Shown here: piece by piece, positions 1-64,000 of the stretch
Layout of the letters: each line of letters opens with the position of its first letter
Position numbering within the stretch: position 1 is the stretch's first letter
Source of the DNA: Sphyrna mokarran
Taxonomy: Eukaryota
Direction of reading: 5' to 3'
Assembly (NCBI GenBank): GCA_024679065.1
Contig: JAGIQG010000029.1
Location: 22,506,001 to 22,570,000 of the forward strand
DNA length: 64,000 nucleotides
Program-made: the position numbers and the translations under genes
The notes under the pieces: generated by a model
The model's input: only the letters and a program-made list of their open reading frames with translations
Databases searched by the model: none
Told to the model about the DNA's origin: nothing

Positions 1-79
1 AATCCAAAAACTCAGCAATTTTCTGGGGATCCAGGTTCAACTCCCACCACGACAGATGGTACACTCCAGTGGAATAATT

Positions 80-253
80 GCAACTGCAGGAGGAAGTGTA
101 AACAAAGTTGGGAGGTTGGTTTGCATAATGGGTTGGGCTATATTCACGACCTTTTGTAGGTTCCTTGCTGTTTTGGCCAGAGCAGGAGCCATACCAAGCT
201 GTGATATAACCAGAAAAAATGCTTTCTATGGTGCATCTATGAAAGTTGGTGAG
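80..253 (-). mobile_element. Rex1/Babar-clade LINE ORF 3' fragment
   Basis: Reverse complement of the segment seen at 6100-6300 and 26200-26370 (CACCAACTTT..AGATGCACCATAGAAAGCAT..GCTTGGTATGGCTCCTGCTCTG). Confidence 0.75.
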
Positions 254-513
254 ATGTGTTCAAATCTTCACCATGGTAAATTATAAGGTTGAATTCAGAT
301 TCTGTTTGAACCACAGAAACAATAAGCAAAAGTAACTATATGAATCTTTTCGAATGTTGAAGGAATCTGCTCCAATATTTCCCAGTTTCTACTCAACCAG
401 TTTACTTCAGAGAAGAAAATTTGCAATCTTTACTTGGTCTGACATATATGTGACCTTTACCTGCTTTTCTGAAGTGGCCGTGAGGATGGGCTTTGCCACA
501 ATACCAGCATCTT

Positions 514-815
514 GAGTACGATAGCATAGTGATTAGCACTGCTGCCTCACAGCACCAGGGACCTGGGTTCGATTCCCGGCTTGGGTTACTGTCTGTGCGG
601 AGTCTGCATATTCTCCCCGAGTCTGCATGGGTTTTTTCTGTGTGCTCTGATTTCCTCCCACAGTCCAAAAGTTGTGCTGGTTAGCTGCATTGGCCATGAT
701 AAATTCTCTCTCAGTGTACCCAAACAAATGCCAGAGTATGGCGGCGAAGGGGTTTTCACAATAACTTCATTGCAGTTTTCATGTTAGCCTACTTGTGACT
801 AACATATACACTTTA
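514..815 (+). mobile_element. HE1-like tRNA-derived V-SINE, tail class B
   Basis: A-box/B-box head (TTAGCACTGCTGCCTCACAG..GGTTCGATTCC), V-domain, tail TTTTCACAATAACTTCATTGCAG..GCCTACTTGTGAC. Confidence 0.9.
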
Positions 816-1385
816 CGGAAAAAATAAAACATCATGGAGCCTTGAAATTGTAGAATGTTAGAACGTCAGGGTTAATAGCCGAGTTGGAGCAGTTTCAATG
901 ATTATGCAGAATAGTGAGCCTGGGTCATGGGCTCAAAAATGGTTTGGAAACTAGGACATGCTGAAGGTTCCACGATATTTAGCATTCCCCTCAAAGTGGT
1001 GAACAGAGCAGTCATTGTACATTTCGCTTTATGTGAGACACAGTAAAAATAATGAACATGCTCCATGTACAAAAATAAACAAGACTCTCCTGTGTGTTTG
1101 GCAAAGTGTTTTAGAAGGAGCTTCACTCCTCAACTTGATTCTCTCTTTGAAAGTAACTAGAGCATGAGTGCGTGTGCAGGAACGATTCTGCCTGGAGGCA
1201 ACAATTTATTTCTTCTCTCCTCATGCTCTGGATGACTGTTTCACAGCAGAATACATTTTAAGTTGCATTTTTAAAATGCTTCCATGACGGATTCTTTTGT
1301 AACATTATTTCAAGGAAAGTTCGAAAGAATTTTGCAGCTGAACAGTAACTGAGGGGAGTGACATATAACTTTACCGTTAAACTTT

Positions 1386-2100
1386 CATAGAATCCCTATA
1401 GTGTAGAAAGAGGAATGGGAGTGGCCACAATTGACACAATATCCACGGATGCAAACTTAAAATTTCCAACAGTGAAAGCATTTTGTCTACTTTGGCCAAA
1501 CTTCACGCCATAGTAATGTTGTAGTGTTGGTTCATCAAGTTGCACCGACAACAATCCCACCCAGACCCAATCCTGTAACCTCCACTAATCTCCCTGACAC
1601 TAAGGTGCAATTTGGTATGGCCAATCTACCTAAACTACACATAAAATTATCATAGAATTCCTACAATGCAGAAGGAAGCCATTCAGCCCATTGAGCATGC
1701 ACCTACAACAATCCCACTCAGGCCCTATCCCCGTAATCCCACATATTTACCCTGCTAATCCATACTTTTTGGGACACTAAGGGGCAATTCAGCATGGCCA
1801 ATCAACCATCTTTGGGCTGTGGGAGGAAAGCGACGCATCCGGAGAAAACCCATGCAGACATGGGGAGAAAGTGCAAACACCACACAGACAGTCACCCAAG
1901 GCCAGAATTGAAACAGGAAACTAGTGCTGTGAGGCAGAAGTGCTAACCACTGTGCCATCATGCTACCCACCTTTGGTCTGTGTGAAGAGCACACAGGGAG
2001 ACATGCAAACTCCACACAGACAGTGACCCAAAAATGGATTTGAATCTGGGTCCCTGGTGCTGTGAGGCAGTAATGCTAACCATTGTGCCACTATGCTACT
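1386..2100 (-). mobile_element. Nested HE1-like V-SINEs (tail class A): full copy 1651-1968 inside an older, split copy
   Basis: The outer copy breaks at ...ACTACACAT (~1642) and resumes at CTTTGGTCTGTG (~1971). The inner copy is complete from CATAGAATT tail to head. Confidence 0.8.
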
Positions 2101-2661
2101 TATGGCAGTGCTAAGGACTGTAGCTTCATGTAAGGAGTTGCAGAGTGGAATGGTAAATAGAACAGTAAAGAAACAACTCAACCCTAATGTATTTTTATGT
2201 GGAGTTGTATCTTGGCAGCATGTTGTCATCAATTACTTTTAAACTGAAATTTTCTGAAAGGCACACGACAAAAGAAGAATAGAACAAATAACATTGTGCA
2301 CAAGACCAAGCTCAAGTGCAAGATTTTTCCAGAAATCAGCAAAGGTCAATAGCAGGCAGGAAAAGTGCCCCTGAAGCTGCCGATAGCAATGGCAAATCTC
2401 CAAGCATTATAGTGCAACATTCTGTAAAAAAAAACATTGCCAAGCATTGGGTCCCACAATGCACTCCCAAGCCCTGCCCAGGCACCCTCTTGATATGTCT
2501 CTAGAATACACAGTGCAAAAAGAATTCTGAATAGAATTACACTTAGTAAAAACTGTCCACTTCTGAGCAATGAAAATTCTTAAAAGTGCATATTTTTGTC
2601 TCTATTTATTTTAGAATAACCACAACTAACATGATTAATAGGTATACCACCTCCTAAGATA

Positions 2662-2935
2662 GGTGGCACTGTGGCACAGTGGTTAACACTGCACCAAGAA
2701 CCTGGGTTCAATTCCGGCCTCATCAACTGTCCATCTGGAATTTTCACATTTTCCCCATATCTGTGTGGGTTTCCTCCGGATGCTCCGCTTTCCTCCACAC
2801 TCCAAAAATGTGCAGATTAGATGGATTGGCCATGGTAAATTGCCCCTCAGTGTCAGCTGGGTAAATACGTAGGGTTACAGGGATAGGATCTGGGTGGGAT
2901 TGTTGTTGGTGCAGGTTGAAGGGCTGAATAGATGC
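2662..2935 (+). mobile_element. HE1-like V-SINE, tail class A
   Basis: GGTGGCACTGTGGCACAGTGGTTAACACTG head, V-domain, GGGTGGGATTGTTGTTGGTGCAG tail. Confidence 0.85.
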
Positions 2936-3039
2936 TCATTCCAGAGGGTGGAGTCCTCTCTTAGCAGGAGACATGTAGAGGAGGCATGTGGCTTCAGTAC
3001 AGTTCTTTTTATTCATAAATCCTTTTATGTTTCTGTGAA

Positions 3040-4525
3040 AGTGCATCACTACATTATTGTGTCCAATTCTGGGCACCAAACTTTAGGAAGCATGTGAAGG
3101 CCTTAGAGAGGGTGCAGAAAAGAATTATGAGAACACTTCCAAGAATAAGGGTGCTCAGTTACCTAGATAGATTGAAGGAGTTAGTGTGTTGTACTGCAGA
3201 GTGGAAAAGATTGAGCCATTGTGTTCAAAAACATTAGGGCAAAAGAGTCAATAGAGAAAGACTGTTCCCATTGATGGAATGTTAAAGAATCATTGGACAC
3301 CGATTTTAAGTAGTGACGAAAGGACCCTTTTACATTGTAAAGGGTGAGGACCTGGTATGCATCAACAAGAAGTATGGTGGAGGTAGATGAAATTGTAGCC
3401 CCCAAAAGGGAATTGGATAAGTATCTGAAAAAGAAATAAAGGGGATGATTCTCCCTCAAGTGCGGATTTGGTAGGGAAACTGTTCTAAATCACAACTGTT
3501 TTTTTCAGTTCAGCTTCTCACTTGGATCTCCCCATTCTGTGCACTGCAGCGGTCCCAGTAATAAATCTGCGACCCGAAGCAAGACACACAGACCCCCCTC
3601 CCCCAGCAATGGCGATCTCCTATCCCCCTCACCCCGGCAGATACCACCTCTCACTGATGACTTGACCACACCCCCCTACCCCACCTGGCTCAGATCTCCC
3701 CTCCCCAACATTCCCCTATCCACTTCCCCCATGGAGGCAGACCCCCCCCCCCCCCCCCCCCCCCCCACCGTTGGAGACCAACCCTCCCCCAGCCCACCCC
3801 AATGGCTGCCTTCCCTCCATTCCAGACTAGCCCTGTCTGCAGAGTGGCAGTAGAACCCCCTCTCCCACCGATCGCCCAAAGGCCCAATCCACAACAGGCC
3901 CTGACCCCTTGGTACTGCCTGATGCCCCCTGAGCAGTACCAAGGTGTCCCCTGGACATGGGCACTTTGCCCCTTGGTCAGTGCCAGGGAGCACAAGCTGG
4001 AACTGCCAGGGCGTCCAAAACCAGGAGCCATCCCCCACTGCCTGAACCCTCACGGGGGGTGGGGGGGGGGGGGGGGGCGATTGCCTCCTCTTCATCCCAT
4101 TGGGGTGTTCTGCTCATTCCCTGAATATGGAGAACTAGTCTGAACCCCGCCAGAATGAAGTATTCCTGGTAGGGTGGGAGATTGAATCAGGACCTGAAAA
4201 ATCCCGGTAGTTAACAAATATACATATTTAAAACATATTTAAAAAATTTAAATTACTTACTTGCCTTCCCACCAGTTTCCAGTGTGGTCTGACTGGCGAC
4301 TATTCACCGGCTCAGGAAGCTGTGCATGTGTTCCTGGCGCATACTCAAATCCCTGTTCAAAGCCGGAGATACGCATCTCCTACTGCAACCCAACAGAAAA
4401 GTTGTGGATTGAGATGGGACAATCGTGGCAAAAATTGCGGGAAAAGACTGCTATTGCAAAGAGCTGGCACAGATTCTTTGGGCCAAATGGCCTCCTTCTG
4501 AGCTGTCACTATTCTCTGACTCTAG
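3040..4525 (+). mobile_element. Decayed CR1/HER1 LINE 3' end, split by an insertion at ~3441-4428
   Basis: GTCCAATTCTGGGCACCA..GAGAGGGTGCAGAAAAGA..GGATAAGTATCTG before the break. It resumes with GGGCCAAATGGCCTCCTTCTG..ATTCTCTGACTCT. Confidence 0.75.
3441..4428. mobile_element. Non-autonomous DNA transposon (MITE-like) with C-rich/G-rich interior
   Basis: Left end GGGGATGATTCTCCC with degenerate inverted right end GGGACAATCGTGGC. It interrupts a CR1 tail and contains C25 (3742-3766) and G6TG17 (4054-4077). Confidence 0.6.
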
Positions 4526-5140
4526 AATTCTAATAAATGAATACATAAAAAGATTTTATTGGTTCCTGGAAAATTATTATTGTGCTCACCCAACCGAACT
4601 TTCATTATAAAATAATGACCTCAGCAATCCTGAAAGAAATATTTATGGATATTGAGCCCTCTTATAATCAGTCATTTGTCTTGAGAGGGCGTCACGCTCC
4701 AGAACTAAATTCAGTTTCAAACTCTACAAGCATGAAGAATTACCGTCAGATAAATGAGCTAGCTGTAAAACAATGAGCATCCTTTTATGCTCCAGTACAG
4801 GTTCTGATCTCAAAGCAGAACCTTTAAAAGCATACATTGATTTATCTTTTGTGGAAGTGGAACATATCACGGCATCCATTCAGGTGACACTTCCAATCAA
4901 TCTTGTGCAGAACAGTTTTTGAAAGCTGTAAACAATTCTCTTTTTCAACCTTGAACACTCTAGGAGAAAAGTCGGGGGCTCTTTTTCAGCTGAACCGTCC
5001 TTATACCACACAGTCACTTTCCTTGCTTGATCCAGGTGCATCTCATCCTTTTTAAGTTTATTTATCATTGTCTCAAGTCCCACACTGTTGTGCTACAATA
5101 AGAACGTAAATCAAGGTTGTTCACCACGTGAAATATTACA

Positions 5141-5349
5141 TTTAAGTTTATTTATTAGTGTCTCAAGTAGGCTTACTTTAACACTGCAATGAAATTACTG
5201 TGTAAATCCCCCATTCGCCACACTCAGGTGCCTGTTCAGGTATATACCAAGTGAGAATTGAGCATGGCAGTGACCCAAGCTGGGAATCGAGCCCACATCC
5301 CTGGCACTGTGGGGCAACAGTGCTAACCACTATTCCACTGTGCCACCCT
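5141..5349 (-). mobile_element. HE1-like V-SINE, tail class B, internally deleted
   Basis: AAGTTTATTTATTAGTGTCTCAAGTAGGCTTAC tail joined directly to the head region. Confidence 0.85.
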
Positions 5350-5866
5350 GTCTCTGCACTAAGAGACAAGAAAGTTACAGAGCTAATCTTCAACCATCTG
5401 CATCATTGGCATGGCTGGACAATGTTCCAAAGACAAAGAGATGATCATGATGCTGGTATTGACAGAGTCCAGTGACTTATGATGTTATATTTTGCAAAGG
5501 GAATAATTTACTCTTTCAAAATTGTTGATTAAACTCACTGCCTTCCTGAGTTTTGACATTCCATGTTATTTTTGATCTGAATAAAGTATGGGTTTGCTGG
5601 CAATTGACTTCATTGTCACAATGATCTAAATTCAGTGAATATTGAAATTTCAACAATCAGGCAGTGGAGTTTAGGCCCTGCTCGTTACACAATTGGTGAT
5701 GACTGAGAATTTCAAAAGACATGAATGTGAATAGACATGTTTCCATAGTTTTAAACATTTTGTACAATCATTTGCAATTTTTAAGACATTCTGTCTAATC
5801 ATTTCTGATACTTTCATGAACATTTCCTGCTCATTACCTTGGCTGAGTCTATTTTGGTTTCAAATG

Positions 5867-6592
5867 GTTTCTCTCTCTCAATATCATTAAAATGAAAGAG
5901 ATAGTCATTGACTTCAGGAAGCCTACTGGAGGACATGCCTCTGTCTACAGCAATGGGGATGAAGTGGAAAAGGTGGAGAGCTTCAGGTGTCTAGATCATC
6001 AACAACCTATCCTGGTCCCTCCATGCTAATGGTATATATAAAAAAGCCCACCTGCATCTGTACTTTCTCAGGAAGCTAAGGAAATTTGGCACGTCTATTT
6101 CAATTCTCACCAACCTTTAAAGATGCACCAGAGAAAGCATTCTTTCTGTTGGTATCATGGCTTATAGATCCTTGCTCTGCCTAAGACTGCAAGGATCTAC
6201 AAAATGTCATGAATGTAACCTAATCCAACATGCAAACCAGCGTCCTGTCCATTGACTCCATCTACACTTTCCACAGCTTTGGAAAAGCAGCTAGCATAAT
6301 CAAGGACCCCACGCACCAGGAACATTTTCTCTTCCACTTTCTTCTGTAGGGAGTAAGATACAAAAGTCTGAGGACAGTTCCAAGAACAGCTTCTTCCCTG
6401 TTCCTATCAGAGTTTTGAATGGGCCTATCTCAAATTAAGTTGATCTTTCTCTATGCAATAGCTATAACTGTAACACTACATTCTGCACTCTTCCCTTCTT
6501 TATGTATGATAAACTTTGCCTATATATAGTGCTCAAGAAACAATACTTTTCACTGTACATTAATATATGTGACAATAATAAATCAAATCAAA
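5867..6592 (+). mobile_element. Rex1/Babar-clade LINE 3' fragment
   Basis: Decayed frame LSLNIIKMKEIVIDFRK..NGDEVEKVESFR..LYFLRKLRKFG. Ends in TGTGACAATAATAAATCAAATCAAA. Confidence 0.85.
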
Positions 6593-7426
6593 GGATGCTT
6601 AAAGAGTTTGGAGCAATTCTTTGTCCTTTTGAAGGTTTCTTTATTTAAGATTCATCGGTATAATTTTCTCCTATTAAAAATAACATTTTCTCCTATTTTT
6701 AATATGATACTTAAAATGATACTTAAAATATGATATTTAAAATGCACAATGACAATTGATTGGATATTAAATGTTAAACTACTCCATCTTTTCACGTTTG
6801 ATACACGAAGAGATATTCTGATAGAAATACCACATCAATCAAAACAACTCAATGAAATGAACAGAAAGATCATTCTGTCACCTACTGGGCATATATAAAC
6901 ATTGATTTAATCCACATGTGATTCAAATCCATTATATTCAGTTCTATTGAATATCAGTTGCTCCACATTAAACTAAATTGATATTATTCCAGCCTGTGAT
7001 CATCTACATGTTCATTTCAAGGGTATGTCCACAGGAAGATTGATAAGGTTAAGATTTAAAAGTAAGGATCAAATTACTTTTGATTATTGCTGGTTTGTGT
7101 TCTTTAAAGCTGGATACTTCAAAATTGAATCCAACTGAAGATGGTTGGCTACAACACATGAGGTCTGAAAGAACAACTGGCTTCAGCCAACACATTTTCG
7201 CAAGCAGCAGAGATTCCTGTGCTTAACCCACATTCAAAACCAAATATGGCCAGGATGTAACAGACACTTGAACATTTACAACATTTTGCATTATGTTTCC
7301 TAACCCTTTCAAATTTTTGTCATATTTTCCAGGACCGAATAACAACAGAACAAGCCAGCAAAAGAATAATAGCAAAATATCGCAAGAAAGGGAGACCAGC
7401 AAAGAATACGATTCAAATAAGTTTTT

Positions 7427-7543
7427 GTAAGAAGTCTCACAACACCAGGTTAAGTCCAACAGGTTTAACTGTCGGATTTTAACTTGGTGTTGTGAGACTT
7501 CTTATTGTGCTTACCTCAGACCAATGCTGACATTTCCACATCA
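7427..7543. mobile_element. Penelope-like hairpin element, centre deleted
   Basis: TAAGAAGTCTCACAACACCAGGTTAA / TTAACTTGGTGTTGTGAGACTTCTTA inverted arms, same family as 12852-13062. Flanking imperfect direct repeat at 7413-7430 / 7541-7558. Confidence 0.7.
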
Positions 7544-8822
7544 AAGATGTTTTAGTAATCCATGATGTTTAATACATTATATGGTATCTAGTTTCTCCTA
7601 TCCTGGTCATCGTTTTTTTCATTTCTTATCACATGAATTAGAAGTGATATTTTTGGTCAATGCATTTCACTTATGTGCGAGAACAGAAGACTACTGGAGA
7701 CCTTTGCTAATACTAGAAGTATATAAGGTGTGCTAGAGAGTGTGTGAATGATCCAGGAAAAAGTCAATCACAAGATCTGTAATGGAAACAGGCTGTTTCT
7801 AAGGATCACCTTTCGACATTCTAGACAAAGCATACTGCTTGGAAATAATAAGGTTTCTCACAAGAGTAATTCACTGTATCAGGATTGTCAAATACTTCTG
7901 CTGCGCAATGTGCTTTTGGCATCCAGTTGTACGTTGACAGTACCACAGGCAATTATTATTGTGAAACAAGTATTAATATGAACACAATCTGCATCATGCA
8001 TCACTAATTGTACACTCAGAACTAAATTTTACTTTATCAAGTACAATTCTCCTTCTTTGACTGTCATTGGTATTATATGAAAATCTCTATGAATGAAGAC
8101 TGACGAAAGATAAGTGAAGCAGATTAGGAGGGATGGCAGATTGTGGACACTTTAGAACTAATGGATCCACCTGCATTATAAGCTTGGAGAGCGAATTATG
8201 TATTTGATTTTCTTAACTGAGCTCTCTGATTTTGGTGATAGGAAGGAGTCCTCCTCTGAAGGTCTATTTCAAATCTCTGTGTAAAAGGATGGCAGAATTA
8301 TTTGACACACGGCAGATTTCCATTCATCACGAGGCTCAAAATAAGTTTTGATTGTAGTTCCATAAATGTACTGGACTTGCCTGCAGACTTTACATGTTCT
8401 GTTACACTAAGGCATTCACTCAAGGTTGTGAAGCCAGTATCTTAGAAAATGTGGATTGTGAGATGTGTATTAAGAATTAAAAGTTAGAGGGTATAGGATA
8501 GAATGGTGTGTCAGCCTGGAAAAAGCTGGGATGAAATAAAAAAAAGAGTACTTGGAATTTAGAACAGATTCCCATGAAGCTGAATGACCAGAATATCACT
8601 TGCTGTAGGAGACATCTTGAGCAATATGTGAATGGCATAATCTATAAACCAATGAGTATCTTTCTTGCCCTTGGTAAATTTCAATCTGTTTTAGTGGTAT
8701 TAATTCAGGAACAAATATTGAGAAGGACACTGCAGAAATTCCTTTAGATGATGCTCTATAATTTTTTATGTCAGACACTTTGCTGGTCTGGAAATTTCTG
8801 CATTGATAATATTAACAACATT

Positions 8823-9123
8823 CATAGAATCCCTATGTTGCAGGGAAGACCATATGCCCACTGAGTCCCATTCAATCCCATTCAGGCTCTATCCCCATGT
8901 ATTTACCCTGTTTACCTCCTTGATATAGTAAGGGCCAATTTAGCATGGCCAATTAACCTGACACATCTTTGGAGTGTGAGAAGAGGTGCACCTGGAGGAA
9001 ACCCATGCAGACACAGGGAGAATGTACAAACTCCACACAAGCAGTGACACGAGGTCGGGAATCGAACCCGGGTCTCTGATGCTGTGAGGCAGCAGTGCTA
9101 ACTACTGTGCCACTGTGCTGCCC
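8823..9123 (-). mobile_element. HE1-like V-SINE, tail class A
   Basis: Full copy, from CATAGAATCCC tail to GTGCTGCCC head. Confidence 0.9.
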
Positions 9124-9219
9124 AAACACCACCTAAAAAATGGCTGCATTTAAATTGTGTCCCCTGTGGCCATTCGACACACCCTAGTCATCCTTGAAAC
9201 TGTGTCATGGGGTCAACCA

Positions 9220-9360
9220 CATCCACCTGAGGCTAGATGAAACCTTGGTTTAACTTCTCATCTGACAGAAAGCACTTCTGACTAGACAATTCCCCAACTT
9301 TCCATCCTCTGCTGTGAAGCATCAGAGATTCCACTTGAACATAATCCTGAAAGAAGTGAC
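9220..9360 (-). mobile_element. Old Deu-domain SINE remnant (SacSINE1/AmnSINE-like)
   Basis: CATCCACCTGAG..CCTTGGTTTAACTTCTCATCTGA resembles the reverse complement of the GATGAGACGTTAAACCGAGG..CAGGTGGATG motif. Confidence 0.5.
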
Positions 9361-9745
9361 ACTTAAAATGCTCTTTTATCCAACAGCACTTCCAATAATA
9401 AATACTAAAGTTAATGCTTTGACATAGGTCATCTGTGTTTGAAATGTCAGCTCTTTTCTCTTCTGCCGGACCTGCTGAGATTTTCCAGTGTTTTCTCTTT
9501 TGGTAAAAGTTAATGTCATGTTTTCAGCCAGAAATTTAAAACTAAAATCTGCTGGAAAATTGATGAAAATATGGTGCCTACGCATAGCAGTGAATCAGAA
9601 ATATCACGCTTGATGGAAAGCTCCTGTAACTGAATTATCAGTGAACGAGCCATATATGTAAACTTAGTTTTAAGAAAAGAAAAATCTTGGCGCAAAGACT
9701 TGAAAAACGTCACCTCACCCTGGCTTTAAAATTACAAACAGCCTT

Positions 9746-10058
9746 GGTAACATGATGGCACAATGGCTAGTACTGCTGCCTCACAGCAGCAAGGATCCTG
9801 GTTCAATTTTGGTCTGTGTGAAGTCAGCACATTTTCCCTTCTGTCCGTGTGGTTTTCCTCCGGGTGTTCTGATTTCCTCCCACAGTCCATACATACATGT
9901 ACAGGTTAGGTGGACTGGCCATGCTAAATTGCTCATTAGTGTCACAGGGATTAGCAGGGTAAATGCATGGGAGTATGGGGAGGGGGCCTGGGTGGGATTG
10001 TGGTAGGTGCCGACTCAATGGGCCAAATGACCTCCTTTGCACTGCAAGGATTCAATGC
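9746..10058 (+). mobile_element. HE1-like V-SINE, tail class A
   Basis: Full copy ending GGGCCAAATGACCTCCTTTGCACTGCAAGGATTC. Confidence 0.9.
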
Positions 10059-10475
10059 TTCTTATAGTCATAAGGTTGCCTTCACGTTTTATGACACCTT
10101 AGAATTCTTTATATATGAATATATATAACCTTAGAATAATAATGTCACAAAATATCTAACATATATATAATCCCATCACTCCCTCAATGCCGTTCATTAA
10201 TAGTTAAATGGCAGCTTGCAATGCTGTGAGCTCAGCGAATCCATGATCATTGTTAATTATAAAAAAAAGAAAAAAGCCATGAAAATCTGGCTGCTCAATA
10301 TTTTTGGTGAGTGAAACAGCAGAGCAAACAATCTCAGGAAAGTTACAGCGTAGTTAACGTTGCACTATAGGCCATAGTATCCTGGGGCTACGCATAATGA
10401 AACAATGTCGATGCAAGATGAAAATGGTGTAACTCTATCACAAATCCTGGGCCAGCATCACATCTGTAAAATTGT

Positions 10476-10605
10476 GGCCAGAATTTTCCGGTTGCGCGCA
10501 AGTTACCAGCACGAACGGAGAATTTTAACATACACCCAAATTTTCATTTGTTGCAGTGGAACTGGAGAATTCAGGTTCGCAGGCCATGTTGGGGAATTCC
10601 GGTCC
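10476..10605. mobile_element. Short PIF/Harbinger-type MITE (~130 bp)
   Basis: GGCCAGAATTTTCC..GGGGAATTCCGGTCC inverted ends. Same family as 19755, 30979 and 34644. Confidence 0.6.
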
Positions 10606-10764
10606 ATAGCTTCAGCAAAGCAGATCTGTCGCTGGACTGCACAGAGCTGTCAGTTTGGAGTGAGCTAAAATCTTACGATGCCCACTATTTTCTGACTTAG
10701 AAGTGGGAAAGCTACCTCTGAATAAAAGCTGCTTCATCTAACAGGTAAATGATGGTTTGATTTA

Positions 10765-11032
10765 TCAGAGAATCTCTACAGTGCAGAAAGAGGCCATTTG
10801 GCCTCCAACCAAGAGGCTATCCAACCCATCCAACCCACACATCTTGGACACTAAAGAGCAATTTATCATGGTCAATCCAACTAACATGCACTTCTTTGGA
10901 CTCTGGGAGGAAACCAGAATAGCAGAAGGATATCCATCCAGATACGGGAAGAATGTGCAAACTCCACTCTGACAGTCGCCCAAAGCTGGAATTGAACCTG
11001 GGACTCTGGGGTCCCATACTAACTGTCATGTT
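10765..11032 (-). mobile_element. HE1-like V-SINE, tail class A (decayed)
   Basis: Tail, V-domain and B-box recognisable. Confidence 0.8.
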
Positions 11033-11118
11033 GCATGTATGAATACAGATTAATACATAAAACTTCCTTTTCATATTCCATAATCTCAAACATGCATATT
11101 ATTGATTAAAGAACATTT

Positions 11119-11425
11119 TAAAGTTAAAATTTATTTATTCATTACAAGTAGGCTTACAGTAACACTGCAATGAAGTTACTATGAAAATCCCCTAACCATC
11201 ACACTCCGGTGTCTATTTGGGTACACTGAGGAAGAATTTAACGTGGCCAATCGGCCTAACCAGCACATTTTTCATATTATGGGAGGAAACCAGAGCACCC
11301 AGAGGAAACACATGCAGACACAAGGGAGGACTCTGTATGGAGAGTGACTCAAACCAGGAATTAAACCTGGATCCCTGACTGCTATGAGACAGCAGTGCTG
11401 ACCACTGTGCCATCATGTTGTTCCC
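11119..11425 (-). mobile_element. HE1-like V-SINE, tail class B
   Basis: CAAGTAGGCTTACAGTAACACTGCAATGAAGTTAC tail through to head. Confidence 0.9.
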
Positions 11426-12409
11426 CTAAGAATGAATCAAGATAAACACATCTCCTGCAATTTTATCAGGTAAAAATCATTTGTCCCATTTAAAGGAGAC
11501 AATGGAATTTCAGGCACTTCTGTGTCAATGACAAACATCTGTGAATGGTAGCCAGGAGGCCATAGCAGTGAGAAATATCTGAATGTTTGGATTATATTCT
11601 GCACAGATTTCGTAGCAACTAATTATAAAATAGAGTGCCTGTAGACGATACTAGAATTTATTATGTTATTCTTTTTCGAATACAGTAGGTAGTATTCTTC
11701 TGTTAAACATTACAGACTAAATATGAGAGTATAATTCAGTTCTTTACAGACTGCTGTTAATGTGTGAGGAATGTTGAATATTTACAAACATAACCTGATA
11801 AATCAAAAAGATTTTGGCATGCTTGTGCTTACAGTTCAAGCAAATTAGGAACAAGATTTATGTTAATAGGCTTTAGATTTTCCAGCTCTGACACATGGAG
11901 GTTTGCTCAGTAAAGTTTGACAACACCGATTTTAAATCCAACTGATTTATTTGATAGTAAATCCAGCATCTCTACAACATGGAGGTTTGAACAGGCCTTT
12001 CAAGCTGCATCCCTCATTCTCCTCTCCTGACCAAAACAAATCCCCTCCTGCAAAGAACTGAATATATAGGGAAGGGTTTATGGCTTCTCTTATGGTGTGT
12101 TTGGAGGCAAGGGGGATATTTAATTCAGGCAGGATGTTGGTGTACAAAACTTCGTCTTCCCACTTCCATCAAAATTAATTCCTATTCCACCCCCAACAGT
12201 GAGCAATTAATGATAGCTCAAATGTCTCATGCTTGATATTAACCCAGCTGTGGATGGGCCTGTCCAACAGCAGCATACGCAGTGAAAGCTAACTGTCTAC
12301 TTCCCTTGCCACACACAAGATGGCAGAGAAGCCAGGATGATCAAGGCCCTTAATTGCCATTAATTGGTCACTTGCAGGTTTCAATAGGCCTAAGGGCAGC
12401 TGAGATGCC

Positions 12410-12482
12410 TGAGGATTTTCACAGTAACTTCATTGCAGTGTTAATGTAACCCTGCTTATAACGCTAATAATTAAACTTAAAT
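12410..12482 (+). mobile_element. Isolated 5'-truncated class-B SINE tail
   Basis: GGATTTTCACAGTAACTTCATTGCAGTGTTAATGTAA..TAAACTT with no head. A similar orphan tail lies at 19415-19495. Confidence 0.75.
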
Positions 12483-12851
12483 TTTTCCATTCATGAGAAT
12501 ACCGGAGACAAGTGGGGGGTGGGCAGGAAGGGCCAAATATCCTCAAATGTGCCAGAGGAGGAGGGAGGAGTGCTCCATAAAATCTATCCATGATTCATTT
12601 CTTAAGCTTACATCACCATGGAGCTGCACAAAAGTGCAGCCGCCATTTTGGTTTCTCATTTTCAAAATGGTGGTCTTGGTATGTTGGGAAACGAACAGAC
12701 CAATAAAACCAAATAGAAGGGAACCGGGTAAATAAAACTAAACATTATAAAAATATCAAAAAGCCTGAACTTGAAACAAGAAATACTGAAAACATTCAGC
12801 AGGTTAGGTAATATCTGAGAAGACTGAATGGTCCAAATGATGTTTTAAGTA

Positions 12852-13062
12852 GAGTAAGTAGTCTCACAACACCAGGTTAAAGTCCAATAGATTTATTTGC
12901 TAACAAGAGCTTTTGGAGTGTTGCTTCTTCATCAGGTGAAAAAGGAGTAACCTGATGAAGGAGCAATGCTCTGAAAGCCAAATAAACCTGTTAGATTTAA
13001 CCTGGTGTTATGAGACTACTTGCTGTGCCTACTCCAGTTCAACACCAGCAACTCTACATGAT
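12852..13062. mobile_element. Penelope-like inverted-repeat element with two decayed hammerhead ribozyme cores
   Basis: ~85-bp inverted arms. CTGATGA..GAAA core on each strand. Flanking direct repeat ATGATGTTTTAAGTAG / ATGATATTTTAAGTGG. Confidence 0.75.
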
Positions 13063-13207
13063 ATTTTAAGTGGATGAGCTTTCAGCAGATTCTAATGAAA
13101 GATTGTTGTTCTGGAATGTTAACAAGGAATATGGGAAGCACGCAGAGTGGTGAAGTCCTTTATCATATGATTCTTGGAACAGTGTCAAAGGGCAGTATAG
13201 TCTCCAT

Positions 13208-13327
13208 GGGTAGAATTTTCCCACCTGCCCACCACAGAAATCTTAGCAGGCGGGACAGAAAGTTTGGTGGACCATGCAAAGCTGTGTTGACCTCGGGAGG
13301 GAATTTCCAGCCTTGGAAATTCTGGCC
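13208..13327. mobile_element. Short MITE
   Basis: GGGTAGAATTTTCC..GGAAATTCTGGCC inverted ends. Confidence 0.6.
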
Positions 13328-14107
13328 ACCGAGTCTTCCCAGCATTTTCAGTTTCGCCTGAAAGTTAAGCAGGATCTGTGCAGTTGGGAGAAAAATCCTG
13401 TTGCCGGTCAAGATCATAAACTAATTCTGTATAAACATAAGAAAATCATCTGAATTAATCTATTTTTTAAAGATGGTGTGTGTAGCTTTTTTTGGACAAG
13501 TATTATGAAGACCTAAAACAATTGAAATTTGAAACATAAGTTGAATAGTAAATTAATTAAGTTAATTAAAGCCAATAAATGTTAGCGAGGTACAGGAACC
13601 CTTGAGTATAAATTGTCAATTCTGGTTATTGAGAGTCAAATGTGTTATTTTCGCCAAGCAAAGGGGGTTAAAGGTTAAGCATGTGAAGCATTATAAAGTA
13701 ACATCATTTACTAATTGAAACAATCTGCAATGCCTCCTGAGCCCCTGATACTCTCCAATCAGCTGCTCCTTGATGTATCATTTCCTGATGCTTCTTATTA
13801 TTTACAAAAACCATTTAAGCTCTGTTTTGAGTTCCCAAATATTTACACAAGTGATAAAATATCAGTGCTCTATCCAAAAGATGAGCTCAGCAATGATGCA
13901 AGTAATCGGAGAATATTTTGGGTAAAAGATGCACTCTTCTTCGAATTGAAATTCAATGATTTTAACTCTTCTGGCACCAAATATGGGCACCCTCGCAATA
14001 AGTTGGCATTTTTAATTCAGGAAGTGTATGACGAACTGGCCTGTTTTTGTTATTGCAATTCTGTGACTGGATTTATGCTATACTTTAGCAAGAGGTATAG
14101 TTGCGAA

Positions 14108-14570
14108 GTAAAGTTTGTCTATTAGCCACAAATAGACTTGTATTAACACTGCAACTAAGTTACCGTGAAAATTTCCTGGTTGTCAGATTCTGGCATCTGT
14201 TTGGATACACAGAGGGAGAATTTACTATGGCCAATGCACCTAACCAGCATGTCTTTCAGACTGGTAAAAGCAAATTACTCTGGATGCTGGAATTTGAAAG
14301 CAAAGAATTTGACAAAGGATCCTCTAGACTAGAAATGTCAGCTCTTTTCTCTCCTGACAGATGCTGCTGTGCCTGCTGAAATTTTCCTGCATTTTCTCTT
14401 TTGGTTTCCTCTTTCAGATTGTGATAGGAAACCAGAGCACCTGGAGGAAACCCACACAGACACGGGGAGAATGTGCAGTCTCCACACAGACAGTGACCCA
14501 AGTGGGTTATTGAATCCAGGTCTCTGGTATTGTGAGGCAAAGTGCTAACCACTATGCCACCGTGCTGCCC
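14108..14570 (-). mobile_element. HE1-like V-SINE, tail class B, interrupted at 14264-14409
   Basis: The SINE is continuous across the insert once the duplicated TCTTTCAGA(C/T)TG is removed. Confidence 0.85.
14264..14409 (+). mobile_element. Penelope-like short element (second family)
   Basis: GATGCTGGAAT..TTTGACAAAGGATC..GAAATGTCAGCTC..CAGATGCTGC..CCTGCTGA. 12-bp TSD at 14252-14263 / 14410-14421. Relatives at 9415-9505 and 23170-23290. Confidence 0.65.
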
Positions 14571-14576
14571 AAGTTG

Positions 14577-14803
14577 GGGGTTGGTTTAGCACTGTTGGAT
14601 GGACAGCTCATTAGTGATGCAGAACAATGCCAACAGTGCAGATTCAATTCCCGTACCGGCTGAGGTTATTCGTGAAGGCCCCACATTCTCAACATTTTCA
14701 CTCTTCTGAGATGTGGTGATTCTCAGGTTAACTCATCACCAGTCAGCTCTCCCTCTGAAAGAGGACAGCAACCTATGGTCATCTGCGTCTAGGGTGACTT
14801 TAG
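14577..14803 (+). mobile_element. tRNA-derived SINE, non-HE1 family
   Basis: GGTTTAGCAC A-box-like and GATTCAATTCCC B-box-like head, a distinct body, ends GGTGACTTTAG. Confidence 0.65.
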
Positions 14804-15367
14804 TTAGAAATGGTATTAGGATCTTTAAATTGACACCATTAAAGTGATGGAACGTTTATGGCCCTGCCAATAGGAATTCTAACACTTCACACACAGCTAC
14901 TAATGTTTGACTTCAGACCAACCATTCCTCATTGAAATAGAAGTGATTTTGTGAAGGCTTTTCCACAATCACCTATATTTTTCAGGAACAACTATTCCCC
15001 CTCAATTGCTTCCTCAATTCCATCTCCTATTTTCAAACATTTGGAGAACATGCTGCATTTTGTGTGGGCTTCCTCAAGTGCACTAACCAAACTGCTCCCT
15101 TTTTCTACTTACAGGTGACACCACTCTGGATTTAGTGTGTTAGCATCATAGAAAGATTTAGGGTAGAAAGAGGCCATTCAGCCCATTGAGCCTATACTGG
15201 CCACAATCCCATCCAGGCCCTATCCCCATGCATTTACCTTAGCTAGTCCCCTTGACACTAAGGGGCAATTCAGCTTGGCATAAAAAGTGTATTTATACTG
15301 CTACCTCCTTCTATACACTAGAGAAACTGAGATAAGAGAAAAATTGACACACATGTTCCAATTATAT

Positions 15368-15697
15368 TCAAAGAATCCATACAGTGCAGAAGGAGGCCAT
15401 TTGGCCCATCAGATTCTCCAACAGAACATCTCACACAGGCCCTACCCCATAACCCATGCATTTACCCCACTGATCCCCATAATCTTTACATCTTGTATCA
15501 TTAAGGGGAATTTAGCACAGCCAATCTATCTAACCTGCACATCTTTGGATATTGGGTGGAAACCGAAGTACCCGAAGCTGGACAAGCATAGGGAGAATGT
15601 GCAAAGTCCATATAGATAATCAGCTGAGGCCGGATTAGAACCTAGGTCCCTGACGTTGTGAGAAAGCGGTGCTAATCACTGTGCCACCACGCTGCTC
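15368..15697 (-). mobile_element. HE1-like V-SINE, tail class A (an extra tail fragment lies at 15146-15280)
   Basis: Full copy. Confidence 0.85.
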
Positions 15698-15957
15698 TTT
15701 GAAGTAGTTTGATGAGCTAAATAGAGGAAAGCTATTTCCACTAGTTAGTGAGTCAGTAACTAGAGAATATAAATTTAATAGTATTAAAGGTAAAGATAAA
15801 GTAAGAGATGAGGAAACAAGATCACAATAAAGCAATGACAATGACCTAAAGGACCATGCTTTGTTCTTTGAAGTTTAATGATTTTAGAATAGGACACAAA
15901 AAAAGGTCACTTTCCCATTGAGTCATTGACTCATATATTCACTGCATCCTCAACTCT

Positions 15958-16277
15958 GGTGGCATGGTGGCACAGTGGTTTGCACTGCTGTCTCACAGCG
16001 CCAGGGACCCAGGTTCAATTCTGCTCTCGGATCATTGTCTGTATGGAGTTTGCACATTCTCCCCATCTCTGTGTGTGTTTCCTCCAAGTGCTCCGGTTTC
16101 CTCCCAAAGTGCAAAGATGTGTGGGTTAGGTTGACTGGTCATGCTAAATTCATCATTGTATCAGGGGATTAGCAGAGTAAATATGCGGGGTCACAGGGAT
16201 AGGAATTGATGGGATTGTGGTCAGTGCAGACTCGGTGGGCCAAATGCTCTCCTTCTACACTGTAGGAATTCTATGAA
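15958..16277 (+). mobile_element. HE1-like V-SINE, tail class A
   Basis: Well-preserved full copy ending TGTAGGAATTCTATGA. Confidence 0.92.
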
Positions 16278-17152
16278 TTCACTTCGTCCCAGTCACTCTT
16301 CTTTCCCCATATCCCTGCAATGTTTTCTACTTCAAGTATTTATCTAATTCTGTTTTGGAGAAACTAAATCTCTTTCCATCACTCTATCAGGCAGTAATGG
16401 CTGAATCTTAACCACTCATTACATAAAAATGTCTTCATGTCAGGGCAGGATCTAAAGACACCGGCAAGACCAACTCTACAGGAATTGGAGTGCCATTTAA
16501 AACTAACCAAACCAACGCTCACCTCAAATTTTAAGATCCCCCTTAACTATCATCATGGGCATCAGAGCCCTCTGCTCCCAACAATCCAGCTATTTGCCCA
16601 CATTCATCAATGCCTGCCACATAATAGAAAGCTCCCAGTGGAGTTCCACTGAGGCCCAGTCCCATGTCACCCTTTGCCTCGCCTCTGGCATTGCCAGGGG
16701 GCCACGTGACATCACCTGGATGTTATACCCACTTCCAAACCCCTAAACTGGGGTTTAGGGGTTTGGAAACCCTTTTGGAAACATATTGGGAACCAGGGGA
16801 GCTATAGTGTAAAGCCGTTCCCTCATATTTAAATATATTTAAATTGATGGAAATTAGGTCCATGCCTTCAAGAGTTCTTCCCAGTGTAAATCCTGTTGTG
16901 GCCGTCTCATGGGAGTTAGTTAGCATCACGGAATTCATGCCCACGGTGAACAGAACTGGAAAATCACCCCCATGCCTTTATATATAAAGTCCAGGATCCA
17001 AAATGCTTATTAACTGCTTTGTTAATTTGTCCTTTCACGTTCAGGATTTGTATATAAACAACACCAGGGTTCCCTGTTCTTGCACTCCCTTTAGCCGTTT
17101 AGTTTGCACCTAGTCTTTTTATTGTTCCTACTAAAATATGTCACTTGATCAG

Positions 17153-17452
17153 CAGTGCAGAAAGAAGCCATTCAGCCCATCCAATCCATACTGACCACAA
17201 TCCCATCCAGGCTCTATTCCCGTAACCCCTCATACTTACCCTATTAATCCTCCCGACACTAGGATTGATTGAGCATGGCCAATCAATCTAACCCTCATAT
17301 CTTTTCACTGTGGGAGGAAACCAGAGCACACGGAGGAAATCCGCACAGACATGGGGAGATTATAAAAGCTCCACATAGACAGCGACCTGAGGTCGGAATC
17401 ACACCGAGGTCCCCGGCGCTGTGAGGTAGCAGTGCTAACCACTGTGCCACCC
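17153..17452 (-). mobile_element. HE1-like V-SINE, tail class A
   Basis: Near full copy. Confidence 0.9.
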
Positions 17453-18438
17453 AAATTATTAGTTCAATTGAATTGTTTGTTCTATGGTGGTAATTGTCAA
17501 GTGCCAAATATCCGCTGTGCATCTGTAACCCACTTAAAATGTCAACAATAAATGAAACTATCTACAATTACTGGTACTCACTTTGAACTAAGTTCCAGTA
17601 GCTTCTGATCTTCTGAACTCCAGGTAATGCAGAAGCAGCATCAGTGAGCATGAATTGCAAAAGGGTATGAAAAGTACATTTAAGGAGTCAGCAGTTGAAA
17701 ATCCATGGACTCAACCAAATGACATTCTTCAAGTGATGATCAAGGTAAAACAGACTTCAGCTCGAGTGAGGCAAATTTGAAACAGATTCCAAACATGGCT
17801 TACGGGTATCAAAGAACACATTTGAGGAAAAGTAAATGGTAACAGCTGAATGAAAAATCGCAATGGAATGTTAAAACTCATTACTCACTTCCTTTTTATT
17901 TCATTAATTTATTAAGTAAATACTGTAGAGTGCTCCGGTTACTTCTTGTGCTCGCATTTTCAAACAAGTTCTGATTTTATCTCCCAAACTTATTTGATGG
18001 GATAATTTCAGAAGAGCCCTCATTTTCATCAGCAAATCTTTACCCAACAATTCGCCCAGAAGTCCATTCAAAGGCAAACAATTGATCTTATGCAAGAAAA
18101 GTTGGTCAAATTTCAAATACAGGGTTGGCTGTTTATTTCATTTACTTAATGATCAGACTGTGCTTTCTGAGCAAAAGATTAAAATGGCATGTCACCATTG
18201 ACTTAATCAATTGAGGCCTTTAGCATTTAAAAAGTTTGGTATGTCTGTGCAAACGACCTTAACTCAATTAGGTGATGAGTCCATGTCTGGTAGCTGTCTT
18301 TGTATTTCTGAAAACTGGTTTGTGTATCCTCTGCTGTTTTGGTGCAAATTCTGAGTATTGCTTATATAGTGCATAATGTAGGCAACTGTGTTTACATATT
18401 GAGTATGATTAGGCTTGATTCACCTTAATATTAATTAC

Positions 18439-18745
18439 GGTATGGTAGCACAGTGGTTAACACTGCTGCATCACAGTGCCAGGGACCGAGTTCAATTTTG
18501 GCCTTGGGTCACTGTTTGTGTGGAGTTTGCACGTTCTCCCCATGTCTGTGTGTGTGTTTCTTCTGGGTTCTCTGGTTTCTTCCCACAGCTCAAAAACATG
18601 CAGTTTAGGTTGATTGGCCATGCTAAATTGCTCCTTAGTGTCAGGGGGATTAGCAGGGTAATTACATGGAGTTACGGGAATAGGGTGGGATTGTTGGCAG
18701 TGCAGACCCAAATGACTTCTTTTTGTACTATAAGAATTCTATGAT
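18439..18745 (+). mobile_element. HE1-like V-SINE, tail class A
   Basis: Full copy. Confidence 0.9.
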
Positions 18746-19036
18746 TATTGCAAATCATTATAAATTTTTCCTTATTATTAGACTTTTCTCTCCCAAACTC
18801 TGTAGCAGCTCCCAATAGCATGAGACTGCAAAACCTCCCCAACAATTGCTATTCTACTGTGGTGTATTGACATTTTGAAAGCTGAACCACAGGACATCCC
18901 TTTGCAATTCACATCAACTTCTTTCTTCATATTATTTACAGTACAAAATCAAAATAAGTTTTCAATTGGATAATTCTTACTTACATAGTGGCAACTATGT
19001 TGCTGACATTTGATTGTTCAATCACAGTGCAATTTT

Positions 19037-19337
19037 CATCATAGATTCCTTATAGTGCAGAAGTAGGCCATTCAGCCCATCGGGTCAGCATTGACAACAA
19101 TCCCATCCAGGTTTTATCCGCGAAAGTCCACACATTTATCCTAACACTAAGGGGCAATTTACCATGACCAATCCACCAAACTCACACATCTTTGGACTGT
19201 GGAAAAAAAACCAGAGCACCTGGAGGAAACCCACGCAGACATGGGGGAACGTGCAAACTTCGCACAGTCACCCAAGGCTGGAATTGAATCCTGGTCCCTG
19301 GTGCTGTGAGACGGCAGTGCTAACCACAGTGCTGCCC
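19037..19337 (-). mobile_element. HE1-like V-SINE, tail class A
   Basis: Full copy. Confidence 0.9.
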
Positions 19338-19754
19338 AATGCCTCATGCCACTAAGAGCGTAGAGCAACATGGGTGTGGTTAATTACCCCCTTGGATGTT
19401 TCAGAATCTTATTTAGAAGATTTTCACAGTAGCTTCATTGCAGTATTAAGATGAGCCTACTTGTGAAACTAATAAGAAAAATTAAAACTTAAACTTAATT
19501 TTTGCAATTGACTAATGGAACCAAATGGCCAAAACCTTATTTTTCTCCAAATTCCTTATATCTATACTTATCTACAAAAAAAATGTACAGTGGCTATTAT
19601 TTTCTGTCCTGTTATATTCCCCACTTTATATTTCAGTTGTGATACCTCAATTACTTAAGTTCCTTCATTTGATAAAGGGAGTTCAAAATCATGAGAGGTC
19701 TAACACAGTGGATGAGGAGAAATTAAAGGAAGAATTTTCCAAAGAAATGGCAAA

Positions 19755-19888
19755 GGCTGGAATTCTCCTATCTTGTCTGTGGCTGGGATTATCCAGTCCC
19801 AGTGCTGTGCAGAGATTTGGCTGAACGCCAAATTCTCCGTGATCGCTGGCAGTGGTAGTGGGGTGAGTGAGGCCAGAGAATTCTAACT
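19755..19888. mobile_element. Short MITE
   Basis: GGCTGGAATTCTCC..AGAGAATTCTAAC ends. The internal TTTGGCTGAACGCCAAATTCTCC is the reverse complement of the core at 31030 and 34690. Confidence 0.6.
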
Positions 19889-21034
19889 AAGACGTCATTT
19901 TTAGTTAGAAAATCAGTACAGTTCCTGTCGACCCCAGCAGTGTAATCTGCACCACAATTTCCAGGCACTTTGAAAAATATGTTTTCCCCCCACGTGTGAA
20001 ATACTACAATTTCCACTCCTCCAAGTCTTCATCAGTAAAACGGTCACGTCGCTGCTGTGTCAAATAGGACCTCCACCATACGGGAGACACTCTGAGGACT
20101 TTACTCACTGGTCTCCCATCCCTCATAGTCAGGGTCTACTGTCCAACTTGTAGACTAATGAATCTTCAGTGGCAGGTACTGGGATCCAGCACTTATACAG
20201 ACACAAGGCGGGGCTTTACAGCCTTGTTCGTTTCGAAACAGTAAAACCCCGATCCCGTGCTCCGCGTTTCGCTTGCTCCCATTCCCATGACCGGTACAAT
20301 TTTGGCCACAAAGTCTCTCAATCCCATGCACCAAGTGTCTTTGAACTAGGAGTTATCACCTCTATCCTTGACTTTGAGATAATGGGCACCTGACATCATT
20401 CAGTATTAATTCTTGATGGTGAATTAATTTGATGAGCTTGAGTCTCAGGGATGTTAGAGGCATAATTATTCTCTGTATCAGAGATGGGCAAGACTAATAG
20501 GCACTGTTTTTATTCAGGCTGCATAATTCAGCAATCCGTCCGACCTTTACACTTAAGACTCCTGAACAGTTACTGCATTCAGTTTTATTGCCCCTTCTTC
20601 TGGCAATCTCTTTGGGGTTTCATCCATGCAACCGCTTAGCCTGACCGCTTTACTCTCATCCCACCCTAGCCCCCAATCACATGTGTCCCCACCTACAACC
20701 ACTCCACCTCCCATGCCATAATCAACTAACACAGCACTTCATTAACCTTTGAAGCAAGAGAGACAGCAGGCTTCAGGACAGCACACACCAGCCACGACAT
20801 CCAATCTGAAAGTTCTGCTTCCTGGTACTAAGCGGAGAGAGGTGCTGACCTCCTTCCTCCCTCTCGAAAATCTGGTTCCAGTAGTAATTCATGCTTGCAT
20901 GTCATCATGCTTGGTGGATGGGAAGATTCAATGAAGTCTAAAGATTCAACTTTAACCTCACTGAGTACATCATGATGCATTCAAATTGATGCAAATCAGG
21001 TTCGCAGAAGGGTGAGAAAGGGTGCTTAAGTGAG

Positions 21035-21368
21035 ACCATAAGATATAAGAGCAGAATGAGGCCATTCAGCCCATCAAGTCTGCTCTGCCATTCAATCATG
21101 GCCGATAAGTTCTTCAAGTCTATTCTCCCACCTTTTCCCTATAACCTTTGATTCCCTTACCAATCAGGAACTTCTGTCTTGAAAATACTCAACAGCCCAT
21201 TGTGGCAATGAATTCTATAGATTCACCACCCTCTGGCTGAAGAAATTCTGCCTCATCTTGGTTCTAAAGATCATCCCTTTATTCTGAGGCTGTGCCCTCA
21301 GATTCCAGTCTCACCCAGTAATGAAAACACTTTCCCCATGCCCACTCTATCCAGGCCAATCAGTATTC
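21035..21368 (-). mobile_element. CR1 LINE 3' end
   Basis: ACCATAAGATATAAGAGCAG tail, and TTCACCACCCTCTG..GAAGAAATT (FF.QRVV motif on minus strand). Confidence 0.85.
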
Positions 21369-22056
21369 TAAGTGGGAGACAAGGGGCTGGATTTTAACTT
21401 ACTTAAGGCGGATTCAGTTTCACAGAGTTAAAATTAGACCCAAGCTAAGGGGTTTTATTGAATGAATTTGAATCCGACTAAACAATCTGTGCATTACTTA
21501 TTGTCCATGTAAAGAATAAAGAGCTCTATTTTAAAACATACTGCTTTAAGTGCTGAAACCTGAGAACATCAGGCCTAAGTACTTTAACTATTATAGGGCC
21601 ATAAATATTACTTAATGATGTTCCACAGAAACACTACAGACTGTAGTTAATGATTTCCTGAAATCTTAAAAGTTTATTTTCCAAACACTTTGATGAACTT
21701 TGCAAAAAATGCATTTTCTGTTTGTGCAATACTAACAAGATGCACTGATCCATACGAGAATCTAATGGTCATGTGTCACAAATACAAACAGGCAATTTGT
21801 TCCAGCTAATGTAAGATCTGTGCAAATTAGTGAACTAAAATATCTGTTAAAAATCATGATTCAATGAAAAATGTTTGCTTTTGGATTACAACTTTTATTC
21901 AATTAACTAAAAGTTGTAAACTCCAATTTTTAAAGTTGCTACAAGCTCGAATTTATTATGACCTTTCCTGAATTAAGACTGGTTGACAGCCTTCAGAGAG
22001 AAAAATAATATTCAGTGATTCTGCCAATTTGTTCAGCATTGGAGCCACTGAAACAT

Positions 22057-22356
22057 CACATGGTGGTACAATGGTTAGCACTGCTACCTACCTGCACCCA
22101 GGAACTGGATTCAATTCCTCAGGTCACTTCCTTGGGAGTCTGCATGTTTTCTCTCTGCCTGCACAGGTTTCCTCCGAATGCTCTGGTTTCCCCCCACAGA
22201 GCAAAGATGTGCAGGTTAGGTTGATTGGCCATGGTCAACTTCCTCTCAATGTCAGGGAGATTAGCAGGGTAAATATGTGAGGTTATGGGGATAGGGCCTG
22301 GATGGGATTGTTGTATAATTGATGGACCAAATGGCCTCTCACTCTGCACTGTAGGT
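22057..22356 (+). mobile_element. HE1-like V-SINE, tail class A
   Basis: Head, V-domain and tail recognisable. Confidence 0.85.
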
Positions 22357-23690
22357 TTTTTTTTTCCCCAAGTCCCCACTAATCCTCCTGCCTACATGCC
22401 CCTCAGCCAAGGGAAGCAGTTCTTTCCTGTCTACCTTATCTAGTCTCCCATAAAATTGTACATCCCAGTTCAGGCACCCGTTAGCCTTCTCTGCTCTAAA
22501 GAAAATACCCTAGTATGTCCAATTCTTTCTCGTTGCTGCAATTTTCGAGCCCTGGTAACATTCTGAGGGGACTTTTTAATTTTAGTTCCGAGGAGGTGAT
22601 TTCACACTGCAGATTCCTCCACACAATGCAGAAAACTAGGTAGTCTTTTTTCCATTGTGTTTACTCTGCTTTTGTTGATTTGATTTATTATTGTCACATG
22701 TATTGGGAAGCAGTGAAAAGTATTGTTTCTTGTGTGCTGTACAGGCAATGCATACGTTCATTGAGTGTGTAGGTGAGAAGGAGAGGGTGCAGAATATAGC
22801 ATTAGACAAATTTGCCATCAGTTGAATAATAAAAGCCATATTAATGTCTTTCACAAATTTAAAAATTTCTGACAGGATTAAGTGGATGAGGAATGTTCTT
22901 TGTCTAATGGCTATGAGGATTTAAAAATGAAGGCTGAAATCTTTTGGTTGTTCCTGCTGACAGGATCTTTTGGTCCCACCTATAGTGACCCCACCCATGC
23001 TCCCGCCTCAGATTCCCTGGCAACAATAACAATCTGATTCTGAGTCATCATAAAACAATAAAACAGAACTGCCTCTAATTCAGCAGACACTGATACCAAT
23101 ATGGCAAATTTAATCCACATGGAGTGAACTGAAAATAAATAACATATTGGTGTGACAGAGACTGATCTGAGCAAACTACTGCAGATGCTGGAATCGAAAA
23201 CATAAACAGAAAATGTTCAAAAATCTTAGCAGGTCTGACAGAATCTGTGGAGAGAGAATAGAGCCAATGTTTCCAGCCTAGATGATCCAGATTTGAAACA
23301 TTACTGTTATTCTCTCTCAAGAGATTGATCTGAGATTGGGGCACATTGTTAGAAAATCAGCAGGGGAGTTTCTCTTTGGTTTTTTGATGTCTTGCTGGTC
23401 ACACTGGGTGGTCAAAATGGAAAGTGTCAATTCCCGGGCACTCATAACTTCTTATCTTAGTGAAAGCCAAAGCTCTCAGAATGAAAAAAATCAACACTGT
23501 TTTCATGAATGTTTCTGAATCTCAGTTTTGTTATTTAAAATTGTTAAAGCGTAAACAGCCTCTTAAGTAATTATTTTGGAAAACTTCTGACACGTTTGAA
23601 TTTCATGTCAACAAATAAGTCATAGTCCTTTTTAAGTTTATTATTTATACCATACTCTCAAAAATAGATACAGACAGAATTACAGAATGG

Positions 23691-23997
23691 TTTAAGTTTA
23701 GTTTATTTATTGTTGTCATAAATAGGCTTACGTTAACACTGCAATGAAGTTACTGTGAAAACCCCCTAGTTGCCACACTCCGGTGCCTGTTCGGATACAC
23801 AGTGGGAGAATTTAGCATGGCTAATGCTCTTAACCAGCATGTCTTTCAGAGTGCTGGAGGAAATTGGAGCACCTGGAGGAAACCCACACAGACACGAGGA
23901 GGACGTGCAAACTCTGCACAGTGAGTGACCCATGCCAAGAATCAAACCCGGGCCCCTTTGAATCATCAGTGCTAACCACTGTGCCATTGTGTCATCC
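23691..23997 (-). mobile_element. HE1-like V-SINE, tail class B
   Basis: Full copy. Confidence 0.9.
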
Positions 23998-24136
23998 ACA
24001 AGAACAAACTACCTCTAATGATTCCATAAAGGTAGAGCATGATGTTCAGGCCCTGGCATAAGAAATTAATCATAGTGGATGTGGAGACCTAGTCAAAGGA
24101 TCATTGACTTCGGCATGACTGGAAAATTACTGGCTG

Positions 24137-24637
24137 GTGCTGGAAAATCCTAACTTTAAGCTTATCCAAAGCTCTTCTTATATTTTAAATCACATTCAGT
24201 CCCGTTCATCTATTATCTCTCTGTTCACTAGTCTACATTGGCAAAATCTTGATTTTGAAAGGATCATCCTTGTTTTAAAAGCCCTGAAAAGCCAAACTCT
24301 CCCTTGTCCTAGGATGTCTTTCAAGTCTCCACCCTCCAGGAACTCATCAACCTTCCAATTCTGCCTTCTTGCATGCTACTTATTTTCATCACACCTGGTT
24401 ACAACTTCAGCAACTTATATCCTAAGTTGTGGAATTCCTTCACCAAAACACTCTGCCTTGCTATCTTTTTGCTCTTTCATTGAGATGCTCCTTAAAGTTT
24501 GCCTCCATGAACATGTTTCAATCATCTGCACCAAAACAGCTTATCTGATACTGTGTCAACTGTTGCTTTAGAATGGTCATTTTGGGAGTGCCTTGGACTT
24601 TTACATTAAAGGTGCTATATAAAGGCAAGTTATTGTA
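24137..24637 (+). mobile_element. L2-clade LINE 3' end
   Basis: Decayed IQSS..SRSSIISLFTSLHW..LDFERIILVLKAL (L2 C-terminal LHWLP..FKI motif) and the tail GGTGCTATATAAAGGCAAGTTATTG. Confidence 0.75.
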
Positions 24638-24728
24638 GCATCAAATCAACCTATGTAGTGTCTAACTAAAACATTTTCTGGAATGCTAAGTTGCTTCCAG
24701 TTGAGAATCTAGTTGGCTGATTTTGGTT

Positions 24729-25056
24729 GGGCAGCATGGAGGCACAGCGATTAGCATTGCTGCCTCAGAGCGTTGGGGACTTGTGTTCGATTCTGATCTT
24801 GGGTGACTGCAGAGTTTGCATGTTCTTCCTGAGTCTGTGTGGGTTTAATCCAGCTGCCCCAGTTTCCTCCCACAGTCCAAAGATGTGCAAGTTAGGTGGA
24901 TTAGCCATGGTAAAATTCCTCTTAGTGTCCCAAGATGTATTGGTTAGATGGATTAGCCATAGTAAATGTGCAGGGTCTGAGTAAGTTATTCTGTCAGAGA
25001 GTTGGTGCCGACACTTTGGGCCAAGTGGCCTCTTCTGCACTGTAAGAATTCTGTGA
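24729..25056 (+). mobile_element. HE1-like V-SINE, class A variant with duplicated GTTAG.TGGATTAGCCAT block
   Basis: The block occurs at ~24891 and ~24943. The same variant occurs at 61385-61935. Confidence 0.85.
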
Positions 25057-25711
25057 AGAGAATGCATTTGGTGTATTTGATTCAATGTTAATTTATTTTT
25101 ATGTTTTATTTGTGAGTGGAACTGCATAGTTCTCAACAAAGTGAAGTATCACAACACAACCTTTAGCCACAAGTACTAACGATTACTGAACAAACAGTTG
25201 CAACTTGCTGTTAATCTGTTCACCAGCAGCAGGGCTCTGCTGGTGGTTGTTAAAACAATGTCTGCCCTCGACATATGAATTAGATGTTGTTCCAATCTAT
25301 ATATTACGTATGTTTGTGCAAGTCAAGTACTTGCAGAAGTTATAACCAATATAAGTGATGAGCAAGCAATATAATTTATTGTGCTGTAAAAGGCCAAAGA
25401 GAGGATAACACTTTTGTGAGTATTGCAGGCTTGCATTTCTTAGTGATTTCTTTACTCAATAGTCTAACAATGGATCTCAAAATAAACCTTATTTATTATA
25501 TCCAGATGTAGTATCTTTCCTGTAATCTATCTTGCAAAGCTACACACTATGGGGATTAATAATAACAATATTAGCGGCAATTAGTTCATTGAATGTAGTC
25601 TTATGTGAAGTATTAAAACTTTCTTCAAATTAATGTGTTCTACTCAGATTTCGTGGCCTACAAACAAACACAACTTCTTACGGTTAAATAAAGTATAAAA
25701 TGCAAAGTTGC

Positions 25712-26697
25712 AGCAACACCTCTACTTTCTCAAAAGACTAATGAAATTTGGCATGTCAGCTACAACTTAGAACATAGAACATAGAACACTACAGCACAAA
25801 CAGGCCCTTCGGCCCACAAGTTGTGCCGAACACATCAAAACCTACCCAGCCATAGACCTATCTATAACCCCCAATCCCATTGGATCCCATATACTCATCC
25901 AGAAGTCTTTTAAAAGACCCCAGCGAGTTCGCCTCGACCACCACCGACGGCAGCCGATTCCATTCACTCACCACCCTCTGAGTGAAAAACTTTCCCCTAG
26001 CATCCCCTCTGTACTTGCTTCCCTGCACCTTAAATCTGTGCCCTCTCCTCGCGACCATTTCAGCCCTGGGAAATAGTCTCTGAGAGTCCACCCTATCTAT
26101 TCCTCTCAACACCTTGTAAAGCTCTATCAGGTCACCTCTCAACCTTCGTCTCTCCAGGGAGAACAGTCCCAGCTCCCTCAACCTGTCTTCACCAACTTTC
26201 ACCAACTTTTGCAGATGCACTATTGAAAGTATTCTTTCTGGTTTTATCAAGCTTGGTATGGCTCCTGTTTTGCCCAAGACTTCAAGAAACCTAATTCATC
26301 ATGCAAACCAGCCTATCATTCATTGATTCTGCCTATACTTCTTGCTATATTGGCAAAACAGCCAGCATAATTAAGCACCCCATGGCCCCCAAACATTGTC
26401 TCTTCAACCCTTTTCCATTGGGAAAAAGATACAAAAGTCTGATGTCACATACCAACAGACTCAAGAATAGCTTTTTCCCTACTGCCATCAGACTTTTGAA
26501 TGAACCCACCTTGCACTAAATTGATCTTTATTTGCGCCTAGCCATGATTGTAACACTACATTCTGCATTCTCTCCTTCCCTTCTCTGAAAACAATATGCT
26601 TTCTCTATACAGCATGCAAGAAACAATACTTTTCACTGTATCCCAATACATGTGACAATAATAAGTCAAATCAAATCAAATCAAAATCAAATCAAAT
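25712..26697 (+). mobile_element. Rex1/Babar-clade LINE 3' fragment interrupted by a CR1
   Basis: LYFLKRLMKFGMS before the insert. TNFCRCTIESILSG..GKRYKSL..TNRLKNSFFPTAIRLLN after it. (TCAAA)n tail. Confidence 0.85.
25768..26192 (-). mobile_element. Young 5'-truncated CR1/HER1 LINE with intact ORF2 C-terminus
   Basis: Uninterrupted EDRLRELGLFSLERRRLRGDLIELYKV..FFTQRVVSEWNRLP..GGYR*, (TTCTATG)n tail, CpGs retained, CAACTT at both junctions. Confidence 0.93.
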
Positions 26698-26867
26698 ATG
26701 TAAGTATAAAATGTGCCGCTGTGCATAGAACAAAAATGCCCCCAATTGGTCAGCTATCCAATGACCTTCTCTTTGAGTGGCAGGTTAAGTAGGCATGGCC
26801 TTTGACAACTGCAGAATGCTCCAAAGTATTCACAGTCAAGAAATAACTTATTCTGCAACCACTGTTG

Positions 26868-27246
26868 TCTTCTTGGCATCAATAAGGGGTGAAACCATGA
26901 TCAAGAAGGGCACAAGGCTAGCCCATTGCACTTGATGTAAACTCATGCCTGCAATCGTGGTTTGTGTAAGCTAGGGAATAGAGTAAAGGATCAGGGTAGC
27001 CAATGAGGTTTAGCTCAGGTCCTACCTGAAACAATGTTTCTAAAGCCATCTCAGCCTTTTGCCTAAGATGAAGTGTTAGATCAAGCCGGGGAGGTGGGGG
27101 AGGGGGGGTGGTGGTGGTAAGGGTGCAATGTCTCATCTTGTCAGCTTGCATCTGGTTTGTCTCTCATGTGGGGACCATGATTGGATTTCATTTGAATTGG
27201 CTTTTTTTTGATTAGAAGTACAAAAAGATACCAATTAAAAGAAAAA
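26868..27246 (+). mobile_element. Candidate snRNA-derived SINE (U1-U4-U2 chimera), copy 1
   Basis: U1-like 26885-26955, U4-like 26996-27019, U2-like 27049-27076, then a body and A-rich tail colinear with copy 2 at 56771. Confidence 0.8.
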
Positions 27247-27389
27247 CTTAGGCAGATAGTCTGTGAGTGAAATAGTGTCCAGTATGTGCGTTAAATTATG
27301 AACCAGCCATGGATGGTAATGGAACAGAAATTCATTGTAACTCATTGTCACCTACTGCCTTCACTGAAGATCAGTTTCGACTTTTATTG

Positions 27390-28078
27390 TTTTCAAAGTC
27401 TTGGCTGAAGGATAAATGTTGACCAGGACACCAGAATTCTCTTTGCTCTTCTTTGAATAGTGTGATGTGATCATGCATTTTCATCTAAAAAGGCAATTAT
27501 CACTTTGATATAATATTTTTTCCAATAGGCAGTAGGGGTATGTGGGGAGTGGGGTGAACAGAATTTTCCTGTCTCACTCACCACAGCTATCATTGACCTC
27601 GGGCAGTATTTTCCAGTTTTGTGGTGCCCAACAGATTATGGAAAGGTTTTTCCAATATCACCAGCTTCTGGAATCGTTTGGTTGCACCAAAAATCAAGTA
27701 ACTTTTGATTGGAGTGCCGCAATGTCTACAGTGGGTCCAACTATGACAGGGCTGGAAAATCCCTGTGTATGCATGGGGTTTGCTTGCAAATCTCCCCCTC
27801 CACCCGCCACAGCCATACCACTCTACAGTGTATTTTCTGGCATTGGAATCAGTTCACTATTGATTGCCGGTGGAATTTTCTGGTTCTGCTGGAGTCTACG
27901 GCATTTTCTGTGGCTTGTCCATCCTGCCATGGGATGGGGTGAGAATGAAGGCTGATCTTCGGCAGGGCTGGAAAATCTCACCAGCAGAATATCCCGGCAT
28001 ATCGTTAAATCCTGGACTGGGACTCATGACCTTTAGACTATGAGGTAAAAGTGTTACCTTTGGGCTAAACAGACACCA
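27390..28078 (-). mobile_element. Old Deu-domain SINE remnant interrupted by a MITE cluster (~27550-27995)
   Basis: TTGGCTGAAGGATAAATGTTGACCAGGACACCAG..CTCTTCTTTGAATAGTG, and a head-like remnant at 28010-28078. Several GGAAAATC/GAATTTTC inverted motifs lie between. Confidence 0.5.
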
Positions 28079-28792
28079 TATCAGGCTCAGACTGAAATGA
28101 GGCTGACTCTAGTTTTGAACTATTCGGGCTTGGGCAGGACAGATTCTTCATGGCTGATTGGAGTCACCAACCTCTTTGGAATCAATAGAAATAAACTCAG
28201 GTAAAGTTCGACAATGCATGGACAATCCACCGCACCAAGTTACTGTTCATGCAGAGATGTTGTCCCCGAAGACCTTTGGCTGAACGTGTCCCCATCATTT
28301 TGTAAAGAAACTGCTGACTTTGTAACCGAGCAAATGTCAAAGACGGCCAATCTGGGAAATCTCAATTCCTCTCTCTTGCAAGCCAAATCAAATATTGACA
28401 CAAGCTTTGCAATTAGAACAGGAAATCATGTGTGGATTATATAGCAACTAAACAATGGTTCCAACTTAAATTCTGTTGCACAAATATTCACATCACTCTA
28501 CAAACACAAGAAAAATATATTCCTGGCTGCATAAAATGTACACAATTAATACATTCCGGAACACACAACGCACAATTTAGACAATATACAACTAATAATT
28601 AGGGCCGGATTTTATTTGGTCAAATAGAGGCAGACTCAAAGGTGGAATGGGTGAAAGAACGGGGGCATGATTTTACCAGCTCGCCATGCTGGTCGATCGG
28701 TATGGCAAGCTGGAAAGAAAGGGCAAGAGGCAGTGGAAAATTGAGTTCGTGCCTGATTTCTCACTGTTTGCGATCTTGCTGGCCCTGTTTTA

Positions 28793-29990
28793 TTGATTTA
28801 ATTTGATTTGATTTGATTTACTATTGTATTATATATTAGCATGCAGTGAAAAATATTGTTTCTTGTGCCCCATACAAAGGGAAGGAGAGATTGCAGGATG
28901 TAGTGTTACAGTAATGGCTAGGGTGTGGAGAAAGAATGATTTAATATATGGTAGGTCCATTTAAAACTCTGATGGCAGCAAGGAAGAAGCTGTTCTTAAG
29001 TCAGTTGGTACGTGTTCTTGGACTTTTGTATTTTTTTGCCAATGGAAGAATGTGGAAGAAACGTGTCCAGGATACAGAGTGCTTAATCATGCTGGCTGCT
29101 TTTCTGAAGCAGCGGGAAATGTAGACAGTGCCAATGGATGGGAGGCTGGTTGGGGCTTTTGTGGTTTCTTGCATTCTTGTGCAGAGCAGATACCATACCA
29201 AGCTGTAATACAACCAGAAAGGATGCTTCACATGATGCATCTGTAAAAATTGATGAGAGTCATATTGGACTTGCGAAATTTCCTTAGTCTTCTGAGAAAG
29301 TCAGAGCATTGGTGGGCTTTCTTAATTATAGTTCAGTATTGGCGGGGAGGACCAGGAAGGTTGTTGGCGATCTGAACATCAAAAACCTGAAGCTCTCAAC
29401 CATTTCTACTTCATCCCCATTGACGTAGGCAAGTATATGTTCTCCATTACTCTTCCTGAAGTCGTTGACAATCTCCTTCATTTTGTTGACATTGAGAGAG
29501 AGATTATTATCATCACACCACTTCACCAAATTCTCCATCTCTTTCCTGTACTTCATCCCATCATTGTTGGAGATCTGACCCACTGCGGTTGTGTCAACAA
29601 ACTTGAAAATTGAGTTGGAGAGGAATTTTGCCACACAGTCAAACATGGATAAGGAGTATAATAAGGGACGAGGGCACCAGTCTTGAGGACGATCATAGAG
29701 GAGGTGTTGTTGCCTATTCTTACTGACTGCAGTTTGTGGGCTGGAGAGTTCAGGATCCAGTCACACAGGAAGGAGCTGAGCCCCAGGCCGTGGAGTTTGG
29801 AGATCAGTGTTGAAGGCTGAACTGTGGTCGATAAATAGGACACTGACATAAGTATCTTAGTTATTTAGGTGTTCCAGGGTTGAGTGCAGGGCCAAGGAGA
29901 TGTATGTCTGCTGTGGACCTGTTGTAGTGGTAGGCAAACTGTAGTGGATCTACACAATCTGGGAGACCAGAATTGATTCCTGCAATAACT
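28793..29990 (-). mobile_element. Rex1/Babar-clade LINE, 1.2-kb 3' fragment
   Basis: RT remnants (LGLSSFLCDWILN; IFKFVDTTAVGQISNND..WCDDNNLSLNVNKMKEIVNDFRK) with frameshifts. (TTTGA)n tail. Confidence 0.9.
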
Positions 29991-30978
29991 AGTAGAACAG
30001 GACTAGTTTATGTTGGTGAAATCAGACCCACATGCAGAAAATGTGTGAAGCTGAATTAGATATCAAGGACATATTTTACATGTCATTACCAAGCCCTTGA
30101 TGTAATTGTCTGTGCTCTCTTACTTTATTCTCACCGATGAGATTCATAGATGTTCCTCACCAATGGGGACTAGACTTGATAGACACGCTGGTGGGATTGG
30201 AGACCATTGAAGCCACCCCAGGTGGTTAGGACGAGAGCTGGAAAATGCACTTAGGGCACAGCCTGTCTGATACGCCATTGCCAGCCTGGCACCCTGACGG
30301 TGCTTACCAGACACCCTTCAATGCTTATTTAAATATGCAAAGTCTATTCAAGCCTGAATCTTCTCTGTTCCTGGGATTTTCTGACACTTAGACAAGTAGA
30401 GATTCTCGTGGACTCTCACTACACCTGAGTGTCGGAAATCCCAAGATCCGGGCAGATTCGGCAGAGGGCTTGGAGGTCACTGAAGTCCCTCGTGCTCAAG
30501 AACATAACTGGGCATTGTCTATGTGGTAGTAAAGGGGAGCACTGGGGTGGGGGGTTGGTGGTGTAATGAATGGGAAGGTTAGAACAGGTGGGTGACATGA
30601 AAAGGGGACATGGGAAGTATTGAAGGGAGGCATGAAGGGAGGTTTATAAATTGGGAGGGTCATGCAGACGATTAAGAAGTGGACCCATTGGAAGGACCCA
30701 ATCCCCATACACGTGAACTTTGTTGGAGAGGGGGGTAGGTTATGTGAGAAGAGGGAAGGATTGCCTATATGCATGGGAGGAGGGCGGGGGAGGTTCTCAA
30801 TTTGGCTTCAAGATTGGGCTACCCTTTTAAAATGGTGCATGCTGTCTGTGAAGCCAGGCTTAGCGGTATGTTTAGGTCCCACCCCTCTCAGACCTGATGC
30901 AAAGCTCCCCTCCTTCCACCCAATAAATGACTAGGTGGGAAAATCATACACTGGTTTTCTCATCCTAAATGATGCTTA

Positions 30979-31114
30979 GGCCAGAATTTTATGTCCATTC
31001 TCACCCCATCACCGCTATCAGCGAGGATGGAGAATTTGGCACTCAGCCAAAACTTTGTTCACTGCAGCGGGAGCAGAAAATCCTGCTGGTGTAGATGGCC
31101 AGAAACTTCTAACC
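30979..31114. mobile_element. Short MITE
   Basis: GGCCAGAATTTT..AGAAACTTCTAACC ends. Core shared with 34644-34775. Confidence 0.6.
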
Positions 31115-31914
31115 ACCGCGTGTGCAATACTTGCCAGACGGAGGAATGTTTTTAAAGTGGGTAAAATTCAATAGATAACAGAAAAGATTGGTTCAGCTGC
31201 CTTGGAATAATGCAACTGAGGGACAGAAATCGATGGACTATTGACAACACAAACAGCATGTTCCTGCTGAACAGCAATTATTTTCTGTTCTCCTGACATT
31301 CAGAAGTTTTATGTCTCAAAACAAACAAAAAGGCTTCCATTTTTAAATTAATGAGGTTGAAAATCCTCATCCCTTCCAGAATGTTCTCCTGACAGAGTTT
31401 TGGCAGCGGTGAGCTGGAGGGTTTGTTTGTTAGCACAGGGAGCAAATAAGTTGAGTTTTAACTGAATAACATTGTTCTCAGCAGCCTTGTTCAGGGAGGG
31501 TGGGGTCAGGTGGGAGGGGGATGCCTTTACCTATTTAACACAGAGGACAAGGTCTTGCTTCTAAGTAGCACCTTCAAAGACCAGTGGATGTCTTGAAGTG
31601 CTTTGCAGATTGTGGCAGACAGCTGAGGATGTGTTGAATGGCTCCCCTGTTTTCCCACATCTCATTTCATGGTAACAGGATTTTTAATTGAAAAGGAGTT
31701 ATATGGCAGGGTGAGGGTGGGGGGGGAGGACACGGTGGTGGGGGTTGCCTATATCATGGCAGGAGGGTGGGGGCGTCCTCCATTCTGTAAGTGTTTACAC
31801 ATTATGCTCAGAAACAAACAAGCTTTCTTGAATTAAACAAAGAAAGAGGTTTGGTTTTTCTTCTTGTTCTGATCTGGATAAAATAATAAAATATACACGA
31901 ACTTTGATGTGAGC

Positions 31915-32020
31915 ACACACACACATAGACACAGGCATGTACACACATACACACACATGCAAATACACATACACACACACACACATACAGACACAAACAT
32001 ACATCACAGTCACATATCAC
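31915..32020. repeat. Imperfect (CA)n microsatellite
   Basis: CACACAC/CATA/CAGA variants over ~105 bp. Confidence 0.9.
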
Positions 32021-32908
32021 AGAGTGAGGTTGGCCAAATTAGTATCTATAAGTAAGATGTCAGTGGTTCAAAGTGGTTCAGTGACTCTGCTAGTTCGGCG
32101 CACCTTTGGTGGTCCTGATGTTTCAATTTAAAGTTGTGGCTGGATCATTTTGGTTTTTCCCCTGGAGACAGCGATGCTGAGCAGAATTTCTGTTTCTAAA
32201 GCTTTCTGTCCGCAGGTGGTCTGTCTCCATCGGTTCAGAGCTCACTGTGAAGACTCAGCGGCTTCAGCTGGCTCTCCTCTGCTCATCAGCATCAAACACC
32301 CCACCCTCCCTCAAAAATAAACCTTTTTTAACATACAAAAGTGGCTTATTGATCATGTGACTTGTTCCACTGTCTGAAGAGGCAGAGGAGGTGAGCAGAA
32401 CCCAAGTGAAAGAACTGTTTGTACACTCAAAGAGGTGGCTTGTTTAGCTCACATTATCAAAGTTTCCTAAAACATTGCCTCATGGCTCCACCTCCAATAG
32501 TTGAATCACAGGTGCTTGTCTTAATGCCTTGCTAATGACACACGAAATAGAGTCTTTCACATTCCTCCGGCAATTAGTGTCCTTGGTTGGAAACTTGAAG
32601 ATCCAGCATCTCCATTCCAATAAAGTGGACTTTAGTGGACTTAAGTGGATTGTGTATTGCATAATAACACAAATTGGGGTAGCCATGTTGGCTGTGATTT
32701 CCTGTCATCTTTTAGCGTCTATTGTTTTTTGAAGGTCAGTTCCTAAAAATCCAAGTCCAAATTTCAAGCCAGTAGATTAAAAAAAATCACTATTTGAAAT
32801 AAGCATATCTTTGTGACAGAACAATGAAGTTCTGTTGTAGTGTAGTCACTGTCTGTAATGTGGAAAACGTGGAGCTAACTCCCACAAACAGCAATGTGAT
32901 AAAGATCA

Positions 32909-33555
32909 GAATACAGGGATAAGGATGTTTTGCTGCAATTCTATAGGGTGTTGGTGAGGCCATACCTGGAGAATTATGTGGATTAGGGTTAGGATTTGAG
33001 TTAGGGTTATATGCCCTTATCTGAAGAAGGATGTCCTTGCTATCGAGGGAGTACAGCAAAGGTTTACCAGCTGATTCCTGGGATGGAAGATCTGTCATAT
33101 GAGGAGAGACTAAGTCAGCTAGGATTATGTTCACTGGAGTTTAGAAGCGTGAGGGGGATCTCATGGAAATTTACAAAATTCCAACAAGGTTTGACAGGGT
33201 AGGTTCAGAAAGAATGTTCCTAATAGTGGGAACTAAGGGTCATAGCTTGAGGGTAAGAGGTAATCCTTTTAGAACTGAGGTGAAAAGAAATTTCTTCACC
33301 CAATGAGTGGTGAATCTATGAAATTCACTGCCGCAGAAAGCAGTTGAGACCAAAATATTACGTGATTGCAAGAAGAAATTAGATGTAGCTCTTTGGGCTA
33401 AAGAGATTAAGGGATATGTGGGGAAGGGGGAATCAGGATGTAGAATTTGATGATTAGCCATAATCATGATGATTAGCCATAATCATAATGAATAGCAGAG
33501 AAGACTTGAAGGGCCAAATGGCTTCCTTCTGCTTTTAGTTGTTTTGCTTCTATGA
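32909..33555 (+). mobile_element. CR1 LINE 3' end
   Basis: EYRDKDVLLQFYRVLVRPYLE..LIPGMEDLSYEERLSQLGL. Tail GAAGGGCCAAATGGCTTCC..TTCTATG. Confidence 0.88.
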
Positions 33556-34643
33556 TCAGATAAATACACACATGATTTTAAAAACTATTAGATAGGGTTT
33601 GCCTTCTGTAAGGAAAAAAAATCAAATCTTCACTTTGCTGCTACTTCCACAGGCAGGCAAATCAAGGGGACTTCATGTGACCCCCTACAACCTTTGGTAG
33701 AATCAGTGATACAGATTGGGTTGGGCACACCCCTGCAGCTGTCACTGAGATGTACCCTTCTGTGCATTTCTGACACTAATGCCTAACATGGATCCTTCAA
33801 CAAAGAGGAGAGTCTGAAGGAATACATTTCAAGAGTTGTAAAGAATGTTTATGTTGCCTTTGTCTTGAATATACATCATTCTGAACGATGGGAGATATTC
33901 CTTTCCAATGTGGATTTGATTGCTTTGTTGGTATCAAGGCCAATATAAACAAAATTACCACGACAGCAGAAATTGGAGGCTTTTAGTTCACATTTATGTC
34001 CAATAAAAATGAATGTGTGCAGCTGTTCAGCCCCACTCTACATTGAAAAAGTCCCAAAAATCTTTGCTCAATGATATTTGATACATTTTATTCACAAGCA
34101 TAGTTTGCGTGTTTTATTGATTGTTGCAATTCAGTATATAAAATATTATAGCAGATAGATTGTGTCCATATTTTACCATTATATAAGAATTATGTTTACT
34201 CCCACTAGCAGTGGTCTAAATAGTAGCTTAAACATTTAATTGAGAGAACCATTTTTGATTTGCTGTTTATCCATTTAGATTAAATTCTCCAAGTCCTTTT
34301 GAATTAGCTTTCTTTTATTCATGAAGGATACATAGAAATGTATCAAATTTGCAACATCGAAGCAAGCTTTTTGATAAAAACCGTCCTTTTGTACATCACT
34401 GCAGATTCGATGGGCCAAAGGGCCTCTTTGGCACTGTAGCAATCTGTGATTCTGTTCTTGGTTATCCCTCACACAAACAAGTAGTTATAATATACTTATC
34501 TCCAGGATTAGTGAAAACCATTCTGCAGTCAACAATTTGTTCACCTAGTCAGTCCGAGATTTGCTCGGTGGTGTGAAATATTCCTTTCTCAAACTGGTGT
34601 CTTTGAAAAAAAAAATTCTTTTCCGGAACACAGGAAAACATAA

Positions 34644-34775
34644 GGGTTGGGATTTTTCGGCTGTTCACGTTATTGCTGGAAGCGAGGATGGAGGATTTGG
34701 TGCTCAGCCAAATCTCTATTCACAGCAGCGGGATTGGAGAATCCTACTGGTGTGAATAGCCAGAAGATTCCACTC
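34644..34775. mobile_element. Short MITE
   Basis: TAA|GGGTTGGGATTTTTC..AGAAGATTCCACTC ends. Confidence 0.6.
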
Positions 34776-35495
34776 AAGGAGTGTTTACTTGTGGTTAAAT
34801 GTCTCCAGTTAGCGTTAAAAAATGCTAATATTTCATACAAATGCACTGAAGAGTCTAAGGAGACAGTATACACTTGGATGGCATTGATTGCAGAAAAATT
34901 AAGAAAGTTGCCCGCGATTAATTGTCTCTGTATTCTGTCTTCAATACTCAAGTAACATAAAATACATGTGGGAATTGCAATCCAAGTGGATGTTGTATGA
35001 ATGTCACTCCAAGCTCAGGAATAGCATGCAATCACGTCCATCTTCTCAGAGGCCCATTCTGCATGATTATCCATAGAAATGCATCCCAGGCCAATAAGAG
35101 AGGGGTCAGCCAGCGCAACTATACAATCGTATGGAAAGGAACTGAATTTCTGACTTTGCTGAGAGTGCCTTTTGGGTGTGACTGTAATGAGAAACACTTA
35201 TGTTTCTTGGCTCAGTGACCGACAGCCTGTTAAAAAAAAAACAAACCCGATCCAAAATGTCAATGATATGTTCAGGAAAATGCTCAAAGTAGCTCAGATG
35301 GTCACGGTATGGTATATTTTTGATAACACATGTCAAATGCAAGAGTTCAAGAAGATTAAGTCAATGTGATCATGTTCACCAGAAACCCAAACCCTGGGCC
35401 TCAATCTTATCCATTTCTTGGATGTCCAATCAAGGCACTGTTAGAGATGTACAACTTATGGTGACGTGAACTTCAAATTTCACATTCAGAGAGCT

Positions 35496-35868
35496 ATAGA
35501 ATCATAGAATCTATGGCATGGAGTCAGGTCCTTTGGCGTAAATCAGTCCATGCTGACCAAAAAGCCCATTTAAGCTAATCCCATTTGGCCCATATCCTTC
35601 TAAACCTTTCCTAACTATGTATGCATCCAAATGCCTTTTAAATGTTGTCAATGTCCCTGCCTCAACCACTTCCTCTGACAGTTCATTCCACGTTCCTAAC
35701 ACCCCCTGTGTAAAGAAGTTGCTCCTCAGGTTCCCATTAATTCTTTCCCCACTTAACTTAAACCTGTGTCCTCTAGTTCTCGATTCCCCAACCCTGGGAA
35801 AAAGGCTGAGTGCATTCACCCTATCCATGCCTCTCATGACCTTATACATCTCTATAAGATCATCCCTC
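35496..35868 (-). mobile_element. CR1/HER1 LINE 3' end
   Basis: MRDDLIEMYKVMRGMDRVN..RTRGHRFK..FFTQGV..WNEL and (ATTCTATG)n tail. Confidence 0.9.
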
Positions 35869-36107
35869 ATGAAGACAATTTGCTGCAACCTTTGAAATAT
35901 TTTCTGCTGTTTCTCCTCTGCTGAAATTATAATTCATGCTCCTCTTCTTTCTGAACTTAATTTCTACAAAGTTTTCTTAAATAGCCTTTTGCCTCATACC
36001 TTATGTTTAACTCATCTAGAATGTGTCCTATCTGCACAGTTGCCTTTCTATCTGGGGAAATTGCAAGTTTGGGTTGGGTAAGCGTGCTTTGTTTCAACTT
36101 TCTTGAT

Positions 36108-36437
36108 AATAGAATCATAGAATCCTACAGTACAGAAGGAGGCCATTCGGCTCATCAAGTTGACATCAACCACAATCCCACCCAGGCGGTATCCCCATAA
36201 CCTAGTGCATTTAACTTCGCTAATCCCCCCAATACTAAGGGGAAATTTAGCATGGCCAATCCAGCTAACCCACATATCTTTGAACTGTGGAAGGAAACCA
36301 GTGCACCTGGAGGAAATCCATGCAGACATAGGGAGAATGTTCAAACTCCATACAAACAGTGATCTAAGCCGGGAATCAAACCTGGGCCCTAGCACTGTAA
36401 GACAGCAATGCCAGCCACTGTGCAATTGTGCCATCCC
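36108..36437 (-). mobile_element. HE1-like V-SINE, tail class A
   Basis: Full copy. Confidence 0.9.
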
Positions 36438-36589
36438 ACTTTTGTAACTGCATGCATCTAGGCAAATTGTGAATTTTTCATCACACTCTTAATTGTATGT
36501 TAATCATATTATTAAGACACACAGTGAAGGAAATTGTTTAATTATGTACTTAAAATAATCCTTTAAAGGGCTGACAGTCAGTGCACAGA

Positions 36590-37848
36590 ATGAATGCTGT
36601 AATAGGAAGCAGATTATCTCATATTTAACTTCTGACAAGATAAAAATTTAGATTAAACTGATCTGATAAATTTGAATCCGTGTGTTTCCCAACTGGAAAC
36701 CATGGATGAAAAAGGACATCCAATGCTTACTGAAGTCCAGATCTGAGGCATTCAAGTTGGGTGACCCCGACCTTACAAGAAAGTCACATGCAATCTACAG
36801 AGAAATATCAAAGATGCCAAGAGACAACACTGGACCAAGCTAGAGTCCCAAGCTAACCACATCAGCACTCACTGATTATAGCAACATCTATGAGATACTA
36901 CAGGCTGCAAGATGAAATGTGTGCAGAATGACTGGCAGCAATGTACCCCTCCCTGATGAGCTCAATACATTCTATGCCCGTTTTGAGCAAGAAGTCAATG
37001 AGAGATCGCCATCCACCCTGACAGCCTCAATCACACCAGTGAGATCCCAGACGTCAGATTGGTCTTCTGGGAAGTTAGTGTACGCAAAGTGACTGGCTCA
37101 GATGGGGTACCCGGACAATCACTCAGACCCTGCATGGACCAGCTGGTGGGGAATTCACAGACATCTTTAACCTCTCTTTACTATGATCTGAAATCCCTAC
37201 CTGCTTCATCCTAGTACTAAAGAAAAGCTAGGTAGCACGCCTTAATGACTACCATTTTGTGGCTCTGGCATCCATCATTATGAAGTGCTTCAATAGGTTA
37301 GTCATGACTCTCACTAGTTTTTATAACTGCACCTGAGAAGGCACCCTTTCCGATTGTATCACAAATTGGTCTGGCTCCTGCTCTCTCCAAGACTGCAAAA
37401 ACTACAAATGATTGTGAGCGTGGCACAGTCCATCATGAAAACCAACTTCCCATCCATTGGCTTTGTCTACACTTCCTGCTGCCTCAGCAAAGTAACCAGC
37501 ATAATCAAGGACTGTCTGAAGCTTGGACATACTCTCTTCATTTGCTCTTCCACTTTCTTCTATTGAGAAAAAAGATACAAAAATTTGAGATCATGTACCA
37601 CCTGACTCAAGAACAGCTTCTTTCCCGCTGCCATCAGACTTTTGAATGGGCCTTCCATATATTACGTTGACCTTTCTCTGCACTCTATCTGTAACTGCAA
37701 CATTATATTCTGCACTCCCTCCTTTTCTTCTCTCCTATGTATTCTTTGAGTGGTTTATTTTTATCTGTACAGCGCGCAAGAAGAAATGTTCTTCACTGTA
37801 TCCCAATACACGTGACAATAAGAAATCAAGTCAAATCAAATTAAATCG
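36590..37848 (+). mobile_element. Rex1/Babar-clade LINE fragment with internal deletion (~37310)
   Basis: FPNWKPWM..LLKSRSEAFK..LPDELNTFYARFE..LNDY..VALASIIMKCF, then a jump to the 3' end and (TCAAA)n tail. Confidence 0.85.
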
Positions 37849-39599
37849 ATATGTATTTGGGAATGAATAGCAATATGTTGTTCTGCCAGTTTAAGGATAA
37901 TGCTGCTGGCTTTATTTAGGTTAACTCTCCCTTTTTAAGCCTTGACAGTATGGGGTAAATTTTCTGACTTCACCCATCATAGGAATCATCATGGGTGGGA
38001 TGGACAATTTAGCAGACCATTAAATGGTCCATTGACTTCAGGTAGGAGTTTCCTGTTCCTGGGACAGGGGGACTCCCCAATGTCATAGTGCCAGTTTTGA
38101 GGGGTGTCCCGACTGTACCTGCATGAAATTCCTGATTTCCACAGCGACCATATAATGGTCCCCCCAACTCTGACTGAAGACCTATGTATCAAACATTTCC
38201 CCATTAGAAGTTCTGTGAGCTCAGATCACGAAGAACTAAAATTAAATTGTCAACCTCATTTGAGGATCCGTTCCTACCGGCTTTCATTATTAGAGTTTAG
38301 ATTTTAAATGAGGTCCAAGGCATGCAACGGCAGTGTGCTGAACCCACTATGCCATCAAATCCCTTAACAATGTTGCCTTAAAGGATTTGATCATTTTCCC
38401 ATACAAAAGCAATTGCTTCAGTATAAACTTGGCACGCCAAAGCCTCAGTCAATTATATCCACCCCATTTATTGCAGTAATCACTGACTTCCACTTTCTGT
38501 TAATGTTGTTTTGTTAGTGACTAAACCTAATAAAACATGCTCAGATAAGAATGGTGATGTAAAAAGTATTTTCATGGACTAATGGACAAAGTGTTGACAA
38601 CATCTTCCATAATACATTAGCTGGGGCTTTTCATGTAATCCATCAGGTGAAGACAGCCTGCTATTGGCCAGCGAAAAATCCTCTGGTCACATCATTTGCC
38701 AATGGGGTTCCCCATTGGATGCATCCCTCGTCGCCATGCAACTTGCAGTGGGAGTGCACTGTCAGCAGGAACAGTAGATCCCACTAGTGTGAACAGGCAG
38801 AAATTTCTGGCCATTGTGTTTGTAGATTTAAATTTGAAATGAGAATACAAATGTTTCACAAAGCAAAATTCCAACATCTATAATGTATGGATGAATCCTT
38901 TAACACTTGATGGTACAGTCAATCACAGGTGCATTTTTTTTTGAATATCAATTTGCCGAAACTTTCTACTCAACAATAGTATGAGGAACATATAGTTGTG
39001 ATTTTATAAATGTTACATCTTTCTTTTAGATGGACACAAGAACCTTAAAGATGACTGTCAAGAGTCACTTGACTGCTTACAACTGCAATGTGGTCAAGCT
39101 TCCAGAAGGCTTCAAGTGAATTGTAAATAGACAGGTGAAGACATTTGAAATTCAATGTAGATTTCTACAAGGAGAAACAGAAATTATATCATGACAAAGT
39201 CAAAGCTGCATTATACATCAGCATGAACATTTCAATGATCATTCCCTCTCCCGACATCCACTGCCCTCCCTGCCACTCCCCCACCAACAGTGATGGGCCA
39301 TGTTTCATATGTTTCATGCCAATCAACTCTAGAACCTCATTGAAACACACTGGCATCTCATTATCAGAGCCCTACAGTAGAATCATAACCCCCATCAAAA
39401 AATCCATCCACACTGGTGTGATATCAGAAAGATCTGAATTATGACTGGCTTCAAAAGGCAAGCATCCAGTGAGCACCCCTCTGAGGGAGCTTGGTCAAAG
39501 GCTTTGCATATTGAGGGGACTGACTCATGATGAACAGCTTTTGACTTGGGGAAGATTAGGCTCTGACTGGGGATGAACAGGTGAACAGCCTATAATTTG

Positions 39600-40218
39600 A
39601 GCGAGACTGAGGTAACACTGGAATGAAGCTGGGGTAACACTAGAATGAGACAGGAATAAGACTGCAGTGGGACTAGAGTAACACAGGAGTGAGACCAAGA
39701 TAACCCTGGAATGAGACCAAGATAATGCTGGAGTGAGGCTGGATTAATACTGGAATGAAATTGGGATAACACTAGAGTGAGACTGGAGTAACACTGGAGT
39801 GAGACCACGATAACACTGGAGTGAGATCAGAGTAAGACTGGAGTAAGATTCTGGTAACACTGGAGCAAGATCAGAGTAATACTGGAGTGACACCATTGGA
39901 GTGAGACCGGGATAACACTGGAATGAAATTCCGGTAACACTGGAGAGAGACTGGGGTAAAACTGGAATGAAACTGGGATAACACTGGAGTGAAACTGGGG
40001 TAACACTGGAATAAGACTGGGGAAACACTAGAGTGAGAATAAAATAACACTAGATTGAGACCAGAGTAACACTAGAGTGAGATTCTAATAATAATGGAGT
40101 GAGATCAGGTGAGGCTGAGGTAACACCAGAGTGAGACCGGAGTAAAACTGGAGTAAGACTGGGGTAACAATGGAATGAGACAGGGCAGCACTGGAGTGAG
40201 ACTGGACTAACACTGGAA
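39600..40218. repeat. 22-bp minisatellite (GAGTGAGACTG-GGGTAACACTG)n, roughly 28 units
   Basis: Direct reading of the degenerate tandem array. Each unit is a dimer of related 11-mers. Confidence 0.9.
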
Positions 40219-43200
40219 GAGTACTTGGGACCTATTTGGAGGGTACCAATGGAGATTACAGTAGTACTGGACCGAAACTGGGTATCATTGGAAAGATATC
40301 AGTGCCTAGTCAGTGGGTAGTGAGGGAAGACTCCAGAATACTGGGATACTGCTCAGAGGAAACGATGGGGGGAAGTTCAGTTGACTTTAGAGAGATTTGG
40401 TGCTTGACTCAGGGGAGAACGATATGTTAACACAAGGGAGATTGGGGCAGAGAGGAGTCTGTCAAGTGTGAAAGTTTTGTTGAAAATAAGGATGAATTCT
40501 GCTATGGGCCAAGGGTTTTGTGGAAGGAAACTTCACAGATGGAAGGGAAATCTGGGGCAGTGCAGATGGTGAGTGGACAGTCGCATACTGATAGTACTGC
40601 TCAAATATGGGGTGGGAGAGAGGGATTCCATGTGGAATGTTGAAAAAGGCAAGGCTGATGGAAAGGGAAGTCAGTATTGCAACTGAGACAGTTCAGCTGT
40701 AATTCATGGCCTGAGGTCTAAACATTCACACCATTATCTCAACTCAAACATCATTTATGCATGTGAGGGTCACGGATCGCTGCTTAGCATTTAAACCTTG
40801 ATGCACTGACTTTCAAGTTGGATGACCACCAAGGCATGCCTTTCCTCAAGACGGATTAAGCAAGTAAATAATTCCCTTAGAGAATTGATAAGGCACATTT
40901 CCAAAGGAGAGCACTCCTAACATTTGGCTGTGCACTGAGGTATGTATTAACAAGTATTCCCCGTAGACCAGGTTGAGTGCGAGGACCAAGAGCGAAGCTT
41001 GGGACGATGCCTGCACCTCAGATGAGAGCTCAAGATGCAATAAAGTGGCCAAAGCCATGCTCACTTGGTCAATGAGTTCCCTTGGGTTGCGAACACCTCT
41101 TTCCCATCTCCCAAAACCTGGGAAGCCTTCAAGTTAATGCCTAAGGCATTTAAAAGATGAATTACTCTGGTTGCAAGCACAATCCATGAGGCAATGTCTC
41201 CCAGACTGAGACTGAAGTGTTAGGTGTTCATGAGGAAATTAATGAAGAGGAGAGATTTCAGAGAGAACTCCAGAACTTGGTGCTATAAGTTGTTGCCACA
41301 AAGAGCAGAGATATCTTGGGGGTAGGTGGGACTATTGTCAGTGCAGTTTCGATGGGCTGAATGGCCTCCATCTGCCCTGTAGGGATTTGATGATTCTAAC
41401 AATTATACCTTTGTTCATTATTTGCAGTGGATTTACTGTATTCTTCCTCCAAATAAAAATGTTTCATTTTATTTTTTGGGCAGCAGTAATCCAGTAGTGT
41501 CTTTAAATATTCTTGTATGGCATATTGAACTTGTAAAACCTGAAGTGAATTTGTCAACCATTATCCTTGTTGCCTTTCAATTGCTATGTTGACAGCAGCA
41601 GCCAATACTCGCTTGAACAAGGCAAAGCAGCACATTGTCAGAAATATTCCCATGAATTTTAAAACTTAATTCTCAGGTTGTGAGCTCCACAGGCTAGGGC
41701 CTAATTTATTGTCTATCGCTAGTAGGTTTTTCCCTTGAACTTATTGCAATCCAAGTGGTGAAGGTACTCCCACAAGAACGAATGTTTTGTGGCAATCATT
41801 TTGTAAGGATCAAAAAGTTATCAAAACACTCTCAGTCACCTTACGTTTGCAAGTTCAGAACAGGCAAAGATCAAATCTCAAGTTTCTTAATGCTAAAACA
41901 TGGTTCTAAATATCTGTTATAATTTTTTCTCTTGCCTTGCTTCATTACTTAAATTGAATTTAAATAGCTCAAACATTATGACAAGTCTGGCTATGTCTGG
42001 GATACTTAATCTTCACCACAATAAAGTTTACCGTATCATAAACTAACATGAAAAGAAATGTCAGAGAAATCGTTTTTTATGTTTTATGAATTTTAATGCA
42101 TTTCCAAAGTGAGTGCTTTTTACGATGATGCGGTATAGTGGCTCTTCTTCTTTTATATATCTATTTTTGGATTTCAGCAGAGTACCCCCCCAGGCTTGTA
42201 TTAAGTTGTTGCACAATGGTGTCTTTTAAATCTTGTTTGTTTGTGACACAATTTTACTTTTGTAAGCGGCTGGCTGGCAGAGTTCCACATGGCGTCTCAC
42301 CCATGCATTTATTTGCAGGGAGGCACAAGATATAGAGACCAGTCAAGAGTCCAAAGACAACCTGTTAACTGAGGCCACTGAATCGAGAATAACCACACAT
42401 TTTGCTAATTTACTCTGAAGCGCTTCAGAAATCATCTAACGGTGACTCATCAGTGATAGTGGAATGTTAACTGAATTGCTTCCCATGACACCACATAGAA
42501 AACTGACTTTTCTCATGTTATGGTCCTCATGAAAATCTAAAGGCATTGAAATTCAATTGTGCATTGTTAATATACAGCACCTATTCAGGTTCACTGTGGG
42601 ATTGTTGTTAGTGTAGCCTTGATGGACCAAATCGTCACCTTCTGTACTGTTGGATTCTATGTTTCTATAAACCCCCACACAGACACGGGGAACACCTTCC
42701 ACCCCATGGATAAAGGGAACCCTCCCCCAGACGAAACTTTAGAGGGCATCACCCCCTCCCTCCTCCCATGGCATTACCTTTGGCAATGTTGTTCTCAAAT
42801 CACAAACTCCACTGAGATCGACTTACCAGGAAAGTGAAATCAAACATGGACCTTAACAGAAGTAATAACTGGCTTATTTATTTAAAGTGTTTTTTTTTCA
42901 TTAACTTTATGTGGTGGGGAGGGTGAAGGAGAAACAATTTTTAAAGGCTTTTAGCACCGCACTTTAATATCACAGGATGTGACGCATGTGCTGATGATGT
43001 AACGATACAATTGACTCCTGGTGACTTCCCAACTCGCCCAAGTTTCCAGCTGCAACCACTCGTATACAGAGAACTCCAGACAACAGGGGAAATGGAAAGG
43101 AAATAGAGAGTGATCACCAGATCAGTACGGGGAATATCCTGGAAGCAACCCCACCTTCAACTAGGAAAGTGAACAAGAATCAGAAGAGAATAGAAGTGGA

Positions 43201-44298
43201 GTCATCATAGGAAGCTGTCCATCTTCCTAAAATGGCCCACTTACTGCAAACACTCTGTCCATACTCTTCCGTAAGATGTAGATATATTCATGGTTTTATT
43301 CATTTTCTGACTTGTCTCTGTGCCTATGACATCCTGTGTATGTATTTAATTTTCTGTCTGCAATTGAAGCCCTGCATGCTTATTTCCCACTCCTGCCAAA
43401 ATATGGGAAGGGAGGCAACTGCAATTCATGGAAATGGAATGGGATGAAAAGGTCGTTTAGTATTAGCTTTTAAGAAAAGATGGATGAAACTATTGCCAAG
43501 CAGACTGTTAAACTGCTATGATATCTTATCTGCATTGACTAAATGTAGTGAAGTGTTGGATCTTGAACATGAGATAAATCTGACTCCAGGAGCAGTCAAA
43601 ACATTAACAATTTTTTATCAAAAGCTCACTATTATGACATCATGGTTATAACTCCCAGATAAAATGCAGAGTGGGAGCCTCTTTAAAATCGCAGCCTCAG
43701 CAAAGGGCAAGGTTTGTCATGATACTATCAGTTTATTATTCTCACTCTACCAGTCTGGCATGAAGGCCAAACTAGCTGGGCTACAAGACATGGCTTCTGA
43801 AAATTTTAAACTGGTTAAAGTCAGACTCCACAATATTGAAATCTGTGTTTTGAAAGGTCAAAATTTTCCATGTTGACCTCTGGTTTTTGAAAACTAAAGA
43901 TAGGTAATTGATTAGCTATGAGTTCAGCTTCAGTTCACAGTGCATTCTCCCTAAAACTCTCAAGGGACTTGGTTAGGATAAATTAATCAATCTTACAGTG
44001 TGAGTGTGGGGCTTCATTTGCAGAGAATGCATTTCATATAATCAACACCATCAACATGATGGTAAGTTTATTTTCTGGACACCAATTATTCGAGAAACAG
44101 ATCGATTTCAATCATTAGCTCACATTGTCTTCCTCGCATTGTGTCACAGCTTTACCACGTTCACACAGATTTGCAGAGCTGCACTCAACAGGATTGGCCA
44201 GGATTTCACCAACTGCCTGAAATGTCCACAATACAAAAGAGAAAATAGTCATTATTGTGGGCTTTTTGGGATGTGAAACAGTGAAATGAAAAGAAACT

Positions 44299-44608
44299 GG
44301 GATGGCACGGTGGCACGATGGTTAGTACTGCTGCCTCACAGCATCAGGGATCCAGGTTCGATTCCTGTGCTTGGGTCATTGTCTGTACAGAGTCTACACA
44401 TTCTCCCCTTGTCTGTGTGAGTTTCTTCCCACAGTCTGAAAGACACACTGGTTCGGTACATTGGCCTCGCTAAATTCTTCCGCAGCGTACCCAAACAAGT
44501 GCGGAGTATGGTGACGAGGGCTCTTGCACAATAACGTAACTGTAGTGTTAATGTATCTTTACTTGTGATACTAATATTTAAATTTTGAACTTTAAAACTT
44601 TAAACTTT
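44299..44608 (+). mobile_element. HE1-like V-SINE, tail class B
   Basis: Full copy ending in (AAACTTT)n. Confidence 0.9.
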
Positions 44609-45623
44609 GTGGCACTTTGCATTGTATGCTAAGGAGCCCTGCTGAAATTTAAACCATCTAAGTCTTGAATAATTCTTATACAGGAAAAGCCACTTAAGAC
44701 TGATGTTGGGTCTTATTATGTTGGTGAGGAGCCTAATGCCTATATTAAGCCTTCCTTAAGAGCAGTTGAGCAGGCCAGGTCCACTCAGCCTAGGGATTTG
44801 TCACCATCACAAAGGTAAAGATTAAAATTAAAGAGAAATAATTCATGAGGATGCAAAAGAACTGCTTCTTGACATGTTTAAAATAAACTAGGTTTGATCT
44901 ATATTTTAATAATAGGAGGAGAAAGCTGAAATGATGGAAAATATAATGGTGAAGGTTCTTCTGAATGCTAGTGATCAAAAAGCCATTAAACATAGGTGCA
45001 GGCACGGTTTAAGAGGGACAGGCTACTTTTAAGAGGAGAGGGTTTTCTGCATCCCAGTTTGTCAGCCCACGCTATTTGTCCAAGTGCTCAGGCGCCTGGT
45101 AACACAGACATGGCTCAGACCAAGGCTATAATCAAGTAGATGATAAGGCAGCATCGAGTTTGTACGCTGCCTGCCTCAATGGCTCTGGGGAGTCATGAAA
45201 ACTAGCCTGAACCAATTGTTTGGCCCCTAAAGAAAGCACCCAATGAAACCCGACATACAGTTGAATTAAAGCTGCATTGAAAGCTCCAGAGAGAAAGGAA
45301 GAAATCATAAATTGAATTGTAAATTTGTTATGCAATGCAAAACCAAGGTAGTAGTGATCAATGATGGCATTTCTGGCTAGAAAGCTGTGACCAGCAAGAT
45401 AACCTCTTAAGTGAAACTACTAAAAGGATGTCTAAGATTGTAGACTGTATCAAGTTGTGGGAGAGCGCATGGAGTGCAATAAAATGAATCAAAGTCTGCA
45501 GGATGTAACAAGTAAAAGGCTAAATCACAAATGTTTATTAAATCCTAATATACATCTTAGATGTAAAATAAATCTATGATTCCATTATCTAAGACTAGCC
45601 AGGGAATCTCTCTGTAATAAAAA

Positions 45624-45927
45624 AAAGTTTATTTACTAGTCACAAGTTGTCTTACGATAACACTGCAATGAATTTACTGTGAAAATTGCCTAGTTGCCAC
45701 ACTCCGGTGCCTGTTCTGGTACACTGAGGGAGAATTTAGCATGGCCAATGCACCTAGTCATCACATCTTTCAGACTGGGAGAGGAAACTGGAGCGTGTGA
45801 ACGAAACCCACACAGAGATAGGGAGAAGGTGCAGACTCCACATAGAAAATGACCCAAGCCGAAAATTGAACCCCGGTGCCTGGCGCTGTAAGGCAGCAAT
45901 ACTAACCATTGTGTCACCGTGCTACCC
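45624..45927 (-). mobile_element. HE1-like V-SINE, tail class B
   Basis: Full copy. Confidence 0.9.
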
Positions 45928-46889
45928 TGATCTTGAAGTAACATTTATATCTTGAAATTTGTTTGCAATATTAATTTTCAAAATGTAATCCATTGTTTCA
46001 TTGAAAATGCCAACATTGTTTTTTAAATGGATTAATATCTGCGTTCTTACAGTGGACAGAGCTATCTTCCTATGCTAATATCTCAATCAGTAACTTGAAG
46101 GCTGAAAAATGGCATCACAATGGAGGACAATGGTTGTAAATAAAATTTTAAACTCTATCTAAATGGAATACGTTCAATCAAGTGACATCAATTATTTTAT
46201 CAAGGGACACATCGAAAGAGTTCCTTGTCAGTTATGGTTGCAGTTGATGTACAATAATCCAGTAATAGTGAAAATGATTTAAGATGGCACTGAATTTGAC
46301 AGCTATGCATCCCATCTCTGTCTGGTGGGTTTGAGGCAAAGCCACTCAGAAAGACCATAAGACCATACATATAGAGCAAAAATAGGCTATTCTGCCCATC
46401 CAGTTTACTCCGCCATTCAATCATGAGAGATAAATTTCTCAACCCCATTCTCCTGCCTTTCCCCAAAACCTTTGATTCTCTTATCAATCATGAATCTATC
46501 TATGGTAAATACTCCATAAGCACATGTGGTTTTAGTTTAGGCAGACATCATGGTTGGTGCAGGCTTGGAAGGCCGAACGATCTGTTCCTGTGCTGTACTT
46601 TTCTTTTGTTCTTTGTCCCCCCTAAATGTCATTAGAGGAACAGATGGTTTTTCCAATAATCAACAATGGTTTCATGGTTGAAAATCTTCAATTTTTTATT
46701 AAATTTAAATTCCACTATCTGCCGTGGTAGGATTCGAACCCAGATCCTCAGAACATTAGTTGAGATTTTGTATTAATAGTCATCAGCTCCCTACATGCTA
46801 AACTAACTTTACAAATAAGTATCTGCCTTTGATTTTTCAAATAATGCAATACCTAATGCAAAGAAGGACAGATCAATTATTCACATAAC

Positions 46890-47110
46890 ACCTTACACAA
46901 CTTTTATAGATCCCATAATGTTTTACGACCAATATAATATGTTTGACATGTATTGTAATGTCAGAAATATGGCAGCCAACTAGTGCCCACCACTGTCCCA
47001 TAACCAGCAATAAAATAATGATCAAACCATTTTATTTCAGTAAATTTGGCTGAGTGATAAATATCTTTCTCAAAATAGTGCATTGGGACTTTTCAACACT
47101 TCATCCAAAA
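46890..47110 (-). mobile_element. Old Deu-domain SINE remnant
   Basis: TTGTAATGTCAGAAATATGGCAGCCAA..CCCATAACCAGCAAT..TTGGCTGAGTGATAAATAT. Related remnants at 27400 and 32840. Confidence 0.5.
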
Positions 47111-47323
47111 GCATTTATGTGAACATTAAAGTAATTCCTGATTCAATAATAAGAGATTATTGGAAAGTCAGAGGTGTTTCAATAGAAGGTGTTTCAATAC
47201 ATTTGATGGATTTGTATAGGGAAGAAAATGAGATGACCAGATTGGTTTCCAAAATGACACTGAGATGATGGGAGTGAGGTAAATACATTGATTTGGCTTT
47301 TCTTCATTGCTATGATTTTTAAA

Positions 47324-47611
47324 AATGTTATTTATTAGTGTCACAAGTAGGCTTACATTAAAACTGCAATGAAGTTACTGTAAAAATCCCCCCCACCACC
47401 ACACTCCGGCACATGTTAGGATACACTGAGGAAGAATTTAGCATGGCCAATATACCTAACCAGCATTTCTTTCAGACTGTGGGAGGAAACCAAAGGACAA
47501 CACAGACATGGGGAGAATGTTCCCCATTCTTTCCATGTACCCCAAGTCGGGAATCGAACCCGGGTGCCTGGCACTGCAGGACAGCAGTACTAATTACTAA
47601 GCCACATTGCT
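47324..47611 (-). mobile_element. HE1-like V-SINE, tail class B
   Basis: Near full copy. Confidence 0.88.
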
Positions 47612-47626
47612 TTTCCTTTTATTTGC

Positions 47627-47965
47627 GAATCATAGATTCCCTACTGTGCAAAGGAGTCCTCAATCAGCCCATCAGTCTTGCATTGATTCTCTGATGGAGT
47701 ATCTTACCCAGGCCCTCTTCTCTGTCCTATTCCTGTAACCTCACACATTTACCATGGCTAAGTCATCTAACCTTGTGATGCTAAGGAGCAATTTAGCATA
47801 GTCAGTCCACCTGAACTGTACATTTTTGGAGAAAACCGGAGCATGTGGAGGAAACACACGCAGACATGGGGATAAATTCCGTACAGTGACCCGAGGCTGG
47901 AATTGAATCTGGGTTCCTGGCACTGTGAGAAAGCAGTGTTCACCACTGTGCCTCCATGCCACCCT
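47627..47965 (-). mobile_element. HE1-like V-SINE, tail class A
   Basis: Full copy. Confidence 0.88.
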
Positions 47966-48874
47966 GAACCAGTCTATCACAAATATTGAGTAAGGATCAA
48001 TTCCCTTATGAAATACCCTGGGCCAGAAATAGCACTAGTAATGTGAGCTGTTCAGACATTGCATATAACCTCTGACTTTCCATTTAATCAGGACACTCCT
48101 TACCAAGAATATCCAAATCAGGAGTTGGCCATTGAGGTTTGAGAAATAGCTAAAGGTGGATGAGGTATGTATTCTGCCTCACAATCAGGAAACATTAATT
48201 TTGCAGGCAATTCATCAAATTAACCTAAAGCGACCCAATGCTTTTAGTTTTCTGGAAATTTAACTTCAGTTTCAGTGGCTGTTTCTACTGGCCCTGACTT
48301 TCAATTGAATACTGGTAGCAAGGAAATGAGAAGGGAAAGGAACAAAACAAGATCAGTTACATCAGCACAATGTAAGTAAATCCAATAGCTACAGTTTCTC
48401 AGTCTCTGTTCGAAACAATGTCATTGCAATGTGGAGATAGATTAATCATGTAATACTTCAAAGCTGTCAATGAGCTTCTCTAAATCCTTCCTGCACCAAG
48501 TATTGTTTCCAAGTATGTCTTTTGCAAACATTTGGAGAGGCGATGACCTAGTGGTATTATCATTAGATTATTAATCTAGAAACTCAGTGAATGTTCTAGG
48601 CACCTGGTTTCGAATCCTGCCATGTCACAGTGGAATTTCAATTCAGTAAAAAAAAATCTGGAATTAAGAATCTGCTGATGACTATGTAACTACTCTCCAT
48701 TGTCGGAAAAATCCATCTGGTTCACTAATGTCCTTTAGGGAAGGAAATCTGCCCCCTTTACCTGGTCTGGCCTACATGTGATTCCAGAAACACATCAATT
48801 GGTTGATTCTCAACTACCCTCTGAAATGGCCCAGCAATCCATTCAGTTTCAAGGGAAACTTGGGATTGGCAATA

Positions 48875-49183
48875 GGCATAGTGAGTAGCACTGCTGTCTG
48901 ACAGTAACAGAAACTGGGTTCAATTCCTGACTTGGGTCACTGTCTGTGTGGAGTCTGCACATTCTCCCTGTGTCTGCATGGGTTTCCTTCGGGTGCTCTG
49001 GTTTTCTCCCACACTCTGAAAGACATGCTGGTTAAGTGGATTGGCTATGATAAGTTCTCTCTCAGTGTATCTAGACAGACACCAGAATGTGGCAATTAGG
49101 AGATTTTCATAGTAACTTCATTGCAGTGTTAAGCAAGCCCACTTGTGACAATAATAAATAAACTTCAAAAAAAAAGCTTTAAA
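48875..49183 (+). mobile_element. HE1-like V-SINE, tail class B
   Basis: Flanked by CAATA at 48870-48874 and 49184-49188. Confidence 0.9.
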
Positions 49184-49225
49184 CAATAAATACTGGCCCA
49201 GCCAGTGATTTCCGTACACCATGAG

Positions 49226-49518
49226 GTTGAGTTTATTTATTAGTAGGTTTACAGCAACACTGCAAAGAAGTTACTATGAAAGTCCTCTAGATGCCACACT
49301 CCAGTGGCTATTCAGGTACACTGAGGGAGAATTTAGAGGGCAATGCATCTAACCAGCACAACTTTCAGACTGTGGGAGAAAACTGAGCACCCAGAGGATA
49401 CCTACCAAACACAGGGAGAATGTGCAGGCTCCGCACAGAAAGTGACCAAGCCAGGAATCAACCCAGGTTGCCGGCTCTGTGAGGCAGCAGTTCTGATCAC
49501 TGTGCCACAGTGCTGCCC
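49226..49518 (-). mobile_element. HE1-like V-SINE, tail class B
   Basis: Full copy. Confidence 0.9.
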
Positions 49519-50314
49519 ACAAGGAATGAATCAATAAAAAAAGAATTATTTATGAACAAGAGTAAAATGACATTGGTTTCCTGATCAGTCTTGATAATGG
49601 CGAGAGTATTGTTTTAGACCCAAAAAATTATCAATGTGTTAACTGTTTATCAATCCACTAAGCATTCGCAGTATTTGGTTCTTGTGCTCGGGTTAGTTCT
49701 ACACTAACAGTTACACTAACAGTTTGGTACGGTGACGGATACAAATTTTATACTGTTAAATACTATTCTTTTTAACTTCTGTGTATCTGAGGGGGCTGAA
49801 GCCATGGATGGTTTTACAAGGCTACTGATGAGAAAGATTATTCAGTTTTTCAGTTAAACCGAAATCTTACAGCTTTCAAAGAAAAGCGGTTTACAAATCT
49901 CATAACTAATACTAAATGCTTTCCACCTGTGAAAGTCTTTCACTGGAGAGAATTCACTGGGTCAGTGTTCAAACCCAGAACTAGAAGGTTCAGTTGTGGG
50001 GTCAATCTCATAAAGCTGTTTTACATTTACTGTTCTTCAGAATCATGCTTTCTTCCTCTCTCTAACTGCCATTTCCTGTGAAATGTTGTGTGGTTTAAAT
50101 TACTGCCATCCTTTAGAAAAAACTCGCTATGGTCCTCAAGGGACAGTAAAATCTTTACTGTCTGATTCTTACTAATGTTTCCTTCTTCACCAGGAACATA
50201 AGCAGTACTTTTCTTGAGGGGCTGCATTGTATTGATTTGATTGCCATGGTGACTTGGACCAAACTATTCTCAATCTAGAGTGTTACTGGATTTCTAACAC
50301 ATGACTATGAATGT

Positions 50315-50725
50315 GACTATAGTGGTACAGTGGTTAACACTGATGCCTCACAGCACCAGAGATCCGGGTTCAATTCTGACCTCGGGTAACTGTGTGAAGT
50401 TTGTGTGTTCTTCCCGTGTCTATGTGGGTTTCCTCCGGGTGCTCTGACTTCCTCCAAAAACATGTGGATTAGGTTGATTGGCTATGCTAAATTGACCCTT
50501 AGAGTGGGATTTTGCGGTCACAATTACCATAAGACTGGAAAATCCCGCCCAAGGATGGCTGACTTTCACATGGTCTGTGTCCCGCCTACTACAATTCCCA
50601 TATCATACAAGAAGGGAAAATTGTGCCCTTAGAGTCAGGGGGATTAGCAAGGTAAATAGGGCCTGGGTGGAATTGTTGTTGCTGCAGGCTTCTTGGCCTC
50701 TTTCTGCAATGTAGGGATTCTATGA
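50315..50725 (+). mobile_element. HE1-like V-SINE class A with a MITE (50502-50628) inserted at TTA
   Basis: CCC-TTA|GAGTGGGATTTT..GAAAATTGTGCCC|TTA-GAGTCAGGGGG: 3-bp TTA duplication. Confidence 0.85.
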
Positions 50726-51079
50726 TAAGATTATGACCCTAATCCTACTCTGTTCTCTGATCTACTATGCAGCCTATCCTCTTCCACTTTGCATAACTGT
50801 GAACCATAAATCTCTACTGATCATATCCTAATTCATACCAAACAACAACTAGCACTCACATAGTGCCTTGACATAATAAAACATTCTAAAACTCATCACA
50901 AGAATTCTATCAAGCTAAATTTAACACCAAACCATTTAAGGAGACATTAGACCAGATAGCCACTGGTCAAAGAGAGAGACTCGAAGAAGCGAAAGGGGAA
51001 TAGAGAAATAAAGAGATATAAAGATACAGGAACATCATAATTTAGGACTTCGACAGTGGAAGGTATGGCTGAATCATGG

Positions 51080-53157
51080 CATGAACCTGGTTCAATTCAA
51101 ATTTGTTCTGGACAAAGAAATTGACAAATTACAGAAAAAGGTTTTGGATCGAGGGAGAGTAGATTTTAACAAAATTAGGCAGGATCTGGCCAAAGTAGAC
51201 TGGAATGAGTTACTTGCGGGCAAATCTACAGGACAACAGTGTTCAAAGATGAAATAGGGAGGGTACAGGCCCAACATGTTTCCTCTAGGGTAATAGGAAA
51301 ATGTAACAAAGCCAGAGAGCCATGGATGACCAAAAATATTCAGGATACAATGAGAAGGAAAAGAGAGGCTTTTAACAAATATGAGGGAAGTAGGTTTGCA
51401 GATGCTTTAATGAAGTGCAGAAAGTGCAGGATGGAGCTTAAGAAATCAATTAGGAGAGCAAAAAGGGGATATGAGAAAATTCTGGCTGCTAAAAGTAGGG
51501 AAAATCCGAAGATAGTCAATATCAATGAGAAGAGGTTAACCAGGGAAAGAATAGGACCTATCAAAGACCCAGGGGGAAATCTGTGGGTGGAGGCAGAGGA
51601 TATTGGTAGGATTTTAAATGAATATTTCACATCTGTCTTTACCCATGAGAATGAAGAAGTAGTTATGGAATTCAGGGAGAAAGACTCTAGGGAAAATTAT
51701 CATAGGCAGTGACAAAGTATTGGAAGCATTAACGGGCTTAAAACTGGACAAATCTCCAGATCTGGATGAATTGTGACCCAGGCTATTGTGGGAGGCAAGG
51801 GAGGAATTTGCAAGGGTTCTGAACCAAATTTTTAATTCCTCCCTGGCCACTGGGGAAGTGCCAGAAGACTGGAGAAAAGCTAATGTGGTCCACTATTTAA
51901 GAAAGCTTGTAGAGTCAAACCAGGAACTACAGACCAGTGAGTCTCATATCTGTGGTTGGAAAATATTGGAGATCTATCTCCATTTGGAGAAGCATGGTTT
52001 GATCGGGGATAGTCAGGATGGTTTTGTCAGAGGGAAGCCATGCCTAACAAATTTGATTGAATGTTTTGATCATGTAACCAAGTATGTGGATGAGGGTAGT
52101 GCAGTTGATGTAGTTTACATGGATTTCAGCAAAGCCTTTGACAAAGTCCCATATGGGAGACTTATTAAGAAGGATAATGCACATGGCATACAGGGTAATC
52201 TGATAAGGTGGATTCATAATTGGCTTAGCAGTAGAAGACAGAGCGTGGTGATAGACAGCTGCTTTAGTGACTGGAGGCCAGTGACCAGTGGCCACAGGGA
52301 CCTGTTCTGGACTCCCTATTGTTCCTCATTTATATAAATGACATAGATAACTATGTGGGGAGAGTAGGATCAGTATGTTTGCCAATGACACAAAAATTGG
52401 CTGTGTGGTTAACAGTGAGGTTGATTGTCTTGGTTACAGGAAGAAATAGACGGGATGGTCAAGTAGGCAGATAAACGGCAGATGGAATTTAATCCTGAAA
52501 GTGTGAGGTAATGCACTTTGGAAGGAGTAATTTGACAAAGAAGTGTACTGTGAAAGATCTGACACTGGAAAGCTCTGAAGAACAAAGGGACCTTGGTGTA
52601 TTTGTCCATAGACCTCTGAAGGTGGAAAGGTGGGTAAATAGGGTTGTGAAAAAGATATATGGTACACTTGCCTTTATCAATTGAGATACAGATTACAAAA
52701 GCAACAGGTCATGATGAAGTATAAAACTTTGGTGAAGCCAAAGCAGGAATACTGTGTGCAATTCTGGTTGCTACATTATACGAAGGATATGAATGCACTA
52801 GTGGGGGTGCAGAGGAGATTTATAGGATGCTACTTAGGGTGGAACATTGAAGTTATGAAGAGAGGTTGGATAGGCTTGGGTTGTTTTTGTTGAAGCAGAG
52901 AAGACAGAGGGGCGACCTAATTGAGGTATTCAAGATTACGAGGGGCATAGAGAGTGTGGATAGGGAGCAGCTGGTCCCCTTAGTTGAAGGGTCAGTTTTA
53001 AGGGCACACAAGTTAAAAGTGAGGAGTGGGAAGTTTAGGGGGGATTTGAGGAAAAACCTTTCTTACCCAGAGGGTGGTGATGGTCTGGAATGCACTGTCT
53101 GGGAGGCTGGTGGAGGCAAGTTGCCTCACATCCTTTAAAAAGTACCTGGATGAATAT
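51080..53157 (+). mobile_element. CR1/HER1 LINE ORF2 pseudogene fragment (~2.1 kb)
   Basis: PWMTKNI..LNEYFTSVFT..TGEVPEDWRKANV..DSQDGFVRGKPCLTNL..VDVVYMDFSKAFDKVP..FANDTK..EYCVQFW..RGDLIEVFKI, with many stops and frameshifts. Confidence 0.95.
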
Positions 53158-53505
53158 TCTCATCCTTGTTTCAAACCTCTCCTTAGCCTGATTCCTCACT
53201 ATCGGTGTAACCTCCTCAAGCTGATCTGCCAAAATATCTGCACTCCTCTAATTCCGGCCTTATATATATATGTATATCCCCGAGTTAAAATCACTTGTTG
53301 ATGGCTGCCATTGTTTCAGCCGCTTCAGATTCTGAAATTCCTTTTCTATAAGTCTTTACCTCTCAGCACATATCCTTTCCCCTTGAACGTGTTCCTTACA
53401 GCCCAACCCTTTGAACAAATGTTAGATCCTCATCTGTCTATATATGTAGCTCGATGTCATATTTTGTTTGGTATCTTGGAACCTTTTGGCAAGGCTTCAC
53501 ATATC

Positions 53506-53853
53506 AGCAGCATGGTGGCACAGTTGTCAGCACTGCTGCCTCACACCTTCAAGGTTCAATTCCCGCTTGGATCACTGTTTTGTGCAGAGTTTTCACCTTC
53601 TTCTCTGCCGGAACTTGATTGCCATGCCTCCCCCGGAATTGTAGCTGGCGCGGCTCACAGAACAGAATCTCCCATTGACCCCCATGTCTGCGTGGGTTTC
53701 CTCCCACAGTCCAAAAGACGTGCTGGTTAGGTGCATTGGCCATGCTAAATTCTACCCAAACAGGCACCCGTGTGTGGAGACTAGGGGATTTTCACAGTAA
53801 CTTCATTGTGGTATTAATGTAAGCCTACTGATGACAAATAAAAAAACTTTAAA
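53506..53853 (+). mobile_element. HE1-like V-SINE, tail class B, with ~80-bp MITE-derived insert
   Basis: Head and tail intact, foreign segment at ~53597-53680. Confidence 0.85.
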
Positions 53854-54353
53854 ATGCAAGTTACTGTTATGGTACATTAACACACAACTATTTTAGTAGA
53901 GGAGTAACCGCATTTATTTCAAATTAGTTAATGCCTCCTCAGAAATAACAGGAGTGTTTTCAACATGTTAAGTATTGAATGTGAATCTTTCTTTAGGGCC
54001 TTTTTCTTCTGAGCCATTTTTTTATTTGTAAAACATTTCTTAGCTCTGTTGTGAAGCTTTAAGTCAAAACTTCCTGACAGCAAAAAGACTCGGGCACATC
54101 TGATATACAATAGAGACTTCAACAAACAGATGTCTTGCTGCTCCAAAGCTTCATTTGTTTCCAATTAAATTCATTTACAATGCATCTAAATATCAGGTAC
54201 GTCTTAAATGATTTAGCCTCAACCACTGAATCCAAACAATGACCTGACCCATGATATCATTCGCATAATTTCTGCCATTTATGATTAATGATTCCTCAGT
54301 TACTTCCCAGGGTGATGCCTGTACCATCTTTATTCAAAACATCTCAGTTTCAA

Positions 54354-54668
54354 AGAATCATAGAATCTCCACAGTGTAGAAGGAATTCTTTCAGCCCATC
54401 AAGTTTGCACTGACCACAATCCCACTCAGGGTCTTTTCCTGTAACTTCACATATTTACCCTGCTAATCCTCCTGACATTAAGGTCAATTTACCATGGCCA
54501 ATCAATGTAACCCGCACATCTTTGTATTGTGGGGGGAAACCGGAGCATCCGGTGGAAGTACACACAGACATGGGGAGAATCTGTAAACTCCACACAGACA
54601 GTGACCTGAGGCCAGAGTTGAACCTGGTACGCTGGCACTGTGAGGCAGCAGTGCTAATCGCTGTGTCC
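54354..54668 (-). mobile_element. HE1-like V-SINE, tail class A
   Basis: Near full copy, abutting a CR1 3' end. Confidence 0.88.
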
Positions 54669-54935
54669 TCCAGAACTGAGGTGAGGAGAAATTTCTTCTC
54701 CCAGAGAGTGATGAATTGTGAAATTCACTGCCACAGAAAGTAGTCGAGGTCAAAACATTGAGTGATTTCAAAAAGAAATTAATTATAGCTCTTGGGACGA
54801 AATGGATTAAAGAATATGGGGGAAAGGTTGGATCAAGGTATTGAATTTGAAGATCAGCTATGATCAAGGTGAATGGCAGATTAGGTTCGAAGGGTTGAAT
54901 GCCTTACTCCTGCTTCTATTTTCTATGTTTTTATG
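54669..54935 (+). mobile_element. CR1 LINE 3' end
   Basis: RTEVRRNFFSQRVMN. Same subfamily as 33270-33555. Confidence 0.85.
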
Positions 54936-56055
54936 ACCCTTTTGTACGAATGGCATTTAAGTCAATTACAGAACTCTACACTTTTTGGAGAATGGCTGAG
55001 ATTTTTAACACATTTTTCAACTTTGCCTAACTTTTACCTTAGACTGTATGGGATAATGACCTGACCCATGATATCAATCGCCGTAACAGAGCGACAAGAT
55101 TTACTTGATCTTTCTGTTTCAGAACAATATTTTTTCAGAGGGAAATTTTAAAGAAAGAATTATTTTAAAAATCAAAGTGGAAAAATAAGTTATGTTTCAA
55201 TATATTTTGTTTCCAAATACACAACTTCATTTCTAGGGATAACAACCTTGTAATGAAAATTAAATTGCTTGAGAGTGTTAAAACATAGAATTGCTAAGAA
55301 TGGCCAGGAGCACTTGGAACTATTACTCATTGTTAAAAGGTACTGACAGCATTCACAGTGCTCATTGTTAGATATTGAGTGCTGTTACCATGAGCAGTTA
55401 TAGTAGTTTAAGAGCTGTGCAGTGTTTAACATGAGGGATAGGATTTTATGGCCTCACTTATCCCAAAATCATAAAATCCCATGTAAGGTAAATGGACCTT
55501 TCCATGGTCCATCCCTCACCTGCTCCGATTCTCGTGGCATGCAGGGTGGTAGAATACCAGCTGAGGTCACCAACATAAACAGATTGCACATTCACCTTCT
55601 TTTACACCCTGCCATTGATGAAGTTGAGATGATGTTGTTCCTTTTAATTAGTTTCCACATCTAAATCATACATCCAAATGTACCTTTCAGCCTTACATAG
55701 ATGCTCCAAAAATAAACATGGGATTATCCCAAATTATATCAATTATGCTTCTCTGAACCTGTCTAATCATTCGATGTGGGACTTTCCCACTCATCCCAAG
55801 AGCTGAAAATCCCACCTGAGGTCAATGAACGTTTGCATGGTCTGTGTTCCGCTTGCTATGATTCAATGGCAGGTGGAATGGGAAAATTCCACCCTCTATG
55901 TCACTTCATCCCAGATATCCAAAGATCACTTCAAGTTTGTTACTTTGCTCAGTGGAGATATTTTGGGATAACAGCACACTTAACAATTGGCAATCTCAGA
56001 CCTTGGCTGCATCACCGTCAAGCAGGCAGTTTGCTGCCAGAGGAAATCTTTAATT

Positions 56056-56352
56056 AAAGTTAAAAAGCTTATTTATTAGTCACAAGTAGGCTTACATTAA
56101 CACTACAATGAAGTCATTGTGAAAATCCCCCAGCCGCTACACTCCAGCGCCTGCTCAGGCACACTGAAGGAGAATTGAGCATGGCCAATACACCTAATCA
56201 TCATGTCTTTCAGACTGTGGGAGGAAACCAGAGCACCCAGAGGAAACCCATGCAGACATGGGACAAACGAGAAGACTCCACACACTAATCCAACTGAGAA
56301 ATGAATCCGAGTCCCTGGCGCTGTGAGGCAGCAGTGCTAATCACAGTATTAC
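56056..56352 (-). mobile_element. HE1-like V-SINE, tail class B
   Basis: Near full copy. Confidence 0.9.
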
Positions 56353-56443
56353 CTTACTAACCTTAATTATGAATTAAGGATTAGAAGTTGAGCTACTGTG
56401 GTGAAAAAGTCAGGAGAGCAAGCATCTTTTCAATTAATACAAT

Positions 56444-56734
56444 TGTGGTAGTGTGGCCCCTTTGGCGGGAGGGGGGGGGTGGTGTGGAAAAATTCTTTCA
56501 GGGCCATGTGATCAGGCCAGACTCTTTGTAGGGTTGTGGCTGGAAGCTGAACCAATTGAGTGCAAGGACGGTATCCTGGGTGAGGGAGGATCCTCAGTTG
56601 GGGCCAGAGAGGAGTGTTGTCCAGTCACATTGTTTACTCTGTCTGACCTATTTATTGTAAACATTTACTTATTGCTGGCAATAAATCCCTTGTTACTTTG
56701 AACGTCATCGAGCAGCCCTTCATTTATTCCAACA
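56444..56734 (+). mobile_element. Possible solo LTR
   Basis: Starts TGTGGTAGTGTGGCCCCTTT, has AATAAA ~55 bp before a terminal AACA. No clear TSD. Confidence 0.4.
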
Positions 56735-56976
56735 ATCATCTTGATTTTACTGTAGTTTGTATGCCTCGGTATACTTACCTGGCTGGGGTGAAACTACGAT
56801 CAAGCAGGGGGTTGATGTTAGCTTATTGTACAGAGGAGTGTGCTAATGCCTGCAGTCATGGTTTTTCTCAGCTACAGTAGAATTAAAGATCATAGTAGCT
56901 AAAGACGTTAAACCAAGGCTATACTTGATGCAACTTTTTAAAGCCACCTCGGCCTTTTGGCTAAGATAAAGCGGTG

Positions 56977-57319
56977 GAATCATAGAAAACCTACAGTACA
57001 GAATGAGGCCATTCAGCCCATCGAGTCTGCACTGGCAACAATCCTACCCCAGGCCCTATCCCCACAACTCCTCACATTTACTTCGCTTATCCCTCTGACC
57101 TACACATTCCAGGGCACTAAGGAGCAAGTTAGCATGATCAATCGACCTAACTCGCATATCTTTGGATTGTGGGAGGAAACTGGAGGACACAGAGGAAACC
57201 CATGCCAACATGAGGAGAATGTACAAACTCCACACAGACAGTGACGCAAGCCAGGAATTGAATCCAGGTCCTGGAGCTGTGAGGCAGTGGTGGTAACGAC
57301 TGTGCCACTGTGTCACCCC
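56977..57319 (-). mobile_element. HE1-like V-SINE, tail class A
   Basis: Full copy inserted just after the U2-like segment. Confidence 0.92.
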
Positions 57320-57477
57320 ACTAGATAACTCTTGGAGTGGGATGCAATGTCTCATCCTCTTAGCTTGGATCTTGTTTGATCAAGCCCAAGATGGGATGTA
57401 ATGTCTTGTCCTATAAGCTTAGATTTTAGTTGTCCCTCATGCGGGGACCATGATTGGACTTAAATTGAATTAAATAA

Positions 57478-58502
57478 AATAGAACAAAGAACAAAACAGG
57501 CCCTTCGGCCAAACGAGCCCACGCCGCCACCCCGATGTTCCCACCTCTACCCGTGATCCCTGTCCATGTTTATAGATCTATGGATTAAAAACCAAATTTG
57601 AGACAATTTAGGAGAATTTGTTTTGCCAATTAGCCTAAGAGCACATTTTTGGAATGTGGGAGAAAACCGGAGCACCCGGAGAAAATCCACGCAAGCATGA
57701 GGAGAATGCGCAAACTCTCACAGACACAGGCCCAAATCCATGTATCTGCACAGCACAGCGATAGTCACTGAGCTGTCGTGTTGCCAATCAAATGGTCCAG
57801 GTCAAGCGTACACTAATGATGTGAAGCACTAGGATACACTCGAAAAAAAAATCCAAGAGCAGCCCTCTCACGACCCATCGCGTGTATGCCCCTTGTTAGA
57901 CAACAAGGTGGACCAAAGCACCTGTAGGATAAAAACAAGTACATCAATATCATCGTCGATTTACACACTTTCCAGGGACTGCCAAGGCTCATGGTTCCTA
58001 TTTCAAATCAGTTTTCTATACCCCTCCATTCCCATTCTGTTCATGTGCCCATCTAAGTATTTCTTAAATAACTCCAGAGTGCCTGCTTCCACCACTTTAC
58101 TTGGCAGCGCACCACCTTCTGTGTGAAAAAACTCCCTCTAACATCCAAATTATATCTTACCCCTCTCACCCTAAGCCTGTGACCCCTCGTGCTATTTGAG
58201 TCCATCCTAGAAAAAAGCTTAACCCTGTTTACTCTATCTATACCCCTCATAATCTTGTACACCTCTATTATTTCTCCTCTAAATCTATGTCTTTCTAAGG
58301 AAAACAGCCCCAATTTGCCTAATCTCTCCTCATAACTCAGACCTTCCATACCAGGCAGCATCCTGGTAAACCTTCTCTGCATTCTCTCCAGACTCTCCAC
58401 GTCCTTTCAGTAGTAAGGCGACCAGAACTGGACGCAGTATTCCAAATGAGGTCTAATCAACATTTTATACAACTGCAACATTAAAGGCCAGCTCTTGTAC
58501 TA
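57478..58502 (-). mobile_element. CR1 LINE 3' end whose long 3' UTR contains a divergent V-SINE (57480-57786)
   Basis: LEYCVQFWSP..LERMQRRFTRMLPGM..FFTQKVV, then ~230 bp of unique sequence, a V-SINE body, and a CR1-type GGCCGAAGGGCCTG..(TTCTTTG)n tail. Confidence 0.8.
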
Positions 58503-59337
58503 TACCAAAAGGTACTAATTAAAAAAAATACAGTTGGTGAATTTTGCAATGAATTTTATGCAACATTAAAAGAGAGATGTTGAACACAGATGTTTAGCTC
58601 TGTTTCTATGGTTACTGATAGGTATTCTTAGTCTTTAATTTAAATGCAGCACAAGAGCTTCCTTCCAGTCTACACTTAAATCCCAACCTCTCTAATAATT
58701 CAGCAATTGATTCTAATTCTAATGTCTTTGTGTTGTTGATTGAACACCACTGAAATAAAAACTGAACTAAAACTGCTGCTGGGCAATAATCAGCAGCAAG
58801 TAAAACTTTTGTCATGAAAAGGTTTAAGTTTCTACCAAAATAACAGAAGTTTCACATGAGTTAATATTATTGATTACACTTTGTGAAATAGAAAACATAA
58901 AAAATCATAGAAATTCCAAAGCGTAGAAAGAGGCCATTTGGCCCATCAAGTCTGAAATAACCACAATCCAACCCAGGCCCTACCCCCATATCCCTACACA
59001 TTTACTTGCTAATCCTTCTATACTTAAAGAGTGTTAGGTTGGCTTAAAAATAACAAAGTGAACATTTTTCCTATGTTAACTTTAGAAAACCTGTCCTGAT
59101 TGTTGGTTCTGTCTATGATGGCAGCACATAACCAGTCAGGTACTCACCACATCAGCAACAAAAACAAATAGCGATCAAATGGGGAGCGGACAAAGAGGAG
59201 AGCCATTTAACCTCCAGTTAATAAATAATGTAGAACTGCTGTACAAATGACATGTAAACATGTCATAAGAAGGTATTCATGGTCTCTAACCTAGGATAAT
59301 AAATTAGTTTTCAACCCATTGCCACAAACCCAAGATT

Positions 59338-59640
59338 GGCAGCACAGTGGCACAGTAGTTAGCACTGCTGCCTCACAGTGCCAGGAATCTGGTTTCATTC
59401 CTGGCTTGGGTCACCGCATGGAGTCAGCACATTCTCCCCGTGTCTGATTGATTTTGCTCTAGGTACTCCGGTTTCCTTCCACAGTCCGAAAGACATGTTT
59501 GTTGGATATATTTGTCATACTAAATTCTCCCTCAGTGTACCCAAACAGGCGCCAGACTGTGGCAACTAGGAGATTTTCAAAGTAACTTCACTGCAATGTT
59601 AATGTAAGTCTACTTGTAACACTAATAAAAAAAACTTTTG
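59338..59640 (+). mobile_element. HE1-like V-SINE, tail class B
   Basis: Full copy. Confidence 0.9.
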
Positions 59641-60233
59641 AAAAATGTTCAGATTATATAGCATCAAAGTACTTAATAAACAGGCCTAGCTTAGCTCAAA
59701 TCTTAAATTCACTACCTAAACTTTAAAAGTACCAATATAGTTATTCTATGGTATTAAAACAAAATCTCCATTTAACCACTAGAATGGTGATCTCTGCCGG
59801 GCACATCCATTCAATCCAATTGTTCTTCTGCAGCCAATTTTCGGATAACAGTTTGAGTTATCAACAGATTGTTCAACAGCATATCAATAACCTTGTCCAA
59901 TTCCAATCTTTCCTGCAGGATTATCGGTTAACCAGCAAAGTTGTTTTGTATTTCCCTCTTGATCAGCCAAGTCTGTGTTAGCTATTGTAATCTCTTGCTG
60001 CAATTCTGGCTCACATTAACCCACTTAGCACCAACTGGAATTTGAATCTATTTACAATGATCAAACCACAGTGGACATTCCATACTGACTAAGAAATTAT
60101 GGTTTTTATCATCTGGTCTGTTTGTAATGAGTAGAATCAATCAAACATGTTAACATTACACAGAAAATTTAAACAAAATAAGAAGTTTGCTGAAATGGGT
60201 TTGTTATTTTGGTGATTTTTTTTTTAAAATTAA

Positions 60234-60927
60234 GGGCCTGATTTTACCATTTTCATTCTAAGTGCTGAATCTGGGCGCAATTCGGATCCAACTTGGAAAC
60301 CTGCTTTCAGGGTGCTCCCATATGCACTCAGCCTGAAAAAAATTGCGGGTCTGAATTGCGCTGAGGCTGGGCTTAGCGTGCACAAATTGATCGGAGCTCT
60401 GAACTGCGCACGCGCAGTTAGAAAAAGGTTTGTAAAAGTGTGCCCGTGTCAGATCGTTCTCAAGCTGCAGAAAGTAGATAAAGCAGCCTGATTTTACCAT
60501 TGCGTCAGCCTGTTTTCAGGTGCGAAAACGTGGTAAAATCAGGCATGAGGCCATTAACGTGATCCGTGCCCGGGTCTGCGCAGATGGCCACTTTACCGAG
60601 TCCGGGAATGGCCGCGATCTGAAACAGGTAATTTAAATGTATTTGCATGCATTCAATTGAATTAATGAGCTGTCTGCCCAATTTTACCAACATTTACCTC
60701 TTTTACCATCACTATCATGCTTCCAGATTCAGCACGAAACAGACCTGTTAGCATTTAAATCGCCGATCACCTGTTTTGGGCGCAAATCAGATTAAGGCCA
60801 TTCCCAGGCCTCGATAAAGTGAGCATCTGAACAGACACAGATGCAGATCGCGTTAATGATCTCACGTCCAACTTTATCACATTTTTGTGCCCGAAAACAG
60901 GCGCGACACAACAGTAAAATCAGGCTC
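60234..60927. mobile_element. PIF/Harbinger-type non-autonomous transposon, 694 bp
   Basis: TIRs GGGCCTGATTTTACC / AGTAAAATCAGGCTC, TAA duplicated on both sides (60231-60233, 60928-60930), CpG-rich. Confidence 0.9.
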
Positions 60928-61071
60928 TAAATGTTGATGTAGGATGACGCTGAATCTTATGAGGAGTCCAGAAAGCGCAATATTTGTGCTGTCCTAACAG
61001 TCTGAATGTGTCAGGTTTCATAGATATACTGTCCAAAATATTGCGTAACCCAAAGCAAGTGAAAAATCTCT

Positions 61072-61374
61072 TCATAGAACCCTCAGTCAAAAGGAGGCCA
61101 TTCAGCCCATTGAGTCTGGACTGACCACAATCCCACCCAGTCCCTATTCCCATAACCCCACATATTTACCCTGCTAATCCCCCCTCACACAAGGGTCAAT
61201 TTAGTATGGCCAATCAATCCAACCTGCACATCTTTTAGACTATGGGAGCATCCGGATGAAATCCATATAAACACAGGGAGAACGTGCAAACTCCACACAG
61301 ACCGTGACCCAAGGCCGGATTTGAACTTGGGCCCCTGGCGATGTGAGATAGTAGTGCTAACCACTTTGCCACCA
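61072..61374 (-). mobile_element. HE1-like V-SINE, tail class A
   Basis: Full copy. Confidence 0.9.
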
Positions 61375-61476
61375 TTCATTCTCTAAAGATGTGCAGGTTT
61401 GATGGATTGGTCATGCTAAATTGCTCCTTACTGCTCAAAGATGCGTAGCTTGGGTGGATTAGCCATGGTAAATGCA

Positions 61477-61809
61477 ATTCACTAAAGATCCTTAGACAGC
61501 ACCTTCCAAACTCATGACCACTTCCATCCAGAAGGACAAGAGTAGCAGATACATGGGAACATCACTACCTGCAAGTTCCTTTCCAAGCCACTCACCATCC
61601 TGACTTGGAAATGTATCACAGTTCCTTTGCAGTCATTGTGTCAAATTCCTGGAACTCCCTCCCTAAATGATATTATGAGTTAATGTACAGAACATGGATT
61701 GCAGCATTTCAAAAAGGCAGCTCATCATCATCTTCTCAAGGGCAACTAGGGATGGACAATAAATCCTGACCAGCCAGTGATGCCTATGTCCCATAAATTA
61801 ATTAAAAAG
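61477..61809 (+). mobile_element. LINE 3' end (CR1/L2-group) inserted in a truncated HE1-like SINE (61385-61935)
   Basis: SWNSLP..LQHFKKAAHHHLLKGN*. AAATGCA duplicated at 61470-61476 / 61810-61816. Confidence 0.8.
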
Positions 61810-62051
61810 AAATGCACATGTTTATGGGGATATTACAGACAGGAGGGCCTGGGTGGGGTAATCTTTTGAAGAGTTGGTGCTGACTTGATGTGCCAAATGG
61901 CTTCTTTCTGCATTCTAGAGGTTCCATGGTTCTATTACGTGATTCTCATGACACTTGACAATTCTTCCTCAGAAGAATTTTGTTTTGGTACCATTTCCAA
62001 AGTGAAAGTATCTCTGAAAATTACTATCATTCTCATTACCCATATCTCTTG

Positions 62052-62520
62052 TTTTTTTTATTCATTCATGGAACATAGGCATCACTGGCTGGCCACCATT
62101 TATTGCTCATCCCTAGTTGCTGTTGAGAAGGTGGTGGTGAGCTGCCTTCTTGAATCACTGCAGTCCACATGCAGTGGGTTGTCCAACAATGCAACTGGAA
62201 AGGGAATTTCGAGGAATATGGCCCAACGACTGTGAAGGAATCACAAAGTCAGAATGGTGAGTGACTTGAAGGGAAACTTTCAGGTGTGGTGGTGTTCCTA
62301 TATACCTGCTGCCCTTGTCCCTCAAGATGGAAGTGGTTGTGGTTTGGAAGATGTTGTCTAAGAATCTTTGATGAATTGCTGCAGTGCATCTTGTAGCTAT
62401 TACACACTTCTGCTCCTGAGTGTCGATGGTGGAGAGAGTGAATATTTGTGGATGTGGTGACAATCAAGTGGGCTGCTTTGTCCTGGATGATGTTAAGCTT
62501 CTTGAGTTGTTGAAGTCATC
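62052..62520 (-). mobile_element. Same LINE family 3' end, opposite strand
   Basis: Reverse complement of 61477-61809, extending further 5' (TTQEA..IQDKAAHLI..NIHSLHHR..YKMHCSNSSKILRQHLPN). Confidence 0.8.
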
Positions 62521-63239
62521 AAGCAAACATAATGTAATAACATATTGTTGTTGTCCTCTAAGTCTAAAAGAAATCTAATTGCATTTGCACACTGAAGAAT
62601 TGAATTGAATTTAGTCACAACACCGCTGTAAACCGAGGAGATTTCATTTTCACAGGCCCTTTTAAATCCTTCAAATTCCATTCCAATTTTTTACAGTATC
62701 GCTTTCCTGAAAGCAGCTGCAGAATCAGCCATTGCATAGAAGGTTTTCCTATTTCTTTTGTTCTGAAATGTAATGGTTCATATTAATGAAATAAGTGGAC
62801 TGTATCTGAACTGATTAGCCTGTCTTTAAATTCCAACCATTAGGACAGCAATGTCACTGGCTGGACAAACAAAATTCAAAGCAGGAAATCCAAATTGCGC
62901 CATAACCAAACAGGCATGGACAACTTCTGAAGCTTGCATCACAAAACAGATTGACCTGAACAGCCTTCCAGGCTAAAGCTCTGAAATAACACTTATCTCT
63001 TTCATTGGAAAATGATCCATGGCACGAGTCCATTGTATCATTCTTTGGCACAAATGAAGATTCCAATTAAACCAGAATGACAAAACTGCTTTTTGTGGCA
63101 GTCAAATATTTTCAGTATGTAACAAACAATCCATTCCTTTCTCTCTGGAATGCCAAAAGAACCTTTTCTCCAGATAACATCAACAACTTGCATTTATGAA
63201 GTACTTTTAATGCAATCAAGCATCTGAAGGCTGTACAGA

Positions 63240-63510
63240 CTGGAACTCTTTTCCTCTACAAAAGAGAAGGTTTTAAAATTGGAAGACATCTATACCTACA
63301 GCATAGAAAATTGGACTTGTTGCCCTATAGTGAGGTGGGATGAATAGCTGCTTTTAGGAATTAGATAAGCACATGGACAGATAAAGGAATAGAAGGATAC
63401 ACTTTTGGAGTCAGGAGAAATAGGGTGGGAAAAGACTCATATGAAGAACAAACACTAGCATAGACCAGTTGGATTGAATGGTCTGTTTTTCTACCATACA
63501 ATCCACATAA
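63240..63510 (+). mobile_element. Decayed CR1 3' end
   Basis: TTTAGGAATTAGATAAGCACATG..GTTGGATTGAATGGTCTGTTT. Confidence 0.6.
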
Positions 63511-63715
63511 TGTGTTTCACAGGAATGCAAACAGGCAAGCATTGAAAGTACCCAGATATGTGAATATAATGGGCATGTACTCCATGTATGTAAGATAACA
63601 GAGCTAGCTTAGCAATATGATCCAAAGAAGAGTGTATGTATCAAAAGAGAAAGAAAAGATGCTTGTAATGAATGACATGTCTGTTGGACCATGTGAGATG
63701 GCTCGTTATAGCTTA

Positions 63716-64000
63716 GGGGGAGGCAATGACCTAGTGATATTATCGTTAGACTATTAATCCAGAAACTCAGCTAATGTTGGGTTTGAATCTCACCACGGCA
63801 GATGGTAGAATTTGAATTCACTAAACATATCTGGAAGTAAGAATCTATTGATGACCATGAAACATTTATCTGTCAGAAAAAGCCATCTGATTCAATAATG
63901 TCCTTTAGGAAAGGAAATCAGCCATCCTTACCGATCTGGCCTACACGTGATTCCAGAGCCACAGCAATGTGGCTGCCTCTCAACTGCCCTCCAAGGACCA
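63716..64000 (+). mobile_element. tRNA-derived SINE family C
   Basis: Colinear with 48534-48870. Runs to the window edge. Fragments also at 1-60, 255-480 and 46620-46790. Confidence 0.85.

Follow-up and report, generated by a model that had tools for sequence, protein, structure and literature searches.

The window analysed here, a 64,000-nt stretch of the genome of the shark Sphyrna mokarran, contains two sequences in which pieces of three spliceosomal snRNAs, U1, U4 and U2, follow one another in the same order. The question is whether they belong to a retroposon family built from snRNAs and, if so, how such an element could have been transcribed and copied. The snRNA genes of this same genome, located by Rfam searches, served as references, and a sequence check found the U1, U4 and U2 segments listed in the first-pass annotation at their proposed positions. 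Copy 1 (forward strand) begins at 26885 with U1 nt 14, rather than at 26868 as first proposed. Its head (26885..26955) corresponds to nt 14-95 of the main host U1 class, 5′-truncated by 13 nt and lacking nt 39-49 of the host U1 (an 11-nt deletion). It matches host U1 gene L036 at 59/82 positions (shuffle p 0.002), and the previously noticed match over nt 14-38 reaches 24/25. The loss had first been placed within about nt 44-55; two of the three supposed shared departures from U1, T19 and A22, are the sequence of the host U1 itself. The linker that follows (26956..26995), common to subfamily B (see below), is read as the remnant of an older short U1 head, composed of the 3′ arm of stem-loop I and a duplicate of the 5′ arm that has since decayed; taken alone, its U1 origin is not significant (p 0.73).

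The next segment (26996..27019) matches U4 nt 23-46 of the 5′ stem-loop (kink-turn) at 20/24 positions (host U4 L047, p 0.006). The 17-nt match claimed there as exact is 16/17 against the host U4 gene. A decayed piece at 27031..27045 is likely the 3′ Sm-site region of U4 (nt 116-129; 18/24 in the family majority sequence); for the majority, p is 0.25 unconstrained and 0.007 if the linker alone is tested. U2 nt 7-34 then occupies 27049..27076, with 25/28 matches to host U2 L039 (p 0.002), the figure originally given. By sequence comparison, 27077..27122 is the spacer of a 55-nt unit, with a local G-rich expansion; the unit is single in copy 1 and present twice in most subfamily A copies. The "body" (27123..27193), whose snRNA origin had gone unnoticed at first, corresponds to U2 nt 31-102 (49/72, p 0.002). 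Comparison with the family identifies the remainder (27194..27246) as a T run, the subfamily A tail and an A-rich end, the ATTAAA/AATAAA of the family being deleted in this copy. The sequences at 26872-26884 and 27247-27257 are weak candidates for the remains of a target duplication that flanked copy 1; within them, orthologues differ at 26874 and 27253.

Copy 2, on the same strand, is colinear with copy 1 from 56771 as had been noted, but it is split by a later insertion of about 345 nt. Its 5′ part (56771..56978) contains U1 from nt 1, U4 and U2 nt 7-34, and is 164/206 identical to the subfamily A majority; the 3′ part (57322..57487) has the 55-nt unit twice, together with U2 stem IIb, and shows 142/165 identities. 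The inserted sequence (56979..57321), by its repeat-family membership, is another, HE1-like SINE that is abundant in the window. The two parts are 72% and 77% identical to copy 1, the flanks are unrelated, and both copies belong to subfamily A. A scan of the window with Rfam models (cmscan) gave no match to copy 1 at E ≤ 1 and a single match to copy 2, to U1 (E = 0.054). Among less decayed copies at 8 loci, U1 was detected with E values down to 1.6e-7 and U2 with E values of 1.1-1.9, and U4 was never reported.

The rest of the window contains at least 17 copies of the abundant SINE and broken LINE reverse transcriptase fragments at 25858-26295, 35511-35933, 51209-52337 and 58053-58406. A tandem array with a 22-nt period (11-nt sub-period) lies at 39554-40196. 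A palindromic element at 7431-7501 scores against mir-3015 in either orientation without reaching the gathering threshold; similar sequence recurs at other loci, so it is probably a small inverted-repeat element. No long host-gene ORF was seen in the 64-kb window.

A DNA search of the genome (2.77 Gb) returned 2,091 candidates, and all 40 of those scored matched the family, on many contigs. Exact matches to a 21-nt motif spanning the U4/U2 junction number 89 genome-wide (control 0). Since only 2 of the 26 tail-selected copies that span the junction retain this exact motif, scaling gives about 1,200 U1-U4-U2 copies (350-9,400), that is, of the order of 1,000-2,000. The form is therefore moderate in number, and the two copies in 64 kb, first read as a sign of high copy number, are a local excess. 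In 40 random 10-kb stretches one family copy was found, of subfamily C, from which the whole group (A-D) is estimated at some thousands of copies (175-39,000). The majority of subfamily A, built from 30 copies, matches the host snRNAs more closely than the window copy does: 79/95 over U1 nt 1-95, 23/25 over U4 nt 23-47 (p 0.002) and 26/28 over U2 nt 7-34, with a body matching U2 nt 23-103 at 55/81 positions before AATAAA/ATTAAA and the A tail. The consensus thus gains snRNA identity rather than losing it, as expected if the snRNA assignment is right. The same junctions are found in all copies, and the flanks of family copies share generic repeats only, out of register; no common target element was found in them. 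Descent from one master, as first suggested, is supported by these constant junctions, and copies throughout the genome with unrelated flanks speak against a duplication confined to the two window loci. The element in the window is a copy of a real, dispersed retroposon family, and the evidence supports the description of the U1-U4-U2 family as a single-master, A-tailed, SINEU-like family.

The family is now old. In a set of 82 A/B copies, which were selected because they were best or motif matches and from which duplicate loci were removed, divergence from the respective majority ranges from 8 to 20% (means 13-15%). No young copies were found among those examined; the full-length copy closest to its majority differs by 8% in A/B and by 5.5% in D. 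In three other organisms, contigs extend from the unique 5′ flank into copy 1 (about 90% identity), and in two of the three, contigs also join its 3′ end to the flank, so that the insertion is older than these splits. Many contigs of all four sequencing runs cover the element, though their summed depth is not a measure of copy number.

Four subfamilies can be distinguished, with majority lengths of 219-388 nt. Subfamily C (219 nt; 2,790 candidates, 10.7% mean divergence) consists of U2 only, aligning to nt 5-154. Subfamily D (301 nt; 1,701 candidates, 8.7% divergence) has a U2 head followed by a U4-U2 body. Its head, U2 nt 1-37, is identical to U2 at 33/33 positions over nt 5-37, and its U4 piece, which alone gives 15/18 (p 0.10), is named U4 by homology with A/B. 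Subfamily B (273 nt) comprises U1 nt 1-52, a 21-nt duplicate that is 20/21 identical to the head, U4, U2, AATAAA and an A tail; its head matches a second host U1 class on contig C994 at 51/52 positions. In subfamily A (321-388 nt), main-class U1 nt 1-95 precedes a B-like body, and most copies have the 55-nt duplication and a new tail. One locus, L205, combines U4 with the long tail of C and is thus an intermediate. We infer from these comparisons the order C, then the U4 piece, then different heads. Pieces of snRNA have been added at the 5′ end repeatedly: the U2 head of D, the two U1 classes of A and B, and double heads. Loci L141, L150, L063, L151 and L152 are those with double heads or 40-nt head arrays. 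Four long-headed rows were left out of the B majority, and L205 out of the C majority.

The second U1 class (7 copies; G000:C994:6,007,676-6,174,937, loci L262, L293, L297, L300, L308 and L309) shares 88-90% identity with the main class; its stem-loop I differs yet is still paired. This class is the donor of the B head. Compensatory changes kept by selection in the U1 stem of B were considered and rejected, the stem being that of this host class. The 40-nt stem-loop I unit of the B head has grown into a minisatellite at L152:2022-2662 (11 HMM hits) and likewise at L063 and L151. The origin of the tail from U2 nt 115-123 was not supported (p 0.12-0.7); subfamily C shows the tail lying further 3′, joined in A/B by a deletion.

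The copies bear several marks of retroposition. Nearly all junction-selected copies (28/30) start within the first 31 nt. All 30 tail-selected loci are family copies, of which 7, starting at position 49 or beyond, are clearly the 5′-truncated copies that had been looked for. An autonomous LINE sharing the 3′ 60 nt was also sought; none of the 30 tail loci, which stand for 30 of 31 tail matches, is a LINE. Of 74 A/B copies in which a 3′ end is present, 46 have the signal AATAAA or ATTAAA ahead of the A-rich end, and the element contains internal T5 and T6 runs. Direct repeats at the element ends, the expected target site duplications (TSDs), are clearly in excess in D (10/24 against 9.1% of mismatched pairs, p 2e-5) and C (7/23 against 5.1%, p 1e-4). 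The excess is weak in A/B (10/66 against 6.4%, p 0.009; rank test p 0.15). Copies with repeated heads or tandem neighbours were left out of the TSD testing, 9 from this A/B test and 5 from another. At about 10 of 157 loci, read by eye, another family copy adjoins head to tail. Given the A tails, the 5′ truncation, the TSDs and a tail that is not LINE-derived, recognition probably took place via poly(A).

In a U2 gene cluster, a D body splits a U2 gene (G000:C949:17,389,775-17,390,226). The order is promoter-side homology, U2 nt 4-37 exact, the D body, an A run, U2 nt 40-191 (91%) and the 3′ flank; the promoter-side homology scores 90, against maxima of 45 for shuffled sequences and 35 for 50 dispersed C/D copies. 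Genome-wide, the exact pattern of an A run directly before U2 nt 40 occurs at 7 places (control 0), of which 3 are D elements, 3 are tails of one LINE group and 1 has no element upstream. The D head ends at the U2 target base of this LINE, and both insert at U2 nt 38/39. According to PMC4640811, the U2 sequence downstream of Utopia begins at nt 39, and Keno has an identical 3′ flank. Together, the position of D and the LINE at the Keno/Utopia site and the D body in a U2 gene that retains its promoter region suggest a Keno-like partner and the capture of a promoter.

The putative partner LINE (1,535 candidates), probably Tx1-like, has a ZCCHC3-like ORF1, RVT_1 and zf-RVT, and has unnamed homologues in sharks; on its broken fragments, Pfam recognised no endonuclease. 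Among its 30 best loci, 5 hold a D element, in 3 cases directly behind the tail (0/120 random windows, p 2.4e-4). U2 directly follows the tail in 1 of the 30 best copies, the other 29 lying elsewhere, and the site specificity of the LINE is therefore loose. Three LINE tail loci are followed by U2 from nt 38/39, and a fourth by U2 from nt 46 on. Counted from the SINE side with duplicate loci removed, there is no enrichment of the LINE (A/B 2/107, C 1/25, D 2/25, random 1/120), and an association with A/B was accordingly rejected. No snRNA head was present on one near-full copy of the LINE. Mobilisation of Tx1 type, as first proposed, is thus supported in D by the U2 site and the LINE loci, but the U1-headed form lacks such enrichment.

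Several other loci concern the same site. At L324 and L330, a U2 head, D body and A run are followed by a U2 remainder ending at nt 126 or 149, with no U2 promoter. These two of the three loci at which D is followed by U2 may be retrocopies of read-through transcripts from a master lying in a U2 gene, or D may have inserted into U2 pseudogenes there. Tandem LINE 3′ ends at L317, L321 and L334 have approximately U2 nt 38-57 between them, and at L327:1876-2161 U2 nt 1-57 precedes a LINE 3′ piece, arrangements that fit a 20-nt target duplication. The Tx1-like LINE at L314:3572-8475 is nearly complete but broken, and its tail is followed by a D; a PR/SET-domain exon (PF21549, E 6e-24) precedes this LINE by 2 kb. 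Three D copies lie within 9 kb at L313, and one (L252:9338-9618) is situated in the U4 cluster, where it separates two U4 genes and has the opposite orientation. A further D copy near the U2 cluster (L311:3399-3671) has a direct repeat of about 150 nt, now diverged, on its two sides. It was rejected as a second D inside a U2 promoter: only 24 nt resemble the promoter-proximal part of the split U2 gene, which is not significant against the intact promoter.

The sequence comparisons make it probable that this is a non-coding retroposon of U1, U4 and U2 pieces, likely transcribed by Pol II from host snRNA promoters and likely copied by a U2-targeting LINE of Tx1 type. A rearranged U2 with an A tail spread as C; in front of it were placed a U4 piece and, probably later, different heads: nt 1-37 of U2 in D, nt 1-52 of U1 class 2 in B, and nt 1-95 of U1 class 1 in A. 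The A-tailed RNAs were most likely copied by the LINE via poly(A) recognition, D and the Tx1-like LINE both inserting at U2 nt 38/39. Such an insertion would put the body behind the U2 promoter, and the transcript would gain a U2 head and become a new master: starting at U2 +1, it would carry nt 1-37 as its head and end at the poly(A) signal of the element. One such locus would survive in the U2 cluster, although the D elements in U2 genes could also be later insertions rather than masters. More speculatively, A and B may have acquired their U1 heads through comparable insertions into U1 genes or through template jumping, and would then be driven by U1 promoters. For the U1-headed form, both the link to the Keno-like LINE and promoter capture in U1 genes are suggested by analogy with D. 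No A/B copy was found inside a U1 gene in 260 kb of two U1 clusters and one 10-kb stretch, and none of 112 A/B copies has a U1 remainder behind or a U1 promoter ahead, the two top scores being other repeats by eye. The external snRNA-type promoter first postulated has thus a counterpart in the D body with its promoter region in a U2 gene, but not in U1 genes for A/B. Template jumping is therefore a live rival.

Under that alternative, which we consider rather unlikely, the family is the same, but the heads came from jumps of the reverse transcriptase onto U1, U2 and U4 RNA, and the masters were read from flanking promoters. The model has been argued for crocodilian SINEU by Kojima (PMC4494074). 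The missing A/B copy in a U1 gene agrees with it, as do heads that derive from two U1 classes and differ in their end points, the double heads and 40-nt head arrays, and a U4 piece that is internal rather than a 5′ end. It leaves unexplained why the D head stops at the U2 target base of the LINE and why three D elements are followed by U2 from nt 38/39 onward. Among 88 near-full U1-headed copies (7 with repeated heads or tandem neighbours having been removed), no fewer than 20 extend to U1 nt 2. Initiation at an snRNA start would produce this, but so would a template jump that used full U1 RNA.

Transcription by Pol III, from an internal promoter that arose by chance in U2 and U4 sequence, is very improbable. 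A motif scan of the majority sequences does find matches resembling an A box in both the U4 and the U2 piece, and one resembling a B box in every 55-nt unit. The nearest boxes start only 19 nt apart, and all boxes are located 75-200 nt downstream of the U1 5′ end, the point from which copies start; the internal T5 and T6 runs and the poly(A) signal ahead of the tail also argue against it. The heads are U1 or U2, and no tRNA, 5S or 7SL match was reported by Rfam in the window copies or at the 8 less decayed loci, in agreement with the original remark that a Pol III A/B-box head is absent. We give equally little credence to retrocopies of a functional host gene for a chimeric RNA, an snRNA variant rather than a selfish element. 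The majorities fold better than shuffled sequences (z -4.3 for B, -5.7 for A), and U1 stem-loop I and the U4 stem-loop are kept. Against a host gene, no intact, undiverged source exists among the copies examined (the closest being those at 8% in A/B and 5.5% in D), the changed stem of the B head was inherited from a host U1 class, and at least 4 structurally different masters followed one another. Independent snRNA pseudogenes, or a segmental duplication, can practically be dismissed: true U1 pseudogenes with a similar deletion do exist (L185, L186), but the 89 exact U4/U2 junctions against 0 in the control, the constancy of the junctions and the unrelated flanks are incompatible with such an origin.

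The closest published relatives of this retroposon are SINEU-1, -2 and -3 of crocodilians, whose heads derive from U1 or U2 (Kojima 2015, PMC4494074). As far as the available text describes them, SINEU-2 combines U1 and U2, SINEU-3 is a rearranged U2, none is known outside crocodilians, the partner was inferred to be Tx1 from common targets in Mariner-N4_AMi, and transcription was left as an open question. The shark family shares with these descriptions a length below 500 nt, a poly(A) tail, internal oligo-T, repeated head addition, tandem insertions and the lack of a LINE with the same tail, and in D, at least, common targets likewise suggest a Tx1 partner; subfamily C resembles SINEU-3 in being a rearranged U2. 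It thus appears to fall within the structural definition of SINEU, the comparison being with the published description rather than with the sequences. It differs in carrying U4, which the available SINEU description does not include, in a partner found at the U2 gene site instead of Mariner-N4_AMi, and in having a D body in a U2 gene with its promoter region where that paper lists the promoter as open. The shark LINE and D, followed by U2 from nt 38/39, resemble Keno (Tx1) and Utopia, and LINE ends with approximately U2 nt 38-57 resemble the 20-bp duplications of reptile Utopia (PMC4640811); the shark LINE, with U2 after 1 of its 30 best copies, differs in its weak specificity. In the literature searched we found no non-autonomous, snRNA-built passenger of Keno. 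U6-L1 and other chimeric retrocopies, in which an snRNA piece precedes another retrotranscript (PMC4494074), are one-off events, whereas the shark family amplified fixed junctions from masters. Unlike Pol III SINEs with tRNA, 5S or 7SL heads, it has U1 or U2 heads and no 5′-proximal A/B boxes. No shark or U4-bearing SINEU was found in the literature searched, including the available parts of PMC5381603 and PMC4758252, although Repbase, Dfam or supplementary repeat libraries may hold the family.

Copies in reverse orientation would contain the complement of the U1 5′ end, that is, a consensus splice donor. Faster decay of this reversed donor was rejected (9/20 against 34% expected, p 0.22), with no sign of selection.

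We tentatively suggest, at slightly less than an even chance, that these elements form a new, independently arisen group of snRNA-mosaic SINEs in sharks, the first with U4, which rode on a U2-targeting, Keno-like LINE and gained masters by landing in snRNA genes, from which they took over the Pol II promoter and, as a new head, the 5′ end. If true, this would explain how promoterless SINEU are transcribed and why heads keep being gained. The D body at the LINE target base in a U2 gene offers a concrete, testable route to a promoter and a head. In practical terms, the family is probably unmasked in annotation and swells the calls of snRNA pseudogenes, and insertions common to several organisms are usable as phylogenetic markers. 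With SINEU known so far from a single reptile group, a second set that carries U4 and comes from cartilaginous fish would mean that SINEs of Pol II type built from snRNAs arise repeatedly.

What the first reader, a model, noticed from the sequence alone, without database searches (positions are those of the whole stretch)
56771..58528. Second U1-U4-U2 copy starts exactly at U1 nucleotide +1 and predates HE1-A and CR1 insertions
56771-56813 is ATACTTACCTGGCTGGGGTGAAACTACGATCAAGCAGGGGGTT (35/43 to the U1 5' end). 56895-56919 is 19/25 to U4 GTAGCCAATGAGGTTTATCCGAGGC. 56948-56967 is an exact 20-mer of U2 (CTCGGCCTTTTGGCTAAGAT). An HE1 SINE sits right after the U2 part and a 1-kb CR1 composite sits in the tail. 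Beyond it, TACCAAAAGGTACTAATTAAAA (58503-58524) matches copy 1's end (27219-27240) at 19/22, which fixes the true 3' terminus. The body here has two ~55-bp tandem subunits (TGGGATG[C/T]AATGTCT..AGCTT.GAT.T) against one in copy 1, so body length is variable. A start at the U1 cap site implies reverse transcription of a full-length RNA initiated like U1 (inference).
Basis: partly seen in the sequence, partly recalled or inferred. Interest (0 to 1): 0.7.

Follow-up and report, generated by a model that had tools for sequence, protein, structure and literature searches.

The report
Jumping element built from three snRNAs
Two old copies of a short mobile element in this vertebrate (probably shark-like) DNA are made almost entirely of pieces of three splicing RNAs (U1, U4 and U2), resembling a SINE class described from crocodiles but with an extra U4 piece.

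Summary
Against real snRNA genes, copy 2 (56771-58528) and copy 1 (26866-27245) both read: U1 nt 1-~93 with a shared ~10-nt deletion; a 41-43-nt unassigned linker; U4 nt 23-47; U2 nt 1-~35; then a 'body' that is itself decayed U2 (nt ~31-104; 0 of 894 and 0 of 776 control stretches score as high); a short tail; an A-run. The two 54-bp subunits are duplicated U2 23-62. Shared derived changes and unrelated flanks make these two insertions of one family. A minus-strand V-SINE/HE1-like SINE splits the U2 part; a second SINE plus a CR1-like fragment split the tail (19/22 match, unique in the window). Closest known: crocodilian SINEU (U1/U2 only). The start at U1 +1 fits a source behind a U1 promoter, but template switching onto U1 RNA, documented for SINEU-2, gives the same end. 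Only two copies were available: copy number, target sites and source locus are untested, and the host lineage is inferred. The scan noted a U4-headed LINE in another genome, not this element.

The parts
56771..56853 (+). Copy 2, U1-derived head: U1 nt 1-92 with a ~10-nt internal deletion; first 13 nt identical to U1
   Evidence: score 76.5, 0 of 1226 window controls; second half alone weaker (10 of 1226)
56854..56894 (+). Linker shared with copy 1; source unassigned (U4 5' end possible, not significant)
   Evidence: copy1/copy2 score 34, 0 of 1000 shuffles; U4 1-22 reached by 54 of 1214 controls; no hit among 87 loci
56895..56919 (+). U4 nt 23-47 (5' stem-loop region), 19/25
   Evidence: (0 of 1214 controls)
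56920..56940 (+). Short linker shared with copy 1; may hold a remnant of U4 nt ~60-72 (inconclusive)
   Evidence: 2 of 1000 shuffles for copy1/copy2; U4 48-75 not significant
56941..56976 (+). U2 nt 1-33; nt 8-27 exact
56977..57319 (-). Later insertion: tRNA-headed V-SINE/HE1-like SINE (family name recalled), about 28 relatives in the window
   Evidence: 68-73% identity to full-length relatives
57321..57375 (+). Subunit 1: duplicated, decayed U2 ~23-62 region
   Evidence: 28/33 to copy 1 core; not significant against U2 on its own
57376..57429 (+). Subunit 2: U2 24-31, short insert, U2 23-62; folds as one long hairpin
   Evidence: (z -1.7)
57430..57477 (+). U2 nt ~66-102 (stem-loop IIb region up to the Sm site, which is cut off by the next insertion)
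   Evidence: U2 63-107, 0 of 776 controls
57478..57785 (-). Later insertion: second V-SINE-like SINE with a different tail
   Evidence: core 57641-57738 is 73-80% alike to the window's SINEs
57786..58002 (-). Unassigned; probably the 3' UTR of the CR1-like piece
   Evidence: no match elsewhere in the window; follows the ORF2 stop
58003..58502 (-). Later insertion: 5'-truncated, frameshifted C-terminal ORF2 of a CR1-like LINE (clade name recalled)
   Evidence: 48% identity to a window LINE at 52851-53135 whose upstream part hits Pfam RVT_1; no Pfam hit itself
58503..58528 (+). Tail of copy 2: non-snRNA 22-mer ending in ATTAAA plus A-run
26866..27245 (+). Copy 1, uninterrupted: U1 ~4-94 (26869-26954), U4 23-47 (26996-27020, first 17 exact), U2 1-36 (27043-27078), one subunit with a G-rich expansion, U2 31-104 (27123-27205), tail and A-run

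Best explanation
A non-autonomous retroposon of the SINEU type, of independent origin from the crocodilian families. Shown: both copies are U1(1-~93, shared deletion) + linker + U4(23-47) + U2(1-~35) + partly duplicated U2(23-104) + short tail + A-run, at unrelated sites, sharing derived changes; copy 2 was hit later by three other retroelement pieces. Inferred: (a) it began as a 3'-truncated U2 copy with an A-tail and grew by 5' additions, first U4, then U1, each 3'-truncated; (b) the whole composite was transcribed from a source locus, because both copies inherited the same altered U1 part; (c) a poly(A)-priming LINE (L1/Tx1 group) copied it; (d) the source RNA began at U1 +1 because the source lay behind a real U1 promoter, for instance after the U4-U2 element landed in, or recombined with, a U1 gene. 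Copies then lose the promoter and are dead on arrival. My odds: family of retrocopies 0.8; step (d) given that about 0.55-0.6.
For: Module map. An unbiased nhmmer scan of the window with real U1, U2 and U4 puts 6 of its 7 hits at E<1 inside the two copies. Body = U2: 0 of 894 and 0 of 776 window controls; 0 of 2000 shuffled-U2 queries in each copy, and a body-only profile ranks the two vertebrate-type U2 genes first among 87 loci, 86 kb (E 0.02). Common source: 22 of 174 ungapped columns are shared by both copies against the snRNA, plus the shared U1 deletion and linkers. Independent sites: 300-bp upstream flanks score 30 against a control mean of 42. Both copies end in ATTAAA plus an A-run. 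T-runs of 4-8 inside both copies argue against Pol III, as for SINEU. Copy 2 stops exactly at +1 and copy 1 at about +1 to +14, with no shared upstream sequence.
Against: Only two copies; no TSD at either; no partner LINE with this tail in the window. No PSE or octamer recognisable upstream of either copy (expected for dead copies, but no source locus was seen). The family signature in U1 starts only at nt 19, so nt 1-18 of copy 2 could be a fresh template-switch addition as in SINEU-2. Rfam does not recognise the body as U2 (E 4 in copy 1; no hit in copy 2) nor the U4 piece. A profile of the second U1 half found no U1 gene at E<=10. Reference snRNAs are not from the host lineage, so some 'shared derived' sites may be host gene variants.
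Confidence: 0.48

Rival explanations
1. Same SINEU-like family, but transcribed by read-through from flanking promoters; the U1 +1 end of copy 2 is made or restored when the reverse transcriptase jumps onto abundant U1 RNA and runs off its capped end (Kojima's model for SINEU).
For: 26 SINEU-2 copies carry separately added U1 5' ends, and two SINEU-2 subfamilies carry 5' flank from their source loci (PMC4494074). Template switching onto U5 starts internally and gives 3'-truncated pieces (PMC4476161, passages). The internal U2 module also starts near its own +1. Copy 2's nt 1-13 are unchanged while copy 1's are poor.
Against: Neither copy shares upstream sequence with the other. Both inherit the altered U1 from nt 19 on. 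In human, U1 and U4 form template-switch chimeras with L1 extremely rarely.
Confidence: 0.3
2. The copies are processed pseudogenes of a functional or once functional fused snRNA-like gene rather than a selfish SINE; the source RNA was under selection for structure.
For: Nearly the whole element is snRNA. Derived changes turn U2 23-62 into a longer hairpin: z -1.7 and -2.0 in two of three units; 92 of 2000 randomly mutated U2 models fold as well as unit 2. The U1-70K and U1A loop sequences are intact in copy 1.
Against: The third unit shows no such signal (z 0.23), the U1 parts none (z about 0.5); two helix registers fit equally; the branch-site pairing sequence of U2 is altered and the Sm site is imperfect in copy 1. 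SINE sources also evolve structure. Two copies in 64 kb suggest a high copy number if the window is typical.
Confidence: 0.1
3. The element is an internally deleted or truncated derivative of an snRNA-headed Tx1/L1 LINE (head plus last ~40 nt), not a SINE assembled on U2.
For: Crocodilian Tx1 families carry U1 or U2 heads; an earlier unchecked note reports a U4-headed LINE in another genome. The last ~35 nt are not snRNA.
Against: No coding sequence in either copy; no LINE with this head or tail in the window.
Confidence: 0.07
4. One chimeric retrocopy duplicated once at DNA level (segmental or local duplication).
For: Both copies lie 30 kb apart on one strand; no third copy was seen.
Against: Similarity stops at the element's ends; upstream and downstream flanks are unrelated.
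Confidence: 0.05

Closest known systems
SINEU-2 (crocodile, gharial; Kojima 2015, PMC4494074)
   Same: 5' U1 part joined to a 3' U2 part, A-tail, under 500 bp, internal T-runs, no internal promoter
   Different: Here a U4 piece and two linkers lie between; the U1 part is ~83 nt (SINEU-2 junction at about nt 53-58 per the text); old copies (about 70% alike); host apparently not a crocodilian. Sequences could not be compared: the figure and supplement were not readable.
SINEU-1 and SINEU-3 (crocodilians)
   Same: Stacked snRNA modules and partial duplications inside them (SINEU-1); an element made of rearranged U2 plus ~40 unrelated 3' nt (SINEU-3)
   Different: SINEU-1 has a long non-snRNA 3' half; SINEU-3 has an internal U2 deletion, here an internal duplication and a stop at U2 ~104; no Mariner-N4 target seen
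Tailless and chimeric snRNA retropseudogenes (Noll 2015 PMC5322556; Doucet 2015 PMC4476161)
   Same: 3'-truncated snRNA pieces in sense orientation that keep their 5' ends
   Different: Those are one-off events; here three snRNAs, the same junctions and the same derived changes recur in two copies
Keno / Utopia, U2-targeting LINEs (PMC4640811)
   Same: U2 is broken near nt 33-38, close to their target site (38/39), with a repeat of U2 24-31
   Different: No LINE lies between the U2 parts; U2 stops at ~104 and moves with the element

Membership tests
SINEU | Head derived from U1 or U2 snRNA | tested here: met
SINEU | Short (<500 bp), non-coding | tested here: met
   copy 1 is 380 bp; copy 2 is 390 bp after excision
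SINEU | 3' poly(A) tail | tested here: met
   short A-runs at 27237-27247 and 58521-58528; decayed
SINEU | Shared internal structure between copies (not independent chimeras) | tested here: met
   shared U1 deletion, linkers, 22 shared columns; n = 2
SINEU | High copy number, dispersed | not testable with these tools
   no whole genome held; 2 copies in 64 kb
SINEU | Target-site duplication or truncation | tested here: inconclusive
   no convincing TSD; best 8/9 A-rich at copy 1; also hard to see in old SINEU-1
SINEU | Mobilised by Tx1-Mar, preference for Mariner-N4_AMi | not testable with these tools
   flanks match nothing else in the window; no repeat library available
SINEU-1/-2/-3 (descent from the crocodilian families) | Only U1 and U2 modules; crocodilian host | tested here: not met
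   U4 module present in both copies; host inferred to be a cartilaginous fish, not shown
Pol III SINE (SINE1/2/3) | tRNA, 7SL or 5S head with internal promoter, no internal T-runs | tested here: not met
   head is U1; T4-T8 runs inside
Functional U1/U2/U4 snRNA gene | Full length, Rfam gathering score, upstream PSE/DSE, Sm site | tested here: not met
   23.9 bits vs 69.5; all three pieces 3'-truncated; no octamer within 1 mismatch in ~370 nt upstream, no PSE like those of L022/L077 by eye
U2-targeting LINE insertion (Keno, Utopia) | LINE between U2 nt 38 and 39 of a full U2 gene | tested here: not met
   no LINE at that point in copy 1; U2 111-191 absent

The most novel reading that the evidence does not exclude
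A cartilaginous-fish retroposon that gained transcription three times over by capturing snRNA gene promoters (U2, then U4, then U1), so that its source is a Pol II snRNA-type gene making one fused U1-U4-U2 RNA that keeps U1-70K and U1A loops and restructured U2 and U4 stems, and uses snRNP-like packaging to survive and be copied. It would be the first three-snRNA and first U4-containing SINE and would answer, by a findable source locus, how snRNA-headed SINEs are transcribed without an internal promoter.
Probability: 0.2. Interest if true: 0.85.

Novelty: new variant of a known kind. Interest (0 to 1): 0.56.

Why it matters
SINEU was reported only from crocodilians and only with U1 or U2, and how it is transcribed was left open (PMC4494074). 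A second, independent origin with U4 added would show that snRNA-built SINEs are a repeatable outcome, and slow-evolving genomes may still hold the source locus that decides between promoter capture and template switching. It also warns that snRNA annotation in such genomes can be inflated by these copies.

Tried and rejected
No whole genome is held and no read or contig data could be laid on the locus, so copy number and 5' starts stay open. The look-up of sequencing runs listed 24 runs, one holding 0.70 of the words and 23 holding 0.05-0.22; none was laid, so they are no evidence of the family's spread (the stretch is mostly common SINE/LINE). No further copy: U4-U2 junction pattern in viral contigs 0; blastn in plasmids 0; the metagenome scan gave 7 loci, 6 U4 genes by Rfam and one cut U4-like piece, no family copy. 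Rejected: the 3' body as U1 stem-loop III (p 0.2-0.27). Rejected: a loop-loop pairing between the U1A loop and the altered U2 loop (8-mer; 67 of 300 shuffles reach 8). Untested: the first linker as U5, because no U5 gene could be fetched (0 of 10 genomes; 0 in viral contigs). U4 1-22 and 48-75 are not significant alone. My first U1 filter dropped the vertebrate-type genes and kept two non-U1 loci; on used Rfam-confirmed genes. The transition-tolerant scoring was chosen after (plain scoring, U2 51-110 alone: p 0.017 and 0.020); one search repeats the test with plain scoring. The U4 and U1 reference loci were fetched with motifs taken from the window, which biases those motifs; Rfam confirms their identity and copy 2 gives a second check for U4. 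Ogiwara 2002 (V-SINEs) was not held, so HE1/V-SINE naming is recalled.

Full report
1. Observation. I read both regions. No whole genome is held, so I fetched real snRNA genes as references: U4 from metagenome contigs (7 loci, 6 confirmed by Rfam), U1 from eukaryotic contigs inside prokaryote assemblies (73 loci; 14 of the 17 scanned hold an Rfam U1) and full U2. L022/L077 (U1) and L083/L084 (U2) are vertebrate-type by sequence and give the numbering. The finding's counts reproduce: 35-36/43 to U1, 19/25 to U4, an exact U2 20-mer, 19/22 for the tail. With the insertions excised as proposed, copy 2 aligns end to end with copy 1 (214.5 against a shuffle maximum of 3.5). blastn gives 70.5% over the head and 77% and 85% for the two body matches. 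The tail match is unique: next best 16/22 in the window, and 0 of 154 control stretches pass 17/22. It starts exactly where the minus-strand LINE piece is 5'-truncated.

2. Anatomy. The U1 part is longer than reported: U1 1-92 at 56771-56853 and U1 4-94 at 26869-26954, both lacking about 10-11 nt between nt ~39 and ~53 (0 of 1226 and 0 of 1156 window controls). The second half alone is clear in copy 1 (0 of 1156), weak in copy 2 (10 of 1226), and a 43-nt profile of it found no U1 at E<=10. U4 23-47 is significant in both copies (0 of 1156, 0 of 1214); copy 1 has 17 exact bases. U4 1-22 and 48-75 are not significant alone. U2 1-33/36 follows. The main new result is that the body is U2 too: U2 31-104 at 27123-27205 and U2 23-102 at 57388-57471 (0 of 894 and 0 of 776 controls). 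With plain scoring, 0 of 2000 shuffled U2 queries reach the score in either copy, and a profile built only from the two bodies ranks the two vertebrate-type U2 genes first among 87 loci (E 0.02), with invertebrate U2 genes at E 2.6 behind one unrelated hit. Against this, Rfam's model sees U2 1-111 in copy 1 only at E 4 and nothing in copy 2's body. The 54-bp subunits are the U2 23-62 region preceded by a repeat of U2 24-31. An nhmmer scan of the whole window with real U1, U2 and U4 gives 7 hits at E<1, 6 of them in the two copies, and no third copy.

3. One family, two insertions. Of 174 ungapped columns in six snRNA blocks, 106 are the same in all three sequences, 22 are shared by both copies against the snRNA, 15 are private to copy 1, 22 to copy 2 and 9 differ in all. 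Some shared sites may be host gene variants or junction bases, since the references come from other lineages; the shared U1 deletion, a shared 1-nt deletion in U2 and two shared linkers (0 and 2 of 1000 shuffles) do not depend on that. Flanks are unrelated. No TSD is convincing. Both copies end in ATTAAA and an A-run.

4. Later insertions. A minus-strand SINE (56977-57319), one of about 28 relatives in the window, splits U2 after nt 33. A second minus-strand SINE (57478-~57785), ~210 unassigned bases and a frameshifted ORF2 end (~58003-58502) replace 20 bases near the U2 Sm site. The names HE1/V-SINE and CR1 are recalled, not from a call. That the host is a shark or ray is an inference from them; a review passage names L2, CR1 and SINEs as the prevalent elements there (PMC5381603). 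The first SINE is 68-73% alike to its full-length relatives, similar to the two copies' 70%, so the families were active in about the same period; the order in copy 2 rests on collinearity with copy 1.

5. Mechanism. Shown: structure, common source, independent sites, nesting. Inferred: growth by 5' addition on an A-tailed U2 core; copying by a poly(A)-priming LINE; Pol II transcription (T-runs inside). The composite must have been transcribed from U1 nt 19 or earlier, because both copies inherit the altered U1. Copy 2 ends at +1 and copy 1 within +1 to +14, with nothing shared upstream. This favours a source that starts at +1, most simply one behind a U1 promoter, but does not prove it: in SINEU-2, U1 5' ends are added again and again by template switching. 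Neither copy shows an octamer or a PSE like those of L022/L077. There is modest evidence that the source RNA restructured its U2 part into a long hairpin (z -1.7 and -2.0 in two units, 0.23 in the third; 92 of 2000 in a mutation null). A loop-loop pairing and a U1 stem-loop III origin of the body were tested and dropped.

6. Comparison. It works like SINEU and meets the tested structural features, but it is not one of SINEU-1, -2 or -3: it has a U4 module and, as inferred, another host. Papers: PMC4494074, parts 1-4 of 5 read (all text, start of the references), figures not held, supplement not available, so SINEU sequences were not compared; passages only of PMC4640811, PMC5786205, bioRxiv 2025.02.02.635956 (52), PMC4758252, PMC5381603, PMC5322556, PMC4476161. 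Searches that found no paper on an snRNA-headed SINE in sharks or on a U4-containing SINE, judged from listings. The library lacks most subscription journals, and Repbase and Dfam could not be searched; the family may be deposited there. Earlier scan notes: none by sequence, place or relatives; one unchecked note of a U4-headed LINE in another genome.

7. Verdict. A real feature, a new variant of a known kind: a SINEU-like element made almost wholly of U1, U4 and U2. The start at +1 is real; its reading as U1-type initiation is the likelier of two routes, not shown. Interest 0.56, limited by two old copies and no genome-wide data.

Noticed in passing
window 39599-40218: Tandem array of a 22-bp unit, about 28 copies, 66-80% matches, with 44- and 66-bp higher periods.
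   Followed up: no
window 7431-7501: A ~70-nt near-perfect inverted repeat that scores weakly to a miRNA model on both strands (38 bits vs 59); probably a small palindromic repeat.
   Followed up: no
window 51209-53300: A longer, broken CR1-like LINE on the plus strand with an RT remnant (Pfam RVT_1, E 1.3e-6).
   Followed up: partly
window 27087-27122: In copy 1 the short insert of the subunit is replaced by a 36-nt G-rich run.
   Followed up: no
window 58503-58514 and 27216-27233: The tail can form a small hairpin with an A4 loop in copy 2, less well in copy 1; a possible LINE-recognition end.
   Followed up: partly
L009-L081: Many prokaryote assemblies in genome contigs contain eukaryotic contigs with U1, U2 and 5S tandem arrays (38 U2 matches in one): host contamination in species-representative genomes.
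   Followed up: no
L001:1-45: A U4-like piece that stops at about U4 nt 62, like a 3'-truncated retrocopy; cut by the contig start and missed by Rfam.
   Followed up: no
L008:522-627: A viral contigs record holds a 3'-truncated U2 piece (49.7 bits), suggesting eukaryotic DNA in that collection.
   Followed up: no
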